A stretch of 64,000 nucleotides of DNA. Origin: Bacteriovoracaceae bacterium. Its GTDB lineage: Bacteria > Bdellovibrionota > Bacteriovoracia > Bacteriovoracales > Bacteriovoracaceae. The stretch spans positions 1 through 64,000 of the forward strand of contig JABIHA010000068.1 in NCBI GenBank assembly GCA_018649885.1, written 5' to 3'. The translations under genes were made by a program, and so were the position numbers. Below the pieces are notes generated by a model that was given only the letters and a program-made list of their open reading frames with translations, searched no databases and was not told where the DNA came from. Shown here in pieces: positions 1 to 64,000 of the stretch; positions within the stretch are counted from its first letter, which is position 1, and the number at the start of each line of letters is the position of its first letter.

Positions 1-315
1 CCTAAGAAACCAGGACCTAAGAAACCAGGACCTAAGAAGCCAGGACCTAAGAAGCCAGGACCTAAGAAGAAACCTGGTTATAAAAAGCCAGCTCCTAAAA
101 AGAAACCTGGTTATAAGAAGCCAGCTCCTAAAAAGAAACCTGGTTATAAGAAGCCAGCTCCTAAGAAGCCAGCTCCTAAAAAGAAACCTGCTCCTAAGAA
201 GCCAGCTCCAAAAAAGAAGCCTGCTTATAAGAAGCCAGCTCCTAAAAAGAAACCTGCTCCTAAAAAGAAGCCAGGTGCTAAAAAACCAGGGAAAAAGAAA
301 AAGAAGAAAAAGTAG
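1..315 (+). CDS. 3' end of a gene (5' part outside window) with a Lys/Pro/Ala-rich, histone-H1-like repetitive tail
   Basis: Frame 1 is open from base 1 to TAG at 313-315 and reads PKKPG x4, YKKPAPKKKPG repeats, ending KKKKKKK. Synonymous variation between repeats; terminator follows. Absent from the ORF track because there is no start codon. Confidence 0.85.
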   Translation, partial: PKKPGPKKPGPKKPGPKKPGPKKKPGYKKPAPKKKPGYKKPAPKKKPGYKKPAPKKPAPKKKPAPKKPAPKKKPAYKKPAPKKKPAPKKKPGAKKPGKKKKKKK

Positions 316-320
316 CTATA

Positions 321-353
321 AAAAAGGCCCCAGAACTGGGGCCTTTCTTTTTT
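321..353 (+). terminator. Rho-independent terminator, probably bidirectional
   Basis: AAAGGCCCCAG-AA-CTGGGGCCTTT inverted repeat with a T-rich tract after and an A-tract before, between convergent genes. Confidence 0.85.
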
Positions 354-379
354 AGATTATATTCTAATTTCTATTGATT

Positions 380-676
380 TCAGCAACCACTTCTATGGTA
401 TTTGTAGACTTTGTGGCAAAGTTTATAACTAAGCCTACCGCATTTCATTTTTTTCTTCGTTCCATTATCACAGAATTTAACCATTAAACTTTCTTGCCCT
501 ATTTTTCTACGAGTACAAGACTCCTTTATCTCGCTTGCGTGTTCTAATCTAGATTCTAGTTTTGAAATCTCACCAGTTAAGCTATTACATCTCGACTTCA
601 TTGCAAAAGCCGTACTTGATATAAAAAAACTACTGCAAATAAATAGTGATGAGACTAATAGAAAACTACGATTCAT
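380..676 (-). CDS. small secreted Cys-rich basic hypothetical protein
   Basis: Signal peptide ending AFA, six Cys in the mature part, GGGGAG RBS upstream. Confidence 0.7.
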   Translation of the reverse strand: MNRSFLLVSSLFICSSFFISSTAFAMKSRCNSLTGEISKLESRLEHASEIKESCTRRKIGQESLMVKFCDNGTKKKMKCGRLSYKLCHKVYKYHRSGC

Positions 677-857
677 TTAACTCCCCAAAAGCAACTAAGT
701 CAGATTGAATTATAGCCTGCACGAGGACCATTGCCGAAAGAAAACTAATCCAGCCTATGATTTCACACATTTGAAGTAGTAAATGATAAACTTTTAGGGA
801 ATATGGTGACAAAAAAAATAGTCAAAATTGATCAAAAAAGACCAAAGTTAATTTTTC

Positions 858-1490
858 TTATCTAACTAGCTCTTGAATTTTTTTTGCCTCTTGGAGCTTT
901 TTGTAAACCAGGTCTTCACTTCCAGGAGACCAACAAATTAAAAGATTAAGCTCACCTGCGTAGATATAAACTTCACTAAATATTTTTCCAGAAGAAACCA
1001 TGATGTCAGAAATTAATTTATCAGGATTAATATCACCCATCACAGTGTATTTCTTATTAAAGGAATCACTTGAAAAAATCAAAAATGGCTTCGTAAAAAA
1101 TCTATTTTTAATATGGAGGGAAGTATAAGCATCTCTTAATTTGATGACCACTTTAATCTTTTGATCAAGGGATATTATTGAGGCGTACTCATCATCAAAG
1201 CTAGGGTTAATAAATTCAAACTTTATCCCCACCCGCTTGGCCCCAAAAACACTTCTTATCAACTCCGCCTTTGACGACTCCCACGCATTTTTAGAAATTT
1301 CTCTTCGTTTATAGTTAAAGAACATTACGTAGCTTATTAGGGCCAAAACAAATATGACAGAGGGGATGATTTGAATCATCATACCAGCATTCCCCTGAGG
1401 CTTAATTTTGGGGAAAAAAGTGATATTGAAAAATAAAATTGAGACGAAAAAAGCTGCTAGTAGTGGCCATCCCCATTTATAAAGAAACAA
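858..1490 (-). CDS. hypothetical membrane protein (two N-terminal TM segments)
   Basis: 210-aa ORF, TTG start with GGAG RBS, two hydrophobic stretches. Confidence 0.65.
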   Translation of the reverse strand: MFLYKWGWPLLAAFFVSILFFNITFFPKIKPQGNAGMMIQIIPSVIFVLALISYVMFFNYKRREISKNAWESSKAELIRSVFGAKRVGIKFEFINPSFDDEYASIISLDQKIKVVIKLRDAYTSLHIKNRFFTKPFLIFSSDSFNKKYTVMGDINPDKLISDIMVSSGKIFSEVYIYAGELNLLICWSPGSEDLVYKKLQEAKKIQELVR

Positions 1491-1508
1491 TTGCCTACTC
1501 CCTTAAAA

Positions 1509-1911
1509 TTACTCTACACTCCACTTCGGATCTTCAATAGTGTATATGGTGGTATCTTGATCATATCCTTGAGATATTTCACCATTTTCATTAGTTTCTG
1601 CTTTTGGGATAACAGCACTTTTTAATAATCCATTTACTTTGATTTTTGCACTTCCATGATAACCATCCGGCCATCCAGAAAGTCCACCGACAAAGACCAT
1701 GCCGCTATCACTTTTAATTATAGCTCCATCTTTTTTATTGAAGGCAACTCCTGAAATAGTGACCTGTGTATTAACAAGTTTAGAGAGTTCTATTTTATTG
1801 TTATTCATTTTTCCTCCACCATCAATCACCTCACTTTTGTTGCAACCGGCACTTAAAAAAAAAAGTGAAAATTGTAGCCAACAAGACAGTAGGCACCAAG
1901 TGTCTATTCAT
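1509..1911 (-). pseudogene. lipoprotein gene interrupted by a one-base frameshift in an A10 tract
   Basis: ATG at 1911 encodes MNRHLVPTVLLATIFTFF. Removing one A from 1855-1864 continues into lipobox LSAGC and then in frame into ORF 1509..1829 (133 aa total). Confidence 0.7.
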
Positions 1912-2012
1912 AAATTAGAGTATAGCAGGATTTTGCCTCAAGTTAAAAATCACAAAAGGGTGATATTTGATGAAAATTAAAGGTTATTGATAGGCCTGTG
2001 CAAGGCCAGAGC

Positions 2013-3866
2013 TTACTTAGAGTACTCTAGCCTTACATTTCTTTGATTAATTTTAAGGTTTTTGTCATTTATCACTTTCTCACCGTACTCTTTGGGTACT
2101 TCAAGAAAGCTGAAGCGATTTTTGATATCAACATTTTGTATATCACCGGCTTTGATACCAGTTGCTTTTGAAAAATCATTTAAAAGAGAATTCATTTGAA
2201 TGCCATCATCATTTCCAGCATTTAAAAAGAGTCTCACATTTCCAACTTTGGCAACATGTGATTGTCTTTCACGAGGGGAGTCAGACCTGCGATCATCTCT
2301 AGACCTACGGTCCCCACTGTCACCACGTCTACTATCGGATCTTCTATCTCCTCTATCTCCACGTCGTCCATCAAATCTTGATTCATTTCGATCACCATGT
2401 CTACGATCAGATCTTCTATCGCCGCCACGATCTCCACGTCTACTATCAGACCTTCGATCTCCACGTCGGCCATCAGATCTTCTATCACTTCTATCACTTC
2501 TATCATTTCTAGATCTTCTAGAAACATCTTCGTCAAGAGATCCAATATCATTGTATCTTTGTAAGTCTTTATTGAAACTTCTAGTAAACATAATTTTGAG
2601 AAGATCATCTTTTGTTAATTCTTTTAGATTTTCTTCAAATAGCTCAAAGGTTTGATCCATTTTGTAATCATCACCTTTTCCTACGACTGCCTCTATTACT
2701 GAGCTCATTCTCTCAAGTTCATTCTTAACTTTTGAAAGTTTTAGAACTTGAACTGTTGGAAGACGGCAATGCTCAATTTTTTGCTTAATATAGCTTTCTA
2801 TTCTTCTAAGGTAACCTAAATCTCTAGGGTCAATTAAGGAAATTGCTTCACCCTTTTGTCCTGCTCGTCCTGTTCTTCCAATTCTATGAACATATGATTC
2901 GTTATCTTGTGGAACGCCATAGTTAATAACATGAGTAAGACAGGTAATATCGATTCCTCTAGAGGCAACATCAGTACAAACCATCATTTGAGATTTCTTT
3001 TCTTTAAACCTCTGAAGTGATGCATTTCTTTGGCTTTGTCCCATATCTCCATGGAGCATATCTACCTTATAACCACTTGAAAGTAGAAACTCTGCCAGCT
3101 CTTGTGTATCTTGGCGAGTCCTACAAAAAACAAGCCCATAAAAATCTGGCTCAATAGCAAGTATCCTGACAAGGGCTTCCCGGTGGTATCTTCTTTGTAC
3201 TAGATAAAATTTTTGCTCTATATTTTCATTACTTAATGTTTTTCTTTGTACTTTAAATACTTCAGGGTCTTTGAATTTTCTACTTATCATATTTAAGATA
3301 GCGCCAGGCATAGTTGCAGAAAACATCCACCTTTTCACATTATCTTTAAATGCTTCCATGATTTTATCAACGTCTTCTTGAAAGCCCATATTGAGCATTT
3401 CATCAGCTTCATCGAGAATCAAATATTCACTATTTTCAAAGCGAAGTGTGCCCTGATTAATTAGATCCATCACCCTACCAGGAGTCCCGATAACGATTTG
3501 TGGTCTTTGTCTTTTAAGAAAGGTTTTTTGTCTTACGTAAGAGTCGCCTCCGTAAATAGCAACAGCTTTAATTCCAGTATATTTGGCGAGCTTTTCGACT
3601 TCACCGAAAACTTGTAGTGCCAACTCTCTGGTTGGAGCTAGAACTAGTGCTTGAACATTACCTGATGTGGGGTCTAGATTTTCAAGAAGAGGGATAACAA
3701 ATGCTGCGGTTTTCCCTGTCCCCGTTTGTGCTTGCCCTACAAAATCTCTATCTCCACTCAAAAGCGCTGGTATAGCTTTCTCTTGAATTTCAGTAGGAGA
3801 TTCATAGCCCAGGTCTTTGATGGCCTTCATAATATTTTCAGAAAGCCCAAGTTCAATAAAATCCAC
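2013..3866 (-). CDS. deaD: DEAD-box RNA helicase (DeaD/CsdA type) with C-terminal DbpA-like RNA-binding domain
   Basis: Q motif, AQTGTGKT, PTRELA, DEAD, SAT, HRIGRTGRAG; C-terminal RNA-binding domain. Confidence 0.93.
   Translation of the reverse strand: MDFIELGLSENIMKAIKDLGYESPTEIQEKAIPALLSGDRDFVGQAQTGTGKTAAFVIPLLENLDPTSGNVQALVLAPTRELALQVFGEVEKLAKYTGIKAVAIYGGDSYVRQKTFLKRQRPQIVIGTPGRVMDLINQGTLRFENSEYLILDEADEMLNMGFQEDVDKIMEAFKDNVKRWMFSATMPGAILNMISRKFKDPEVFKVQRKTLSNENIEQKFYLVQRRYHREALVRILAIEPDFYGLVFCRTRQDTQELAEFLLSSGYKVDMLHGDMGQSQRNASLQRFKEKKSQMMVCTDVASRGIDITCLTHVINYGVPQDNESYVHRIGRTGRAGQKGEAISLIDPRDLGYLRRIESYIKQKIEHCRLPTVQVLKLSKVKNELERMSSVIEAVVGKGDDYKMDQTFELFEENLKELTKDDLLKIMFTRSFNKDLQRYNDIGSLDEDVSRRSRNDRSDRSDRRSDGRRGDRRSDSRRGDRGGDRRSDRRHGDRNESRFDGRRGDRGDRRSDSRRGDSGDRRSRDDRRSDSPRERQSHVAKVGNVRLFLNAGNDDGIQMNSLLNDFSKATGIKAGDIQNVDIKNRFSFLEVPKEYGEKVINDKNLKINQRNVRLEYSK
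2270..2512 (-). repeat. coding low-complexity Arg/Asp/Gly/Ser repeats inside the helicase
   Basis: DRRSDSRRGDRG-type units in the helicase linker. Confidence 0.8.
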
Positions 3867-3963
3867 GTTAACTCCACTTTAAATTTATTACTATATGCGG
3901 CAAATTACCCTATTTAATATTCCTTGTATATGAGTAAAAGGTAATAATGTGGCAGGGGATTTT

Positions 3964-4848
3964 TTAATGCGCTGTACTGTTAAAAAGTTCAGACTCAATG
4001 AGTTTTTCCAGTCGAGAAAGCTTTAACAGCGCGTTTTTAGGTTCACTTAGGCCTTCTGCACAGGCGAGAGCTTTTTTCCTGAATAGCTCAGCTAATGAGT
4101 TTTTCCCGGAGGCCTTGAACAACCGTGAGAAGTCGAGGCTCCTTTTACTGCAAACTGGAAAGGTGAAATGATTTAAAAATTGCAGGTTGTAATTTTCCCT
4201 TAGAGCATAGGTGTTAATGACCTCCCAAGAGTTTTGTTTGTAAATACTTTTGAAATAACTCATGACAGTACTAGAGCTGGCCTGCTTCCCTACCTTTTTA
4301 GGATTAGACCAGGCCATGGTTTTTGAATAAAGCATAATATTAGAGGCCGCAGCTAGAGATGCTTGTGTAATTTTTAAAAATGGATAACCAGCTGGGTCAT
4401 GAGCTGTATAAACTCCCCCCTGCTTTTCTTTTAGAAGAATGTAATGGTCACCACCCACTCTACCAGCTGGTGGCAGTAGCTCGGCAATTAAAGGGCCTAC
4501 GACTGCTGGGTATGAGCTTACCTCTGAAGCCAGGGACTCTGAGTACTCGTATCCAAGAAAACCCAGTGCCTTTCTTATTCCGTCAGCTGGGTTTACATTT
4601 GATAAGTATAACTCTCCTCCAAATTCAAACGCCCCCAAGCCAACTCCTGTTAAAACTTCAATAAATCCAGAGCTAAATTTCTCACCAGTCTTTTGTTCAA
4701 CCATCATCGAAAGGCTATCTGAATAGCAGTACCAAGCATTACCAATATACTGACTTTTTTGCTGCTCGAATTTTTGATAGAGACTAGACGTTTCAGAGGC
4801 ACTTATTGAGAAAGTTAATAGAAGAAATAAGTAGGATAGGACTCGCAA
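3964..4848 (-). CDS. secreted putative papain-like (BtrH-N/C39-like) Cys protein
   Basis: Signal peptide; YIGNAWYCYSDSLSM (Cys), GGDHY (His), HDP (Asp) in papain-like order. Confidence 0.5.
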   Translation of the reverse strand: MRVLSYLFLLLTFSISASETSSLYQKFEQQKSQYIGNAWYCYSDSLSMMVEQKTGEKFSSGFIEVLTGVGLGAFEFGGELYLSNVNPADGIRKALGFLGYEYSESLASEVSSYPAVVGPLIAELLPPAGRVGGDHYILLKEKQGGVYTAHDPAGYPFLKITQASLAAASNIMLYSKTMAWSNPKKVGKQASSSTVMSYFKSIYKQNSWEVINTYALRENYNLQFLNHFTFPVCSKRSLDFSRLFKASGKNSLAELFRKKALACAEGLSEPKNALLKLSRLEKLIESELFNSTAH

Positions 4849-4930
4849 TTTTCACCTCACTACACGCTTTTATCCCAGAATCATGAAAATTGCGAGTGAT
4901 GTACTAATAATGAATAAATTATAGGAACAA

Positions 4931-5461
4931 TTAAAGAAGGCTTAGGTGATACAGGCCCATCCAGCCAACTTCAGGGTCAGAAATCCTTCCCTTAACAAGT
5001 TGGTCGATAAACTCTTCTTTGGACTTTGTGATCACCTCAATAAATTCATGCTCATCAGGACTTGGCTCCCCGATTTTTTGGCAATTTTTTGCAATAAAAG
5101 CGTAGCGATCAATTGTCGAGTAAGCACATTCTAAAACATTTGAAAGTTGAATTAATTCCCCTGGAAAGTAGCCCGTCTCTTCAAGCAATTCCCTTTTTGC
5201 AGCTTCAGGTGCTGACTCATTTCCATCAATGCCACCACCAGGAATTTCATCTAAAATCTGATCGGGACCAGGACGATATTGTCTGGCCAAAATAATTTCA
5301 CCATTACAATCAAAAGCTAGAACAGCAACAGCACTTCCCTCTTTCTTGAGAGAGTAAATCTGCCTCTCTCCTGTAGGCAATTCAAACTCTACATCTTCTA
5401 TACTTCTGTAAGGTGAGTGGGTATAGGTTTTCCTGCTCAAAACTTTCCATTTACTAATCAT
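4931..5461 (-). CDS. NUDIX hydrolase (ADP-ribose pyrophosphatase-like)
   Basis: Nudix box GGIDGNESAPEAAKRELLEETG and a QYR motif. Confidence 0.9.
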   Translation of the reverse strand: MISKWKVLSRKTYTHSPYRSIEDVEFELPTGERQIYSLKKEGSAVAVLAFDCNGEIILARQYRPGPDQILDEIPGGGIDGNESAPEAAKRELLEETGYFPGELIQLSNVLECAYSTIDRYAFIAKNCQKIGEPSPDEHEFIEVITKSKEEFIDQLVKGRISDPEVGWMGLYHLSLL

Positions 5462-5755
5462 CGGAGCATTTTATAACAAAAAATTTATAAATCAATTAGT
5501 GACCCACGCCCTCTATGAAAATAGGGTTCAAATGTAAAGAGAGAGCACAGCAGAAATACTACCTTTTCTCCAACTTTTTTTGATTTAGGTGCAAGGCTCC
5601 CACACTTTTTTCTTACAATTGAGCTGAACCCTAGGAATATTAAAATACAATTGCTAGGGTTGGTTATGCGAAATTTCCTACTGCTTTTAGCACTTATTTT
5701 GTTAATTCAAACTGTCAGGGCATCAGTCATATTACTGTGACAATGAGGCGACTTT

Positions 5756-7000
5756 CTACAACATCTCCTTCAATTTTTTCGGCCAACAAACACTTCCATC
5801 TTTTCTTTGATGATTCTCCATTAAGGGAATTAGAATTCTTGGAGTTGCAATAGCGGTGCAATTGAGTGTGTGACAAAAATGAACTTCTCCATTTCCATCT
5901 CTATATCTAAGTCCACTTCTTCTCGCTTGCCAATCGTGTAGAGTACTACCGCTATGGCTCTCTCTATAACGATTTTCACTGGGAACCCACACTTCTATAT
6001 CATTCATCCTAAATTTTCCTACTCCCATATCTCCTGTACAACATTCAACTACCCGGTAGGGAATTTCTAGCTCACACACTAATTCCTCTGCAATCTCTAA
6101 CATCAATTGATGCCATTTTTCGCTCTCAGCAGGATCGTTTTTACAAAGTATGTACTGCTCAGTTTTGTTGAATTGGTGGACACGCATTAGCCCACCTACA
6201 TCTCTACCTGAACTTCCTGCTTCGCTTCTAAAGCATGGACCATAGGCTCCATAGAAAATGGGTAGCTCACTTTCTTTTAATATTTCTCCAGAATGAAAAC
6301 TATTTGTGACAATTTCACTAGTGCCAATGAGGTATTGATTCTCTTTTTCAAGATGATAGACTTGATCTTTCCCCTTAGGAAAATGTCCAGTTCCCAAAAA
6401 TGCATCATCTCTTGCAAAGCTCACAACAGACATAATTTGAAAATTTCTTTTTGCCAATTTCTTTAAGGCCAAATTGTGTAAGGCCATCTCCACAAGGAGA
6501 AGCTCGCCCTTTAGTGTATAAGCTCTCTCTCCTGAAACCTTTACGGCCCTTTCAAATTCCGCCCACTGATTTTGTTCTACAATTTCACGATGATTTTTTA
6601 AATCAAAATTAAACTCTGGAGGCAATCCAACAATTCTAATCACTTCATTATCATCTTCACAGGTTCCAATGGGTGCTGTGGCCATAGGAATATTGGGAAC
6701 AAGGTAGAGCATAAGTTGAAGTTTTTCTTCAAGACGCCTTAGCCTAGGCTCCATTTCCTTAATCTGTCCCCCAACCTTCTTACCTTTTTCGATTAGCTCG
6801 GCCCTTTTAGCTTTTTCACTTCTTGGTACGTCCTTAGCAATAGTATTTTTTAGAGTTTGTAATTTTTGAAGATCAGTTTTAGTTTGGCTCACTTGTGTAT
6901 CAATATCCAGAAGCTGGTCCAAATTTAGCTCACACGCCTTGTCTTTGATGGCCTTGGCAACAATACCCTTGTTGTTTCGAATATATTTTATATCTAACAT
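5756..7000 (-). CDS. serS: serine--tRNA ligase
   Basis: MLDIKYIR start, N-terminal coiled coil, GTSE, FRSEAG, RVHQFNKTE, HTLNCTA motifs. Confidence 0.96.
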   Translation of the reverse strand: MLDIKYIRNNKGIVAKAIKDKACELNLDQLLDIDTQVSQTKTDLQKLQTLKNTIAKDVPRSEKAKRAELIEKGKKVGGQIKEMEPRLRRLEEKLQLMLYLVPNIPMATAPIGTCEDDNEVIRIVGLPPEFNFDLKNHREIVEQNQWAEFERAVKVSGERAYTLKGELLLVEMALHNLALKKLAKRNFQIMSVVSFARDDAFLGTGHFPKGKDQVYHLEKENQYLIGTSEIVTNSFHSGEILKESELPIFYGAYGPCFRSEAGSSGRDVGGLMRVHQFNKTEQYILCKNDPAESEKWHQLMLEIAEELVCELEIPYRVVECCTGDMGVGKFRMNDIEVWVPSENRYRESHSGSTLHDWQARRSGLRYRDGNGEVHFCHTLNCTAIATPRILIPLMENHQRKDGSVCWPKKLKEML

Positions 7001-7283
7001 AGAATTTCTCCATTTCTTAAAATTTTAAATTGTTCAATTTTCTTGGAAATTATCATTGTGGCCTGACCCAATATCCAGTGGATGGGGCAAGCTATTTGGA
7101 GGAGAGGGAAAGCACACAAAGTCCGCCAAATCGGCTAACTGTCGTGTTTAATAAACTGAATGTTAGACATTTGTCCATTTCATCCCTCTTTAAAAACCAA
7201 TATACCAAAAGTTGGTTTTTTTTCAATCCAAAACTTACCAAAAAAGATATACTCCAACGATAAAAGGAAACCATGTGTTCGAA

Positions 7284-8144
7284 ATGCGCAATTTAGCAAT
7301 ATTACTGATAATTATTACCACATTTGGCTGTCAGAAATCGGCAAAAACTCCAGTTGAGGACCTCCCAGTACTTGCCTCTTTTTCAGCAATGGGTTGTGGA
7401 CCTTACGGAGTTGAATACTTTGAGCAAATTGAGAAATTCATTAAAAAAGAGAAGTCGGCTAAAGGAAGCCTCTTTGCAGTCCATGTAGGAGATATAGTTG
7501 GTGGCAAACAAAGATCAATTTCGAAGGCATACTATGAAAAAATATCAGAATTGTTTAAAAAATATCCTGTGCCCTTTTTCTTTGTTCCAGGTGACAATGA
7601 GTGGAATGATTTAAAGAATCCAGAAAAAGGCTGGAAGAAATGGAATAAGTATTATTTGAATTTTTTCAAATCCTTTAAGCCAAGCTGGACGGTAAAAACT
7701 CAAGCAATTCGAGAGGAAAACTGGAGTTTTAAAATTGGTAAAGTTCTATTTTTAGGGTTCAACCTTGTTGGCGGTCGCATCCACGATCCTAAAGAGTGGC
7801 ACGGAAGACATATCGACAATGTAAAATGGCTTAATGAGAATCTTCCAAGCTCGCAAGACGATACAAAGGCAGCTGTAATGTTTTTCCAAACTGCCCTACG
7901 CGGAGAACATTCAATATTCACCAAGGGACTTAGAAAGTTTGCGAGGAAGTACAAAAAACCAATTCTTCTTGTTCACGCCGATAAACACAAATGGATCCAC
8001 GATAGGCCGCTGCCAGAGAAAAATATCATAAGAATTCAAATGGATAAATTAGGTCCCTATCCTCCCATCCAAGTTTCCGTCCTAGATACCGATAATCCCA
8101 GCCTTGCATTTAAAGTCGATAGAAGGCTAAAGTGGCTAAAATAG
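7284..8144 (+). CDS. calcineurin-like metallophosphoesterase lipoprotein
   Basis: Lipobox TFGC after ATG 7284; HVGD, PGDNEWND and VHAD-H motifs. Confidence 0.75.
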   Translation: MRNLAILLIIITTFGCQKSAKTPVEDLPVLASFSAMGCGPYGVEYFEQIEKFIKKEKSAKGSLFAVHVGDIVGGKQRSISKAYYEKISELFKKYPVPFFFVPGDNEWNDLKNPEKGWKKWNKYYLNFFKSFKPSWTVKTQAIREENWSFKIGKVLFLGFNLVGGRIHDPKEWHGRHIDNVKWLNENLPSSQDDTKAAVMFFQTALRGEHSIFTKGLRKFARKYKKPILLVHADKHKWIHDRPLPEKNIIRIQMDKLGPYPPIQVSVLDTDNPSLAFKVDRRLKWLK

Positions 8145-8154
8145 CTCCCACATT

Positions 8155-9390
8155 TTAATTTACAATCACTTCCATATTCATAAAAAGAGCGGGACTTTCA
8201 TCAATTCCTGAAAATTGATCGGAGGAAATCTCCATAAGCTCATCACCAAACATCTTCTGAACGCTCGTTTTTAAGGTAATCTGTGGAAGTTTCCCAACAA
8301 CCTCTCCAGCGCGCATCATGAAACCAGCTTGAACAGGTGTGGAGTAATCACCAGTATCAGTGAAGTCTCCTCCTGCTGCTATTTCAACAATAAGACACTC
8401 AGGAAGGGACTTTAAAATATCAGTGCACGACTGCTCACCTGGACCAATGATAATTTTATTAAAACCAAGTGATACGCCTGAGTTGTAGGCCCTTTGCCCA
8501 TTGCCCGTAGAAGCAGAGTCATATTTACTGGCATTCCGAAGGTCACATATAAGATTTTTCATCACTCCATTTTCAACAAGACCCAGGCTTGGGTTATCCC
8601 TGACGAATCCTTCACCATCAAATAGGCCCATGGCATTTTTCTCTGGATCATAGCTCACATCAAAAATACTGAGTTTTTCATTTAAAATTTTATTTCCCAA
8701 ACATCCCTTATAGAGACCAATATTTTTTTGATAAGTATCAATTCGAAAACTCTCAAGGAGTTTTCCATAAATACTGCTTTGCTCAACAAAAACTACTGGA
8801 TATTCTCCATTTTTGACGTCTGCTACACTAGTGAATTTCTTTAGAAAGGGAACATAGCTATCCAACTCATTTCCCAACTCAAATTTTCCAATATTTCCTG
8901 CTCCAAAATACCCATCCATAATGCTGGCTGAGCTCTTATGCTTGTAAATAAAGTACCAATCAAACTCATCAAAAGTGAGCTCTTGAGAGATCTCATCACC
9001 AATTTGTTGAGATTTAGATATTCTCGAAAGATTGGCCTTGCCTGAAAATATAAACTCTGGAAAAAGTTTCTTTAACTTTTCTTTTTGCTCTTTATAGCTC
9101 TCGTAAAAATCTTTTTCAGCATCACTGCTTTCCGTAATTACAGATTTACTAACTGACCGAGCTGTCCCAAGGTCATAAGAATAGGGCATACCTGCCTCAG
9201 TATTGGAAATCGCTTGCTCGAAAAGCTTCTCGCTTTCAATGTCTCCCACAAAAGAGGACGAAAATACCTTCCCATCTTTAAATACTCTAGCACCAGATTT
9301 TAAAATATTTTTATTTCTAATGGAAGTGATCTCATTACCAGCCACTTCAATGGATAATTCTTTTTTTCTAACTCTAATTATATCTCTCAT
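8155..9390 (-). CDS. pmbA: PmbA/TldE family metallopeptidase modulator
   Basis: FDGEG and STGNG motifs, no HExxH; directly downstream of tldD. Confidence 0.8.
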   Translation of the reverse strand: MRDIIRVRKKELSIEVAGNEITSIRNKNILKSGARVFKDGKVFSSSFVGDIESEKLFEQAISNTEAGMPYSYDLGTARSVSKSVITESSDAEKDFYESYKEQKEKLKKLFPEFIFSGKANLSRISKSQQIGDEISQELTFDEFDWYFIYKHKSSASIMDGYFGAGNIGKFELGNELDSYVPFLKKFTSVADVKNGEYPVVFVEQSSIYGKLLESFRIDTYQKNIGLYKGCLGNKILNEKLSIFDVSYDPEKNAMGLFDGEGFVRDNPSLGLVENGVMKNLICDLRNASKYDSASTGNGQRAYNSGVSLGFNKIIIGPGEQSCTDILKSLPECLIVEIAAGGDFTDTGDYSTPVQAGFMMRAGEVVGKLPQITLKTSVQKMFGDELMEISSDQFSGIDESPALFMNMEVIVN

Positions 9391-9400
9391 TACCAGACCT

Positions 9401-10786
9401 TTAGCTAACCATCATTTTACTTATTAATACTTTTGAACCACCAAAGCCTACAAGCAGTGGGTGTTGCTCCATTTTCCCGCAACCTCCAAAAGAGCTACTT
9501 AAAAGCTCAAAGTCAGTTGTACACCCCTCTATTAAACCTAGTGTTTCAAAAACCGAGCCTGAAAGAACCGAGGCCTTAACTGGCTCAGCAATTTTTCCAT
9601 CTCTAATCATATAACTTTTAATTGGTGCTATAGTAAATGTGCTCAAACCTGATCCATGCCTAAAGTCTTTTACATAAATCCCTTTTTTTACACTCTTAAT
9701 CAATTCGTCCAAACTTTTTTTGCCTGTTTCAACATAGGTATTTGTCATCCTTACAATAGGTTCAAACTCAAAGTTTATAGACCTACCATTTCCTGTAGGG
9801 GCTTCATTAAAAACTGAAGATGTGTACTGAGAGTGTAACCTTCCGGCTAAGATCCCATCTTTTATTAGATAAGTTTTTTGAGTCGGAAAACCCTCATCAT
9901 CGATTGGGCAGTAGCCACTTGTTCCTTTTTCGGCTCCATAATCTACAATTGATAGGTTTTCATGAGCAATTTTGCTACCTATCTTCCAGTCCTCGGTTGC
10001 CTTGTCATCTCCTAGCATAAAGTCAGCTTCAGATTTATGGCCAAAGGATTCATGAGCAAAAACACCTACAACACTACTCTCCATTACAACAGGGTAACTA
10101 CCTGCTTCGACAGTGGATGCCTCTAAAAAATCGTGCCCCTCAATAATCTCGCTCTTAAAATGTGCACTCTTTTCTGCTAGGGTCTCAAAACTATCTGAGT
10201 AGGACTTCACTGAGTCATCAAACCTTTTATCACCATCTAAAATGCTATAACTTATCACGCTGCCACACTGGTTAAAGTCATAAGTGAAACTAACGTCTGT
10301 AGAAGATTTAAAGTATTTCATCTTAAAGTGATCTACGTAACGAACAAAGACCCCCTCAAGCTTTTCAAATGATTTGACCATTTCAAAATACGATCTACAA
10401 AATTCTATTTTTTTAGAAATAGGAACCTTTCTCACATCTTTTTCTGAATACTCTAGTATCGTGTTTACGCTGGCTTCGGTGTTATAAGGCACAAGATTTT
10501 CATTCTGAGAGGTAATCCCGAAATGATCAGCTTGAGCTATAAGTGAGTTTATTTCTCTATCGAGTGAAAATATATCGGTGGTTGAGCCGTAATACCACAT
10601 CCCCTGACTATACACTCTTATAAATGCTCCGAGACTAGGTTTAACCTCGCAGTTGACCAGCTCGTAGTCATCAAAAACAATGGTAGTGTTTGTGGTGTCC
10701 TCAATGCGAACATCACAATATTCACACTGAATTTTTTTTAAATCTAACTCGTTTAAGTAATCTTCAATTTCCATGGTATCCTCCAT
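9401..10786 (-). CDS. tldD: TldD family metalloprotease
   Basis: HESFGHKSEAD, DDEG, TGNGR, RMTNT and GGCGK motifs. Confidence 0.9.
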   Translation of the reverse strand: MEDTMEIEDYLNELDLKKIQCEYCDVRIEDTTNTTIVFDDYELVNCEVKPSLGAFIRVYSQGMWYYGSTTDIFSLDREINSLIAQADHFGITSQNENLVPYNTEASVNTILEYSEKDVRKVPISKKIEFCRSYFEMVKSFEKLEGVFVRYVDHFKMKYFKSSTDVSFTYDFNQCGSVISYSILDGDKRFDDSVKSYSDSFETLAEKSAHFKSEIIEGHDFLEASTVEAGSYPVVMESSVVGVFAHESFGHKSEADFMLGDDKATEDWKIGSKIAHENLSIVDYGAEKGTSGYCPIDDEGFPTQKTYLIKDGILAGRLHSQYTSSVFNEAPTGNGRSINFEFEPIVRMTNTYVETGKKSLDELIKSVKKGIYVKDFRHGSGLSTFTIAPIKSYMIRDGKIAEPVKASVLSGSVFETLGLIEGCTTDFELLSSSFGGCGKMEQHPLLVGFGGSKVLISKMMVS

Positions 10787-10923
10787 CAGGCTTCCCTGAG
10801 ATCAATCACTTATGATAGTTGAACTGACCCTAAAAAATCAATCAACTAGATTGGTAGGGATTAGAATTAATTTCATAGTCACTTGGTTAAATCATGGTGC
10901 GGCCAACCTGGTTTATTTTAAGT

Positions 10924-10953
10924 AAAAAAAAGCCCCCAATTAATTGGGGGCTT
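10924..10953 (-). terminator. Rho-independent terminator
   Basis: AAGCCCCCAATT/AATTGGGGGCTT palindrome with a U-tract on the minus strand, after the stop at 10983. Confidence 0.8.
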
Positions 10954-10982
10954 ATATTCAAAAACAAAAAAAATTAAGAATA

Positions 10983-11627
10983 TTATTTACAGCTTCTAGA
11001 GACAAGTAAATCTGCTTCCAGATCACCATCGAATTTTACGCTATCAAGAAGTGGATATTCCATTTTCATTTTGTCTGGATTCCATTTTGCGTTTTTCATA
11101 TCAACAATAACAAGCTCAACTCCAGTGAATTCTAATGCCACTGTGTCGATGAATTTTGTGACTTTAACCTTTCCAGCTCTCTCTTCTTGATCTGGGTGAA
11201 GAGTATAAACTTTTAAGTTACACCCATCTTTTGAATGAATTAGTGAAAAGGATGGAAATGGAGTCTGTCCTTTTGAAAGGTCATAAGTTTTACCAGCTTC
11301 AATTCCTTGACATGCATAAGGCATAGTTTTTTCACAAAATCCTAGGGTCACCACTGAATAAGATTTTTTTGCATCGGCCGTGCACTTATCACCTGGCTTT
11401 TTTCCACATTTTGGATTTTCAATATCATCAATATTGAAGTCCATTGTTGATCCAACTACATTGATTAGGGTAGTTGTTCCCATGGGGGACTTGAGTGCCC
11501 ACTTTGTAACAAGTTTAGGTGTAGCTAGTTTTCCAGAAACTTTTTTAAGATTAAAATGTCCCTTGGTATCACTTGAAAAGGCAGGTAATGCCATCATTGT
11601 GCAGAGTAATAAAATTGCGATTCTCAT
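10983..11627 (-). CDS. secreted hypothetical protein
   Basis: GGAGG RBS before ATG 11627, signal peptide MRIAILLLCTMMALPAFS, several Cys. Confidence 0.75.
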   Translation of the reverse strand: MRIAILLLCTMMALPAFSSDTKGHFNLKKVSGKLATPKLVTKWALKSPMGTTTLINVVGSTMDFNIDDIENPKCGKKPGDKCTADAKKSYSVVTLGFCEKTMPYACQGIEAGKTYDLSKGQTPFPSFSLIHSKDGCNLKVYTLHPDQEERAGKVKVTKFIDTVALEFTGVELVIVDMKNAKWNPDKMKMEYPLLDSVKFDGDLEADLLVSRSCK

Positions 11628-11736
11628 TATTAAACCTCCATTAAATTTAGATTGGCATGAATTTAGAATGAGTTCAGTGGATAAGTCAAAGAATGAGTGG
11701 GGCGAGCAAGAACGCATCGCCCCGCAAAAATATTCT

Positions 11737-13161
11737 TTATAATAGATTCAATGCGTCTTTATAACTCAAATTCTGCTTAACTAGTTGTTCTGACTTACTA
11801 CCCACAGTCGCCATGGCCTTTTTGAAATAGCTCCTGGTGATGTAGAGGTCTTTTCCTATCCAAGAATCATCAAGATAAGCCATTTGTTTGGCCATAGAGA
11901 TCGCCTCAATGATATCAGCGCCACTTAGCCTTTCGGAAAGCCCTGCAAGCCAATCAGTGGTAACTCCGGCTTCCCATGCCACCCCTTTAGTTGCATAGCG
12001 AGTAAAAAACTTTTTCCGGATACCGTGAGCTGGGTAGCCATAGAAAAAATGAACCCCAAGTCTTCCAGATCTTAAAAGGGCACCATCTAGATCTTTCTCT
12101 TTATTAGTGGTTCCAATAACAAGCACACCATTTGACTCAGCAACTCCATCCATTTCGTTTAAAAACTCATTGAGGATTGAAGCCTTGAAAGTCGACTTGT
12201 TTCCACTAGAGTTTCCTCCCAACTTTCTCTTTTTAATTCCCAGAAGATCAATATCTTCCATAAAGATAATAGAAGGTGAAAGATTTCTAGCAGCTGAAAA
12301 GAGTGCTTTAACAGTAGAGATATCAGTTAAATGCCTGGCAGTTACAGTGATTAGAGTCGATTTCTTTTTGAGATCATTATGTAAAATTTGTGAAATCAAA
12401 ATTTGACCTAAAAATGACTTTCCAGTTCCCGGAGGCCCAGCAAGAACAACTCCTCTTTTTAATTTTATTCCATACTTACTAAGTGCAGGCAGGTTTTTAA
12501 TAAAATTAGAAGTAGAGTTCATACTCTTAATTTTTAATTCTGGATCTAAAATCAAATCATCCCAAGTGTATTTATAGTTCCCGACATTTTCTAGAAAACG
12601 ATAAGTCCAAATCCAGCCCATTTTCACTCGGTGAATAACAGCATTTTTGTAAATATTCTTGGTGGTGAGATAATTAAAGACATCACTCATAAATTCTTTG
12701 GCATACTTAAAATCTTTTTCTGCATAATAGATTCCTACACCATACTCTACATCGTTAAATGGAGATATTCTGTAAGGTGTAGCTATAAGCTTAATAGTAC
12801 GCCCACCGAATTTCTTAGAAATGAAATAATACCCTTGTTTGAGGACATATTTTCTATCTCCAAAATTATTGGTCTCTATATGGTCTGTTGGGAAGGCAAC
12901 CCTATTATTGTAATTGTCAAAGTTTGCCATCTCCTTAACAACCCAACCATTCACAGGATTTGTGATGTAATCATCGAGGGCAAATTGGGCCAGTCGGTAA
13001 AAATTCTTATAGGCTTTTTCTTTTAAATAAAGCCTTTCTTGTAGAGGCTCTCCAAGCCAATAGCTGAAAGCATCAATTTTGTTTAAAAATTTGTCACTGT
13101 CCGCATCACCAAAAGCAGCAAACGAAGACACAAATGTTAAAAGTAATAATATTTTTTTCAT
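11737..13161 (-). CDS. AAA+ ATPase with N-terminal signal-peptide-like sequence
   Basis: GPPGTGKS Walker A, IFMEDID Walker B, TTN..LDGALLRSGRL SRH; N-terminus MKKILLLLTFVSSFAAFG; AAGGAG RBS. Confidence 0.9.
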   Translation of the reverse strand: MKKILLLLTFVSSFAAFGDADSDKFLNKIDAFSYWLGEPLQERLYLKEKAYKNFYRLAQFALDDYITNPVNGWVVKEMANFDNYNNRVAFPTDHIETNNFGDRKYVLKQGYYFISKKFGGRTIKLIATPYRISPFNDVEYGVGIYYAEKDFKYAKEFMSDVFNYLTTKNIYKNAVIHRVKMGWIWTYRFLENVGNYKYTWDDLILDPELKIKSMNSTSNFIKNLPALSKYGIKLKRGVVLAGPPGTGKSFLGQILISQILHNDLKKKSTLITVTARHLTDISTVKALFSAARNLSPSIIFMEDIDLLGIKKRKLGGNSSGNKSTFKASILNEFLNEMDGVAESNGVLVIGTTNKEKDLDGALLRSGRLGVHFFYGYPAHGIRKKFFTRYATKGVAWEAGVTTDWLAGLSERLSGADIIEAISMAKQMAYLDDSWIGKDLYITRSYFKKAMATVGSKSEQLVKQNLSYKDALNLL

Positions 13162-13177
13162 TGTTTACTCCTTTTAA

Positions 13178-14506
13178 TTAAAGCCTGTGGCTCTTTTTAA
13201 ATTTAATGGCTTCGGTTATAGTTTCATTAGAGAGCTCTACTTTATTTGTCCCTCTATCAACTTTTCCCTCTCTATAAGCTTTCTCAATGGCAAGATCAAC
13301 GAGCTCCTTAATATCTGCTCCAGTCATCCCTTCAAGTTTATTAGCAAGCTTATAAAAATCAACACCGTCTACTTTTGATTTTCCAGAAAAAAGCTCTAAT
13401 AGCTTCACTCTTTCTTCAATCATAGGAAGGCCAACTTCATAATGAAAACCGAGACGCTTAGATCTTGTAAGAGCTGGATCAATAAGCTCGAAATAGTTGG
13501 TAGTACCAATTGTTAATACACCTTCAAGTTTTTCGAGACCACTGAGTTGTTGCATTAACTCATTTTTTACGTCTGCTCTATCCGTTCTATCTGTACCAGC
13601 AATCAAATCGACATCTTCAAAGAAAACAACTGTTGGACTAAGGTGTCTGGCAATTTGATAAATATTTCTAACATCAGTCACACGCGACACGTGCCTAGCA
13701 GAAACGTGAATATAGGTGATTTTATTTTTATAAGATTTTTTAAAGATATTTGAAATAATGACCTTTCCGATAAAACTCTTACCTGTTCCAGGAGGGCCGT
13801 AAAAAAGCACGCCTCTATTCATTGGAAGACCGTGTTTTTTCCAAGTATCTCTGTCGTATCTATTAATAAATCCATCAACACTTTTAACAATTTTGCTCTT
13901 GGCTTTGGCATCGAAGATAAAATCATTCCATGAAAATCTTAAATCATCCACGCCTTGATAAAATCCAACAGTGCCGTTGTACTCAAGAACTTTTCCTTTA
14001 TAGATTGAGTCAGCTTTTAGGTTTTTATCTAAGTCTTGTCTCAACATATGAGAGTATAATTGCCCCTCTTTAGTCGTTTTGTAGTAAACTCTGAGGCTGT
14101 TTCCAGAATTGAGCCAAACCACCATTCTTGAGTTAAGATTTTTATTCTTATGCTGTATAAAGTAATAAGCTGCCACCACTCTATTTTCTGTGACTTTGGG
14201 TGCCTGATTAATTTGTTGAATAGTTCCAGTCTTTGGCCATGGAACATATTGATTGTACCTTCTGTCCCAAGTATAGTTCATTACCTTTTCTACTAACCAA
14301 TTGTCTTTTTTCCCCAACAAATTCTGAAGACCTACCGAAGCTCCATTATTGTAAATAGTAGAGTAACCATAGCTTGTTGTTGAGTAGTAATTTTTTAATG
14401 TCATCCAAGTTTTTTTTGCCTGGTTGTAATCTGTAAAATCGATACTTTGTGAATACAGCGGGACGGACAATACCAATAAGAGTATGGCCGTTAATTTTTT
14501 AAACAT
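13178..14506 (-). CDS. AAA+ ATPase with N-terminal signal-peptide-like sequence
   Basis: GPPGTGKS, VFFEDVD, TTN..IDPALTRSKRL; N-terminus MFKKLTAILLLVLSVPLYS; AAGGAG RBS. Confidence 0.9.
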   Translation of the reverse strand: MFKKLTAILLLVLSVPLYSQSIDFTDYNQAKKTWMTLKNYYSTTSYGYSTIYNNGASVGLQNLLGKKDNWLVEKVMNYTWDRRYNQYVPWPKTGTIQQINQAPKVTENRVVAAYYFIQHKNKNLNSRMVVWLNSGNSLRVYYKTTKEGQLYSHMLRQDLDKNLKADSIYKGKVLEYNGTVGFYQGVDDLRFSWNDFIFDAKAKSKIVKSVDGFINRYDRDTWKKHGLPMNRGVLFYGPPGTGKSFIGKVIISNIFKKSYKNKITYIHVSARHVSRVTDVRNIYQIARHLSPTVVFFEDVDLIAGTDRTDRADVKNELMQQLSGLEKLEGVLTIGTTNYFELIDPALTRSKRLGFHYEVGLPMIEERVKLLELFSGKSKVDGVDFYKLANKLEGMTGADIKELVDLAIEKAYREGKVDRGTNKVELSNETITEAIKFKKSHRL

Positions 14507-14523
14507 ACTATCTCCTTAATTAA

Positions 14524-15246
14524 TTATATTCTTCCTAATAAGTAATCTTTTCTCTTTTTCTCTGGAAATTTTTCTATTGCATATCGAAGCATGGTTCTTG
14601 GCATTTTTTGATAGTGTTTTTTAAGAAACATTTCTTCTTTTTTAATATCCCTATTTCCAATTTCTCGAAGCATCCATCCCACGCCCTTGTGGATCAGATC
14701 CTCTGAGTCATCAAGTAACACTTCTCCAATATTCAAAGCATCACGGTATTTTTTTTCTCGAATAAAATGTAGTGTTGATAAAATAGAAACCCTTCTCTTC
14801 CAAAGGTTTTTGGAGCTGGCCCACTTGTAAAGAATTGCTTTATCTTTATTAAGTAGAAAACGTCCCACAATTTGAGGGGCACTACTATCGACGAGGTCCC
14901 AGTTATTAACATTGTTTAAATTTTTAACATAAAAGTGGTAAATCGATTTCTGCTCTTTATCTGAAGCCTGGTCAAACTTCAAAACCAATATAAATAGGCC
15001 CACAAGCCTTTGCTCGTGATACTTTGAATCAAGCAATTTTTGGATTTCTGGCAGTGATAGATTTCGAGAAGATCTTGCTATTTTTCTGCTTTCTGGAACT
15101 TTGATACCCAAGAACTTGTCGCCATGGCCATATTCACCAGGAGCCGTTTTGAAATACCTGGATAAAAAGAGTGCTTTATCCTTATCTTCTAGTTTTTTTA
15201 AACTAGATTTCACCTGCGCAGCACTCAATTTGATTTGATCACCCAT
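14524..15246 (-). CDS. alkD: DNA alkylation repair protein (AlkD-like glycosylase)
   Basis: YFKTAPGEYG.GD.FLG, NNWDLVD, IHKGVGWMLRE, MPRTMLRYAIE motifs. Confidence 0.88.
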   Translation of the reverse strand: MGDQIKLSAAQVKSSLKKLEDKDKALFLSRYFKTAPGEYGHGDKFLGIKVPESRKIARSSRNLSLPEIQKLLDSKYHEQRLVGLFILVLKFDQASDKEQKSIYHFYVKNLNNVNNWDLVDSSAPQIVGRFLLNKDKAILYKWASSKNLWKRRVSILSTLHFIREKKYRDALNIGEVLLDDSEDLIHKGVGWMLREIGNRDIKKEEMFLKKHYQKMPRTMLRYAIEKFPEKKRKDYLLGRI

Positions 15247-15430
15247 CCATTGGCCTCAATATAATCTGTCATAGATATAAAATTGGGATCATTCTATTAA
15301 CGAGCGCTTTACTTGGTCAATCGCTTCTGGAAAAACAATGGTCAAAGTTAAGACAATGAAAGGAATCTCTGCCGAGAAGCGAAAGACTCCCTCTAGAAAT
15401 AGTCTCAATAGAGACTAAGTAGGCCCTATT

Positions 15431-15670
15431 TTAGAAAAAACCATCTTCTTTAATAGAGATATACTTTTCGCTGTTAAATTTCATGTCTTTTTTAATATGA
15501 GGAAATTTATTAAAAAATCTTCTTTCCCCTAACTTGAATAGATCAACATCGTGATTGTAACAAAGATATAGCTGCATAGTTGTTCCACCGAAGTAGCTAT
15601 AGATAGTGTTTAAAATCCTTCGATCTGTTCCCACTTTTTCTCTTTTAGTTAATTTACATACATCACACAT
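15431..15670 (-). CDS. small hypothetical protein, possible zinc finger
   Basis: CxxC at the N-terminus and CxxH later; AAGGGG RBS. Confidence 0.65.
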   Translation of the reverse strand: MCDVCKLTKREKVGTDRRILNTIYSYFGGTTMQLYLCYNHDVDLFKLGERRFFNKFPHIKKDMKFNSEKYISIKEDGFF

Positions 15671-15827
15671 ATTCCCGTCCCCTTGTCTTCAATAACTAGA
15701 AGAATAGGCCAAAATTTTAGGCCTCCTAAAAAAATCTGTAGAGGTTACTGGAATATCGATTAGTTATCATTTAGAAAAAATAAAATTTGTTTAACATATG
15801 CGCCCAAATTTGTTGGCAAATTGGCGA

Positions 15828-16331
15828 CTAGCCTTTTGGATCTTTATGCTCCCCTGGATTAACGAACTTTAAAAACGAGTTTATCATGTGCTCAAATATA
15901 GAGTCCTTATTTTCTACTTTATAGACTTCATCTTCGTGATAAGAGCTTTTCTCCATTTCTGATATCTCATTTTCGAGATTTCCTAAATCCAATTCTTTCA
16001 ATACTAAAGATTCAATCTTTTTAAAGGCACTCTTTTCAACCTCTGAAAAATGACCATCTAAATGTGCAATAACTCTCAGCTGACTTAGGACAAATGCACG
16101 GTCCCTCTTATCCTCAATGACAGAGAACAAATGGTGCATATCTGGATTGCTATTTATGTCTTTTTCAATGGTTTGTTTTTGATCGCTTGAAAAAGGTAAT
16201 GATTCCATTCTTGAGCGAACCCAAGCGAGCTCTTCTGCCGTAACATTTTGATCTAAGAATATGGCGGAAAAAATAGCTCTCCACATATTGAATTTACTAT
16301 CGTCCCATGACTTTTCCAAAATACTTGCCAC
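15828..16331 (-). CDS. TerB/DUF533-like protein
   Basis: Two D-x-x-x-x-x-x-E metal-binding-like motifs (DQNVTAEE, DGHFSEVE). Confidence 0.65.
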   Translation of the reverse strand: MASILEKSWDDSKFNMWRAIFSAIFLDQNVTAEELAWVRSRMESLPFSSDQKQTIEKDINSNPDMHHLFSVIEDKRDRAFVLSQLRVIAHLDGHFSEVEKSAFKKIESLVLKELDLGNLENEISEMEKSSYHEDEVYKVENKDSIFEHMINSFLKFVNPGEHKDPKG

Positions 16332-16441
16332 AACCTATCCCTTTTTTAAGCTTTATAGGTATTATACAAATTATATGAAAAAATACATTATCAAACTGGG
16401 TCACTGGTCACGTGAGTATAAAAGTGTGTCTTCATAGTAGG

Positions 16442-17785
16442 CTAAAACACTACACTTTTCACAACATGTTTGGTTTTCAGATCAACTTCTAACACTCTAT
16501 ACTCTTTTTTATCGTGCTGGTCTGTATAGGTGATTAAAACCTTGTGCGGACCAGAGGTTTCGAAAAGCAGTATATATCTGCCTGACTCACTAGAAGTAAA
16601 AAATTTCTCATTGTGATAGTACTTTCTACCCACCACTTCAACTTGCACGCTTAAAGCTCTGCCTTCTTGGTCAATTGCGTGGACTTCTAGTTTGGGAAGA
16701 TCATGGTAGTGATTTAGATAGGCCCAAAATCCAGGCATAAAACCATCCATTACAACCTTGCTGTAGTGGTACGAAATGCCCGTGTGGTAAAAGGGTCCTT
16801 CAACTAAAAGGGCCATGGTGCCATTTTTAAAATAATGCCAATCCTGATCTGTTCCAGAAACTGGGTAAATATTTTTTCTGACTATATATTTAGGCTTACT
16901 TTTTCTTTGGGTTTTAGATGCTGCTGCCATCTTCTGGGCAAATTGTTTAGGAAGCTCAGGAATTGGGTTAGTTGCTTCGGGAATTGTATAGGGAACTAAG
17001 ATTGATGTGGCAACTGTATGAAAAGAAATTGAGAGCGTAAAAACTTTTTTGATTGAAAGATTCATCACTGCTTGTATTTCAGGCTCAGAAGCCGGTGTAG
17101 GTCCCATATACCGCGCACTTTCAGGGTTACTACTGGTGTACTTTCCCTCAATCCCCCACATAAAAGGGTAGTTGCGATTAATATCTACGCCCTCTTTAGT
17201 ATTCCAAACTCCGGACTCACTATTCATTCTTCCATTCTTTCTTCCAGAGTATTTACTTCGATGCCAATAATTTTCACTGCCATCTGGATTTACTAGTGGC
17301 ACGATCCAAAAATCAAATTGATCTAAGTACATTGAATTTTCTTCACTTAAAAGCTCAGAAATAATTTTGAAACAATACTCCGTACTCAAAAGCTCTAAGG
17401 CGTGATGAGCACAATTTAAAAAAACAGTTGGCCTAAATTTAGTTGAGTCTGCAAAATTTGTTATTTGAAGAGCAAAAATATCTTTTTTTCTATGAGTCTT
17501 TCCAATGGAAAATAGGCGGGCCTTAGTGGGGTTGTTTCTACTTGTAGACTTCAGTAGCCCCTCAACGATCAAATAACTCTTATAACCCAAAAACATATTG
17601 GGCCGCTCTTCACTCAAATCTTTGCAAGCTTCCATGAACTTGCCCTTGTTTTCATATCCATAGGAGATTTTTGAAAACTCGAGTTCATCACAACTCTGAG
17701 AAAGATTTTCAGTGTCCACCTCAACGATTTGAGAAAATGCACTCTGGAATAGCAAAAAGGTAAGTATAACTATGTAATTTTTCAT
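16442..17785 (-). CDS. secreted M14 zinc carboxypeptidase
   Basis: Signal peptide; HALE, NPDG, GVDINRNY, SEPE and SFH motifs. Confidence 0.9.
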   Translation of the reverse strand: MKNYIVILTFLLFQSAFSQIVEVDTENLSQSCDELEFSKISYGYENKGKFMEACKDLSEERPNMFLGYKSYLIVEGLLKSTSRNNPTKARLFSIGKTHRKKDIFALQITNFADSTKFRPTVFLNCAHHALELLSTEYCFKIISELLSEENSMYLDQFDFWIVPLVNPDGSENYWHRSKYSGRKNGRMNSESGVWNTKEGVDINRNYPFMWGIEGKYTSSNPESARYMGPTPASEPEIQAVMNLSIKKVFTLSISFHTVATSILVPYTIPEATNPIPELPKQFAQKMAAASKTQRKSKPKYIVRKNIYPVSGTDQDWHYFKNGTMALLVEGPFYHTGISYHYSKVVMDGFMPGFWAYLNHYHDLPKLEVHAIDQEGRALSVQVEVVGRKYYHNEKFFTSSESGRYILLFETSGPHKVLITYTDQHDKKEYRVLEVDLKTKHVVKSVVF

Positions 17786-17964
17786 ATCCGCCCCAGCTTA
17801 TTTCAACATACAACGCAGACTGTCATCGGGGACCAAAATTGTCAACTTCAAGCTCCCAAAAATGGTTCGCCCAATGTGCGCGAACATACTTAATGAAATA
17901 TTAACAGGGCTAGAACCCCGAAATACCTTAAAATAGAAGCAGAGAGTTTCACACATCGAGAACT

Positions 17965-18723
17965 ATGAAAATTCTACTGACCATTTTATTTATTATATTT
18001 ATGACAAAGCTTGAGGCAAATACCAGTTGCGTGGCCCATAGGGGAAATAGTGAATACTTTTTCCAAAACAGCTTGAGCTCATTGAAGTCAGCTTATGAAA
18101 TAGGAAGTGATGGTATTGAGTTTGATGTAGTTCACACCCAAGATGATAAAGGTATTGTCTTTCATGACAAAACCCTTCACAGACTTGCAAAAGATAAGCC
18201 CTCTAGAGATTGTCCTCGTAGAAAACTCATCAAGCACCTCAGCTTAAAAGAGATTAAAGAAAACTGTCTGCTAAAAAACGATGAAGAAATTCCCACACTT
18301 GATGAAGTTCTCACCTACTTCATCTATAAAGACGTGACTCTTTTTATTGAATTTAAAGATGTGCCTTCTTTTAGTACTGTTACATTAATCTCTGAACACC
18401 TTACCTATAACCCGGCAAAGTATTTAAGGCTTATATCTTTTAAAAAGAAGGCCCTGGAATATGCCCAACAGGTTCCTAGACTAAAAAAAGTCAAAGCCTT
18501 AAGGCTCTATCATCACTGGTGCCCCAAGATTAAAAAATCTAGTTACGGTGCAGACATAAAGTGGTTTAAAGGAATTCTCAAAAAACTTGCAAAACTTAAG
18601 AATGTTGAAACATCAGTTTATACAATTAATTCACCTAAAAAAATGCAGAAGTTGATAGATGAAGGTGTTGATTATATTACAACTGATGACCCCCAGGCCT
18701 GCCTCAAGCTGACCAAACCTTAA
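17965..18723 (+). CDS. glycerophosphodiester phosphodiesterase (exported)
   Basis: AHRG, EFDV, HD.TL.R, IPTLDE and ITTDDP motifs; signal peptide. Confidence 0.9.
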   Translation: MKILLTILFIIFMTKLEANTSCVAHRGNSEYFFQNSLSSLKSAYEIGSDGIEFDVVHTQDDKGIVFHDKTLHRLAKDKPSRDCPRRKLIKHLSLKEIKENCLLKNDEEIPTLDEVLTYFIYKDVTLFIEFKDVPSFSTVTLISEHLTYNPAKYLRLISFKKKALEYAQQVPRLKKVKALRLYHHWCPKIKKSSYGADIKWFKGILKKLAKLKNVETSVYTINSPKKMQKLIDEGVDYITTDDPQACLKLTKP

Positions 18724-18817
18724 CTTCTGCGCAGCAACAACAATCACTATAGTATAGACAAAGACAAGAAAAACAGGCACAGATCTATTTCAACCATCTA
18801 TTGAAAGGGTCATTCTA

Positions 18818-19666
18818 ATGAAGATTATTTCACTCATTTTTTCCTTACTTATCACTGTTAATGCATTTAGCTCTTGGAGCAGTAAGTGCACGGACTACGA
18901 CTCCCCTATAGATTGGTCTTACTGTCTTCACACCAATGATACAGGCAATAGTGACCAACTCCTTTATCACTTCCACGGAAAAGGTGGCAGCGAGATGACT
19001 TGGGCTGAAAAAGATTTTTTTGCTGAAGATGTTCGAAAGGCCTGGGATAAAAATAAAGTCAATCCTCCAAAAGTTGTAAGTATATCTCTCGGAACAGTTT
19101 GGGTTTTGGCCAAAAAAAATGGAAGCCCTTATAGTGGACTTTTTGAACTCATGGCAGGCAAGATTATTCCACTTATAGAAAAAACTGAACGTCTTGCTCC
19201 TTCCAAAAGACTTTTAGTAGGCAATTCAATGGGGGGTCTCAATGCAAGTGCAATGCTTTTAAACCTTCCAAGACTGTTTTCAAAAGTTGCGCTCGTTTGC
19301 CCAGCGATTTCTCCGCTGACCCCTGAATCTTCAAGTGCGGACGTCGACAAATACATTTTAGATACTGGAGCTTCCAGAGACCGCGCAGAACTTCTTGTGC
19401 AGCTAACAAAATTATTTACCCCAACCCTTTCCGACTGGAAAACCAATTCACCACTAGTGCAAGGTCCAAAACTTTTAACAAAGAACTCAAGTGAGTTATA
19501 TATTTCATGCGGAGATAAAGATGAGTATGGTTTTTACAACTACGCTAAAGAGTTTTACAACATCTCCGTAAAAAGAGGTGTCAAAGGCTCATGGCATCCA
19601 ATAGCTGGCGGTCTCCATTGTGCGGTAAATACAGAATCTCTAGCAAAATTTCTAATCGTAAAATGA
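18818..19666 (+). CDS. secreted alpha/beta hydrolase (esterase family)
   Basis: Signal peptide; HG.GG, GNSMGG nucleophile elbow, C-terminal Asp and His. Confidence 0.82.
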   Translation: MKIISLIFSLLITVNAFSSWSSKCTDYDSPIDWSYCLHTNDTGNSDQLLYHFHGKGGSEMTWAEKDFFAEDVRKAWDKNKVNPPKVVSISLGTVWVLAKKNGSPYSGLFELMAGKIIPLIEKTERLAPSKRLLVGNSMGGLNASAMLLNLPRLFSKVALVCPAISPLTPESSSADVDKYILDTGASRDRAELLVQLTKLFTPTLSDWKTNSPLVQGPKLLTKNSSELYISCGDKDEYGFYNYAKEFYNISVKRGVKGSWHPIAGGLHCAVNTESLAKFLIVK

Positions 19667-20526
19667 ATATGATAAAAACCTCACTATTATTACTTTTAAG
19701 TATTTCTAACTTGTACGCAGACGTCGCTACTAAAGAGGGATTTTTCAAGTATACGAATACGACCTACTCTTCACAAAAAAAGCACTTTGCTTTTACTTAC
19801 ACCGGGTATGGGTGCAGTAGTGTGCCAAATACTTTGTGTGTTTATGGCAAATATAAAAGAGGGACCCCGTTAATCCTTCTAAACAAAGAGCATAACTCAT
19901 TTTGTCGAGCAGTAACGGGCGGTGCCTTTAAATTCAAAGACCAGTTTTCAAATTTCAGGGCAACCAAGCTTGAAAAAATCCATGGATGCGAGAACCCAAG
20001 CTCTTATTTTGTAGCGTTTGTAGGTCTTGATGATGTCAGATTTAAGAATATTAAATTATCAAGATTTAAGGGTTCAGGTTTGAGAAAGCTTCACAAAAAA
20101 ATTCAAGCTGAAAACCAGCTAAATAAACTTTTTAGTAAATCAGTCACCGTTAAAAAAGAGATTGAAGGAAATAAAATACCCTATCACACAGGTGATTTTT
20201 CAAGGCTCAGACCAGTAGGTCTATATTCAAAAGAAATAGATGAAATAAAATTCATACAATATCAACTTACTGAAAAAGTAAGAAAGATTGATTACATAGA
20301 TGGCCCACTTTTTGTCTATTTAAAGAAACCTAAGGCGGTCTACAACTTGGGAGATGTGTGCAATAGAAAGTTCAATACATTTGTACTTGATGGACAGATC
20401 TTTTTCTACAATCAAACCTATTGTTGTGAATGCGGTTATGTGCGCTCTGAGCTCTTCAACTTTACCGATGGAGAATTCTCTTCAGTACTAAAGAATAATA
20501 ATTGGTCTGACCGCAAGTTATATTAA
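19663..20526 (+). CDS. secreted hypothetical protein
   Basis: ATG overlaps the upstream TGA (ATGA); signal peptide; Cys-rich. Confidence 0.7.
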   Translation: MNMIKTSLLLLLSISNLYADVATKEGFFKYTNTTYSSQKKHFAFTYTGYGCSSVPNTLCVYGKYKRGTPLILLNKEHNSFCRAVTGGAFKFKDQFSNFRATKLEKIHGCENPSSYFVAFVGLDDVRFKNIKLSRFKGSGLRKLHKKIQAENQLNKLFSKSVTVKKEIEGNKIPYHTGDFSRLRPVGLYSKEIDEIKFIQYQLTEKVRKIDYIDGPLFVYLKKPKAVYNLGDVCNRKFNTFVLDGQIFFYNQTYCCECGYVRSELFNFTDGEFSSVLKNNNWSDRKLY

Positions 20527-20680
20527 TCAACAAATTGAATCGCCACAAAATCTAGGCTCGAATTCCACAATAGTTTTTATTTAAATAAATCCCTAAACAC
20601 CTTAAATTGCGGTACTTAGCAAATTCTCTACGTTGGTTTTAATAAATATGGCTAAAATTATAAGCCTAGGGGGTCTTGCT

Positions 20681-21385
20681 ATGAAAGAACGCACACAAAC
20701 TAGTTTTGATAAGCTTGTTTCAAAACAAGATAAAAAAATCCAGAAGTCACCGCTCGACAATTCTTTTTTACCTACCATCAAAAAAGAGCTTAACTTTTAT
20801 GGCAAGATCTCCCTATTCTCAATTTATGGAATCATTTGCTTTGGCTTTGGACTGTTATTTTGGAAAAAAAATGCACCTACAGGTGAAGAAATAGCCAATG
20901 CCATTAGACAGCAAACCAGTAAACACAAATATAGTAATAACAACTCTATGATCCAAAGCTTGATTGTAAGTAACCACGATTTGAGTACTAAGATTAGAAA
21001 TGATTTAAGAAAAACTCTCATCGATCAAAGTGATCATATTCGTGCCAAAGATCAAGTTATTATAGATTTAAGAAATCAAATTGGCGACTTAAAATTAATG
21101 GTTGAGACGAGTAGGCCAAAAAGTGAGCAAAAAGTAGGCTATAGCTGGAAAAACCTTCAGGTCCTTCGTTTCGAGCAAACGCAACAAGTTAGTAAACTCG
21201 TGAAAAATCAAAAAAGAGCACGTGGTGCATTTTTAAGCATACACGATATGAATAATCAAAACTCCCAGCAAAAATGGGATGACTTTAACTCCAAACAAGA
21301 ACTAGATAAGTATCAACTCGAAGCGCAGCATCAAGAAGAACGCAACAAATTTAGAAAAGAAAAGTACCGCGTCATCAGCAACTAA
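20681..21385 (+). CDS. hypothetical single-TM coiled-coil protein
   Basis: G-rich RBS before ATG 20681 (start uncertain); one TM helix then helical, Gln-rich sequence. Confidence 0.6.
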   Translation: MKERTQTSFDKLVSKQDKKIQKSPLDNSFLPTIKKELNFYGKISLFSIYGIICFGFGLLFWKKNAPTGEEIANAIRQQTSKHKYSNNNSMIQSLIVSNHDLSTKIRNDLRKTLIDQSDHIRAKDQVIIDLRNQIGDLKLMVETSRPKSEQKVGYSWKNLQVLRFEQTQQVSKLVKNQKRARGAFLSIHDMNNQNSQQKWDDFNSKQELDKYQLEAQHQEERNKFRKEKYRVISN

Positions 21386-21424
21386 CGAATTCACAATCCA
21401 CACTATTCACACTATGGTGTGTGC

Positions 21425-22534
21425 ATGAATATTCTCTTACTAGAACCATTTTCAACTGGCTCCCATAAGTACTTTTGTGAGTCCCTAGTTAACTATTCAA
21501 CTCATGAAATAGATCTTTTAGAAATGCCTGGGAAGAATTGGAAATGGCGAATGCATGGGGGAGCAGTTGAACTTAGTAGACAGTTTCTGGATAGTCAAAA
21601 AGAGTATGATTTAATTCTAGCTTCAGATATGTGTGACCTAGGACTATTCATTTCACTTGGCAGAGAGAAATTTTCAAAGAGCACAAAGTTTGCAACCTAT
21701 TTTCATGAAAGCCAGTTTTCCTATCCATGGTCAGATCAAGACCATGTACCTCGCCAAAATAGAGACCTGCATTTTTCTTTTATCAATTATACAAATGCAC
21801 TTGTGTCTGATTTTAATATTTTCAATTCAAAATTTCACTTTGATTCCTTTTTTAAGGACCTCGAAGCATTTCTCAGGAAAATGCCCGATTTCAAAGGTGT
21901 TGGCACTATTTCTAGCATTAGGAAAAAGTCCTTTGTGCTGGAGGTAGGTATTGACCCTCGTTTTAAGTCAAATCCAAAGTCTGACACCGATGAATCAGAC
22001 GTTTTAAAAATACTTTGGAACCACAGATGGGAGTATGACAAAAATCCTGAAGATTTTTTTAAAGTACTCTTCAAAATTAAAGACCAAGGCCTTCCCTTTG
22101 AGTTAATTACCTTGGGCTATAATAGTGGCAGAATCCCAGAAATTTTCCCGCAGGCCAAAGAAAAATTAGCAGATGAAATTATCCAGTGGGGGCCAGTTGC
22201 CACAATAGAAGAATACCTTCACTGGCTTAGCCGTGCCGACATACTCCCTGTCACATCTCTTCACGACTATTTTGGCATTAGTACAGTTGAAGCCGTCTTA
22301 TCTGGAGCCAAGCCAATACTCCCTAAGAGAATGAACTATCCCTATCTCGTTAAGAAAGAACACCACTCACAATACCTGTACGACAATTTGGAAGATCTTG
22401 AACAAAAAATCACACAAGCGATTAAAGATAAAAACCGGGGGCAGGCCAAACTAGAGCACTTCCATACGAATGATCTATTCTGGCCTGATATAATCAAAAA
22501 ATACGACGAACTCTTCAGTCAACATGATCTTTAA
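21425..22534 (+). CDS. DUF3524/GTDC1 (QTMAN)-like GT-B glycosyltransferase
   Basis: ILLLEPF..GSH, WKWRMHG, YFHE.Q..YP, LWNHRWEYDKNP motifs typical of this family. Confidence 0.85.
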   Translation: MNILLLEPFSTGSHKYFCESLVNYSTHEIDLLEMPGKNWKWRMHGGAVELSRQFLDSQKEYDLILASDMCDLGLFISLGREKFSKSTKFATYFHESQFSYPWSDQDHVPRQNRDLHFSFINYTNALVSDFNIFNSKFHFDSFFKDLEAFLRKMPDFKGVGTISSIRKKSFVLEVGIDPRFKSNPKSDTDESDVLKILWNHRWEYDKNPEDFFKVLFKIKDQGLPFELITLGYNSGRIPEIFPQAKEKLADEIIQWGPVATIEEYLHWLSRADILPVTSLHDYFGISTVEAVLSGAKPILPKRMNYPYLVKKEHHSQYLYDNLEDLEQKITQAIKDKNRGQAKLEHFHTNDLFWPDIIKKYDELFSQHDL

Positions 22535-22798
22535 GTGATCACTTGGAGCGAGTAATAGCTCACCCTCACTAACAATTGTAGCTATATCTTTCATAATTAT
22601 TTTCCTTATTAACGGACTAGTGGGCCCGGATAAAACAAACCAATAATATCTATTTAAATGTAGGGTAATTAATGCTGAAACCCCTAGGGGGTGGTGGTAG
22701 AAGCGTGAATGAACGAGTGTCGTATTTCTTTCATCATTTGCTCAAGGTAGCATACCCAGAAAAAAAGTCAATATCACAATTATTAAGTTAGAAAATTT

Positions 22799-22825
22799 TA
22801 GATTCCAAGAACTTGAAGACGATAG
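22799..22825 (+). promoter_or_regulatory. possible sigma28 (FliA)-type promoter
   Basis: TAGA-N15-GACGATAG versus consensus TAAA-N15-GCCGATAA, about 30 bp before ATG 22857. Confidence 0.35.
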
Positions 22826-22856
22826 AGGAGTCGTAACAAATATTACGGAGAAAGTT

Positions 22857-24440
22857 ATGAGAATGCTCTTTTTCTTTTCAACAATTTTTTTATTTCTAGT
22901 GGTTTATGCGATGTCTAGGTACTGGCAACCAGCAGCGCTCTCCTTCATCCTCTTTGTTCCCATCATTTTAATTGGATTACATGATGTCTTTCAAAAGAAG
23001 CATGCAATACTTAGAAATTTTCCTGTAGTTGGGCACTTCAGATATATTCTTGAAATGATCCGACCAGAAATCCAGCAGTATTTCATCGAAACTTCTAATT
23101 CAGGTAAGCCATTTAGTAAGGAAGAGCGCTCCATTGTATACCAAAGAGCGAAGAATGTGACAGACACTCTTCCCTTTGGAACTCAAAAAGAAATATACGT
23201 CGAGGGATACGAATGGATTTCTCATTCTATGAATCCAACAGAAATTCCCCATACGCCCCCAAGAGTACTAATAGGAAATGAGCTCACTTCCAAACCATAT
23301 AGTGCTAGCCTATTGAATATTTCAGCGATGAGCTTTGGCTCTCTTAGTAAAAATGCCGTTTTGGCATTAAATAAAGGCGCCCTAAAAGGGGGGTTTTCTC
23401 ACAACACTGGTGAAGGCTCCATTTCTCCACATCATCTTGAACATGGAGGTGATCTAGTTTGGCAAGTTGGGACAGGATACTTCGGATGCAGAGACAAGAA
23501 CGGTAATTTCGACAAAGTCAGCTTCGCTGAAAGGGCAACGCTTGAAAATGTAAAAATGATTGAAATTAAAATTTCTCAAGGGGCGAAACCTGGGCATGGA
23601 GGTATCCTTCCAGGAGAAAAAGTTACGGAGGAAATTGCTGACATCAGACTTGTAGAGGCTGGTAAGGATGTTATCTCCCCATCAGCTCACACTGCCTTTA
23701 AAACACCAATTGAGCTTATGCATTTCATACAAAACCTCAGAGAGTTATCAGGTGGAAAGCCTGTCGGTTTCAAAGTATGTATTGGAAAGAAATCAGATTT
23801 CTTTGCTGTTTGCAAAGCGATGATGGAAACAAAAATTTATCCAGACTTCATCACAGTTGATGGTGGGGAAGGTGGAACTGGGGCTGCTCCATTAGAGTTT
23901 ACCAACAGAATCGGCGCCCCCTTAAATGATGGTCTTGTTTTTGCTCACAACACACTTGTAGGATGTGGACTCCGAGATAAAATGAAAATCATTGCAAGTG
24001 CTAGAGTCATTACTGGATTTGCACTTATTAAAAGAATGGCCCTTGGCGCTGACCTATGTAACTCAGCAAGGGGAATGATGTTTGCACTTGGTTGCATTCA
24101 GGCCCTGAGGTGTAATAGTAACCACTGCCCAGCAGGCATTGCCACCCAAGATCCAGGTTTAATGTTTGGACTTGATATTGATGACAAGGCTGAAAGAATC
24201 TACAACTTTCACAAACTAACCCTTGAAAGTTTTCTTCATGTACTAAGTGCTGCTGGTTTTGAGGGACCTGAACATATTCGTCCTTGGCATATTAATCGAA
24301 GAGTAAGTGATGTAAAGGTTCTAAACTTTTATGATATTTACAACTTTCTGGAAGTTGGCCAATTAAATGAAGGAATTATTCCTGAAAGCTGGGAAAGAGC
24401 TTGGACGAGTTCCAAGGCGAGTGAGTTTAAAGTTGGATGA
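22857..24440 (+). CDS. FMN-binding glutamate synthase family protein
   Basis: NISAMSFGSLS, NTGEG, QGAKPGHGG, DGGEGGTGAAP, GCIQALRC..NHCP.G motifs; N-terminal TM segment. Confidence 0.92.
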   Translation: MRMLFFFSTIFLFLVVYAMSRYWQPAALSFILFVPIILIGLHDVFQKKHAILRNFPVVGHFRYILEMIRPEIQQYFIETSNSGKPFSKEERSIVYQRAKNVTDTLPFGTQKEIYVEGYEWISHSMNPTEIPHTPPRVLIGNELTSKPYSASLLNISAMSFGSLSKNAVLALNKGALKGGFSHNTGEGSISPHHLEHGGDLVWQVGTGYFGCRDKNGNFDKVSFAERATLENVKMIEIKISQGAKPGHGGILPGEKVTEEIADIRLVEAGKDVISPSAHTAFKTPIELMHFIQNLRELSGGKPVGFKVCIGKKSDFFAVCKAMMETKIYPDFITVDGGEGGTGAAPLEFTNRIGAPLNDGLVFAHNTLVGCGLRDKMKIIASARVITGFALIKRMALGADLCNSARGMMFALGCIQALRCNSNHCPAGIATQDPGLMFGLDIDDKAERIYNFHKLTLESFLHVLSAAGFEGPEHIRPWHINRRVSDVKVLNFYDIYNFLEVGQLNEGIIPESWERAWTSSKASEFKVG

Positions 24441-24488
24441 TTTCGCATCGCAGATTGTGAAAACACTAAAGTTTGCTAACTCATAGTA

Positions 24489-25127
24489 ATGAAAAAACTT
24501 TCAACTCTTTTCGTTACTATTTTACTTTATTTGATATCAGGCATTTGTAGCTCACAAACCCCTGCCCCAGATTCCCAGGAAATGCGTGAAAAGAAGTGGA
24601 TCAAAGAGCAAATAGAACAACACCACAAGCAAATGGATAAGCTATTCAATCAATTTGATAATGGTTCAGATGACCCATTTTTTGGAATGGATGGAATAAG
24701 GCAGCGGTTTAAAAAATTCTTTGACAGTCAAAATGACCCCTTTAGCGATCCCTTTTTTAAAGGTAGTCAATTTGGTAACTCACTTAGAGGCCCTAAAATA
24801 ACAAAAAAAGAGAATGAAAAATTCTCTGTAATACAAATTGATACTACTAACTTAAATAAAAATCACCTTGAAATAAATATTAAAGATAGAATGGTCACAA
24901 TAAAAGGAGAGCTCATCTCTTCAGGAAAAGGCAGGCGAGCTGTATCAAAATTTTCGCGTAGTTATAGTATCCCTAGAGGTGTTGATGAAAAAGACGTTTC
25001 CATTGAAGAAAAAGGTAATTTAATCATCATAAGAATACCAGTGATAAGCCCCCGAAAACCCCTTGGGACAAAGCAGACAACCCCAGCAAAAAAGAAAACC
25101 CAACCATCTCAAAAATTTGAAATTTAA
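24489..25127 (+). CDS. Hsp20/alpha-crystallin domain protein with signal peptide
   Basis: Hydrophobic N-terminus; DPFF repeats; FSRSYSIP..VD and LIIIRIP crystallin motifs. Confidence 0.75.
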   Translation: MKKLSTLFVTILLYLISGICSSQTPAPDSQEMREKKWIKEQIEQHHKQMDKLFNQFDNGSDDPFFGMDGIRQRFKKFFDSQNDPFSDPFFKGSQFGNSLRGPKITKKENEKFSVIQIDTTNLNKNHLEINIKDRMVTIKGELISSGKGRRAVSKFSRSYSIPRGVDEKDVSIEEKGNLIIIRIPVISPRKPLGTKQTTPAKKKTQPSQKFEI

Positions 25128-25241
25128 AAATTTTATCCTGAGGTCTTGACAGTCTAATTCTAATGAAGATGATATTAGTATCTAGGTTATAACCAGGCGC
25201 TTTCTGCGGCGCTGAAACGAATAGTAAGTTGCGGGGATATA

Positions 25242-25979
25242 ATGATTGAAGTAAGCAATCTTTCTAAAAATTTTGGTAATATTAAAGCTGTTGATGATGT
25301 CTCGTTTAATGTCAATATCGGTGAGGTTTTGGGATTTCTAGGTCCAAATGGTGCCGGCAAATCTACAACAATGAAAATTATTACTTGTTTTTTAAAACCA
25401 AGTGATGGAGATGTTAAAGTTGCTGGGCACTCTATTCATGAGGATCCCATCTCCGTGAAAAGAAAAATTGGTTATATGCCAGAAAATGCTCCTCTATACG
25501 AAGATATGACTGTGGTAGAATTTCTACAATTTGTTTGTGAAATGAGAAATATTGATTTAGAGAGAAGACCAAGCTCAATTGATGGTGTTATCACAAAGTG
25601 TCATCTTGAAAATGTTAAAAACCAAAGCATTGAGACTCTTTCTAAGGGATTTAAAAGAAGAGTTTCAATGGCACAAGCACTTATCCATGACCCCGAAGTT
25701 CTAATTCTTGATGAACCCACTGATGGCCTGGACCCCAACCAAAAACATGATGTGAGGGCCTTGATAAAAGAATTAAGTAACTCAAAGTGTATCATTCTCT
25801 CCACACATATTCTTGAAGAAGTGGAAGCAGTATGTACAAGGGCCATAATAATTTCTTCTGGGAAAAAATTATTTGATGGCACACCTTCAGAGCTCAGTGA
25901 GAAATCAGCAGACCGAAAGGTCGATGACGTTTTTAGAGCTATTACAACAAGCCTTGATGTTGAAGGAGTAACACTATGA
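25242..25979 (+). CDS. ABC transporter ATP-binding protein (GldA-like)
   Basis: GPNGAGKST, LSKGF, LILDEPT motifs. Confidence 0.92.
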   Translation: MIEVSNLSKNFGNIKAVDDVSFNVNIGEVLGFLGPNGAGKSTTMKIITCFLKPSDGDVKVAGHSIHEDPISVKRKIGYMPENAPLYEDMTVVEFLQFVCEMRNIDLERRPSSIDGVITKCHLENVKNQSIETLSKGFKRRVSMAQALIHDPEVLILDEPTDGLDPNQKHDVRALIKELSNSKCIILSTHILEEVEAVCTRAIIISSGKKLFDGTPSELSEKSADRKVDDVFRAITTSLDVEGVTL

Positions 25980-26722
25980 TGCATCATACAACAAAGGCCA
26001 TAATTAAAAGAGAATTAAAAAGCTACTTTACCACCCCACTTGGCTATGTATTCACAGTGATTTTTTTATTTGCCATTGGGTATGTAACTTTTGAGCCAGG
26101 TAGAGGAAGTTTTTTTGTGATGAGACAGGCAGACCTGTCCTCATTTTTTAGATATATTCCTTGGTTATTTATCTTTCTTATTCCTTCAACTGCCATGAGA
26201 CTTTGGGCAGAGGAGAGAAAGAGTGGGACAATTGAATTTTTGCTGACTCTACCAGTTACAGTTCCACAGGCAGTTCTAGGTAAATTTATTGCTGCTTGGA
26301 TATTCATTGCCCTTGCTCTACTTGGCACCATGCCAATAGTATTCACAGTGGCTTACTTAGGTAAACCCGACTACGGAGTGATCTTTTTAGGATACTTTGC
26401 TTCTCTACTTCTAGCAGGAAGCTTTTTAGCAGTTGGTACTTTCTTCTCCGCAATAACAAAGAATCAAGTTGTTAGTTTTATTCTTTCTGTAGTGTTTTGC
26501 TACATTTTTCTAATGGCAGGCTCTCCTCCTATTCTAGAAACACTATCAACGCTATTTCCCAAATACATGGTTTCCCTATTTGAAGAGTTAAGCATCCTAA
26601 ATCATTTTGAATCTATGGGCAGGGGTGTTGTTAGATTAAGCGATCTTTGGTTTTTTGGGGCCATGATTGTCGGTTGGGTATATGCCAGCATGAGCTTACT
26701 TGATTATAAAAAAGCAAACTAA
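25976..26722 (+). CDS. ABC-2 permease (GldF-like)
   Basis: RELKSYF, MRLWAEERKSGTIE.LLTLP; multiple TM helices. Confidence 0.9.
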   Translation: MMHHTTKAIIKRELKSYFTTPLGYVFTVIFLFAIGYVTFEPGRGSFFVMRQADLSSFFRYIPWLFIFLIPSTAMRLWAEERKSGTIEFLLTLPVTVPQAVLGKFIAAWIFIALALLGTMPIVFTVAYLGKPDYGVIFLGYFASLLLAGSFLAVGTFFSAITKNQVVSFILSVVFCYIFLMAGSPPILETLSTLFPKYMVSLFEELSILNHFESMGRGVVRLSDLWFFGAMIVGWVYASMSLLDYKKAN

Positions 26723-26731
26723 TAAGGAGTC

Positions 26732-28642
26732 GTGATGAAAGGAAAAAAAGAAGAATTGCTCATCATAGTACTTAGCGCACTATCAATGGTCTTTTTAATT
26801 CATATTGGTTCAACAATTGGGAAAAAATTCCAATTGGATTTCACACAAGAAAACCTCTACACCTTATCTGATGGAAGTGTATCCATTTTAAAAAAGTTAA
26901 ATGCGCCCATTAAGCTAAAATTCTTCTATTCAAAAACTGCAGCCAATAAAGGGTCTGAGGGTATTCGAGGCTTTAATAACTATGCTCAGTATGTTGAAAA
27001 ACTTCTCAAACAATATGTGGCAAATTCAGGAGGTAATCTAACTCTAGAGATTATTGATCCCAGACCAGATACTGAAAATGAAGAAAATGCTGTGGCTTAC
27101 GGGCTTAAAAAATTCTATATAACACAAACAGAGAGCTATATATTTGGGTTAGTAGCAATAAGTGAAACTGGAACTGAAAAGACAATTGAATTTTTTGATC
27201 CAAATAAACAAGAAACGGTTGAATATGACATAACGAAAATGATTTATACTGTAACTGACCCAAAGAAGAAAACTATTGGTATTTTATCATCGCTTCCGAT
27301 TATCAAAGAAGAAACAAGTCCATACATGGCGCAAATGATGAGAATGCAGGGGAAAAAACCTGAGGAGTCCTGGATTTTCATTAAATTTTTACGAGAATTT
27401 TACAATCTAAAAGAAATTAAGCCTGATACAGCTGAAATTAAAAGTATTGATACTCTCCTCGTTGTTCACCCTAAAAACTTTTCTGAGAAAACTAGATTTG
27501 CAATTGATCAATTTGTTATTGGCGGAGGAAATCTTCTCTTACTAGTAGATCCAAGTGCCACTGTAGACCGTATCGCTCGCCAAGGAGATTCCAATAGCTC
27601 AAATTTGAAGAAACTAATGAGCATGTGGGGACTTGAGTTAGTAGAAGGCCAATTTGCGGGAGATAAATACCTCTCGGGCATAGGCGCTACAAGGCCAGGT
27701 GTTCCACCTAGCCGCCTGCTCCCTCTTGTAACATGTGATCAGCGTTGCACTGATGGACTTGGAGACTCAATCTCATCAGGACTAAAACAACTCACATTAA
27801 TCTACCCAGGAGTACTTAAATTTATACCACTTGCAGGTGTTAAAGGTAGTCCTGTTTTAACAACTACAGATAAGGGAAATGCATATAGCGCAGGTCCGCG
27901 AGAGCTAATGAACCCAGCTGGATTATGGAATAAATTTTCCGAAGGAAGCAGCAAAGTCCCAATGGGTTACAAGGTGATTGGTAAATATAAAACAGCTTTT
28001 CCAGGTGGAATAAGTGTTGAAGAAGTTGTTGCTGCAAAAAGTGATAAGGAAAAGCCAACAAAACATCGAAAAATATTACCTGCTACTGCTGAATCACTAG
28101 TTGAATCAGCAGTCGTTGTTATTGCTGACGTCGATTTTATTCATGACCAATTTGCCTTTAAAAAAACAATGTTCGGAGTTCAAATTGCAAATAATAACTC
28201 AAATTTAGTTCTCAACGCCCTTGAAGCCCTCAGTGGATCAAAAGATCTGATAGCTGTTCGCTCGAAAGGTAAATTCAATAGAAACTTTACAGTAATTGAT
28301 AAAATAGAGTTTGAATCAGAGCAAAAGACATCTAGTAAAACTGGCGAAATAAATGGCAGTATTAGAAAGTTTCAAAATGAAATTAATCAGCTGGGAAGAA
28401 TGGCGAAAGGTGGCAACATTGCACTTATTCAAAGTGAAAGTGTTAGGAAAAAGAGAGAGCTAACAAAGAAAGTAGCTTCATTAAAAAGAGAATTAAGAAG
28501 CGTAAAAAGAGATGGACGCGAAAAAGTAGAAAATATTGGGAAGCGATTACAATATATTAACACTCTACTTGTTCCAGTCATGGTTTTGCTTTTTGGTTTC
28601 TTCTACAATAAAAGAAGAAAGAAATTAACAGCAGCACACTAG
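26732..28642 (+). CDS. GldG-family ABC auxiliary protein
   Basis: DFT..NLYTLS, EYDIT, AIDQF...GG motifs; N- and C-terminal TM helices. Confidence 0.88.
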   Translation: MMKGKKEELLIIVLSALSMVFLIHIGSTIGKKFQLDFTQENLYTLSDGSVSILKKLNAPIKLKFFYSKTAANKGSEGIRGFNNYAQYVEKLLKQYVANSGGNLTLEIIDPRPDTENEENAVAYGLKKFYITQTESYIFGLVAISETGTEKTIEFFDPNKQETVEYDITKMIYTVTDPKKKTIGILSSLPIIKEETSPYMAQMMRMQGKKPEESWIFIKFLREFYNLKEIKPDTAEIKSIDTLLVVHPKNFSEKTRFAIDQFVIGGGNLLLLVDPSATVDRIARQGDSNSSNLKKLMSMWGLELVEGQFAGDKYLSGIGATRPGVPPSRLLPLVTCDQRCTDGLGDSISSGLKQLTLIYPGVLKFIPLAGVKGSPVLTTTDKGNAYSAGPRELMNPAGLWNKFSEGSSKVPMGYKVIGKYKTAFPGGISVEEVVAAKSDKEKPTKHRKILPATAESLVESAVVVIADVDFIHDQFAFKKTMFGVQIANNNSNLVLNALEALSGSKDLIAVRSKGKFNRNFTVIDKIEFESEQKTSSKTGEINGSIRKFQNEINQLGRMAKGGNIALIQSESVRKKRELTKKVASLKRELRSVKRDGREKVENIGKRLQYINTLLVPVMVLLFGFFYNKRRKKLTAAH

Positions 28643-28652
28643 GAGAGCTAAT

Positions 28653-29699
28653 ATGAGCAAAAGGGTCAAAGCACTAGGGGCCACTACTTTTTTGTTATTT
28701 GTGATTTCAATCACAACATTTTACTTAGAAAATCATCGTCAGACAGATATTCTCATTGGGAGTTACTTTCTGACAGGGTTTGATATTGATAAAATTAGCA
28801 AATTTACAATTCATGGAAAAGATCAGAAAACCTTAGTGTTTCAAAGACAAGGTTCTGGATTTACTTTGTCCAATTATCACCACTACCCCGCTGATAACGA
28901 AAAGATTAATGATATCCTCTTTAAAATTTCAAATCTAAAGATCAAGGAAAAAGAAGACCTATCTGAGAAGAAAAATAGCGATTATCAGTTAGCTGAAAAT
29001 GGATATTCATCTAAGCTTGAATTTCATGGTAATCAGGGTCAACTTTTTCTCACCTTCTTTATTGGGAAATATAAAAATAAGGTAGGCTCATATATTCGAA
29101 AACTTGGCGATGAAAATATTTTTGTGGCCAGTGAAAATATCTACATCAATCCTGATAAAAACCAATACATCAATACACAATTGGTACAACTGATTAAAGA
29201 AGATATTAATCAAGTCGATGTTTCCTCTAAGCAACTAGTAATAGTCAAAAGAAATGACAAAAAAGAATTTGAAATTGAAGGGATCGACCAGGCAAAAGTT
29301 CAAGGCAACAAAGTAACTAGTTTCATCAGTGATATATTAAAACCACAAATTCAAAACTTCTATCCTCTTGGAGACACAGCTCTTAACAAAGTTAGATTTG
29401 ATAAATCGTTCAAGGTTGCGCTCAATAATAATTTAATTTATTCATTTCGGTTGGGGGAAGAATCAGATAAGTATTTCTTGCAGGCCCAAGCATCTGTTGA
29501 TGAAGTTAGGAGTCAATTCGTCATAGGTAAAGATGATGACAAGGAAAAATTGCAAAATGTTGAAAAAGTGATGAAGTCTCAGGGAATCGCCCAATCCTTT
29601 AATATTAGGCACGGAAAATGGGTCTACGAAATCACTAAAAATCAGTACCATAATCTAACTCGCGATAGGACATTTTTCCTTAACCAAGAAAAAAAATAA
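28653..29699 (+). CDS. DUF4340-like protein of the Gld ABC cluster
   Basis: N-terminal TM, YPAD..KI and YIR motifs; position after gldG. Confidence 0.7.
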   Translation: MSKRVKALGATTFLLFVISITTFYLENHRQTDILIGSYFLTGFDIDKISKFTIHGKDQKTLVFQRQGSGFTLSNYHHYPADNEKINDILFKISNLKIKEKEDLSEKKNSDYQLAENGYSSKLEFHGNQGQLFLTFFIGKYKNKVGSYIRKLGDENIFVASENIYINPDKNQYINTQLVQLIKEDINQVDVSSKQLVIVKRNDKKEFEIEGIDQAKVQGNKVTSFISDILKPQIQNFYPLGDTALNKVRFDKSFKVALNNNLIYSFRLGEESDKYFLQAQASVDEVRSQFVIGKDDDKEKLQNVEKVMKSQGIAQSFNIRHGKWVYEITKNQYHNLTRDRTFFLNQEKK

Positions 29700-29721
29700 T
29701 CTCTAACTCTTTGTAACTACC

Positions 29722-29752
29722 TTTAGGCCCAATAGATTTTGTTGGGCCTAAA
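29722..29752 (+). terminator. hairpin / probable terminator after the Gld-type operon
   Basis: TTTAGGCCCAA...TTGGGCCTAAA inverted repeat; no clear U-tract. Confidence 0.55.
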
Positions 29753-29852
29753 TATGTAAAATATTCAGCCATCGATTTCTATCAGTGGAAATTTAGCGTA
29801 CAATAGTAGATGTGCAAGAGTGGGTCTGACAGCCGGTTTCAGGTTCTAGTAT

Positions 29853-30545
29853 ATGTCGAGTGATGATCATGAAATTTCTAATATCCCTCAAATGAGAGAT
29901 GTCCAAAAGCAGGCTAGTATTTTGGATCTCATCCATACTTCTAAGAAAGTTGGTGCCTACTTTACCCTTTGGCAAAGCCCTAATGATGAAAAAATAAGCA
30001 GGCAAGTTCACTTATTAAAAATCAAAGAATACGACAATGTCATGGAGTTCGAACCCATTGATAAATCTCTTTGCTTTAACTCAGCTCTTCCAATCTTTTT
30101 CTATACCTCTTACAAAACCTTAATATTCAAGTCCCGAATTAAGTTTAATTCACACTTTAAGCTGGCCATAGATATTCCTAATTCGGCCATGGCAATTGAG
30201 CTTAGAAACAATAAGCGTCTGATGTTGGGAAAGAATTTCTTTGAGCGTAAATTCGTAAATTTTGAAAAAGTTGGGAGTAATCCATCAAACCAGCCAGTCA
30301 TCAAAAGGCAGATCATCGACATTAGTGAATACGGCATGGCAATCAAAGCAGACACTAGGGAAAACTTAAAATACTACGTTCAAGACAAAGTTTTTATCAA
30401 TGAAATCGCAGAAAAACATATCCCAGAAGGCCTCTATGGAAAAATTGCTTATCTTAAGCGAGTTCCAAAAGAGGGAAAAATCAAAGCACATCTTAGAATT
30501 GGTATAAAATTTGATCAAGCACTAAATTTAGATTACATCAGCTAA
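29853..30545 (+). CDS. PilZ-domain (c-di-GMP receptor-like) protein
   Basis: RxxxR (ELRNNKR) and DISxxG (DISEYG) motifs, C-terminal GIKF. Confidence 0.78.
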   Translation: MSSDDHEISNIPQMRDVQKQASILDLIHTSKKVGAYFTLWQSPNDEKISRQVHLLKIKEYDNVMEFEPIDKSLCFNSALPIFFYTSYKTLIFKSRIKFNSHFKLAIDIPNSAMAIELRNNKRLMLGKNFFERKFVNFEKVGSNPSNQPVIKRQIIDISEYGMAIKADTRENLKYYVQDKVFINEIAEKHIPEGLYGKIAYLKRVPKEGKIKAHLRIGIKFDQALNLDYIS

Positions 30546-30926
30546 ATGAGTTTTGAGCTTGTCTTTGATATTGTCCGGTAAAACGACCGACTTATTTTTA
30601 CCGTAATCAAAATGAATCATTACAGCACTACCCTTTGCTACCATTTTTTCATCTTGAAAAGCTGTATGCCCAATAGTGAAAGATGAATTACCAATGGCGG
30701 TAACTGTAGTTTTGACGAGCACGTCTTTGCCGTAAAAAATCTGACCAATAAAATCAACTGTAATACTAGCAAGAATCAATCTCCACTTACTGATATCTAA
30801 ATTCGGAGTAAAAAATTCAAATATTGGCCTTCTGGCCGTTTCAAACCAAATGGGCAAAACAGTATTATTCAGGTGGCCAAGGGCATCCGTCTCAGAAAAT
30901 CTAGGCTCAAAGTGTAGTTCAAACAT
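30528..30926 (-). CDS. acyl-CoA thioesterase (4HBT/hotdog fold)
   Basis: PRFSETDALGHLNN motif; ATG 30926 chosen to avoid overlap with the divergent gene. Confidence 0.88.
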   Translation of the reverse strand: MFELHFEPRFSETDALGHLNNTVLPIWFETARRPIFEFFTPNLDISKWRLILASITVDFIGQIFYGKDVLVKTTVTAIGNSSFTIGHTAFQDEKMVAKGSAVMIHFDYGKNKSVVLPDNIKDKLKTHLADVI

Positions 30927-30981
30927 ATTTAGTTTATAGCAAATTTTCCCTAAGGAAATTATATGCATAGCGTTGTAAAAT

Positions 30982-33390
30982 ATGACTAATATGATTAAAT
31001 TGCTATTCACTTGGACCATCATTTTCCTAAGTTTTGGTTTCCCCTCAAAAGTAATGGGGAAATCTGATAACAATGAAATTGATGTAAAAAGCACAAAAGA
31101 AAAATTTGAAAATGAAGTAAAAGGGCTTGAGTCCCTGCTGAAAGAGTCCAACGGTCAAAAACGAAAAATTGCTGAGTATATGCTGAGCTTTAGTGAGCAA
31201 GTGGCCTCAGTTCTATCTTCAGATGATCCTACCGCTTTCAAACTTTTCAAGGAAAATATCCTCGAAGCTGAAGAACAAATCAATGAATGGATCAATGGCA
31301 ATGAAGAGTTGAAAAAGAAAATTAATGAGCTAATCATTGTTAATGAACAAGTTAAAGAAAATCTTGCACAATTTAATAAAAAGAAAAATAGTGAAATAGG
31401 CGATCTATATAAATTCCATAAAAGAAAAGCCCCTCTTTTGAAAAAGATCAAGGGTAACCTGGAAGTTCATAATAAAGTACTCTTAGACTTCCAGGCGAAA
31501 GTGAATAAATGGAAAGAATTTGTAAGCAATAAGGCCAAAGAAAAAGTAAATAAAAATCTTCTCAAATGGGACTACTCTGATGGAGTTAAACCATTTCTAA
31601 ATATCCCTCAGGAAGTAAAAGATCTAAAATCCCAATTAACCCTCAAGGAAGGGATTAAAGACATTGACAATTTTATAAATAAAAACAAAGTACAAATAAT
31701 CTTTTCTCAACTAGCTGCATTTCTTATTTTTTCATTTATCCTCTACCTTCTATATAAAGGTGGTGCTTACCTGCGCGATATCTTTGAGAATAAGCAGTTA
31801 AATGCAATTATTAATTCTGTGATTAATTCCCGCATACTTGTCTCTATTTCTATTGCCTTTTTTTCACTTAGTTTACTTCTTGGGAAAATCACAAAAAATA
31901 TACCTTCCCTTTTAGAGTTCGTCATAGTTTCAGTGGCCTTATCAACATTTATTTTCTGGCTTGGAATCAATATCAACGTGGCATTCATTTCAAACTTTCA
32001 AGATGATAAAAAAGAAATGGACCAAATCCCTTTCTTACAAGTATTCTTTATTTTCCTTCTTACAAATTTAAAGCTTGCTGAATCAATTTTACATATAAAT
32101 AGTGAGCTTCTCGTTCTCGCAAGCTCTCTTCTAATGATTATCACTTTTACATTTATGATAAAGACATTCAGACGTTTTAATATTTTCGAAGAGAAAAGAA
32201 AGAGTGTTCGACTTATTAATATTGGTAAAACTGTCCAGATTTTCATTCAAATCGTTTTGGGAGTTTTTGTTCTCGCAGCAGTATTTGAAATTGCTGGATT
32301 CAAAACATTGGGTCATACCCTACAAGTAATTTTAGTAGGAAATCTTATAACTCTTGGATCAATATGGGTGATTAATACTTTCCTGGTAGAAATTGTTTAT
32401 ATTGTAGGTAAAAAGCTCAAAGGACTCACATTTTTTAAGTATAAAAATACAGACGATATTGGAATCTTCGCTAGAAAGGCCATTGGTATTTTTTTACTAG
32501 TAACATCATTCTATCTAATTGTGGAATCATGGGCCCAAAATATTTTCTTTCGATCTGAAATTTGGGATATGAAAGTCTTTTCAGTTGGAAACTATACGCT
32601 AGTAGTTAGTCAAATTATAAAACTTATAGCCTCTTTTTATATATTCAAAGGCATTTATGTACTACTAAAAGTTCTCTTCAATAGTTTTAGCGAAGAAGTA
32701 TTTAAAATACCAAAGAGAGATTCAGCAAAATTTTTAAGTATTTCAAAGTATAGCCTAATTTTGGCAACTACCTTTGTTTGTACCTCTATTTTAGGGGTTA
32801 CCTATAAGAATCTTATTTTTATCACCGGTGCTCTAGGCGTTGGTATTGGTTTTGGTCTCCAAAATATTGTTAACAATTTTATTAGCGGTGTTATTTTAAT
32901 CTTTGAGCAGCCTATTCGAATCGGAGATTTGATTGAAGTTGAAGGTGAGCTGGCAATTGTCTCAAATATTGGAATTCGATCTACCATTGTAAGTACACTA
33001 GAAAACTCTGCCGTCATTATTCCCAACTCACTAATTCTTTCAAATCAGCTTACCAATTGGACTCTCAATGATAATTTCATACGTCTTACAACTCAAGTTG
33101 GTGTGGCCTACGGAAGCGATACCACGAAAGTGACTCAAATTCTTTTGGATGTAGTAAAAGCCGATATTGATATATTGAAATCCCCCACTCCTCAGGTGTG
33201 GTTTGATCAATTTGGAGATAGTAGTCTAAATTTTGTTATAAAGTACTGGATAGATAAACCAACTAAGAAATTTATTATCCAAAGTAATATCATGCATAGA
33301 ATAAATGAATCCCTTAAGGATAATGGAATTGTAATACCTTTTCCTCAAAGAGATATTCACATCAAAACTGAAGGTGAAATAGCTTCCTAG
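30982..33390 (+). CDS. MscS/MscK-like mechanosensitive channel
   Basis: GALGVGIGFGLQNIVNNFISG, VGVAYGSD, IPFPQRD; long periplasmic N-terminus. Confidence 0.92.
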   Translation: MTNMIKLLFTWTIIFLSFGFPSKVMGKSDNNEIDVKSTKEKFENEVKGLESLLKESNGQKRKIAEYMLSFSEQVASVLSSDDPTAFKLFKENILEAEEQINEWINGNEELKKKINELIIVNEQVKENLAQFNKKKNSEIGDLYKFHKRKAPLLKKIKGNLEVHNKVLLDFQAKVNKWKEFVSNKAKEKVNKNLLKWDYSDGVKPFLNIPQEVKDLKSQLTLKEGIKDIDNFINKNKVQIIFSQLAAFLIFSFILYLLYKGGAYLRDIFENKQLNAIINSVINSRILVSISIAFFSLSLLLGKITKNIPSLLEFVIVSVALSTFIFWLGININVAFISNFQDDKKEMDQIPFLQVFFIFLLTNLKLAESILHINSELLVLASSLLMIITFTFMIKTFRRFNIFEEKRKSVRLINIGKTVQIFIQIVLGVFVLAAVFEIAGFKTLGHTLQVILVGNLITLGSIWVINTFLVEIVYIVGKKLKGLTFFKYKNTDDIGIFARKAIGIFLLVTSFYLIVESWAQNIFFRSEIWDMKVFSVGNYTLVVSQIIKLIASFYIFKGIYVLLKVLFNSFSEEVFKIPKRDSAKFLSISKYSLILATTFVCTSILGVTYKNLIFITGALGVGIGFGLQNIVNNFISGVILIFEQPIRIGDLIEVEGELAIVSNIGIRSTIVSTLENSAVIIPNSLILSNQLTNWTLNDNFIRLTTQVGVAYGSDTTKVTQILLDVVKADIDILKSPTPQVWFDQFGDSSLNFVIKYWIDKPTKKFIIQSNIMHRINESLKDNGIVIPFPQRDIHIKTEGEIAS

Positions 33391-34154
33391 TCTCTTTCCT
33401 CAGGCGCGGTCCAACTCTCAAAAAATAGCTTTGAATTTAGGGAACGGTGCATTTGCTCCTCAGTTATATAGCCGGCCATTTTCATATTTTTAATGATTGC
33501 TGTAATCCTCTCATTGGCAAAAGGTGAAAGCTCTTTTTGCCTATAGGAATATGAATACTTTTTAGGACTTGGTAAAAGCATTGCTATAAAGGCACTCTCT
33601 TTAATTGTTAAGTCCCTTGGATCTTTTTGAAAGTAATAAATGCTCGCTGGCTGAATTCCGTATAAGCTGGCGCCGTACTCAATAATATTGAGGTAGTACT
33701 CAAGAATACGTTTTTTCCCCCAAACCCGCTCAAGGTATAAGGAGGCAACCAACTCTTTTACTTTTCGATATAGGCTTCTCTCACTTCCAACAAATAGATT
33801 TTTAGCAAGCTGTTGGGTGATAGTCGAAGCACCTCTTTTTAATTTACCTGTGGATAAAAATCTCATAATCACCTTACCCAGTTGCACCGTATCTATTCCG
33901 CTGTGTTGGTAAAAGGCCCAATCTTCACTGACGATAATCGCTCCCACCAAAAATTTGGATATCGAGGATAGATTTGACCAGTTTTTCGGCCTATTATGAC
34001 TTCCGTGATAGCTGGCCTTTCCGGTTTCCTTATCAACTGCCACTTCATAATATCTCCAGCTGGAATCATTGATGACATTTATGGGGATAATAGATAAAAT
34101 TATGGTGGCAAGTAAAACGAGGGCAGCCACAATATGAGTAGTTTTCTTTCGCAC
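33387..34154 (-). CDS. mtgA: monofunctional biosynthetic peptidoglycan transglycosylase
   Basis: SED..FY.H.G, GASTITQQLAKNL, RK.KE and ILEYYLN GT51 motifs; no transpeptidase domain. Confidence 0.88.
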   Translation of the reverse strand: MRKKTTHIVAALVLLATIILSIIPINVINDSSWRYYEVAVDKETGKASYHGSHNRPKNWSNLSSISKFLVGAIIVSEDWAFYQHSGIDTVQLGKVIMRFLSTGKLKRGASTITQQLAKNLFVGSERSLYRKVKELVASLYLERVWGKKRILEYYLNIIEYGASLYGIQPASIYYFQKDPRDLTIKESAFIAMLLPSPKKYSYSYRQKELSPFANERITAIIKNMKMAGYITEEQMHRSLNSKLFFESWTAPEERD

Positions 34155-35006
34155 CGTTCAATCGTTCCTCTTAAAATTTTCTGTCTTTGTGCAGTTCTTT
34201 TTCTTACCTCACAAAATTCTTTTAGTAAAAATGAATTCAAACTGACTATGTCGCCAATAAATTATCAAAAGACATTAGCTTTCTTTAAAAAAAGCTATAA
34301 AGTTAAAACAATCAATCAGAGCAATTACTACTACGATACAAAAGATCTATTTCTTAAAAAAAATGGCACTAGCTTTAGAGTTCGTATTAAAGGCAACAAG
34401 GCAATTGTGGGACTTAAGGAATCTCTTGGTGGCACAAGCGGGCGTATGAGAAAAGAAAAAAAAGATGGATTGTTCAATCGGAACGAATATTACTGCACCT
34501 TTACCGATGGAATGGTTACCGCCAATAAAATTTTGGCCCAAAAAATTTCTCTTTTTAAAATTCCCTATGAAAAATGCAAGGTCAACGAGGGAACTACTAT
34601 CCATCCAATTTTGGCCTTAAAACGCCTTCTAAAAAAATACACAAAAAGAATTACTTACCGAAATATCAACAAGAGAGTAATTACTGTTAGCAAGCTAAAG
34701 CTTCTTGGTGGTAACCAGACGGTAAGATCGGTTGTTTCCGTCATATTAGGGGGCGTAGATTACAACCTTGAATTGGATCGAACGACCTTTCCAATGAATT
34801 ACTTGAGCTTTGAGCTAGAAATGGAAGTTCCATCAAATATAACTAAAGACAGAGTTATCATTCAAAGAGAGCTAGAAAACTACCTTAAAAATATTGTTAA
34901 AGTAAAATACTTCAGCTCAGCCTATTCTAAATCTAGTTTGCTTTTTAAAGTTCTCAGGAAAGAAGACATCCCTCTACTTCTAAAGAATCACTTTCTCTAC
35001 AAATAA
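34134..35006 (+). CDS. CYTH-domain (triphosphate tunnel) protein with signal-peptide-like N-terminus
   Basis: NEFKL, QSNYYYDT, FRVR and ELEME CYTH motifs; start uncertain. Confidence 0.7.
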   Translation: MSSFLSHRSIVPLKIFCLCAVLFLTSQNSFSKNEFKLTMSPINYQKTLAFFKKSYKVKTINQSNYYYDTKDLFLKKNGTSFRVRIKGNKAIVGLKESLGGTSGRMRKEKKDGLFNRNEYYCTFTDGMVTANKILAQKISLFKIPYEKCKVNEGTTIHPILALKRLLKKYTKRITYRNINKRVITVSKLKLLGGNQTVRSVVSVILGGVDYNLELDRTTFPMNYLSFELEMEVPSNITKDRVIIQRELENYLKNIVKVKYFSSAYSKSSLLFKVLRKEDIPLLLKNHFLYK

Positions 35007-35016
35007 AGAATATGCC

Positions 35017-35460
35017 CTAGAGCGAAGAAATATAATTCGCGAGATTTGTAAAATCTTCTGCGCTAAGAGTCTCCAAGTAAGGATCCATTTTTTCGTTAAC
35101 TCTCTGCTTTGATTTAAATTTATTTAAAGTAGCTTCTATATACCAGCTATAAAGTCCACCAATTCGAGGAGCAAGTTGTTCAACGTCACCTAACCCTTCC
35201 TCACCATGACAAATCATGCAACTGCCTTTTCCAAAATAAATTTTCTCTCCCAAGGCAATAGACTCGGCACCACTTGAAACTTTAACGACCTCAGTGTGAT
35301 GCTCCACATGTCCGCCACTTTTATCAAATGCCATCATTTGCTGGTGTAAATTCTTGTTGGCACCCATGTCATGATAGTGATGTTTATTACTGGACAGGCT
35401 TAGAGCGACTACTACCGCTACGCAGAAACTGATAAAAACCACTAGCCTTATTGCAGACAT
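35017..35460 (-). CDS. c-type cytochrome (c553/c4-like)
   Basis: CMICH heme motif, distal Met, N-terminal TM and His-rich linker. Confidence 0.88.
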   Translation of the reverse strand: MSAIRLVVFISFCVAVVVALSLSSNKHHYHDMGANKNLHQQMMAFDKSGGHVEHHTEVVKVSSGAESIALGEKIYFGKGSCMICHGEEGLGDVEQLAPRIGGLYSWYIEATLNKFKSKQRVNEKMDPYLETLSAEDFTNLANYISSL

Positions 35461-35535
35461 AAACTCTCCGGGAAATTGTTATATTAAAAAATATAGGCCA
35501 CTAACCCAGATTTGTAAAAATTTTCCTGATAGCCA

Positions 35536-36093
35536 TCATGATCTTGGGGAAAAATACTGATTTAATCTCTCTATGGCCTCATCTGCACAAGACACAACCT
35601 CTACATATTCCAAGTGAATGGGTTTCATAAAGCCAAGCTTGCTGACGGATTTAATATGCTCTAAAAAGTGGTCATAAAATCCATTGGTGTTAACCAAAAA
35701 TATGGGCTTGTTATGTAGGCCCAACTGTTTCCAAGTGACTACTTCACACAATTCATCCAAAGTTCCAAACCCTCCAGACAAAGCAAGAAAAGCATCTGAC
35801 ATACAATACATTTTATCTTTTCGTTGATGCATATTATCCGTTACATGAAGTACATCAAGCCCATCGTGTGCAACCTCAAGATCAGAAATGTGCTCAGGAA
35901 TAATCCCTTCGACCTCACCGCCTGCTCTCAAACAACCATTGGCAATAGCGCCCATGCAACCAATACTAGCACCACCATAAATCAATTTAATATTGGAGGT
36001 GGCAAGGTGTTTACCAAGCGCAGAAGCCTGTTCACAAAATATCTTGTCTGTACCCTGTGATGATCCACAAAATACACATAATGATTTTTTCAT
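35536..36093 (-). CDS. LOG family protein (TIGR00730 Rossmann fold)
   Basis: CVFCGSS, YGG..G.MG, MH.RK and SGG.GTLDE motifs. Confidence 0.9.
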   Translation of the reverse strand: MKKSLCVFCGSSQGTDKIFCEQASALGKHLATSNIKLIYGGASIGCMGAIANGCLRAGGEVEGIIPEHISDLEVAHDGLDVLHVTDNMHQRKDKMYCMSDAFLALSGGFGTLDELCEVVTWKQLGLHNKPIFLVNTNGFYDHFLEHIKSVSKLGFMKPIHLEYVEVVSCADEAIERLNQYFSPRS

Positions 36094-36866
36094 CTATCCA
36101 AACCCCTTATAAGCTCAACACTAATTTTGCCTACGCTGCCTTTTTTAAAATAGATAAGCAACTCCTTATTTCCATCTCTACCTGTAATGGGAGACCAAAT
36201 TAAATCTATCGCTTCCATCTCACACCCACCTGCCCAATCAAGAAAGCTTGTAAGCTCAACGAGTAGGATTTCCTCATTTCGAACTAGTCCATTTTTTGTA
36301 AGATTTTTGGGACCAACTTCAAATTGGGGCTTATACAAAGCAATAATCTCTCCAGACTCACCCACTAGTTCAAAAATTTTCTCTAATACCAGCCTTAGAG
36401 AAATAAAGCTGACATCTACAACGGCCACATCTGCAGACTCTGAAAGCTGTGCCCCATAACGAATATTGACTCCCTCCATATTGATCACTCTGGGATCACT
36501 CAATAATACGGGGCTAAGCTGATCCTTGCCCACGTCGATGGCGTAAACCTTACTAGCACCGGACTCTAAACAAACTTGGGTGAAACCCCCAGTAGAAGCA
36601 CCAATATCGCAGACAATTTTGCCAGAGAAATCCATAGAAAAGCAACTCCTTGCAGCAAGAAGTTTTTGTGCTCCTCTTCCCACCCAGTTATCATTTTGGG
36701 TTATATGGATCTCATCAGCATCTGACACAAGGGAAGCGGCCTTCGACATAACCACCCCATTAACACTGACTTTACCAGATTTAATGAGATCTTTTGCTTT
36801 AGATCTTGAGTTGATGCCATGGTGTTCAACTAAGCAAAGGTCGAGCCTTTTATTATCCCAACTCAT
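36090..36866 (-). CDS. tlyA: TlyA family rRNA 2'-O-methyltransferase
   Basis: S4 domain, DIGASTGGFT, DVSFISL and KPQFE motifs. Confidence 0.92.
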   Translation of the reverse strand: MSWDNKRLDLCLVEHHGINSRSKAKDLIKSGKVSVNGVVMSKAASLVSDADEIHITQNDNWVGRGAQKLLAARSCFSMDFSGKIVCDIGASTGGFTQVCLESGASKVYAIDVGKDQLSPVLLSDPRVINMEGVNIRYGAQLSESADVAVVDVSFISLRLVLEKIFELVGESGEIIALYKPQFEVGPKNLTKNGLVRNEEILLVELTSFLDWAGGCEMEAIDLIWSPITGRDGNKELLIYFKKGSVGKISVELIRGLDR

Positions 36867-36872
36867 GTGAAT

Positions 36873-37271
36873 TTAAAGAATTTCAGGCGTAATAGAAATC
36901 TCTACAGTGGCGCCTATAAGGTCAAAGGATGAAAATACAGTGGTGACACCAAGAGGGAGAATTAATTTCTTACTGACGACCAACTCTTTTTTTCCGTAAT
37001 TCATTAGATAAATATTTGCGAAACACATAACTGCAGAGGGTAGATCCCCTTCACCTATTATTTCTTCAGCTTTTTCAATTTCAATGGAGACTTCATCGCT
37101 TAAGTTGACGACCTCCACTCCCCCCGACTCCAGGGTGACACTACGATGAATCTCTTTGTTCATCGTTAACTGCTCCATTACCTTGGTCTTTTTGATAACA
37201 TTGACATCTAATTTTACGTTGGAAAAACAGAGCGCTGGAAGGAACATAAAAAAAACGAAAAGAAATCTCAT
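36873..37271 (-). CDS. secreted hypothetical protein
   Basis: Signal peptide, co-oriented with tlyA. Confidence 0.6.
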   Translation of the reverse strand: MRFLFVFFMFLPALCFSNVKLDVNVIKKTKVMEQLTMNKEIHRSVTLESGGVEVVNLSDEVSIEIEKAEEIIGEGDLPSAVMCFANIYLMNYGKKELVVSKKLILPLGVTTVFSSFDLIGATVEISITPEIL

Positions 37272-37354
37272 TTCCTAATTGCTCCCATGTTCTAAAAAAA
37301 GTATTTATTCCAATTGATATTATAGTAATAATCCCTACTGAATGTAAAACTTAG

Positions 37355-37750
37355 ATGATGAAACTTAAAAATACATGGTTAAAATTTTTCTCGCTTTCCA
37401 TTGGAGGATTATATATCGCCTTCATTTTTTATATTTGTCTCACCCCAACTCCTCCACAAACAGAAATTGAAATTCCTTTTTTAGATAAAATTGCTCACTT
37501 TCTTATGTATTTTGGTTTGATCATTTGGTTTGGCCAAATTTTTTGCACAAAATGGATGAGGTGGTGGTTTATATCCTTTTTTTCTATGGGTGTTCTAGTG
37601 GAGAATTTGCAAAAATTGGGAGGAGTTAGAAGTTTTGAGTATGAAGATATGATTTCAAATGCCATTGGGCTGACACTTGGTCTTTTTATAGTAAAATCTC
37701 CTCTGGGAGAGCTTTTGAGCAAATTTGAGGATTCTATTACACATGACTGA
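37355..37750 (+). CDS. VanZ-like membrane protein
   Basis: DKIAHF.MY, E..Q and R.FE..D..SN..G motifs. Confidence 0.82.
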   Translation: MMKLKNTWLKFFSLSIGGLYIAFIFYICLTPTPPQTEIEIPFLDKIAHFLMYFGLIIWFGQIFCTKWMRWWFISFFSMGVLVENLQKLGGVRSFEYEDMISNAIGLTLGLFIVKSPLGELLSKFEDSITHD

Positions 37751-38846
37751 GAAAGTTGAATTAGATGCAGTTATTATCGGAGGTGGCGTAATAGGTCTTG
37801 CCACTGCCTTTAAGCTGGCCCAAAAATTTCCAGAGCTTGATATTGCGATCCTTGAAAGTGGCCCCTACTTTGGAGATCAAACAACTGGTCGCAATAGTGG
37901 TGTATTACACGCAGGCATCTACTATCCAAAGAATTCCTTGAAAAATAGATTCTGCCTCACAGGCCTTGAAGCCTGGTACGATTTTGCCTCCAAATACAAA
38001 ATCCCCCATCTTAGGTGTGGCAAATACATAGTCGCAGGGGAAAGTAGCGAAGACCACTTGCTAGACTCACTATTTGAAAAAGCGACAGATGCCGGAGCTC
38101 GCGATTTACGGTTTGCCGAAAACTCTGAAATAGAAACTCTTTCTAGTCAAGTTCACATATCAAAAGCTATTTTTTCACCTCACACAGGTGTGATTGATGT
38201 AGCACAGGCCATGAAAACTCTTTTAAAGTTGACCGAGTCTCATGGCGTGAGCGCGATGAAAAATCACCATGTGAGGAGCATTGAAAAATCGGATAGTGGG
38301 TTTTTGCTAAGTTTAGAAAACCTTGAAATCAGTACAAAACTTTGCTTTAACTGTGCAGGGCTGCGTGGCATTGATCTCAGAAAAACTCTATCCCTCACCA
38401 ACCTAGAAAATCTGTTTGTGAAGGGTGTGTACCTTACCACAAACCAAAAGCTAGGCTACAAAAGCCTTCTCTATCCAATGCCACTAGAAAAACTCAAGGG
38501 ACTGGGTGTACATGCCACCATTGAGCCAGATGGGAAGATTAAGTTTGGACCCAATGCTTTTGAGGTGGATCAAATTAACTACAATATTGAAGACAAGGAC
38601 TACTTTGAGCTTATGAATAGTGTGAAATTCTTCTTCAAGGGTGTAGATGAGAGCAGATGTCACCCTGATTTCTCAGGAATTAGACCTAAAATTCTAGATA
38701 ACGGGGCCCTGCATCCAGACTTTTGGGTTAAAACTCCTGCTGATTTAAATATTGAGGGCTATTTTGAATGTTGTGGAATCGAGTCCCCTGGTCTCACCAG
38801 TGCTTTTTCTATCGCAGACTATTTGGTAGATTCAATCAATGTGTAG
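37743..38846 (+). CDS. FAD-dependent oxidoreductase (L-2-hydroxyglutarate oxidase family)
   Basis: GGGVIG, TGRNSGVLHAGIYY, GLGVH, GIRPK and GIESPGLTS motifs. Confidence 0.88.
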   Translation: MTEKVELDAVIIGGGVIGLATAFKLAQKFPELDIAILESGPYFGDQTTGRNSGVLHAGIYYPKNSLKNRFCLTGLEAWYDFASKYKIPHLRCGKYIVAGESSEDHLLDSLFEKATDAGARDLRFAENSEIETLSSQVHISKAIFSPHTGVIDVAQAMKTLLKLTESHGVSAMKNHHVRSIEKSDSGFLLSLENLEISTKLCFNCAGLRGIDLRKTLSLTNLENLFVKGVYLTTNQKLGYKSLLYPMPLEKLKGLGVHATIEPDGKIKFGPNAFEVDQINYNIEDKDYFELMNSVKFFFKGVDESRCHPDFSGIRPKILDNGALHPDFWVKTPADLNIEGYFECCGIESPGLTSAFSIADYLVDSINV

Positions 38847-38857
38847 GATAACCAAAA

Positions 38858-40234
38858 ATGCTTAGAGAACATCAATTCTCCCTCAATCTGTTTCAAAAAG
38901 TACTAGACGGTGCTCTTGTTCTCATATGTTGGGTTTTGGCCTTCTACATCAGGTTCAACCTAATGCCTGGCGGCCAAGCCTCCATGGGCTGGATTTATCT
39001 TAAGCTTTCGTTCCCACTCATTTTTGTGACTCTTTATTTTTTATCGAAAAATGGTCTCTACCGCTCTCAAAGATTTAGCACCAGAATGTCGGAAATTGCA
39101 GCCGTCATTAAGGCCAATGGCCTCACTTTTATTTGCTTTATTCTCCTGCTCTATCTAGTTTTTCCCGCTAAGTTTTCTAGAATCACGCTTGCAGTCTATT
39201 ACATTCTCTCAACTGTAGTTTTGATCGCGTTCAGATTGATGGTCAGAAATTTTCTGAGATCTCTTAGAAGTAAGGGGAAAAATTTAAGACATCTTTTATT
39301 TGTAGGAAATGGAGAACAGTTCCTTGGTTATATTGAAACTATTCGAAAGTACAAAGATGCTGGAATAAATATTATTGGATGGATTGATTCTGGGGGACTA
39401 TCCGATAAATTTAAAATCACTGATTTAAATATGAGTGTCGGTGATGCCCGTGAAAAATACAATCCTGATTTTATTGTTATGGGCTATCCCGCAGGAGAAC
39501 AAAAAAAGGCCCAACATATTATTACCAAAGTTTATAATGACGTCACAAATATTCAAATTCTTCCCGATATCTCAAATATTTATATCGGACATGACATCTC
39601 GAATTTTGCCGGCATTCCCATTATTACGATCAATAGCCCAACACTGAATATCTTAGATCTTATTTTAAAAAGAGTCCTCGATTTATTCGGAGCCTTGGTG
39701 GGACTAATAATCCTCTCCCCCTTTCTCCTTCTAGTGTCTGCTCTGGTAAAGCTCACCTCAAAGGGTCCTATATTTTATGGCCAAGAAAGAATCACACTGA
39801 GTGGAAAGCCTTTCACCATGTGGAAGTTCAGATCTATGAATATAGGTGCTGAAAGTCAATCGGGAGCTGTGTGGGCAGTCAAAGACGATCCCAGAAGAAC
39901 AAAGTTTGGAACATTTTTAAGATCGAGCTCAATTGATGAACTCCCACAACTGTGGAATGTCCTCATCGGTGATATGTCACTAGTAGGACCCAGACCTGAA
40001 AGACCAATATTTGTCGATCAATTTAGACATGAGATTCCCGCCTATATGTTAAGACACAAAATGAGAGCTGGAATTACCGGCTGGGCGCAAGTCAATGGGC
40101 TTAGGGGTGATACTAGTCTTGAAAAGAGAATTGAGTTTGATATTTATTATATTAAACATTGGTCTTTTTGGATGGATATCAAAATTTTATTTATGACGAT
40201 TTGGACTGGGTTTATTAATAAAAATGCGTATTAA
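38858..40234 (+). CDS. undecaprenyl-phosphate glucose phosphotransferase (WcaJ-like)
   Basis: KFRSM, DELPQLWNV..GDMSLVGPRPE, GITGWAQVNG motifs. Confidence 0.92.
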   Translation: MLREHQFSLNLFQKVLDGALVLICWVLAFYIRFNLMPGGQASMGWIYLKLSFPLIFVTLYFLSKNGLYRSQRFSTRMSEIAAVIKANGLTFICFILLLYLVFPAKFSRITLAVYYILSTVVLIAFRLMVRNFLRSLRSKGKNLRHLLFVGNGEQFLGYIETIRKYKDAGINIIGWIDSGGLSDKFKITDLNMSVGDAREKYNPDFIVMGYPAGEQKKAQHIITKVYNDVTNIQILPDISNIYIGHDISNFAGIPIITINSPTLNILDLILKRVLDLFGALVGLIILSPFLLLVSALVKLTSKGPIFYGQERITLSGKPFTMWKFRSMNIGAESQSGAVWAVKDDPRRTKFGTFLRSSSIDELPQLWNVLIGDMSLVGPRPERPIFVDQFRHEIPAYMLRHKMRAGITGWAQVNGLRGDTSLEKRIEFDIYYIKHWSFWMDIKILFMTIWTGFINKNAY

Positions 40235-40236
40235 AA

Positions 40237-40446
40237 TTCTGGTTTCAGGAATCAGGTTTCTGGCTTCGGAGATCGGGTTTCTGGGTTCAGGGGTCTAAAT
40301 AAAGTATGTGCCTAGTTCGTAGCTTTCGCCTGCGATTAAGAAAATAAAAAAATTCTGGCTTCGGGGATCGGGTTTCTGGCTTCAGAGATCTGAATAGAGT
40401 ATGTGCCTAGTTCGTAGCTTTCGTTACGATTAAGTAAACAAAAAAA
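40237..40446. repeat. 7-bp-period repeats and two imperfect copies of a ~95-bp unit upstream of the four-helix-bundle gene
   Basis: TTCTGGT TTCAGGA ATCAGGT TTCTGGC TTCGGAG ATCGGGT...; copies start at 40258 and 40353 and share GTATGTGCCTAGTTCGTAGCTTTCG exactly. Confidence 0.88.
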
Positions 40447-40538
40447 TGAAATATTTTTTTATTGACTGAATCTTCACTGCAGCTGGTTGGGGGGAAGAAT
40501 TGCCTTCAGGCAATTCTTGGTTAACTAAAGGAGATTGT

Positions 40539-40844
40539 ATGAAGGGGAAGTTTAGAGTGCTTGAGTTGGCAATTGAGTTTCATAGGGAAAGTCAGGAGCT
40601 TCGGATGAAGGCTTATTTAAAAAGTCAGTTGGAGAGAGCGAGTTCTAGTGTTGCTTTGAATCTTAGTGAAGGTAATGCTAGGCAAGCGACTAAAGATCGC
40701 AGGAGATTCTTTGTTATTGCTTATTCATCACTGAAGGAGGCGGAGACGGCTTTGAAGTTAGCGGGTGTTGATTCTCAAAGATTGTTCTCTCTTGCAGATC
40801 ATCTTGGGGGATCGATTAATAAATTGATAAGAAAGTGCGCTTAG
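40539..40844 (+). CDS. four-helix-bundle protein (23S rRNA IVS-like/TIGR02436 family)
   Basis: QLERASSSVALNLSEG and RRFFVIAYSSLKE motifs; AAGGAG RBS before ATG 40539. Confidence 0.88.
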   Translation: MKGKFRVLELAIEFHRESQELRMKAYLKSQLERASSSVALNLSEGNARQATKDRRRFFVIAYSSLKEAETALKLAGVDSQRLFSLADHLGGSINKLIRKCA

Positions 40845-40851
40845 TGCCATT

Positions 40852-40918
40852 TTTCAGGGTTTCGGGAAGCAGGTTTCAGATGCCTGAAGCCCGATCCCTG
40901 AATCCTGATACCTGAATT
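40852..40918. repeat. 7-bp-period repeats in inverted arrangement downstream of the four-helix-bundle gene
   Basis: TTCAGGG TTTCGGG ... followed by CCTGAAG CCCGATC CCTGAAT CCTGATA CCTGAAT, the reverse complement of the upstream units. Confidence 0.82.
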
Positions 40919-40930
40919 TTCATTTGAGCT

Positions 40931-41728
40931 TTAAAACTCAACTTCACCGGAATATATAAAATCGACTTTTCCACAAAGCCATACATTTTTAAAGTCATTA
41001 TCAAAAAGAACTTTTAGCTGACCACCTAGGACTTCAAAGAGAACTTCTCTTCTCATAGAATATTTTTTAAATAGTGCGTAGGCCACAGCAACTGCTCCTG
41101 TTCCGCAGGCCAGGGTTTCAGCTTCAACTCCTCTTTCAAATGTTCTGAGTCTGACTTTTTTTTCATTTAATATTTCGAAGAAATTCACATTTGTTCCACA
41201 TTCAAATAGGGAATCTTTTCTAATGGCAGCACCTTTAGTTTCTACTGGGAATTTTTTTAAATCGATCACTGGAAAAACAGCGTGAGGTGCGCCGGTATTT
41301 ATATAAAGTCCAAACTGGTAGTCACTGTACTTTGAAAGATCATATCTTCCCTCATCATAAAGCTCGGGCATTTTCAACTCAACATAATCACCATCAACCT
41401 TAGATTGGTAAACACTATTATAAGTTTGAAAACTGTACTCTCCCCTACTCTCAGTTGATAGGGCCTGGTGAGCAAAATAGCTAATCACTCTCCCACCGTT
41501 TCCACACATCTCTGCTTCTTTGCCATCATCAGCATTAAAGTATCTCATGCGAAAATCACAGGTCTTACTTTTTTCAAAAAGCACAACTCCATCGGCGCCA
41601 ATTCCAAGGCGTCTTTTGCAAAGCCGTTTAAAAAGCTCAGCATTTTCTGCGCTTATGTGCCCATCTCGATTATCAAATAAAATAAAATCGTTACCTGTAC
41701 CTGAGAATTTATAAAATTTTTCTGACAA
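40931..41728 (-). CDS. dapF: diaminopimelate epimerase
   Basis: FYK.SGTGNDF, MCGNG, GAPH and ERGV.AETLACGTG motifs; TTG start at 41728 right after the galE stop. Confidence 0.93.
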   Translation of the reverse strand: MSEKFYKFSGTGNDFILFDNRDGHISAENAELFKRLCKRRLGIGADGVVLFEKSKTCDFRMRYFNADDGKEAEMCGNGGRVISYFAHQALSTESRGEYSFQTYNSVYQSKVDGDYVELKMPELYDEGRYDLSKYSDYQFGLYINTGAPHAVFPVIDLKKFPVETKGAAIRKDSLFECGTNVNFFEILNEKKVRLRTFERGVEAETLACGTGAVAVAYALFKKYSMRREVLFEVLGGQLKVLFDNDFKNVWLCGKVDFIYSGEVEF

Positions 41729-41729
41729 T

Positions 41730-42737
41730 TTACTTGTCCTTTTTAAGTCGAAAATAATTAAGTGTGTGAGTAATCGAATCCTCAAGAGTCATCTGTGGAT
41801 TAAAACCCAGCACTTCTTTTGCTTTACTAGAATCCCCTACTAATTGGGGAGGGTCCCCTGCTCTTCTGCCCATTAATTCAACGGGCAGATCTGAGCCTGA
41901 AACTTTTTTAAAAGTATCGACTACTTCTTTAACTGAGTAGCCAGTAGATGATCCCAAGTTGAAATCAAAAAAACCATGATTTTCATTTAAGTAGTTGGCC
42001 CCATCAAAGTGGGTTTTCACCAAATCATTTACATGAATATAATCTCGGATGCATGTTCCATCTGGGGTTGGATAATCAGTGCCAAAAATTTTAAAGGTGC
42101 TCTCGCCTCCTTCCAAATAAGATTTGCAAAGATTGGGGATCAAGTGAGTTTCAGGATCGTGATTTTCTCCGATTTTTCCATCTGGAGAGCATCCAGCAGC
42201 ATTAAAATAGCGAAAGATCACAAAATCCATCAGCTTCTTTTCACCCAGATCTCTCATAGCGAGTTCCAAAAGCTTCTTGGTATTGCCATAAGTATTGATA
42301 GGATTTTGAGCATTTTTCTCTGAGATTTTCTCCGTATCAGGTACCCCAAAAGTGGCGCAAGTTGAGCTAAAAACAAATTTTTTCACACCGGCCTGGTGAC
42401 ATGACTCAAGCAGCATCAAAGTTTTGATCAAATTTTCTCTATAATATAAAAATGGGTCCGCTTCACCCTCGGGTACAAGTGCTCTAGCGGAAAAGTGAAA
42501 TACACAGCTGGCCTTGATATTCTTCAGTAAGGCGCATAGCTCCTCGCCAGCTCCAATATCTATATGATGGAATGTGCCATAAGAATGAGTGGGTTTGCTG
42601 GGGGAAGTTGAGTAATTATCGATGATATGAACATTTTCTCCTCTTTCGTGAAGAAATCTACACATATGAGAGCCAATGTAACCATTGCCTCCGCTTACAA
42701 CATAAACATCACTTCCCATAACCTTGCTCCGTGGCAT
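41730..42737 (-). CDS. galE: UDP-glucose 4-epimerase
   Basis: GG.GYIGSH, FSSTCA, YGNTK, RYFNAAG and DGTCIRDYIHV motifs; start may be 42719. Confidence 0.93.
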   Translation of the reverse strand: MPRSKVMGSDVYVVSGGNGYIGSHMCRFLHERGENVHIIDNYSTSPSKPTHSYGTFHHIDIGAGEELCALLKNIKASCVFHFSARALVPEGEADPFLYYRENLIKTLMLLESCHQAGVKKFVFSSTCATFGVPDTEKISEKNAQNPINTYGNTKKLLELAMRDLGEKKLMDFVIFRYFNAAGCSPDGKIGENHDPETHLIPNLCKSYLEGGESTFKIFGTDYPTPDGTCIRDYIHVNDLVKTHFDGANYLNENHGFFDFNLGSSTGYSVKEVVDTFKKVSGSDLPVELMGRRAGDPPQLVGDSSKAKEVLGFNPQMTLEDSITHTLNYFRLKKDK

Positions 42738-42902
42738 ATTTTTGAATCATATAATAGCATAGTGTCGTTACTCATAAAGTAAAAGTATTTCAGCTATCCG
42801 CAAATGAGCTGGAGGTTGGCCTCGGGAAACAAGGCCTAAAAATTCATTCTAACTATTGACTATATCGAAGCCATATCGGAATATCACAGCTCATTTTGAA
42901 AA

Positions 42903-42979
42903 GGGACTATAGCTCAGTTGGTTAGAGCCCCCGGCTCATAACCGGGTGGTCCAGTGTTCAAGTCACTGTAGTCCCACCA
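42903..42979 (+). tRNA. tRNA with anticodon CAT, most likely tRNA-Ile2 (lysidine); elongator Met not excluded
   Basis: 77-nt cloverleaf: GGGACTA/TAGTCCC acceptor stem, CCCGG-CTCATAA-CCGGG anticodon arm, CAGTG-TTCAAGT-CACTG T arm, encoded CCA. Paired 1:72 rules out initiator. Confidence 0.93.
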
Positions 42980-43000
42980 CGTCCTACTCGATAGGAACGT

Positions 43001-43033
43001 AAAAGCGCCAGGCAAATGTCTGGCGTTTTTTTT
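43001..43033 (+). terminator. Rho-independent terminator after the tRNA
   Basis: GCGCCAGGC-AAAT-GTCTGGCGT stem-loop followed by a long T tract. Confidence 0.85.
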
Positions 43034-43274
43034 AGGTACGCTTTTTATATTTAGGTACGGTACCTTTTGGAAAAATTAGGAGTTATTAATCATGAATTCA
43101 GTAATCTCTATAAGTGGGTAACCCACATCATAGGTTGTTATTCCTAGTGCTATTAGTGAAATGGATGGAAGGAAAATATCGAGGACTGAGCCACTGCCAA
43201 ATTATGAGCGCTATAACTAAAGAAAATCAGACAGTTTTAATTTCGTATTTCAATTGGTTTTTCACTTTAATTAC

Positions 43275-43553
43275 CTAGAACATTGACTTGATTACTTCCA
43301 AATCATTTTCTCCAGCAAAAGTTGTATCAGCAGACATTCTGGCTGAGAATTGCCTCAAGATATCTTTAACCAAATTCTTAATTTTGAAGTTCGCCCCCTC
43401 AGACAGAGACTCAAGTTGGCGCATATGAAGTTCATCAAAAAATTCTATATAAATTAATTTTTCAGGTTTTTCAGCTAGCTTGCTTTCGATGTGATCTACA
43501 AGGTCAAACCAACTCAAACGTCTATATTTTCTAATCGTTTCCATATTACTCAT
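43275..43553 (-). CDS. hypothetical protein
   Basis: 92-aa ORF co-oriented 20 bp after the antiporter gene. Confidence 0.5.
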   Translation of the reverse strand: MSNMETIRKYRRLSWFDLVDHIESKLAEKPEKLIYIEFFDELHMRQLESLSEGANFKIKNLVKDILRQFSARMSADTTFAGENDLEVIKSMF

Positions 43554-43573
43554 TGTAGTGGATAAAATTTAGT

Positions 43574-44773
43574 TTATTTTTTTATATCTCCAGATTTTAC
43601 TAGAGAGTATTTTGCTAAAATAGGTCCAAGGGTTTCGTATACTATGGTGGCCCCTAAAATAACATTGATGACAAGGCCAGCCTCACTGGCATAGTCAGCT
43701 CTGTGAGAAAGAGAGAGAGCTAACCCAAGAGCAACACCAGCTTGCGGGAAAAGACAAAGCCCTAACCACTTAGCTGAATTTCTAGGAGTTCCCCCGCGTA
43801 ATACCCCCCAATATGAACCAAAGTATTTTCCAAACGACCTTGCAATAATATAGACCAATATCAGCCCCAAATTGCTAGAAAAAACGCTGGGATCAAAGTG
43901 AAGCCCTGCAAAGATAAAAAAGATAATGAATACAAACTCTTCTATGTGTTTGATAGGTCCTATTAAATTCTTTGTCTCCTGGTTTGAGGTAATCTGAGTG
44001 GCAAAACCAAGAGATATACAAGCAAGTATTGAAGACATCCCCAGCAAACTCGCTGCTGCCGTACAAGCAAGTACAAAGGAGATAAATACAGGAAATCGAA
44101 GTTCCGCTTTTTTAAAGAATCGACTAAAAAGGCCGGCAATACACCCCAAACATCCACCCAACACGATTGATCCAAGAATATGGTGAAGACTTGGATACAG
44201 CTTTTCAAAGGTTGATCCAACATTTGTTAAATTGGTAAGAATTTCAAAAATCATAACACCAAAGACGTCATCGAGAATGACAATCCCTAGCAGTAAAGAA
44301 GTGATAGCGCCCTTAGCTCCGTACTCTTCAATAACCGCCATCGTTCCTGCAGGAGCTGTCGTTGCGGCAATCGCTCCCAGCGCAACTGCAAGTTTTAACT
44401 TGTTTGGGTAATCAAATAAATATCCAAAAATATAAATGGTAAGTCCCACACTTATGACTGCAAGAAAAACTTGTCCTAAAGTTCCATATATAAGACTCGT
44501 TTTTTTAGCTTGCAAAAATTTCCAATCGATCTTCAATCCAATAAGAAAAGCGATAACTCCAAGAGCAATTTCAGTAATATTTTCACTGAGGGCGAGATAG
44601 GGAAACTTAAAAAATTTGCCAAGTAAGTGAGGTGAAGTCAAAATTCCTATCACTATATAAGAAGTCGCCCTAGGAACACCAAAACGATCGATGACGATGG
44701 CCACGCCAAAAGCTAGGATAATGAGAATCGATAAAATAAGTAGTTCTATCATAATTAAATCTGTGTAAGACAC
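43574..44773 (-). CDS. cation:proton antiporter (Na+/H+ exchanger, CPA2-like)
   Basis: About 12 TM helices; AATTAPA, LDD, AR..GK..G and PQAGVA.G motifs. Confidence 0.88.
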   Translation of the reverse strand: MSYTDLIMIELLILSILIILAFGVAIVIDRFGVPRATSYIVIGILTSPHLLGKFFKFPYLALSENITEIALGVIAFLIGLKIDWKFLQAKKTSLIYGTLGQVFLAVISVGLTIYIFGYLFDYPNKLKLAVALGAIAATTAPAGTMAVIEEYGAKGAITSLLLGIVILDDVFGVMIFEILTNLTNVGSTFEKLYPSLHHILGSIVLGGCLGCIAGLFSRFFKKAELRFPVFISFVLACTAAASLLGMSSILACISLGFATQITSNQETKNLIGPIKHIEEFVFIIFFIFAGLHFDPSVFSSNLGLILVYIIARSFGKYFGSYWGVLRGGTPRNSAKWLGLCLFPQAGVALGLALSLSHRADYASEAGLVINVILGATIVYETLGPILAKYSLVKSGDIKK

Positions 44774-44844
44774 TATCTAATCACACTACCAAGTTAAGTA
44801 CAATTAATACTGCAGGCGTTCATATGATAGAGAAAAATTCTCTC

Positions 44845-45321
44845 TTATAGGTTGTCTCTAAGACACTTTTTTAAATCATAAGATTCAACTACATCTGCAC
44901 AATCTTCAATAAATACCTTTGTAGTTCTTTGAGTATAGTGATTCCAAACTCTAAATTGATATGACGAAGAATCAGTCCCAATGTTGATACCAGTATCATC
45001 AGAGTAGAGCTCACCCGCTATTTCATAAATTTCTTCCCAAGAAAGATCAGGGCACTTGGCTTCAATCTCATCTTTCAAAAGGCCCTTTGCTTTTGAGTGG
45101 TGAATTGGCTTGGTCTCTGGTTTTCTACAGCTCATATAAGGAGTCCAGTGACATGTTTTATCATTAATTTTTTTAAACTCACTTTCAATGTATGATGCCA
45201 TTTTTTCGCTATCATCACATACATCTACCTTACCATTTTTATCAACGGCGACTGCAACACCAATTGAATTCGCCACCAAACTTGTAAGAGACACAATTTT
45301 TACTACGCTTTCTTTTTTCAT
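44845..45321 (-). CDS. secreted hypothetical protein
   Basis: Signal peptide, six Cys, GGGAG RBS, 20 bp after the Fic gene. Confidence 0.65.
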   Translation of the reverse strand: MKKESVVKIVSLTSLVANSIGVAVAVDKNGKVDVCDDSEKMASYIESEFKKINDKTCHWTPYMSCRKPETKPIHHSKAKGLLKDEIEAKCPDLSWEEIYEIAGELYSDDTGINIGTDSSSYQFRVWNHYTQRTTKVFIEDCADVVESYDLKKCLRDNL

Positions 45322-45341
45322 CCTAACTCTCCCTTTAAAAA

Positions 45342-45803
45342 TTATTTTTCTTCAATTGATAATTTAAATACTGTTTTCAAAACCAACATATCTTTTTCAA
45401 CATTTCCTTTGATAAGATATCTATTTAAAAGACCAAAGCTTTTAATAGCGTAACCTTTGTCTTTCAAAACTTTTAAAATATATGATTTACCGGTTCTTCC
45501 GTTACCGTCGTGAAATGGATGGAGGGCCACGAAGCGCATCCAAAACTTAGCACATGCCAGAGCTGTTTGATCTAAGCCAGTAGCAAGGAAGACCTCATTA
45601 TCAAAATCGATTATGACATCTCCAATTTGATAGTAAACTTGAAGTGGAGTAGCGAACTTAACCTCTAGCCCGTCTCTAGCTATGCAGTTAACTTCTACAT
45701 TTCTCAGGCCCTGAACTCCCTCAAAAGATCTAATTCTTGAGTTAAGAAGGCTGAGTTCATTAATTTTTTGAATACTCTGCTGTGACACTAAATATCCCCT
45801 CAA
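45342..45803 (-). CDS. short Fic-domain protein
   Basis: HPFHDGNGRTGK Fic motif; start uncertain (TTG). Confidence 0.78.
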   Translation of the reverse strand: MRGYLVSQQSIQKINELSLLNSRIRSFEGVQGLRNVEVNCIARDGLEVKFATPLQVYYQIGDVIIDFDNEVFLATGLDQTALACAKFWMRFVALHPFHDGNGRTGKSYILKVLKDKGYAIKSFGLLNRYLIKGNVEKDMLVLKTVFKLSIEEK

Positions 45804-45993
45804 TCTCTAAATATGTGAAAGGTATATATAGGGGAACTCACAATTGAAACCACAAATTGATTCAATGTTCCAAAATGCCCCGATTTATCCTATTTCAGGC
45901 ATGTAAGTGATAAAAATTTCATGTTTCAATGCTGAAGAATCTGTGGATTTTAAAGTAAGGGTGACTAGATGAAGGCACCCTCAGTTAGAAAAA

Positions 45994-46437
45994 TTATTGC
46001 TTTTTACAAATATCTGCTTCAATGGAAAATTGCTCAGAGCCTGCTTCACTTACAACAGTAAAATCCACAGTAAATGAACTTCCGCTAAATGTAGTTTCAA
46101 TATAGTCTAGATAGTAATCACCATTTGAATCAGTGTTGTAGACAACTTCCTCTACAATCGTTTTTGCAGCTTTTAAACTTCCTGTATAACAAATATTTGT
46201 TGGAGCGAATTCCTCATAAACAAATGCAAGATTTTCTGCATCGTAACCATGCTCCATTTCTATGACTACTTGATTGCCCTTAATAGCACTTTTGTCTACA
46301 GACTCAGTACTTACAAGCTCGATGATGGCCTCATCAGAATAAGTTAAAACAACAGTGTTCTCACTCGCTTGTGCATTTGATAGTATTTGAATAAATAAAA
46401 AGCTCACTACTGCCAAAGTAATATTTCTCATCACCAT
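45994..46437 (-). CDS. secreted acidic hypothetical protein
   Basis: Signal peptide ending AQA; ICY.G and terminal C pair. Confidence 0.7.
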   Translation of the reverse strand: MVMRNITLAVVSFLFIQILSNAQASENTVVLTYSDEAIIELVSTESVDKSAIKGNQVVIEMEHGYDAENLAFVYEEFAPTNICYTGSLKAAKTIVEEVVYNTDSNGDYYLDYIETTFSGSSFTVDFTVVSEAGSEQFSIEADICKKQ

Positions 46438-46640
46438 AATCCCTTTTTTGAGTTTGAATCCAGCTCTAACAATCACTGCCTCTAAAGTCTTATGATTCAC
46501 AGGGGTGTGAACTTTTTCTATGCCTTGTTAACTTTGCGCATTACAATCTACGCAAAGCGTATGGGAAGTTTTTTCATCTCCTTTGAAATTTCAAACACTT
46601 TTCATTAAATCTTTATGAATCATATCCTGGGGGGGATTTT

Positions 46641-47350
46641 GTGCTTAAATCATTTTTGGTCATGTGGTTGTGCCTATATTCAGTTTCTGTCAGTGCTTCA
46701 CTGACAAGTGGCTCAGAGTATTCTATTAAGTTCATCACAAAAAATGGTATATCGACCGCTGAGTTTCCTGGCATCAGTGCCTTTAGGGAGGGCACTTATA
46801 TTTCTATAATTGTCGATAAACCTAGAGAGTCGATTTTCATAGGCCTTCAGGGTAATTGGAATGGGGGAAAAATTCCCACAACCCTAAAAGATGGCAGGGA
46901 AACCTTCTTGGAGGAGGAGTATTACTTGGCAGCGATGAAAGATATCTATTAAGGACAAGAACTAGAGGTATAAATGGTGTGAGAATTGAAAGATCAAGCG
47001 AAGTACTCTTTTTAAGAGATGCCGTAATATCCAATAGAATGAATCCCATCAGAAATAAAAATGGATATTTGGGGCCCAAAAAAGCAGTAGAGTTAGGAGA
47101 AATTTTATCAGATACCTTCGGACTTGAGCTAAGGCTTCATTTAACAATAGAAACTAACTACAAAAACGATGACGTACTTATCAAAGAGCTGAAGCAGCTG
47201 GCCTCTAGAAGGCAAAAATCTCAATCTCTCCCCGCCCGTGAAAGATTTTTCCACCATATCATCCCAGCAGGTCCTAGATTTGTGAGAAAGAGCGCGGGCC
47301 CGAGTGCTTGCGCTACAGTGTTACAACTTGCAGATTTAGCCACTCCTTAA
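46641..47350 (+). pseudogene. secreted hypothetical protein probably split by a one-base frameshift
   Basis: ORF 46641..46952 has a signal peptide and overlaps ORF 46856..47350 in the -1 frame. One extra base in G5A5 (46863-46872) fuses them into 236 aa. Confidence 0.5.
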
Positions 47351-47468
47351 GCACCCTGCACAGCGAATCAACTAGTTATTTCAAGATCTTTCAATATATC
47401 AAAGCTCATATTTTGACATGGCCATTTAACTTTTGGACAATGGTCTCCAAATCAAACTGGAGACGAAA

Positions 47469-48284
47469 ATGAAATGGATTTCATCATTTTTGCTTATACT
47501 GATAATTCTTACAAGCTCAGCTTTTGCATCAAGTAGAACCATTGTCTTTGCCCATGGTATGGGAGTTCCTACCGGAATTTACTCACTCAATAAAAGATTA
47601 ACTAAATTTTTTAAAAGCGAAGGTTACAGGCTTCTAATAGCCAAGATACCTGCACAGGGCACTATTGAAAAAAGAGCGGCCAAACTTAATAAAGAGATTA
47701 GAAGGCTCGTACCATTTGGGAATTTTCATCTTATTGGCCATAGTATGGGTGGACTCGATGCAAGGCTTGCACTCAACAAAGGCACCTTTGCAAAAAGATG
47801 CCTAAGCTTAACAACTATGGCAACACCACACTTGGGCTCAAAGGTTGCCGACTATGTAGCAGAACTTTCAGATGGAAAGAAAAAAATTCCCGCGTTGTTA
47901 ATATTAATGATTAACAAAATTTTCGGTGGAAAAATTGAAAATATAAGAAATCTTACGACCACATACATGAGAGATAAATTCAACTTTCAAGTGAGTAACC
48001 TTCCCCGTGTTGATTACTACAGCACCGGCTACTTTATAGAAACTCCAGTGATGAAAAGTACCCCTATCCCTTGGGCCTGGCTCACACATAAAATTAATGT
48101 AGATGCAGGTGATAAACACAATGACGGTCTTGTTTCCACTGATCGTGCCAAATGGGGAACTTATCTTGGATCATTTCCAGGAGACCACTGGGCACAAACA
48201 GCACCTATCCCCTACAAGGGGAAAATTATCTACAAAGATGTTTTTAAGAAAGTTATTGATAATTTGAAAAGTAATTATCCTTAG
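47469..48284 (+). CDS. secreted triacylglycerol lipase-like alpha/beta hydrolase
   Basis: Signal peptide; AHG, GHSMGGLDAR, TPH.GS, NDGLV and DH motifs. Confidence 0.88.
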   Translation: MKWISSFLLILIILTSSAFASSRTIVFAHGMGVPTGIYSLNKRLTKFFKSEGYRLLIAKIPAQGTIEKRAAKLNKEIRRLVPFGNFHLIGHSMGGLDARLALNKGTFAKRCLSLTTMATPHLGSKVADYVAELSDGKKKIPALLILMINKIFGGKIENIRNLTTTYMRDKFNFQVSNLPRVDYYSTGYFIETPVMKSTPIPWAWLTHKINVDAGDKHNDGLVSTDRAKWGTYLGSFPGDHWAQTAPIPYKGKIIYKDVFKKVIDNLKSNYP

Positions 48285-49384
48285 GGCGTGTCTTCAAAAA
48301 CAGAATCGATAAAACCTTTTATTTTTGTTTTAAATATATCTTTTGAAAAACACTCAGCGCGATCAAAAAGAATTTTTCTCTCAAAATCTTTTTGATCGTA
48401 CTCTCTGACTGCCTCTATGAGAGATTCCACTGTGGGCTCATTAAAAAATTTTGCGACATTATCATTTAAGGTCTCGAGAACACCACCAGCACGATAGGCT
48501 ATAAGAGGTGTACCTGCAGCTAGTACCTCAAGTGGTGTTATGCCAAAGTCTTCTACTCCTGGAAAAATAAATCCCTTGGCGCGCGCCATTAAACTGACAA
48601 TCTCTTCTCTGGAAATTCTCCCAAGAAATTCAATATTAGACTTGGCCATTTTTTTTAGTTTGTCTTCATCTTGACCAGAACCCACAATTTTTAATTTTTT
48701 CCCTAGAATATTAAAAGCACCCACTGCTAAATCAATTTTTTTATTGGGAGCAAAGGCGCCTACACTTAAGTAAAAATCTTCTCTTTCGGGAGGACTTTTT
48801 TGAACTTCTCTAAATGAATCTAGATCTACAAAGGGATTAATAACAGTCGCAGGTCTGTGATAAAAAAATTCAATTCTTTTTTTTACAAATTCAGAGTTAG
48901 AAATAAAGTGATCAACATTTTGGTTGGAAATATAGTCCCATGTTTGCAAATAGGGACGACATATATGCCCGCTCGCTCTCACGATAGGATTTGTGCCCTT
49001 ACCAAAATAATTTCCAAATTGGTCATATATATATCTCATTGGGCTATGAATATAGCTTATATGTTTTGATCCAGAGGGTTTGAGTAGACCCTTGATTACA
49101 CAGTGGCTGCTACTAAGTACTAAATCGGCATCTTCGACTATTTTCATCCTCCCTATGGCGGATGGAAAAAGGGGAAGAAACTTTCTGTAGTTTTCAAAGA
49201 TTCCGGGTATATTTTGAAGAAAGGAAGTTCTAATTTCCCTATTTTCAATGGCCGGGGATAGCTTTCCCTTGTCGTAAATGAGTGTATAAAGAGGGGCATC
49301 TGGAAACATTTCGCAAAATGCCTCTAAAATCCATTCCCCTCCCCTAAAACCGGTTAACCAGTCATGAAGAAGTACTACTTTCAT
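48281..49384 (-). CDS. GT4 family glycosyltransferase
   Basis: HDWL.G.RGGE, HSPMRY and EDFGITPLE motifs. Confidence 0.9.
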   Translation of the reverse strand: MKVVLLHDWLTGFRGGEWILEAFCEMFPDAPLYTLIYDKGKLSPAIENREIRTSFLQNIPGIFENYRKFLPLFPSAIGRMKIVEDADLVLSSSHCVIKGLLKPSGSKHISYIHSPMRYIYDQFGNYFGKGTNPIVRASGHICRPYLQTWDYISNQNVDHFISNSEFVKKRIEFFYHRPATVINPFVDLDSFREVQKSPPEREDFYLSVGAFAPNKKIDLAVGAFNILGKKLKIVGSGQDEDKLKKMAKSNIEFLGRISREEIVSLMARAKGFIFPGVEDFGITPLEVLAAGTPLIAYRAGGVLETLNDNVAKFFNEPTVESLIEAVREYDQKDFERKILFDRAECFSKDIFKTKIKGFIDSVFEDTP

Positions 49385-49457
49385 GCATAGAGTCTATCAA
49401 ATCCGCATTGCCTATTAAAGCCAATTGTGACATTTTTATAACCTCTGGAGAATCATC

Positions 49458-50180
49458 ATGATTGAAGTATTTCGCTCGCTAAAAGAAGTTATGGCACTAG
49501 AAAATAAAATCAAAAGACATATGGATGTTATTGATGAAGAGAAAAAGAGAATTTCCTTTATAGAAAACCAAAGAAAATTAAAACAAGATAAGTTAGAAGA
49601 GCAAAATAAATTGACCTCTTCAGTAAGAGCAAAATCTACAAGTGATGAAAACGAACTTGAAAAAATTGACTCCCAAATTGAAAGAGTTAAACAAAGAATC
49701 CCACTTTTAAAAACTGACACCCAAATAAAAGCGACTGAACAAGAAGCTGCTAGTCTCGATGAAAAAAAAGACCAACTAGAAACAACGCTTCTGGAAGAAA
49801 TTGAACAGCTTGAACAACTCAGTGATAGCATAAAAGAGCATGAAAATTTTCTAAAGGGATCTATCCAAACACTTGCTGATATAAATAAAGAAGTTGATGA
49901 AAAAACTGCCAAAGAAAATAAGGAAATTAATAACCTTCAAACAAGAGTGAGTGCTCTACTAGAAGATATCCCCTTACAATACCGGAATAAATACCACGAT
50001 GTTAATAAGAGATACTTATTCAACAATCCTTTAACCTCAGAAGAAAATGGCATTTGCGAAATATGCCAAATGCAAATTACATCCCTTCAACACATGGCCA
50101 TTGAGAAAATGGCAACTTTTGAAGCCTGTTCAGGCTGCAACCGAATTTTCCTTCCCCATAAAGTCGCCCACAACCTATGA
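49458..50180 (+). CDS. coiled-coil protein with C4 zinc ribbon (DUF164/CT398-like)
   Basis: Long coiled coil followed by CEIC...CSGCNRIF. Confidence 0.8.
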   Translation: MIEVFRSLKEVMALENKIKRHMDVIDEEKKRISFIENQRKLKQDKLEEQNKLTSSVRAKSTSDENELEKIDSQIERVKQRIPLLKTDTQIKATEQEAASLDEKKDQLETTLLEEIEQLEQLSDSIKEHENFLKGSIQTLADINKEVDEKTAKENKEINNLQTRVSALLEDIPLQYRNKYHDVNKRYLFNNPLTSEENGICEICQMQITSLQHMAIEKMATFEACSGCNRIFLPHKVAHNL

Positions 50181-53100
50181 CGGTTGTGAAAATGTATCAC
50201 TTGGTGGAATGATTTCTCTTTCGCCCCTACTGGAATCCCGATTACTTTTATAGTTCTTGTACTTCCTAAGTAAATCAAAATAAATGTAGCAAAGACAAGG
50301 CACAAAAATTAGCGTTAAGGCCGTAGAAAAAATAAGACCGTAGGCAAAACTTAAGGCCATCGGTTTTAAAAATGGGTCCCCACCCGGCGAGTGAGCAATG
50401 GGAAGAAGACCTGCAACTGTGGTGAAAGTCGTAAGGATAACGGGTCTAAACCTAGACTTAGCAGCCTGTCTAATAGCTTCTTTTACATTATCTAGTTCTG
50501 CCATTTTTATATTTATAAAATTAACGAGAACAATTGAATCATTAACAACAACTCCCACGAGTCCAATGACACCAAGTAATGCCATGAAACTGATGGCCTT
50601 TCCCATAACAAAGAAGGTTATGACAACACCTATTAATCCAAGGGGAATAGCAGACATAATGATCAATGGCTGGATGAGACTAGTAAACATGGCAACTAAA
50701 ATGGTAAAAATGATAAAAAGAGCAATGATTGCGGCCCTAGAAAGTCTCATCATAGATTCCTGAGTATCTTTATTTTCACCACCAAACTCGAAGTTTAATT
50801 TTGGGTATTGTAATAATAGATTTGTCACATATGGCTTCATAGTTTTAGCTGCTCCCACTGGAGTCGTAATGCTTTTATTTAACTCAGCTGTTATAGAGAT
50901 TGTTCTCTTTCGATTAAATCTTCGTATTACAAATGCTCCAGGTTTTTCACTAGCGGTAGCAACTTTTGAAAGCTTTATTCTTCTGCCTTGATTATTTAAA
51001 ACATAGATCTGATCCAGCGACTCGAGACTGCTTTTGGCCTGGTCATTAACTTGGACGACAATATCTATATCCTCATCGCTTTCTCTAATCTGTGTAACCT
51101 CATCTTCTGAAAAGGCCATACGAAGCTCCAATGCCACTTTTCTTGCTGTTAAGCCAAGCCTTAGAGCTTCTGATTCATTGATTGAATATACTATTTGCTT
51201 TTTGCCTTCTTCATAATCTACTTCGGTACTGACCACTCCTTCAACAGAAGAAAGCTTCTCTTCAATGGTTCTCGCTACCGATTTCATAAGATTTAAGTCT
51301 TCACCCCTGAGCTGGATATCCACAGGCTTGCCTTTAGGTGGTCCCCCTTGCGCTTTTTTCGTCAGCACTTCAAACCCCTCTAAAACCCCTTTAGTTTTAG
51401 AAATAAGATCAGCTACGATTTCATCTGTCCCTCTATTTCTCATATCAGGTGAAGTTAAATAAATGGAAAATGTTCCATAGTGAGTTCCAGAGCGATTTCC
51501 ATGATCTCCTCTTAAAAGTCCAACTTGTGATCTCAGTCCTTCAAACTCATCTTTTGTAACATTTTTAAGAATGATTTTTTCCGCACTTTTCATGGCTTCA
51601 TCTGTAACCCTAAGAGGTGTTCCCACAGGTCCTTTCAAGTGCATAAAAACTATCCGGACATCATCTCCCGGAAATAATTCAAACTTCATCTGCTTCGCCA
51701 AAAGAAGGGATCCCACAAACATAATAAGAAAGAAGCTCACTACTGATTTTGGAAACTTCAAAGCAAAATTCAAACTCATAGAATAAGATTTTGACAGTGG
51801 TTCGTACCATCTTTTCTTATTCTTTTTCACTTTTTTAACTTTTACAAATTCAGCTAAGTGAGAAGGAAGAATAAAGAAACATTCAAACCAAGAGGCCAGT
51901 AAACAAATGATAACAACAGCTGGGACAGGCCATAAAAACTTGCCCATTATGCCGCCCATAAATAAGAGGGCCCCAAATGCTGCAATTGTCGTTAAAACCG
52001 TGGCCAAAACTGGTTTTTGAGTTTGCACAGCGGCCTTAATAGCAGCCTCTTTAGGCTTCATTCCCGCTTCAATATATTGATAGAATTGTTCAGCAACAAT
52101 TATGGAATCATCAACTAACATCCCCAAAACAAGTATCAGTCCAAACATGGAGATAAGATTTATATTCATTCCCACCATGTCCATCGCGGAAAAGGAAACC
52201 AAGAAAGCCAGTGGTGCTCCCAATGAGGTTACTAGAGAGGTCCTGAAATTTAAAAAGAGCATCAAGCAAAGAAAAACAAGAAATATCCCTTGCATGCCAT
52301 TTTTTGTTAAAACTCCAAGTCTTCTTTTTACATAAAAACTTAAATCATCCATTAGTGTGTAAGAGAAATCACTATATCTCTCTTCTTTAAAGAATTCCTC
52401 AATAACGCGCTTCACTTTTTTTGTGGATCTAATATTATCGGCAGACTCTTTTTTTCTTATATTTAAAATGACTGCTGGTTTTCCAGAAGCCCGCTCCAGC
52501 ACACTCGACTCTTTAAGTTGCTCTTCAACTATCGCCACATCAGAGACCCTGACCTTAAAGCCCATGGAGTTTGACCTAATAATGACCTCTTCGACATCCT
52601 TAGCATCAACAAACTCAGATATGGTCCTGACCATAATGTCTTCGGCACCAAGCTTGATATTACCGGCCGATAAATTTATGTTTCGAGATTTAATGGCCCC
52701 TGCTACTTCAGACATTGTTAGGTCATAGGAATTCAATTTCTCTAAATCAACTGCCACTTTAATAATTTTTTCTCTATCACCACTTAAATCAACAAGAGCA
52801 ATATCTTGTATATCTTCAATTGAATTTTGAAGGCTCTTTGCCACTCTCCGACGATCCCATACCTCGCCACCTGTGACTGCTACTTTTATAATTGATCGTC
52901 TGGTATTTTTAATATTGGTAACAGTAGGTTTTTCAACTTCATCCGGGAGATCACTCACTGTGTCTATAGCATTTTTTATATCGTCCAGTACCAACTGAGT
53001 GTCTGCATCAGCTTCTAGAGTGCCATAAAGAATTGATCTGCCCTCTGCTGAAATAGCATTTAGCTCTTTTAAACCTTCTGTCCCTTTAATGGCCCTCTCA

Positions 53101-53303
53101 AGAGGTATAGTCACAAGTTTTTCTACATCCTCACTACTTGAACCAGGATAACTTGCACTGACAATGACAACTCCAAAATCCACATTGGGAAACATATCTT
53201 TTTGCAGCATGAAAGCAGAAAATGCTCCCGCAACTAAAATGGCGACTGAGACAAGATTGACTAGAAGGGAGCGCTCAACGCAAAACTTAATTAATTTTTC
53301 CAT
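50175..53303 (-). CDS. RND efflux permease (AcrB/AcrD/AcrF family)
   Basis: About 1040 aa; GMLVDDSIIV, GVVVNDSIVL and RFRPVILTT motifs. Confidence 0.93.
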   Translation of the reverse strand: MEKLIKFCVERSLLVNLVSVAILVAGAFSAFMLQKDMFPNVDFGVVIVSASYPGSSSEDVEKLVTIPLERAIKGTEGLKELNAISAEGRSILYGTLEADADTQLVLDDIKNAIDTVSDLPDEVEKPTVTNIKNTRRSIIKVAVTGGEVWDRRRVAKSLQNSIEDIQDIALVDLSGDREKIIKVAVDLEKLNSYDLTMSEVAGAIKSRNINLSAGNIKLGAEDIMVRTISEFVDAKDVEEVIIRSNSMGFKVRVSDVAIVEEQLKESSVLERASGKPAVILNIRKKESADNIRSTKKVKRVIEEFFKEERYSDFSYTLMDDLSFYVKRRLGVLTKNGMQGIFLVFLCLMLFLNFRTSLVTSLGAPLAFLVSFSAMDMVGMNINLISMFGLILVLGMLVDDSIIVAEQFYQYIEAGMKPKEAAIKAAVQTQKPVLATVLTTIAAFGALLFMGGIMGKFLWPVPAVVIICLLASWFECFFILPSHLAEFVKVKKVKKNKKRWYEPLSKSYSMSLNFALKFPKSVVSFFLIMFVGSLLLAKQMKFELFPGDDVRIVFMHLKGPVGTPLRVTDEAMKSAEKIILKNVTKDEFEGLRSQVGLLRGDHGNRSGTHYGTFSIYLTSPDMRNRGTDEIVADLISKTKGVLEGFEVLTKKAQGGPPKGKPVDIQLRGEDLNLMKSVARTIEEKLSSVEGVVSTEVDYEEGKKQIVYSINESEALRLGLTARKVALELRMAFSEDEVTQIRESDEDIDIVVQVNDQAKSSLESLDQIYVLNNQGRRIKLSKVATASEKPGAFVIRRFNRKRTISITAELNKSITTPVGAAKTMKPYVTNLLLQYPKLNFEFGGENKDTQESMMRLSRAAIIALFIIFTILVAMFTSLIQPLIIMSAIPLGLIGVVITFFVMGKAISFMALLGVIGLVGVVVNDSIVLVNFINIKMAELDNVKEAIRQAAKSRFRPVILTTFTTVAGLLPIAHSPGGDPFLKPMALSFAYGLIFSTALTLIFVPCLCYIYFDLLRKYKNYKSNRDSSRGEREIIPPSDTFSQPS

Positions 53304-54742
53304 ATTGTTTTTTCCCAATACATTAAAAATTCAACTAAATTATTAGAGTAATAAACTTTCTTGGCCTGGAGTATTTCCCATTTGGCGAGATGGGCCGCAA
53401 AGGATTTTTCAGTACTAATCAAATCCTCTTCAGCTCGAATGACTCGGTCTAAGTCTGCTCTACCAAGATTGTACAGCCGATTAGTTTCTGACAGAGCTTT
53501 TTTACTAAGAAACCTTCTGGTTTCAGCTGACTTAACATTTTTTCTCACCTGACCAAGCTCCAGCTTAAGACTCTCAAAAGCAATTTTAATTGATTTCTTT
53601 GCTTTGCCCAAGTTTGATCCAGCCTGCTGTTTTTCTAAGACCACTTCAGACTTCTGAACATTTGCGGATTCATTACCAAGTGGGTAAGAAACAGTTAAGC
53701 CAACTGACCACTCTCTATTTTTCCCGCCAAGCTTTCCGGTATTAAAAGAATCGGAAAAACTTTTATCGTAATCGTTAGTTTGATAGCTTGTGGCAAGAGA
53801 TACTGTTGGCCAGTAATCAAGCCTAACCTCATTTTCCTTTTCATTTAAGTAGGACAACTTCTGCTCAAGAGATTTAATTTCAATATGCTGATCCAACTTG
53901 GCCGCAACACTTGATTCAAGTAAATTGTTACTATCTAGGACAAATTCCTTAATTTCAGAATCTGTGATACTTCGATTAACTGACTCAGAAAGAGTTCCAA
54001 GAGATGAGTAAAAATCTTTCCTTGCTTCCTCGTAACTTTCCAGTTGAAACTGCTGAGATATTTGAGATTGATAGAGGTCTACTTTTTCTTTTAGACCATC
54101 GTTCACCTTTCTCTGAACATCTTTTTGGCGCCTTTTTGATCTCTGATATGCCATCTGTTGTAGATTAATAATCGTTTTATTCAACCTAGCTGACACATAG
54201 GCACTATAAAAAGTTAAAAGAGCTTTTTGATCTACAAGATCAAGTGCCGACTTATTATAAGTTTCACTTAATCTGGCCATTTCCATTTGCTTATTAAATT
54301 CCCTTCCAAAAAAATTCTTGCCTAGGTCTTGTGAAACACTAAGCGTTTGGGAAAAGACATAGGGCTTTTTGGGAAGAGTTCCAATAGTAGCTGCTGGCCA
54401 CTTGCTTCTATTATATTTTGTTAGAGCGTTTGTCAGACTCAAACTAGTTCCAAAACCAAAGGACTTTGAGACACCTAGGCTTGAATAGGTGTAATCAGTT
54501 TCAAGTGGACTGGTATTAGAAGTTGAAGTCTCAAGCCTGCTTGAGTTCTCACTTAAACTCCCGTCAATGGACCAAGACTTAGTTGCACTCAAAGCAGCTT
54601 GTTCGAGCTCTGCAATCTTGCTTGAGTAAAAGTTTTCTTTAATAGAGCTATTTTCTTTCAAAAATTCCCCGATTAAAGATGCCGAGTAGACAGAAGTGAC
54701 GCTGCAACTATAGATAATCACTAAAAAATACACTTTACTCAT
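53291..54742 (-). CDS. TolC family outer membrane protein
   Basis: Signal peptide from ATG 54742 (GAGG RBS), OEP-type repeats, overlaps the RND start. Confidence 0.82.
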   Translation of the reverse strand: MSKVYFLVIIYSCSVTSVYSASLIGEFLKENSSIKENFYSSKIAELEQAALSATKSWSIDGSLSENSSRLETSTSNTSPLETDYTYSSLGVSKSFGFGTSLSLTNALTKYNRSKWPAATIGTLPKKPYVFSQTLSVSQDLGKNFFGREFNKQMEMARLSETYNKSALDLVDQKALLTFYSAYVSARLNKTIINLQQMAYQRSKRRQKDVQRKVNDGLKEKVDLYQSQISQQFQLESYEEARKDFYSSLGTLSESVNRSITDSEIKEFVLDSNNLLESSVAAKLDQHIEIKSLEQKLSYLNEKENEVRLDYWPTVSLATSYQTNDYDKSFSDSFNTGKLGGKNREWSVGLTVSYPLGNESANVQKSEVVLEKQQAGSNLGKAKKSIKIAFESLKLELGQVRKNVKSAETRRFLSKKALSETNRLYNLGRADLDRVIRAEEDLISTEKSFAAHLAKWEILQAKKVYYSNNLVEFLMYWEKTIWKN

Positions 54743-55027
54743 ATGATATTCCTCACAAAAATTTGCCAAAAATATACCAATTTTTTCACCAGATGATGAC
54801 CGCAAAATGTAAACAGTAAAACCCTTTAAAATCAAATGGTTAGATTATATTGTGGTGTCTATTCGTGAACCACCAATGAAAAAGTTACAAGAATTTAGTA
54901 AATGACTGTGTCTTACGCACTGCGCTATGTACAATCACTCAGTCTACTACTCACCAAATATGAAGTTTAACGGAGTTCGAAGTCTGCCTTTGAGGGTTCG
55001 ATTTATGTATCTGTGGAGGATATTAAA

Positions 55028-57522
55028 ATGAAGCACAAATTTTTTAAACTACTTATGATTATGGCCATGGCCCCATCGGCATTGGCATCACACAGAGACA
55101 GTGTCATTTCAGGCTTTGAAGGCCCCGCTGATCCACCTGCCAACGTGCAAGGAACAATTTGTAGAGAATATATTAATGATGGTGATGAACATAGCGCCAC
55201 TGTATGTAACTCTGGAGTTGCCTCAGCTGATAAATTGGCCCAAAAATATGCAAAAGCAGCCGGTGGCTACTTAGGTTGCATCATTGGTTACTCTGATGGA
55301 ATTCAAAATGGTTATGATAGAGGTGATGGAATTTCTCAAGGTATGCTTCAACAAGCAACCGCTGAATACGCTCATGCAGAATTTACGACAGCTATATCAA
55401 GAGCTGGCGATAAGGCCATAAGAGAAGGTAGAACTGAATCAGCCTCTCAAATTATAAGTGGCTATAGGTCTGTTCTTGGACTCAATCCTTCGCTTCAAGA
55501 AAAAAATTAAGAGATGAAGTTAAGGTTTATAAGTACCCTCGAATTACATTTTCAGGCTTTGACGGTGGATATGCCAACGACATTGATCAAAAAGTGGTTA
55601 CAGATGTAGACTTCTCTGATGTTTATAGAGCTAGATGGGTTAAATCATCAGACTCTTTTGATGAAAAATTAATGGCCCACTACCTTTATAAAGAAGAAAG
55701 AAAAGAAGGTGCTCAAATTTGTAAAATTGCTAATTCAGTATTTGAAGGACATGGTTTTCCAACACTTACATTTTGGGACTACTGGAGAGCTGAAGAACAA
55801 ATCGATTTTGCAAAATATGGTTGGAATAACGCCGATTGGGCGTGGAAAATCTTTGACCGTGTTGAAAATAATATGGATGAGTTTGAAAACTATATGGGTA
55901 TTGCCGCAAATTATAAAAGGCATTACACAGAAGAATACATTGTGGCAGAAGCCACTTACGAGCTAGATGAAAGACTCAAACTAGATCAATTCGAAAATCC
56001 CATTCCTGTAATGGTTACTAATCCAGATGGAACCCAGTCTCAACAAGTTGATGGACAAGGCCGACTGGTATTTGAAAAAGAAACTTACATGAAAGAAAAA
56101 ACCCCTACAATCATGGGATCACGACCAGCCACAAGAGATCTCACTGGAGCGGAAGTAAGAGAATACAAGGCCATCTACAGAAGAGGATTCAAGGAATCAT
56201 ACCAAAGACATTGGGCAAAAGCTTATGCTCAAAATGAATTTGATACTCAAAAAGCAGTTATGACTGCAGTCGGTGATCGAGTCGGCTACGAGGTAGGCCA
56301 AAAAGCTGGTGATCAATTGGCAAGAAGACAAGCTTACAATGCTCAATACAAAGCAATTTCTGCCAGAGAATATGGTAAGGTGGCTAAGCTTAAGTACGAA
56401 AAAAGCTTTGATACATTAATCGAAATTTTTGAAAATAATGCTGTTGTTGAACTAGATCAAGCAACCTTTTCCGGCTCTACAGATGATTCAATCTGGAGAA
56501 ATGGTGAAGGAATCTTTGTAAGTTTTGATATTACAAACTTAGGTGAAAGAGGCGGTGATTTATCTCTGGCCCTTTCCCAAACAAATGATATTGAAGCCGG
56601 AAATCCTTTTGTTTTTAGACCAAATGCACTTAGTAGATTTTCTGCTGATTCTGATCAACTAGGAATTATTTCTGAAGGACATTTGGCAGGAAGTACTGCT
56701 CAAATTAGAATGCATCTAAATAATCCAGGGGATCTTGGATCCTCCATTGGAGCAGAGCTCAACCAAACAAAAAATGAACCTATTGAAATAACAGATTATG
56801 CTGAATTAGAATCGGTTAATGGTTCAGTTGATATGCTTTCGGGAACAGTAACAGTTAATATTGACGTTCATAATCCAGCGATAGATTATGAGCATCTCTT
56901 CAAAACTGATGTGGTAGTATCACTTGATGGCGTTAATAAAAGCAAAAAGAAACCCATCCCTGCTGTAAAGCCTGAAAGAACTGCTGAGCATGCAATTACA
57001 ATAAGTGGTTTTGATACAATGGATCTTATCGAAAGAGGATCTCTCACAGGTACTGTAAAAACTTATGTTGCCGGAAAACTTGCCGACCAAAAGAAATTTA
57101 CCGCTGATCTTGAAGGTAATGAAAAAGAAAACTTTGTTGCTTATTTCAAAGCACTGATTGATCAAGGTACTGAGAAGGCTAGAATTAAAGAAGTTATCAA
57201 AAAGTTAGATGGATTTCTTAAGCGAGATCTTCATTTTACAAGTAGTAGCAATAAAATCAAATGGAATAAACCCCAAAAGGTTCAGCGCTCTATTGTTGGA
57301 AAGATTATTACTCAGTATCGTCATGACCTAGATAGCCTAAATGCTAAAGAGAAGAAATTCTACTTAGACCTGGCTAACACTATGGCCTTACATGTTCAAA
57401 CTAAAGGCAAGTACAGAGTAAGGGCAGGACTTTTCTTTCCCAAGAAAAAATTCTTAAAACAACTTGCAATTTTTGGTGGAAGTGACTTTCTTGTAGATGT
57501 TAAACACCATAAAAATAGATAA
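55028..57522 (+). pseudogene. large secreted protein (about 831 aa) split by a one-base frameshift in an A7 tract
   Basis: GGAGG RBS and signal peptide. Adding one A at 55500-55506 gives QEKKLRDEVKVYKYPRITFSGFDGG..., open and in frame with ORF 55594..57522. Confidence 0.8.
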
Positions 57523-57547
57523 GATTTCTAACTCCTAAATTGAATAC

Positions 57548-57573
57548 GGCCACTCTCACGAGTGGCCTTTTTT
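57548..57573 (+). terminator. Rho-independent terminator
   Basis: GGCCACTC-TCAC-GAGTGGCC followed by T6. Confidence 0.88.
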
Positions 57574-57691
57574 ATTGGGAATTGGTCTAATTACCTGATA
57601 TTACAACAAGCAAGTTGAAATCTAGCCATTAAAATTATTCTCACTTTCTTGCCATATTCCTTCTCTTTATATAATTAACATCACAGGTATT

Positions 57692-57991
57692 GAGCAGTTG
57701 AGACTATCGTCGGTCACCCTATTTACTAGGATGACGGGAGGAAAGTCCGGACTCCACAAGGCAGCCTAGCGGGTAACGCCCGTCCACCGTAAGGTGAGGA
57801 CAAGTGCAACAGAAAGTATGTACAGGTTATGCTGTAGTGAAACCAGGTAAACTCTAGGCGGAGCAAGCTCAAATAGGCCAGCGATTAAGGGGAGCCTCTC
57901 CAAGTTGGCGGGTTGAGTGCATGAGGTTAAAGGCAACTTTAATCCTAGATAAATGATAGTCCTCGACAGGATCCGGCTTACACGACTGCTC
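57692..57991 (+). ncRNA. rnpB: RNase P RNA
   Basis: GAGGAAAGTCCGG, GTGCAACAGAAA, GGTAAACTC, AGATAAATG and ACAGGATCCGGCTTA universal motifs; P1 pairing GAGCAGTTG/CGACTGCTC extends to 57685/57998; TATAAT at 57670. Confidence 0.96.
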
Positions 57992-58105
57992 AATACCTTT
58001 TTTCCAAAAAAATCCTGAATTTATTCCAAGGAACACTGTTTCATTCTCATGAAATTCAAAATCTCTGATAGGTTTAGAAAAATAATTGAACTGGGGGGTT
58101 CTTCT

Positions 58106-58918
58106 ATGAAAGCAGCAGTACTGCTGATTAGCGCTTTGATTTCATTTTCTAGTTTTTCAATTACTCTTGGCCATAAGATTGAATACAATGAGGCTCCTGC
58201 AGTTGGACAATTGCTCATTGGGAATGGGACATGCACAGCTACAGTTATTTCAGAAAGGGCAATTTTAACAGCTTCTCACTGCTATGACGATTCCGTTAGA
58301 ACAGCAAAGATAACAGGCTCCAGCCATCTCAGCCTATTTTTTCTCCCAGCAGTTCGTGAATTTTATCGAGTCGTTCATGTTTATAGGAATGTAGATCATA
58401 CAGCTGATATGGCGATTGCAATTCTAGACCGAGAAGTTCCTGGAAATATTAAACCACTAAAAATTTATGCGAAAAAATTTGCACCTACCGAGTCTACCGA
58501 AATCAAAATTATGGGATTCGGATATAATGGAGAGATCGAATACCCAGGAATTGCCAGCGACCAACTCAACACAATTGTGAACCTAACTTTGGGATTTGAA
58601 TCTTGGGATCAATTTAAAATGCTCGAAATGGCCCGGCTAGAATTTTTTGAAATGAGTGAGCCTTCACCCATTACGGGAAAAAGAGAAATCATATTAAGTA
58701 GCCTTGATGGCTCTCACCCCTGCGCTGGTGATAGCGGAGCAGCTCTTCTTGTTGAAAATGCAGGGGAGCTTCAAATTGTTGGGGTTCAAAGCCGGATAAA
58801 TTTTGATAGAATTATGACAGAAAAAGAAGAGGTTTGCCTTGGAGGCGTTCAAACCGTCGGCATGAGTATTTATGAAAACCTTGATTGGATAAAAAAGATC
58901 ATTCACCAGAGTAAATGA
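58106..58918 (+). CDS. secreted trypsin-like (S1) serine protease
   Basis: Signal peptide; TASHC (His), DMAI (Asp), GDSG (Ser). Confidence 0.9.
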   Translation: MKAAVLLISALISFSSFSITLGHKIEYNEAPAVGQLLIGNGTCTATVISERAILTASHCYDDSVRTAKITGSSHLSLFFLPAVREFYRVVHVYRNVDHTADMAIAILDREVPGNIKPLKIYAKKFAPTESTEIKIMGFGYNGEIEYPGIASDQLNTIVNLTLGFESWDQFKMLEMARLEFFEMSEPSPITGKREIILSSLDGSHPCAGDSGAALLVENAGELQIVGVQSRINFDRIMTEKEEVCLGGVQTVGMSIYENLDWIKKIIHQSK

Positions 58919-59012
58919 GAAATCTCTTATACTTAGTGGACAATATTTTATGAGACGATCACGTAGCATTGAGATATAATTTCGCTCAAAACCATTTCCC
59001 AGGTGTGCTGAG

Positions 59013-60107
59013 ATGAGATATTTTATATTTGCTGCAACTTTTCTTTTATCAATACAACTTCTTCATGCTGAAGATATTTGTAAGTACCGATTAACAAAAA
59101 TTGTTATTGAAGAAATGCCAAGCTGGGCCATCGACCTTCAAAATAGAAATATTCCTGAAGTAGTACTTCCCCTAAATACAATTATTTCAAATCTCGACGA
59201 TATTTTTTATGCAGGGAAAAGAGATCAGATAATTTGTGGGATATTAAAAGATGCCAAAAGTTACCAAGAAATTTGGACAAAAGTAGAAAAGGATACAGTT
59301 CTTCCCCCTATTCCTTTCACTCCAATTAACATTATCGCAGCGGGCTTAAATGAAAGTGGCCACATAAAAGAAAGTGGTGCAAAAGCTGGAAAAACATTGC
59401 TCTTTCCCAAGTCTCTCAAAGTAACTAGCGCCTACGCAGATATTCCTTACAAAAAAGAAATGCTTCTAGACTATGAATCTGAAATAGCTTTTGTAGTTTC
59501 AAAGAGAATTTCTTCAGCCGATCAAATCAATGAAAAAAATCTTAAAGACTTTATTGCAGGAGTTATGGTGGCCAACGATATTACTGATCGGCTTCCCATT
59601 ATTAAAAATCAAAAAAACTCTTTTACCATGGCAAAAAGTAAACCTGGATTTCTTCCCTTGGGACCTTTTTTTATTCCTAGCTCTAGCTTAAAATGGGTTG
59701 GTGGTAAAGACCCAAGCTATGTGCAAAAACTAAGAGTCAATAAAGATGAACGCCAATCTGGACATACTGCCAATAGAATTAAGAGTGTGTTAGAGATTAT
59801 CAAGTTAGCACTAAAGAGAAAAGACGAGCTATGGCCAATAAAAGATGGGGAGTCAATTCCTTTACTTAAAGGAGGAATGTTTCATCCTGGTGATATCATC
59901 CTAACAGGCACTATTTCAGGCGTTGCACTCAAGGCTCCAACAAGTTGGGAGAAATTTAAACTACTTCTAAAAGGTGCCCTTCACTTTAGAGGACCCACCT
60001 CTCAATTTATTGCTGAACAATACGAAAGTCCAAGATACTTGAAACCAGGTGATACCGTTTTTAATTTTATAGAGCGTCTTGGTGTCCAAATCAATAAAGT
60101 TAAATAA
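59013..60107 (+). CDS. fumarylacetoacetate-hydrolase family protein with signal peptide
   Basis: GLN..H, LDYESE, ANDIT.R, K..PGFLPLGP and PGDIILTGT motifs; N-terminal signal peptide. Confidence 0.85.
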   Translation: MRYFIFAATFLLSIQLLHAEDICKYRLTKIVIEEMPSWAIDLQNRNIPEVVLPLNTIISNLDDIFYAGKRDQIICGILKDAKSYQEIWTKVEKDTVLPPIPFTPINIIAAGLNESGHIKESGAKAGKTLLFPKSLKVTSAYADIPYKKEMLLDYESEIAFVVSKRISSADQINEKNLKDFIAGVMVANDITDRLPIIKNQKNSFTMAKSKPGFLPLGPFFIPSSSLKWVGGKDPSYVQKLRVNKDERQSGHTANRIKSVLEIIKLALKRKDELWPIKDGESIPLLKGGMFHPGDIILTGTISGVALKAPTSWEKFKLLLKGALHFRGPTSQFIAEQYESPRYLKPGDTVFNFIERLGVQINKVK

Positions 60108-61140
60108 CTTTCTTCATGGCCTTGATACTTGCTGTAGAAAAATTCGATTTTTCTAAGTCTGAACCTTTATAGATAAAACTATCTTTAGAAAAATTCTTTA
60201 AAAATTCTTTTTCACTGATGGCAATAACCAAGTTGGTTATTTTATATTTTGTAATACTCGTTTTATAAGAAGTAGCATCCTTAAAAAGGGACGGTTTAGC
60301 AGATAATACTGGATATTGAGTCAATTTCTTATCTTCTGAGCTAATGATAAAAGTAGGAATTTCAAATTGTCCTGAAAGCCACTGCTTAGCATCTTTTTTG
60401 TAACCCAAAACTTTGCCATTCTTTTTCACAATAATTCGCGCCAAAGTGAGTTCAAAATTCTTAGAGTTAATTTTTTTAGCTAACTCTTTTGGAAATCGTA
60501 AAGGATCACCTGAATTAAATGAAAAACAGTCATCACTCATTGGACACAATTCGCAAGATACCTTTTTAGATCTGCAGTAAACTCTTCCAAGATCCATCAA
60601 AGCTTCATTGAGTCCCCTAAAACCACTTTTAAATTCTTTGAGTATTTCTTTTCTATCAAATTGGTCTCTAATCTCCCTTTGGAGCTTAGGCCCTTTGAGC
60701 TCACCTATCCCATAAATTCTTGAAAGCACCCTTTCAAGATTTGCATCAACTGCCAGGGCCCTTTGGTTTTGTCCGATAGAAATTAAAGCACTCGAAGTAT
60801 AGGGTCCAATGCCTCCAATTTCTACTAATTCATCAATTTTCTTAGGAATCACCCCAGAATGTTTATCCTCAATTTCAATACAGGCCCGCCTTAAATTTTT
60901 TGCTCGTCTATAATATCCTAAACCTTTCCAGTTAATAAGAATTTCTTCCTCACTGGAAGCTGCTAAATCAGACAAGCTTGGATAAATACTTATAAATCTA
61001 TCAAAATGATTGACCACAGTCCCAACAGTTGTTTGCTGAAGCATAATCTCTGAAACGAATGTTTTATAAAGTGATCTGTTCACTCTCCACGGAAGGTGTG
61101 AATAGTTAGATTTGGACCAGCTGATTAATTTTTTAAACAT
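60100..61140 (-). CDS. mutY: A/G-specific adenine glycosylase
   Basis: LPWR, SEIMLQQT, WKGLGYY.RA, HhH-GPD, four-Cys Fe-S motif. Confidence 0.93.
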   Translation of the reverse strand: MFKKLISWSKSNYSHLPWRVNRSLYKTFVSEIMLQQTTVGTVVNHFDRFISIYPSLSDLAASSEEEILINWKGLGYYRRAKNLRRACIEIEDKHSGVIPKKIDELVEIGGIGPYTSSALISIGQNQRALAVDANLERVLSRIYGIGELKGPKLQREIRDQFDRKEILKEFKSGFRGLNEALMDLGRVYCRSKKVSCELCPMSDDCFSFNSGDPLRFPKELAKKINSKNFELTLARIIVKKNGKVLGYKKDAKQWLSGQFEIPTFIISSEDKKLTQYPVLSAKPSLFKDATSYKTSITKYKITNLVIAISEKEFLKNFSKDSFIYKGSDLEKSNFSTASIKAMKKVI

Positions 61141-61167
61141 TCACTATTTCTACAATCAAAACTCTAC

Positions 61168-61760
61168 TCAGTCTAGTGTTGCACTAGGATCTGGGTCTTG
61201 CTCTGGCCCTTGATCTTCAACCTTACCTGCTATATCTCGCGGTGCTTTAGATGAATCAAATTCTTCCTCTACCACCCCTAGCACATATTCTCTCATGGCC
61301 CGCCGTCCATAGAGAGAGCTCCTTGAACAAAAAGTATCATTGGTAAATCCACTCATAAAGATTTCTAAAACCCTTGCCTCTTCAACACTTGGATTAATAG
61401 TCTTTGCCCGAAGCATTAACTTACCCCAGTATTTTTTTGCTTCCTCACTTGGGTTTTGGACTCTCATAAGATGAGTTTTATCTTCTTTTGCATCTTTATT
61501 TGCTAAAAAACAGGAGTACCCGCACCGCCGATAGCAACAGCAATAAGGGGAATAGGTGAGCCTGTAAATGCGGTGACTACTGCAGCTCCAACACCCACGC
61601 CTAGTGCCACCCCAGTCCCAATGGCAATCGTTTTAACTTTGTGAAGTGCCTTTGCCCTTTTACTATATTTTTCAAAACAATTAAGAGCCTCATCTTTTTT
61701 TGCAAAGGCTGAGAGATTAAAAAGAAATAAGAATATTAGACTTGTAGAAAAAAACCTCAT
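61168..61760 (-). pseudogene. secreted Gly-rich hydrophobic-hairpin protein split by a one-base frameshift in an A6 tract
   Basis: Adding one base at 61505-61510 turns GTPVF* into GTPVFLANKDAKEDKTHLMRVQNP..., in frame with ORF 61168..61467 (197 aa total). Confidence 0.72.
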
Positions 61761-62533
61761 TTACACATCGCCCATGCTTGAGGAACGGACTTAAGAAGTT
61801 CAGCAGTTGTTTTACTCTCATGAATAGTGGCAGCCATTTCTCTCAAAAATTCTATAAATTCTTCTGAGGCCTCATTAATATCTGTAATAAAGAGAAGGTT
61901 CTTGGCCTGTGAGTTTCGAAGCCACCTCATCATTCTTTTTTGGTCATTCATCCCCTTGGCCATGCAGGTAGCATCGAGACCTGAAACTCTTTTAAATGAA
62001 GTATCAAATACAAAGACATCCATATTTGCACCACACTTTTCTTTTATCCTATTAACATATGTCCTTCTTTTGCAAGACCTTCCATCGAGAGACGATGGAT
62101 CAAGCTCTCTAAAGGAAGTGCTTATATCAATCCAAACCTCTAACTTAGAAAAGCTTTTTTTGATATTTTTAGCTTGCCCACAAAACATATCAAAATAATA
62201 ATTTTTATCACAACTGATCATGTCGGTATCAACTGAAGATACATACTTGTTATTTTTTTTCTGTTTTTTCTCTATCTTAATTTCTTTTTTAAGGTTTTTA
62301 TTGGGATTAGGATACAAACCTATATTTGGATCAAAGCATTGGTCACCATAAGGGATACAAACATTTTGTGCCAACTTCTCACTGTAAACAGGCTCATCAC
62401 CATTGAAATGCTTCTCAAGTAATCCCATTTCATCAGGCATTAAAAACCACACTTCAATATGCTTAGGAATTGCAAAACTAGAAAAGCTAACAATAGAGCA
62501 GGTTATAAGCACAAAAAATTTCAATAAATGCAT
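61757..62533 (-). CDS. secreted hypothetical protein, possible vWA-like C-terminal domain
   Basis: Signal peptide from ATG 62533; WIDISTS and FITD motifs resemble a vWA MIDAS; several Cys pairs. Confidence 0.65.
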   Translation of the reverse strand: MHLLKFFVLITCSIVSFSSFAIPKHIEVWFLMPDEMGLLEKHFNGDEPVYSEKLAQNVCIPYGDQCFDPNIGLYPNPNKNLKKEIKIEKKQKKNNKYVSSVDTDMISCDKNYYFDMFCGQAKNIKKSFSKLEVWIDISTSFRELDPSSLDGRSCKRRTYVNRIKEKCGANMDVFVFDTSFKRVSGLDATCMAKGMNDQKRMMRWLRNSQAKNLLFITDINEASEEFIEFLREMAATIHESKTTAELLKSVPQAWAMCK

Positions 62534-62543
62534 TGTGCAATTT

Positions 62544-63146
62544 TTAGAATTCCACACCCTTTTGCCTAAAATATCTAAATAGTGAATTACCAACATCAAC
62601 AACTAAATCCTTTCCTTCTACATCCAGTTCAAGAAAATCACTTAGGTAAGCCTTTTGCCTTGGAGTAAGTCTTTCCAGCTTATCCCTTAGAGTAGTTGGA
62701 TTATTTCTAGCTCCATCATCGGCCCTAAAGGGAATGCTTCTGGTCTTCCCACCAATTTTCACCTTGGCGGTTGTAGTTCGTTCAGCAGTTCCAAGCGAAG
62801 AGAAGACATCATTAAACTCATCTTCCTCCTCTTCATTATCGGAAGATGGAGGTGGTTCCATAGGACCATCTTTATAGAACTGAATGAGTCTTTTAAATTG
62901 CTCGGTGGAATCCTCTTCGATGAAATCAATAATCTCGTGCAACGGAATATTTAACCTTGCAACAATCTTTGCAATGAATTGCTCGTCGAGTTCCCTGGTT
63001 TTCCTGTTCAAAAAGCGCGACATGGTGGAAATTCCCACCCCAACCAAATTGGCCAAGTCCTTTTGTGAAAGGGCTCCTCGTACTTGCATATACTTACGAA
63101 TTACACCTAGAAAATCGTCTAAATAATCTCTATTGAAGCGAACCAT
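62544..63146 (-). CDS. XRE-family helix-turn-helix transcriptional regulator
   Basis: LSQKDLA.LVGVG.STMSRF HTH; GGAGG RBS. Confidence 0.85.
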   Translation of the reverse strand: MVRFNRDYLDDFLGVIRKYMQVRGALSQKDLANLVGVGISTMSRFLNRKTRELDEQFIAKIVARLNIPLHEIIDFIEEDSTEQFKRLIQFYKDGPMEPPPSSDNEEEEDEFNDVFSSLGTAERTTTAKVKIGGKTRSIPFRADDGARNNPTTLRDKLERLTPRQKAYLSDFLELDVEGKDLVVDVGNSLFRYFRQKGVEF

Positions 63147-63164
63147 GTTAACCTCCTGAATTGC

Positions 63165-63191
63165 TTGTCGGAACGAAATTATATTTCTTGA
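63165..63191 (-). promoter_or_regulatory. sigma28 (FliA)-like promoter for the XRE gene
   Basis: Minus strand TCAA-N15-TCCGACAA versus consensus TAAA-N15-GCCGATAA. Confidence 0.55.
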
Positions 63192-63205
63192 TGCAATTTA
63201 TTTTC

Positions 63206-63234
63206 TTGACGCAATGGGTCAGACTTGCTATTCT
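63206..63234 (+). promoter_or_regulatory. sigma70-like promoter for the pentapeptide gene
   Basis: TTGACG-N17-TATTCT with an extended -10 TG. Confidence 0.65.
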
Positions 63235-63267
63235 GGGATTGTTGACACGCAGCCTAGGAGGCCACAA

Positions 63268-63696
63268 GTGAAAAGTACAACACTCAAGCACTTCTCAACT
63301 CAACCCCTAGTAAAGCCACACGAGGTCTACATGACCGTTCAATGTGAAGCTCTAAGTGATTGTATTCTTAAGGGAAAGATTATTTCCGGTTCCCTCCTCT
63401 CTCGCACAACTTTTTCGCGGGTGACTTTCGAAGGCTGCGTGTTCTTCGCCTCTGAAATAGAAGGATGTGAATTTGCAGGATGCAACTTTGTAAATTGTGA
63501 AATCCAATTTACTAACATCCAAGGATCTACTTTTGAAGCATGCAATTTTGAAAATTGCGATTGGGAATTATCAGAAGTTAAAAATTGCAATTTCTCAAGT
63601 ACTGGAATGGATTCCACTACTACTATTACCCTAGGAAAGGGAACAAACAGCATGGAAGCCTGCTTTATCGGCAACGGAATTGCTCAAGCAGCATAA
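63268..63696 (+). CDS. pentapeptide repeat protein
   Basis: xxFxx 5-residue periodicity (TTFSR VTFEG CVFFA...); AGGAGG RBS before GTG 63268. Confidence 0.85.
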   Translation: MKSTTLKHFSTQPLVKPHEVYMTVQCEALSDCILKGKIISGSLLSRTTFSRVTFEGCVFFASEIEGCEFAGCNFVNCEIQFTNIQGSTFEACNFENCDWELSEVKNCNFSSTGMDSTTTITLGKGTNSMEACFIGNGIAQAA

Positions 63697-63697
63697 T

Positions 63698-63931
63698 CAA
63701 CCAAGATGGTTGCGGGCTGGAAGCCCAGGGCAAGAAGCCCTTTGGTCATGGAGACCAGCAAGGATGAAGAGAATTGAGCAGGAAGCTCACCCAAGGATGA
63801 ACAAAATTGAGCAAGAAGCTCACCAAGGATGAACAAAATTAAGCAAGAAGCTCACCAAGGATGAAGAGAATTGAGCAGGAAGCTCAGCCAAGGATGAAGA
63901 AAATTGAGCAGGAGGCTCACCCGCATGCGGG
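63698..63931 (+). ncRNA. candidate CsrB/RsmZ-like multi-hairpin GGA sRNA
   Basis: Nine short hairpins with 5-nt purine-rich loops plus five CAAGGATG motifs; 10 GGA in total. Confidence 0.55.
63759..63921 (+). repeat. five tandem 32-33-bp repeats
   Basis: CAAGGATGAA(G/C)A(G/A)AATTGAGCA(G/A)GAAGCTCAC units start at 63759, 63792, 63824, 63856 and 63889. Confidence 0.93.
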
Positions 63932-64000
63932 CACTAAATAATGAAAAAGATTAAAAATATACCCGGAACAAGGACACCGCAAACTACTCAACCTACCTCA

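What the first reader, a model, noticed from the sequence alone, without database searches (positions are those of the whole stretch)
11737..14506. Tandem AAA+ ATPases that both carry signal peptides
Seen: two paralogs 16 bp apart, each with a good RBS, a Sec-type N-terminus, a Tyr-rich unrecognised domain of about 170-190 aa and an intact AAA module. Both have Walker B 'ED(I/V)D' and lack the aromatic pore-loop-1 (TARHL, SARHV instead). Known: the periplasm is generally considered to lack ATP, and the EDID Walker B with missing pore loops resembles the BCS1 clade, which moves folded proteins. Inference: a hetero-oligomeric exported ATPase, possibly working inside prey or a bdelloplast where ATP is available, or a membrane-anchored translocase. 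I know no described system like this. The secreted protein at 10983..11627 may be a partner.
Basis: partly seen in the sequence, partly recalled or inferred. Interest (0 to 1): 0.75.

Follow-up and report, generated by a model that had tools for sequence, protein, structure and literature searches.

The report
Exported twin AAA+ ATPase gene pair
Two neighbouring genes of a marine Bdellovibrionota bacterium encode intact ATP-driven ring proteins with export signals, and genomes that have them also carry other exported ATP-using enzymes and a shared unknown membrane protein, which hints that these cells supply ATP to the periplasm, a space textbooks call ATP-free.

Summary
Confirmed and conserved. 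A (13178-14506) and B (11737-13161) are paralogous AAA+ ATPases of the YjoB/Bcs1 fold. Signal-peptide-like N-termini pass a rule test in 17 of 27 A and 20 of 22 B proteins, against 0 of 249 control AAA proteins. A precedes B in 8 of 8 informative loci, three in this genome. Catalytic motifs are intact, and A and B differ in fixed ways, suggesting an alternating hetero-ring (untested). The pair is rare: 3 of 401 phylum genomes. All three also carry signal-peptide Clp ATPases and an unknown basic membrane protein, 'M' (12 of 401 genomes). All 13 M loci lie beside exported ATP-using enzymes of three unrelated kinds; in one genome M directly follows B. Best reading: a periplasmic hold-and-release chaperone ring fed with the cell's own ATP, perhaps through M. 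Export is well supported but not measured; substrate and M's function are inferred. The 10983-11627 gene is not a conserved partner, and a Bcs1-like anchor is unlikely. The scan noted this pair and the Clp family before, on other contigs of this genome.

The parts
13178..14506 (-). Gene A, 442 aa: signal peptide + YjoB/Bcs1-type N-domain + AAA+ module (A-type: short pore loop 2, NELMQQLSG)
14512..14517 (-). Shine-Dalgarno AAGGAG of A, 5 nt before ATG
14444..14506 (-). Signal-peptide-like N-terminus of A (residues 1 to about 19-21; cleavage site approximate)
   Evidence: one search rule test; pLDDT about 50 over residues 1-20
14006..14431 (-). N-domain of A (residues about 26-167), YjoB/Bcs1 N-domain fold
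   Evidence: (7w42 aligned over model 26..439)
13187..13999 (-). AAA+ module of A: Walker A 237-244, Walker B E297/D298/D300, sensor 1 N337, Arg fingers R348/R351, no aromatic pore loop 1
13168..13173 (-). Shine-Dalgarno AAGGAG of B inside the 16-bp gap, 6 nt before ATG
11737..13161 (-). Gene B, 474 aa: same architecture (B-type: long variable pore loop 2, NEFLNEMDG)
13108..13161 (-). Signal-peptide-like N-terminus of B (residues 1 to about 15-18; cleavage site approximate)
   Evidence: low pLDDT at 1-20
12667..13080 (-). N-domain of B (residues about 28-165)
   Evidence: A vs B N-domain profiles, probability 99.4
11788..12639 (-). AAA+ module of B: Walker A 242-249, Walker B E302/D303/D305, N353, R364/R367, D338-G339
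11699..11723 (-). GC-rich hairpin just after B; possible end of the A-B transcript (no T-run; not listed by the terminator scan)

Best explanation
A and B are Sec-exported subunits of one ring. Shown by sequence: conserved export signals, intact catalytic motifs, fixed A-then-B order, fixed A/B differences at subunit-facing motifs, YjoB/Bcs1 fold. Inferred: after signal cleavage they assemble in the periplasm into an even-numbered alternating ring, probably A3B3. The N-domains cap a chamber over the AAA ring. With pore loop 1 deleted the ring does not thread unfolded chains; like YjoB it holds a folded or partly folded client when empty or ATP-bound and releases it on hydrolysis. The ATP comes from the cell itself, most likely through the basic inner-membrane protein M, which also serves exported Clp ATPases and exported dikinase-like enzymes in the same genomes. 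Clients are unknown; the host's own large set of exported proteins is the likely pool. My odds per step: export 0.9, hetero-ring 0.75, hold-and-release action 0.5, ATP supplied through M 0.5.
For: Signal rule: A 17 of 27, B 20 of 22, versus 0 of 87 cellular, 0 of 69 viral and 0 of 93 CDC48-like proteins. No ribosome-binding site at any in-frame start between the signal and the first conserved Trp in 15 of 15 genes read from DNA. Walker A, Walker B and sensor 1 in 25 of 25 A and 22 of 22 B; Arg-finger pattern in 24 of 25 and 21 of 22. A then B, 3-17 bp apart, in 8 of 8 loci that extend past A. A and B are sister clades (SH-aLRT 100, 97, joint 99); distances of 18 pairs correlate (rho 0.54, 0 of 2000 shuffles). 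QQLSG-type motif 25 of 25 A and 0 of 22 B; DG motif 0 of 25 A and 22 of 22 B. YjoB is the top full-length fold match, a hexamer of asymmetric dimers that releases clients on ATP hydrolysis or ADP binding (PMC9565160). Signal-peptide Clp-CUB ATPases in 11 of 401 genomes, all three A/B genomes among them. M in 12 of 401 genomes, in 10 of those 11. All 13 M loci lie next to, or within two genes of, exported ATP-using enzymes; the 3 loci not used to build the M profile all sit by signal-peptide PPDK-type proteins.
Against: Export is predicted by a home-made rule that also passes 1308 of 4106 ORFs of this genome; nothing was measured. M adjoins the A/B pair in only 1 of 8 DNA loci (L001), plus one indirect case (equal contig length 10405). 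Ten of the 13 M loci were used to build the M profile, so their adjacency is partly by construction. G273 has a signal-peptide Clp-CUB with no M and no TLC-family hit. M has no Pfam, PDB-sequence or Atlas match, so transport is guilt by association only. Kin genomes are not independent, so the co-occurrence p-values overstate. YjoB keeps a Phe in its central loop (256-FTS-258) that A and B lack, so its mechanism may not carry over.
Confidence: 0.5

Rival explanations
1. The ring is secreted onward into prey (periplasm or bdelloplast) and runs on the prey's ATP, remodelling prey proteins or releasing a cargo it picked up in the predator's ATP-poor periplasm.
For: The host phylum is Bdellovibrionota. 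Exported Clp genes here sit beside exported trypsin and S8 proteases. An ATP transport system is on record for Bdellovibrio (title only, reference list of PMC13689555). YjoB holds clients without nucleotide and releases them with ATP or ADP.
Against: Found in only 3 of 401 phylum genomes and 0 of 100 others of the same family, so not a core predation tool. It does not explain why M, which has no signal peptide, tracks three kinds of exported ATP-using enzyme. The lifestyle of these genomes is unknown.
Confidence: 0.2
2. The ring is periplasmic but acts mainly as a nucleotide-independent holdase or a sensor of scavenged ATP; M is a membrane dock or client channel for these enzymes, not an ATP supplier.
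For: YjoB Walker B mutants still prevent aggregation. [quoted passage not shown] A secreted-compartment AAA+ on a membrane pore has a precedent in Plasmodium PTEX (PMC7355975).
Against: All catalytic motifs are kept in proteins only about 40% identical. YjoB's Km is 13.6 uM, far above nanomolar. A single dock is unlikely to fit three unrelated folds, whereas ATP is what they share.
Confidence: 0.2
3. The hydrophobic N-terminus is an uncleaved Bcs1-type anchor and the ATPase faces the cytoplasm, moving folded proteins across the inner membrane.
For: Shared N-domain fold with Bcs1 (6ukp, Z 16.6, 308 aligned, rmsd 13.6; 9gsn); no aromatic pore loop 1, as in Bcs1 (PMC7994207).
Against: Basic residues lie before the hydrophobic core and the ten residues after the predicted site are mostly acidic or neutral; a small-residue cleavage motif is kept while the rest of the segment varies in sequence and spacing. 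Exported Clps of the same genomes carry a CUB domain, typical of extracellular proteins (typical location recalled).
Confidence: 0.06
4. The signals are an artefact: true starts are downstream and the proteins are cytoplasmic YjoB-like chaperones.
For: Cellular and viral relatives with the same N-domain lack signals.
Against: Shine-Dalgarno-like sites at the signal-bearing start in 12 of 15 genes by the script's pattern; no site-bearing start between the signal and the first conserved Trp; the fold begins right after the signal.
Confidence: 0.04

Closest known systems
Bacillus subtilis YjoB (PDB 7W42/7W46; PMC9565160)
   Same: N-domain plus single AAA module; best full-length fold match for A (Foldseek rank 1, TM 0.56; VIA Z 19.9, 342 aligned, rmsd 6.0) and rank 4 for B; Walker B with Glu before Asp.
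   Different: About 20% identity; YjoB is one gene forming a homohexamer with cytoplasmic partners; A and B are two specialised, signal-bearing paralogues without the central Phe loop.
Mitochondrial Bcs1 (PDB 6UKP, 9GSN; PMC7994207)
   Same: Related N-domain fold; pore-loop residues not conserved.
   Different: Bcs1 is a homoheptamer anchored by an uncleaved helix with the ATPase in the matrix; here the N-terminus looks cleavable and puts the ATPase outside.
[quoted passage not shown]
   Same: A bacterial ATP-using enzyme with a conserved signal peptide.
   Different: A single ligase thought to use scavenged ATP; no ring motor and no linked membrane protein described in the passages read.
Plasmodium HSP101 of PTEX (PMC7355975)
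   Same: An AAA+ motor working beyond the plasma membrane, in the vacuole.
   Different: Eukaryotic, Clp clade, threads cargo with Tyr pore loops through EXP2; an analogy only.
Signal-less relatives in Dehalococcoidia and phages (L003-L038, L119-L198)
   Same: Homologous N-domain (profile probability 94-98) and ED-type Walker B.
   Different: No signal peptide (0 of 87, 0 of 69); many phage forms are long fusions, one shown to carry a head maturation protease; themselves uncharacterised.

Membership tests
Classic AAA clade (CDC48/PAN/FtsH-like) | Walker A, Walker B, sensor-1 Asn and Arg fingers | tested here: met
   25 of 25 A and 22 of 22 B for the first three; 24 of 25 and 21 of 22 for the Arg-finger pattern; PF00004 E 2e-22
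Classic AAA clade (threading unfoldases) | Aromatic pore loop 1 | tested here: not met
   segment deleted against a CDC48 protein; pattern in 0 of 47
YjoB | YjoB-type N-domain fold joined to one AAA module | tested here: met
   (model 26..439 on 7w42 31..404)
YjoB | Single gene, no export signal, cytoplasmic clients | tested here: not met
   paired genes with signals; YjoB partners are cytoplasmic proteins
YjoB | Hexamer with chamber; holdase activity, release on ATP or ADP | not testable with these tools
   needs biochemistry; complex prediction gave no result
YjoB / Bcs1 | One clade with YjoB or Bcs1 in an AAA-domain tree | not tested
   neither sequence was in the tree, where A+B joined CDC48 with weak support (94)
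Bcs1 | Bcs1-specific N-domain | tested here: inconclusive
   structural alignment spans it (6ukp Z 16.6, rmsd 13.6), no BCS1_N Pfam hit, Atlas feature score 0.76, a lead only
Bcs1 | Uncleaved N-terminal membrane helix with the ATPase on the cytoplasmic (matrix) side | tested here: not met
   N-in/C-out charge pattern and cleavage motif by rule test; not measured
Bcs1 | Homoheptamer that translocates a folded Rieske protein | not testable with these tools
   obligate two-gene layout argues for an even ring (inference)
IetAS / IteAS anti-phage system | AAA ATPase gene next to an S8 protease gene | tested here: not met
   hits cover the AAA domain only, 70 and 41 bits against a cut-off of 510; no shared neighbour family at nine A/B regions
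FtsH | Membrane helices plus M41 protease domain | tested here: not met
   no protease domain; no membrane-strength segment after residue 40

The most novel reading that the evidence does not exclude
A scattered subset of Bdellovibrionota runs an ATP-powered compartment outside the inner membrane. An undescribed carrier family (M) exports ATP, and several normally cytoplasmic machines have been re-addressed there: this YjoB/Bcs1-type hetero-ring, Clp/Hsp100 ATPases with CUB or other added domains, and dikinase-like enzymes. The A/B ring would be a bacterial periplasmic AAA+ chaperone, possibly a cage that loads cargo when empty and releases it where ATP is present.
Probability: 0.4. Interest if true: 0.95.

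Novelty: categorically new. Interest (0 to 1): 0.82.

Why it matters
The periplasm is described as devoid of ATP, which is why its chaperones are ATP-independent (PMC4791398, passage). A conserved exported AAA+ ring, travelling with other exported ATP-using enzymes and one candidate carrier, breaks that rule and makes it testable with three small genes in E. coli. If M exports ATP it is a new nucleotide carrier family and a way to run ATP-dependent folding or chemistry in the periplasm.

Tried and rejected
NTT/TLC ATP/ADP translocase as the ATP source: one lies in the G000 C140 cluster, but its homologues (12 of 401 genomes) share no genome with the M or Clp-CUB sets besides G000; weak TLC-family hits were found in 6 of the 13 genomes checked, and none of the five loci read outside G000 (L219, L275-L278) showed an exported ATPase beside it. 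M as an Mpv17/PMP22 relative (recalled resemblance): PF04117 does not hit M; no internal repeat. 10983..11627 as partner: rejected. Conserved neighbours of the pair within about 8 kb: none among 142 ORFs of nine regions apart from a generic LysR match; M beside B in L001 fell outside that comparison because no other A/B region holds it. Defence or phage families: generic AAA hits only. Sequence search of the PDB returned CDC48-type proteins only. Promoter-like sites: 15 found against 18.2 expected. Expression: two short contigs of one RNA run lie on A and B and none on the flanks; too little to show transcription. The careful tree did not finish; the quick tree was used. The M tree does not resolve how often M changed neighbours. 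N-termini of the ordinary Clp proteins in M-lacking genomes were not read. Literature searches listed no paper on a bacterial exported AAA+ ATPase ('periplasmic AAA' 0 papers, 'secreted AAA' with 'bacterial' and 'signal peptide' 0); two Bdellovibrionota genomics papers do not hold the words AAA, ATPase, Clp or signal peptide in their main text. Subscription journals and all supplements were not seen. Ruby and McCabe 1986 was not held.

Full report
Observation. Gene A (13178..14506, minus, 442 aa) and gene B (11737..13161, minus, 474 aa) are 16 bp apart, each with AAGGAG 5-6 nt before its ATG. They align over 369 residues at 31% identity. Pfam and NCBIfam see only a generic AAA domain, far under every named family's cut-off. 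Contigs of three other DNA runs carry the same sequence with no differences listed, so it is not an assembly artefact.

Family. A search with A listed 26 proteins of the same family at 35-56% identity before CDC48 proteins took over (best 120 of 1253 hits shown). A profile search added five more A-type and 20 more B-type representatives among its best 150. This genome has three pairs: the window, C7 and C5, 39-62% divergent. Wherever DNA runs past A, B follows at 3-17 bp: 8 of 8 loci (three in G000, L001, L002, L042, L044, L045); L043 ends inside A. Eleven more pairs are implied by A and B proteins whose longest contigs have equal lengths (indirect). In an AAA-domain tree of 100 rows A and B are each one clade (SH-aLRT 100, 97) and sisters (99) (quick tree). 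A and B distances over 18 pairs correlate (rho 0.54, 0 of 2000 shuffles). So one ancestor gained a signal, duplicated, and the pair has since moved as a unit. Neighbours are not conserved.

Range. L001 is titled Bacteriovoracia and L002 Pseudobdellovibrionaceae; both genomes are in the phylum of G000, hence Bdellovibrionota. The pair was found in 3 of 401 phylum genomes, from three families, and in 0 of 100 others of G000's family. The other 36 loci are distant relatives, mostly Dehalococcoidia; phage relatives came. Their N-domains are homologous to those of A and B (profile probability 94-98).

Signal peptides. With no SignalP, I used a rule: basic n-region, uncharged hydrophobic window, small residues at -1 and -3. 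It passed 17 of 27 A and 20 of 22 B proteins at the recorded start (19 and 21 with alternative starts), and 0 of 87 cellular relatives, 0 of 69 viral relatives and 0 of 93 CDC48-like proteins (1, 0, 0 with alternative starts). Four A fragments and one duplicate were left out. By eye the A misses have mis-called starts or lack only the basic residue. The rule is permissive: with a lipobox clause added it passes 1308 of 4106 ORFs of this genome, but only 12 of 105 that carry a Walker A pattern. No member has a lipobox, a twin-Arg motif or a membrane-strength segment after residue 40. In 15 genes read from DNA, no in-frame start with a ribosome-binding site lies between the signal and the first conserved Trp, and the fold starts at residue 26. 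Export is well supported but not measured.

Anatomy. Models are confident (pLDDT 90 and 85). The best full-length match for A is B. subtilis YjoB (Foldseek rank 1; VIA Z 19.9, 342 aligned, rmsd 6.0); Bcs1 also aligns across the N-domain. YjoB is a hexamer with a chamber, built in the crystal from three asymmetric dimers with ADP in one chain of each; it holds clients without nucleotide or with AMPPNP and releases them with ATP or ADP; its Km is 13.6 uM; its N-domain resembles that of Bcs1 (PMC9565160, parts 1-3 of 7 read). Walker A, Walker B and sensor 1 are kept in all 47 aligned A and B proteins. Pore loop 1 is deleted. A and B differ in fixed ways: QQLSG-type motif in 25 of 25 A, the DG motif in 22 of 22 B; 14 residues between Walker B and the next helix in every A, 15-27 in B. 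That these motifs face the neighbouring subunit and the pore is recalled knowledge of AAA rings.

Where could ATP come from? Of the 12 Walker A ORFs that pass the rule, six are the A/B genes, four are Clp/Hsp100-type ATPases and two look like false calls. Two of the Clps carry a CUB domain and sit next to exported S8 proteases; two flank an exported vWA gene and precede an exported trypsin on C140. The Clp-CUB family is in 11 of 401 genomes, including all three A/B genomes; 8 of 11 copies tested pass the rule and the other three have hydrophobic N-termini by eye. Beside most of them lies a 210-residue, basic, moderately hydrophobic protein without a signal, M, with invariant Asn, Thr, Glu, Arg and Gln in its helices. 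M also follows B directly in L001 and lies in the C140 cluster. A profile built from these ten copies found M in 12 of 401 genomes, 13 loci: 9 of the 10 other Clp-CUB genomes and both other A/B genomes (hypergeometric p 8e-16 and 7e-4, overstated by kinship). The three new loci all lie by signal-bearing PPDK-type ATP-grasp proteins, a third unrelated ATP-using fold (one passes only from a downstream start). Eleven of 13 M genes touch such an enzyme gene and two are one or two genes away. G000 has an exported PPDK-type protein too. What these neighbours share is ATP, so M is a candidate ATP carrier. Against this: M has no family or structure match; it adjoins A/B in 1 of 8 loci; G273 has a Clp-CUB but no M; an NTT-type transporter on C140 does not follow the set.

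Mechanism. Most likely, A and B are exported by Sec, cleaved, and form an alternating periplasmic ring that binds a client in its chamber and releases it on ATP turnover, with ATP supplied by the cell (0.5 for the whole statement). Rivals: work inside prey (0.2); a holdase or sensor using scavenged ATP, with M as a dock (0.2); a Bcs1-like anchor (0.06); mis-called starts (0.04).

Known systems. It works most like YjoB but fails YjoB's single-gene, signal-less definition and Bcs1's anchor topology, so I file it under neither. The periplasm is called devoid of ATP (PMC4791398, passage). Lig E shows that a bacterial ATP-using enzyme can carry a conserved signal (bioRxiv 10.64898/2026.03.22.713542, passages). 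HSP101 is a eukaryotic analogue (PMC7355975, passages). Bcs1 features are from PMC7994207 (passages). Ten searches listed no bacterial exported AAA+ ATPase; subscription papers and supplements were not seen and could hold one.

Earlier scan notes, looked up after the work above, describe another A/B pair and the Clp family in this genome with the same reading, and exported dikinases beside NTT-type transporters in other genomes. They are AI notes, not independent evidence.

Verdict. A real, conserved and strange feature. Interest 0.82.

Noticed in passing
G000:C140:16467-26663 (L216:4468-14664): Cluster: signal-peptide Clp (907 aa), exported vWA protein, signal-peptide Clp (792 aa), exported trypsin, M, an RCC1-like repeat gene (label recalled), NTT-type transporter. 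A similar Clp-vWA-Clp run lies in G194 C10 (L321), and two more signal-bearing Clps in G194 C1 (L322).
   Followed up: partly
G000:C1:35337-37535 and C17:11242-13506 (L217, L218): Signal-peptide Clp ATPases with a CUB domain between the AAA modules, each beside an exported S8 protease; the C17 copy has a lipobox. Family in 11 of 401 phylum genomes.
   Followed up: yes
L216:11234-11875; L001:10794-11432; L245-L257: Unknown basic membrane-like protein M, always near exported ATP-using enzymes; 20 homologues in the protein collection, no family match.
   Followed up: yes
L258:9113-10684, L259:11226-12707, L260:6300-13786, G000:C7:20212-23067, L325:7500-10490: Signal-peptide PPDK_N (ATP-grasp) proteins with an SHVQLL His-swivel-like motif before the ATP-grasp domain; in G018 M sits inside a run of six exported LRR genes.
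   Followed up: partly
L120, L127, L140, L147, L164: Phage relatives of this ATPase are fused into long head proteins; L120 hits head maturation protease PHROGs; 47 of 69 viral relatives exceed 700 aa.
   Followed up: partly
L003-L038: A signal-less family with the same N-domain is common in Dehalococcoidia MAGs, with acidic N-terminal tails.
   Followed up: partly
window 14524-15246 (-): A DNA alkylation repair gene (PF08713) ends 17 bp before A and may share its transcript here; not conserved at other pairs.
   Followed up: partly
window 10983-11627 (-): 214-aa signal-bearing orphan with a strong terminator-like hairpin after it (10930-10953); no family match, no paralogue in the genome.
   Followed up: partly
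window 8155-10786 (-): Divergent TldD/PmbA gene pair downstream of the orphan.
   Followed up: no

Follow-up and report, generated by a model that had tools for sequence, protein, structure and literature searches.

Behind a pentapeptide-repeat protein gene of a Bacteriovoracaceae bacterium, a marine predator, lies a 454-nt tail, counted from stop codon to terminator, which is a tandem expansion of a folded RNA conserved in the family and probably acts as a decoy that titrates CsrA. The stretch of DNA analysed here, the window, comprises 64,000 nt, the first part of the 109368-base contig C83; a first-pass annotation of its letters had proposed a CsrB/RsmZ-like protein-sponge RNA at the very end. 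The array of hairpins described there extends beyond the window end to the terminator, and the strongest evidence is a conserved core that also lies past that end and makes the element family-wide. The element is real, family-wide and apparently undescribed; no description of it was found in the open-access literature. Coordinates are collected in Table 1.

Table 1. Features of the locus; positions beyond 64000 continue the window numbering on contig C83.
Feature	Position	Strand	Remarks
XRE-family HTH regulator gene, 200 aa, divergent	62544..63146	-	Pfam HTH_26
Sigma28 (FliA)-like promoter before XRE gene, predicted	63165..63191	-	pattern T[ACT]AA-N15-[GT]CCGA
Sigma70-like promoter TTGACG-17-TATTCT	63206..63234	+	sequence pattern
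TGAC-N7-GTCA palindrome over -35 box, candidate operator	63207-63221	+	sequence pattern
Shine-Dalgarno AGGAGG in 3-bp hairpin, UAGGA loop	63252..63262	+	from sequence; possible CsrA site (putative binding)
Pentapeptide-repeat protein gene, 142 aa from GTG (presumed start)	63268..63696	+	Pfam Pentapeptide_4; ends Ala-Ala
Hairpin 1	63698-63712	+	loop AAGAU; starts 2 nt after pentapeptide stop (63696)
Hairpin 2	63714-63726	+	loop UGGAA; GGA unpaired probability 0.99-1.0
Hairpin 3	63728-63740	+	loop AAGAA
Hairpin 4	63743-63757	+	loop AUGGA; GGA unpaired probability 0.99-1.0
Five 32/33-nt units	63759..63920	+	each a CAAGGAUG linker plus hairpin
Core start	63963..64000	+	cut by window end; continues on contig C83
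Stem S1	63963-63977 with 64005-64016	+	swap tests
Stem S2	63991-63999 with 64034-64042	+	swap tests
Linker AAGGA	64000-64004	+	between S2 5' arm and S1 3' arm
P2 hairpin	64056-64083	+	loop AAGGAU
Terminator-like hairpin with T tail	64124-64150	+	sequence prediction

The four short hairpins claimed for the start of the array were all found in place (63698-63757), as were the five 32-33-bp units, whose CAAGGATG starts fall at 63759, 63792, 63824, 63856 and 63889 (spacings 33, 32, 32 and 33); TRF reports a period of 32, 5.0 copies and 90% matches. The description as a chain of 5-nt loops holds for the presence of the hairpins, with the amendment that in the ViennaRNA fold the loops of hairpins 1 and 2 have 3 nt, and the TGAGC-GCTCA-type hairpin ascribed to every unit is present in four, the stem of unit 3 being broken (TAAGC). 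From unit 1 to unit 5 the loops read AGGAA, AAGAA, AAGAA (on the broken stem), AGGAA and AGGAG; GGA in these loops is unpaired with a probability of 0.89-1.0, and GGA in the linkers with one of 0.20-0.95 that varies with the folding span. The earlier counts of 10 GGA up to 63931 and 12 up to 63975 are right, and the GGA at 63965 and 63972 sit in the 5' strand of a conserved stem. Over the whole tail there are 17 GGA on the plus strand versus 2 on the minus strand, with 12 A(N)GGA, 11 CA(R)GGA and six GGA inside predicted hairpin loops. The 32/33 period had been taken to argue against coding, and stop codons in all six frames bear this out; a 39-aa ORF at contig positions 63941-64060 was considered and found no support, relatives conserving the pairing and not the reading frame. 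Two traits of the sponge class are therefore present, namely many A(N)GGA in loops or single strands and a non-coding sequence (stops in six frames) with an intrinsic terminator site.

AAGA occupies four of the nine upstream loops, and there is the one broken stem, which together fit relaxed selection. Between the two explanations first offered for these loops, decayed sites or a second specificity, decay is favoured: no such 5-nt loop occurs in 102 relatives versus three here, a weak test because 5-nt loops, whatever their sequence, are scarce in the relatives.

The plain number of GGA lies within the range of dinucleotide shuffles, 78 of 1000 reaching 17. The number of CA(R)GGA lies beyond all 1000 (11 versus a mean of 1.9 and a maximum of 8), and when a single unit stands for the whole repeat the count is 5 versus a mean of 0.97, a value reached by 0 of 1000 shuffles. 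The folding energy of the whole RNA is unremarkable (z -1.27 and -1.67), and a genome-wide scan of GGA density did not single out the locus (10 A(N)GGA per 250 nt), simple repeats being equal or higher. An assembly artefact was excluded by metagenome contig L247, identical to the locus over 63094-64214 (though perhaps not independent of the assembly), and by a contig of seawater metatranscriptome X1 that covers 63759-63885 without a difference. Among JGI metagenomes the expansion matched one contig, identical to the locus.

We find it scarcely credible that the array is a repeat acting at the level of DNA or termination, whether REP-like, a set of minus-strand terminators or a type III antitoxin array. 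Five minus-strand terminator-like matches do lie inside it, and the succession of repeat, terminator and ORF resembles the layout of type III toxin-antitoxin loci. Yet the repeat hairpin pattern occurs four times in the 5.4-Mb genome, all inside the array, so the unit is not the dispersed REP-like repeat that the first-pass annotation had considered might undo its proposal, nor does it have the many genome copies of the REP/BIME type; viral contigs gave 0 matches to the repeat. There is no convergent gene, and directly behind the terminator, where a type III toxin gene was looked for, comes a 978-aa plus-strand ORF that Pfam does not match and for which PADLOC gives only a weak, partial hit (LeoBC, E 3e-5). 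The genes downstream of the tail also differ among relatives, a convergent nadB-like motif appearing in 20 of 103. The reading as a DNA-level or terminator repeat is thus largely refuted.

Other features of the neighbourhood may be recorded here. Two large plus-strand ORFs, of 978 and 889 aa and both without Pfam match, follow the terminator (L033:4327-9925, equal to G000 C83:64326-69924). Elsewhere in the window, 40258-40447 and 40237-40291 hold a 95-nt unit, present twice, and the 21-nt repeats in front of it, and positions 1-284 carry nested 15/33-nt repeats, apparently a Pro-Lys-rich coding repeat, with a similar one at the start of contig C20.

For the survey of relatives we examined 116 loci drawn from the better-scoring matches to the divergent XRE gene; these were found with an alignment-based query, a single-protein scan of contigs having given none. 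After removal of duplicates and of eight loci that lacked a pentapeptide gene, a stop or 200 nt of downstream sequence, the set comprised 103 genomes from 45 genera, this genome included. In the first 130 nt after the stop codon, the 102 relatives have 202 ANGGA in sense versus 36 in antisense. A stem with 6 or more pairs and ANGGA directly next to its 5' arm is found in 45 of the 102 (reverse strand 5; shuffles mean 2.8, maximum 7), a GGA-loop hairpin in 61 (reverse strand 6; shuffles mean 11.5), and S2 and then the GGA hairpin, in that order, in 29 (reverse strand 0; shuffles mean 0.12). A second A(N)GGA follows the junction site in 50 of 55, and the median spacing of the two core sites, 66.5 nt, is just above the 10-63 nt range given for CsrA bridging (PMC7652899).

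The core consists of two crossing, covarying stems with ANGGA between them; a hairpin with ANGGA in its loop comes next, and a terminator usually follows. Its order, S1-5', S2-5', ANGGA, S1-3', S2-3', corresponds to an H-type pseudoknot in which ANGGA forms the linker, and we predict that S1 and S2 coexist in such a fold rather than alternate. S1, which usually has 5 pairs, a 3-nt bulge and 6 pairs, joins sequence upstream of the S2 5' arm to the bases directly after ANGGA. Plain MAFFT misaligns the S2 3' arm, and swap tests and a covariance model were used for this reason. For S2, with an anchor of sequence only, at least 6 Watson-Crick pairs form in 41 of 55 cognate combinations versus 110 of 2800 swapped between genera (22 of 29 versus 5.4% with one per genus). 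For S1, 10 of the 11 pairs are reached in 16 of 53 cognate versus 14 of 2586 swapped combinations (with one per genus, 9 pairs in 11 of 27 versus 32 of 702), and the mean duplex energy is -9.6 versus -5.4 kcal/mol when swapped. Two-sided changes occur at all 11 S1 pairs in 16 sequences, of 20 passing the score and aligned by sequence alone, a selection that favours this outcome. The covariation across relatives that the first pass had suggested looking for is therefore there, S1 and S2 both covarying in the swap tests.

The covariance model, built from 15 hand-picked relatives, has its best match in this genome at 63988-64108 (24.3 bits, E 0.034). At E<=0.05 it recovers 41 of 150 family genomes and misses many true loci; over 43 model matches 87.5% of positions counted as pairs are paired, the alignment being fitted and the seeds included. 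Strong matches lie behind the pentapeptide gene at loci already sampled, and of ten weaker or second matches checked, two lie behind that gene and eight overlap unrelated coding DNA. The stems vary while the loops keep ANGGA, and the core loops hold extra conserved bases; the junction ANGGA differs from the canonical hairpin-loop CsrA site.

Such a core might serve something other than CsrA, as a nuclease block, an aptamer or the site of another protein, with ANGGA structural and the array a product of neutral slippage; to this we assign a low probability. The conserved shape with its 3-nt bulge in S1, the two-sided changes at all 11 pairs (16 selected sequences) and the extra conserved loop bases would suit it, and AAGA decay in an array confined to a single lineage fits neutrality. 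What a CsrA-independent core leaves unexplained is the second ANGGA, in the loop of an ordinary hairpin whose stem varies freely, and slippage does not account for CAGGA(A/U)G-like loops in several unrelated stems, which match the CsrB repeat CAGGA(U/A/C)G (PMC7652899). That stems vary, that ANGGA is fixed at two places and that the expansion multiplies CAGGA(A/U)G-like sites is most simply accounted for by selection for CsrA binding.

GGA per tail has a median of 3 and a maximum of 7 in those 65 relatives whose terminator-like site comes within 250 nt, and the median tail length is 162 nt, taken over the 69 in which it comes within 500 nt, versus 444 nt here. These lower counts and shorter tails indicate that the core was retained in this genome and that ten GGA were gained upstream of it, between stop codon and core. 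The expansion by tandem duplication proposed at first pass is borne out by the comparison with the 102 relatives: the array is upstream growth of the family-wide core by duplication of hairpins and of the 32/33-nt unit. It was found in no other genome examined. A(N)GGA is absent from the first 130 nt after the stop in genera g2, g32 and g72; we considered whether loss of GGA tracks loss of csrA and rejected this, since G001 and G031, genomes from among these genera, keep csrA.

The slot behind the pentapeptide gene holds other things in some relatives. Behind the gene comes a hydrophobic ORF of 23-29 aa, equipped with a ribosome-binding site, in loci of g37 (L021, L087, L101, L104, L106-L109, L114, L130), g65 (L083, L096), g7 (L019, L122, L131, L133, L153) and g10 (L004, L079, L097); the filter for it is passed by 23 of 103 loci, about 3 probably by chance. 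In g37 and g65 this ORF replaces the RNA core, beginning no more than ~30 nt after the stop, and because it occupies the slot some GGA there are ribosome-binding sites and the counts are inflated. L012 (G033), L094 and L110 (g80) have C/U-rich motifs (runs like CTCTCTCCCC) in the first 230 nt after the pentapeptide stop, resembling anti-Shine-Dalgarno seeds; L012 carries four repeats of the motif, some of them in hairpin loops, and the 3' slot shows there another type of expansion.

The tail could also be a base-pairing small RNA whose C/U-rich stretch before the terminator pairs with Shine-Dalgarno regions, the GGA module being accessory. CCTACC occurs in 9 of 44 genera versus 0 on the other strand, and lineages without GGA keep C/U-rich stretches, in L012 repeated within loops; against this, the stretch is weak in the present genome, where CCTACCTC is the paired S2 arm, and Hfq was not found in this 92%-complete assembly. 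We hold this account to be very improbable.

Upstream, 195 of 237 genomes of the family have a match to the divergent XRE gene; a phylum sample of 165 genomes from other families has none. The sigma28-like pattern facing it is present on the minus strand at 62 of 93 loci and on the plus strand at 0; on the side of the pentapeptide gene, the -35 context of the sigma70-like promoter is found in 68 of 75 loci and the palindrome in 49 of 75. The pentapeptide protein ends in Ala-Ala in 63 of 103 orthologues versus 42 of the 4122 ORFs of this genome (1.0%). This end is a candidate ssrA-like degron for ClpXP, and the protein is likely unstable.

Evidence of transcription comes from assembled contigs, which carry no strand, ends or level, from runs chosen by matching this locus. 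In X1 a 521-nt contig covers 63268-63788 at 100% identity, from the coding sequence into the array, in addition to the second contig described above; X2 and X3, from other studies, gave 151-nt pieces of the coding sequence. Runs X4-X7 are probably DNA and were left out. That the tail is 3'UTR-borne, as first suggested, holds up: gene and tail stand on one RNA-library contig, itself unstranded. The remaining array and flank (63886-64150), with the core, and the XRE gene are uncovered, an absence that is uninformative for assembled contigs. In the surrounding 19.9 kb, among the matches listed, there is one other exact piece, of 182 nt and low depth, and cross-matches of the RNA libraries cluster on the RNase P gene (class A RNA, 57691-57996, plus strand, 229 bits; a tRNA-Met lies at 42903-42979, plus strand).

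A role confined to the host message, in which CsrA binds the tail only to control the mRNA in cis (stability or 3' end formation) without meaningful titration, appears unlikely to us. The element does appear bound to the pentapeptide gene, the strong and two weaker model matches lying behind it; most relatives have only 2-3 sites; and no conserved internal promoter was established, one weak sigma70-like match lying at 63668-63697. Twelve A(N)GGA, however, far exceed what control in cis needs, and since the transcript is detectable in three metatranscriptome studies, binding at twelve sites would titrate CsrA anyway.

The protein partner is present. Both csrA and fliW, whose presence the first-pass annotation had wanted confirmed, were found, behind flgL; csrA scores above the NCBIfam cut-off, its best PDB match is the 83-aa chain 5dmb_D, and it is matched in 35 of 36 family relatives. 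CsrA keeps L4 and R44, its RNA-binding residues (PMC7652899), so that the cognate RNA-binding protein expected of the sponge class is available, and N55 and the C-terminal extension, the FliW contact (PMC13407953). The genome also has genes for FliA, an RNase E/G family protein and RNase Y, and an RNase J-like gene below its cut-off. Five flagellin-like genes were noted (G000 C57:76529-77366, C57:75334-76168, C73:36397-38386, C35:4801-5635); within 160 nt upstream all 5 have GGA sites, of which one lies in a hairpin with an AAGGA loop (read by eye), and they are likely CsrA targets.

In the decoy role that we favour, the sigma70-type promoter would make a single transcript of gene plus tail; the pentapeptide protein would be short-lived, and the tail would bind CsrA dimers, about one in relatives and several here, freeing targets such as flagellin leaders beside control by FliW. 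The pseudoknot and the stop-proximal hairpins may block 5'-to-3' decay, in which case the tail is predicted to persist as an RNA of its own. FliA-driven XRE protein could switch the transcript through the palindrome on the -35 box, and this switching would tie CsrA titration to the predatory cycle. That all of this holds together, as a CsrA sponge of the family's own with a decay-shielding pseudoknot and junction ANGGA, working beside FliW, switched by FliA and XRE and just grown to the size of CsrB in this genome, is a tentative proposal, on balance doubtful; if true, it shows how CsrB-like RNAs arise by convergence. Several observations weigh against the decoy role itself: the four AAGA loops and the broken stem, an array confined to one lineage, three genera that have no A(N)GGA although at least two of them keep csrA, GGA counts inflated by ribosome-binding sites in g37 and g65, a junction site outside a canonical loop, core sites spaced slightly too far apart for the bridging range, and a plain GGA count and folding energy inside the range of shuffles.

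CsrB ends in an intrinsic terminator, as the tail is predicted to do. Among structured small RNAs it is the best match of the element in Rfam, below cut-off, and at cut-off Rfam has no match for the element; the CsrB/RsmZ-like membership first proposed is not sustained, RF00018 scoring 19.5 and 13.1 bits against a gathering cut-off of 71, and the loci of eight relatives give no Csr-clan match at E<=1. CsrB has its own promoter, activated by BarA-UvrY (GacS-GacA); here the BarA-type sensor domain PF09984 was not found in the 92%-complete genome (an E. coli control was positive), and the GacA-box consensus had no match near the locus at up to 3 mismatches. CsrB is a stand-alone gene, whereas the element is a tail on a coding transcript. 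What CsrB/RsmB (RF00018, clan CL00106) shares with it is the repeated CAGGA(U/A/C)G in loops and single strands and a similar size (PMC7652899), a likeness that is most likely convergent because recent duplication of 32/33 nt gave rise to the repeats here.

Control of CsrA by RNA decoys and control by a protein antagonist, FliW for example, have been called mutually exclusive (PMC7366521), a review leaves open whether both types act in one species (PMC7652899), and for the FliW-bearing bacteria named in a 2026 paper its available text still gives no sRNA of this kind (PMC13407953). The element, in a lineage whose CsrA had been taken to be controlled by protein alone, makes this question of decoy plus FliW testable in a family with cultured members. 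It also introduces a structural class in which GGA sits at a predicted pseudoknot junction, and site numbers running naturally from two up to twelve. A part for CsrA in Bdellovibrio predation has been reported (PMC13443453). The attack-phase sRNAs of Bdellovibrio bacteriovorus (PMC3627812) are likewise non-coding RNAs of a predator, and the FliA consensus given there resembles the promoter of the XRE gene; the available text of that paper never mentions CsrA, and the XRE gene was found only in Bacteriovoracaceae among the genomes searched. In Campylobacter jejuni the flaA mRNA is likewise a coding transcript that titrates CsrA beside FliW (PMC4894983), but there the chief target of CsrA, the flagellin mRNA, is its own decoy, whereas here a dedicated structured 3' tail is carried by a non-flagellar gene. 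RsmW of Pseudomonas aeruginosa (PMC4950607) likewise lies in the 3'UTR of a small gene, is co-transcribed with it and has several loop GGA; the RsmW type starts within 30 nt of a stop codon, and the present tail starts 2 nt after it, on a shared though unstranded contig. RsmW is ~120 nt long with 7 GGA and gammaproteobacterial, and its processing and binding are experimentally supported (PMC4950607), whereas the element described here, known from sequence and unstranded contigs, is a 454-nt tail on a predicted pseudoknot core in a FliW-bearing genome.
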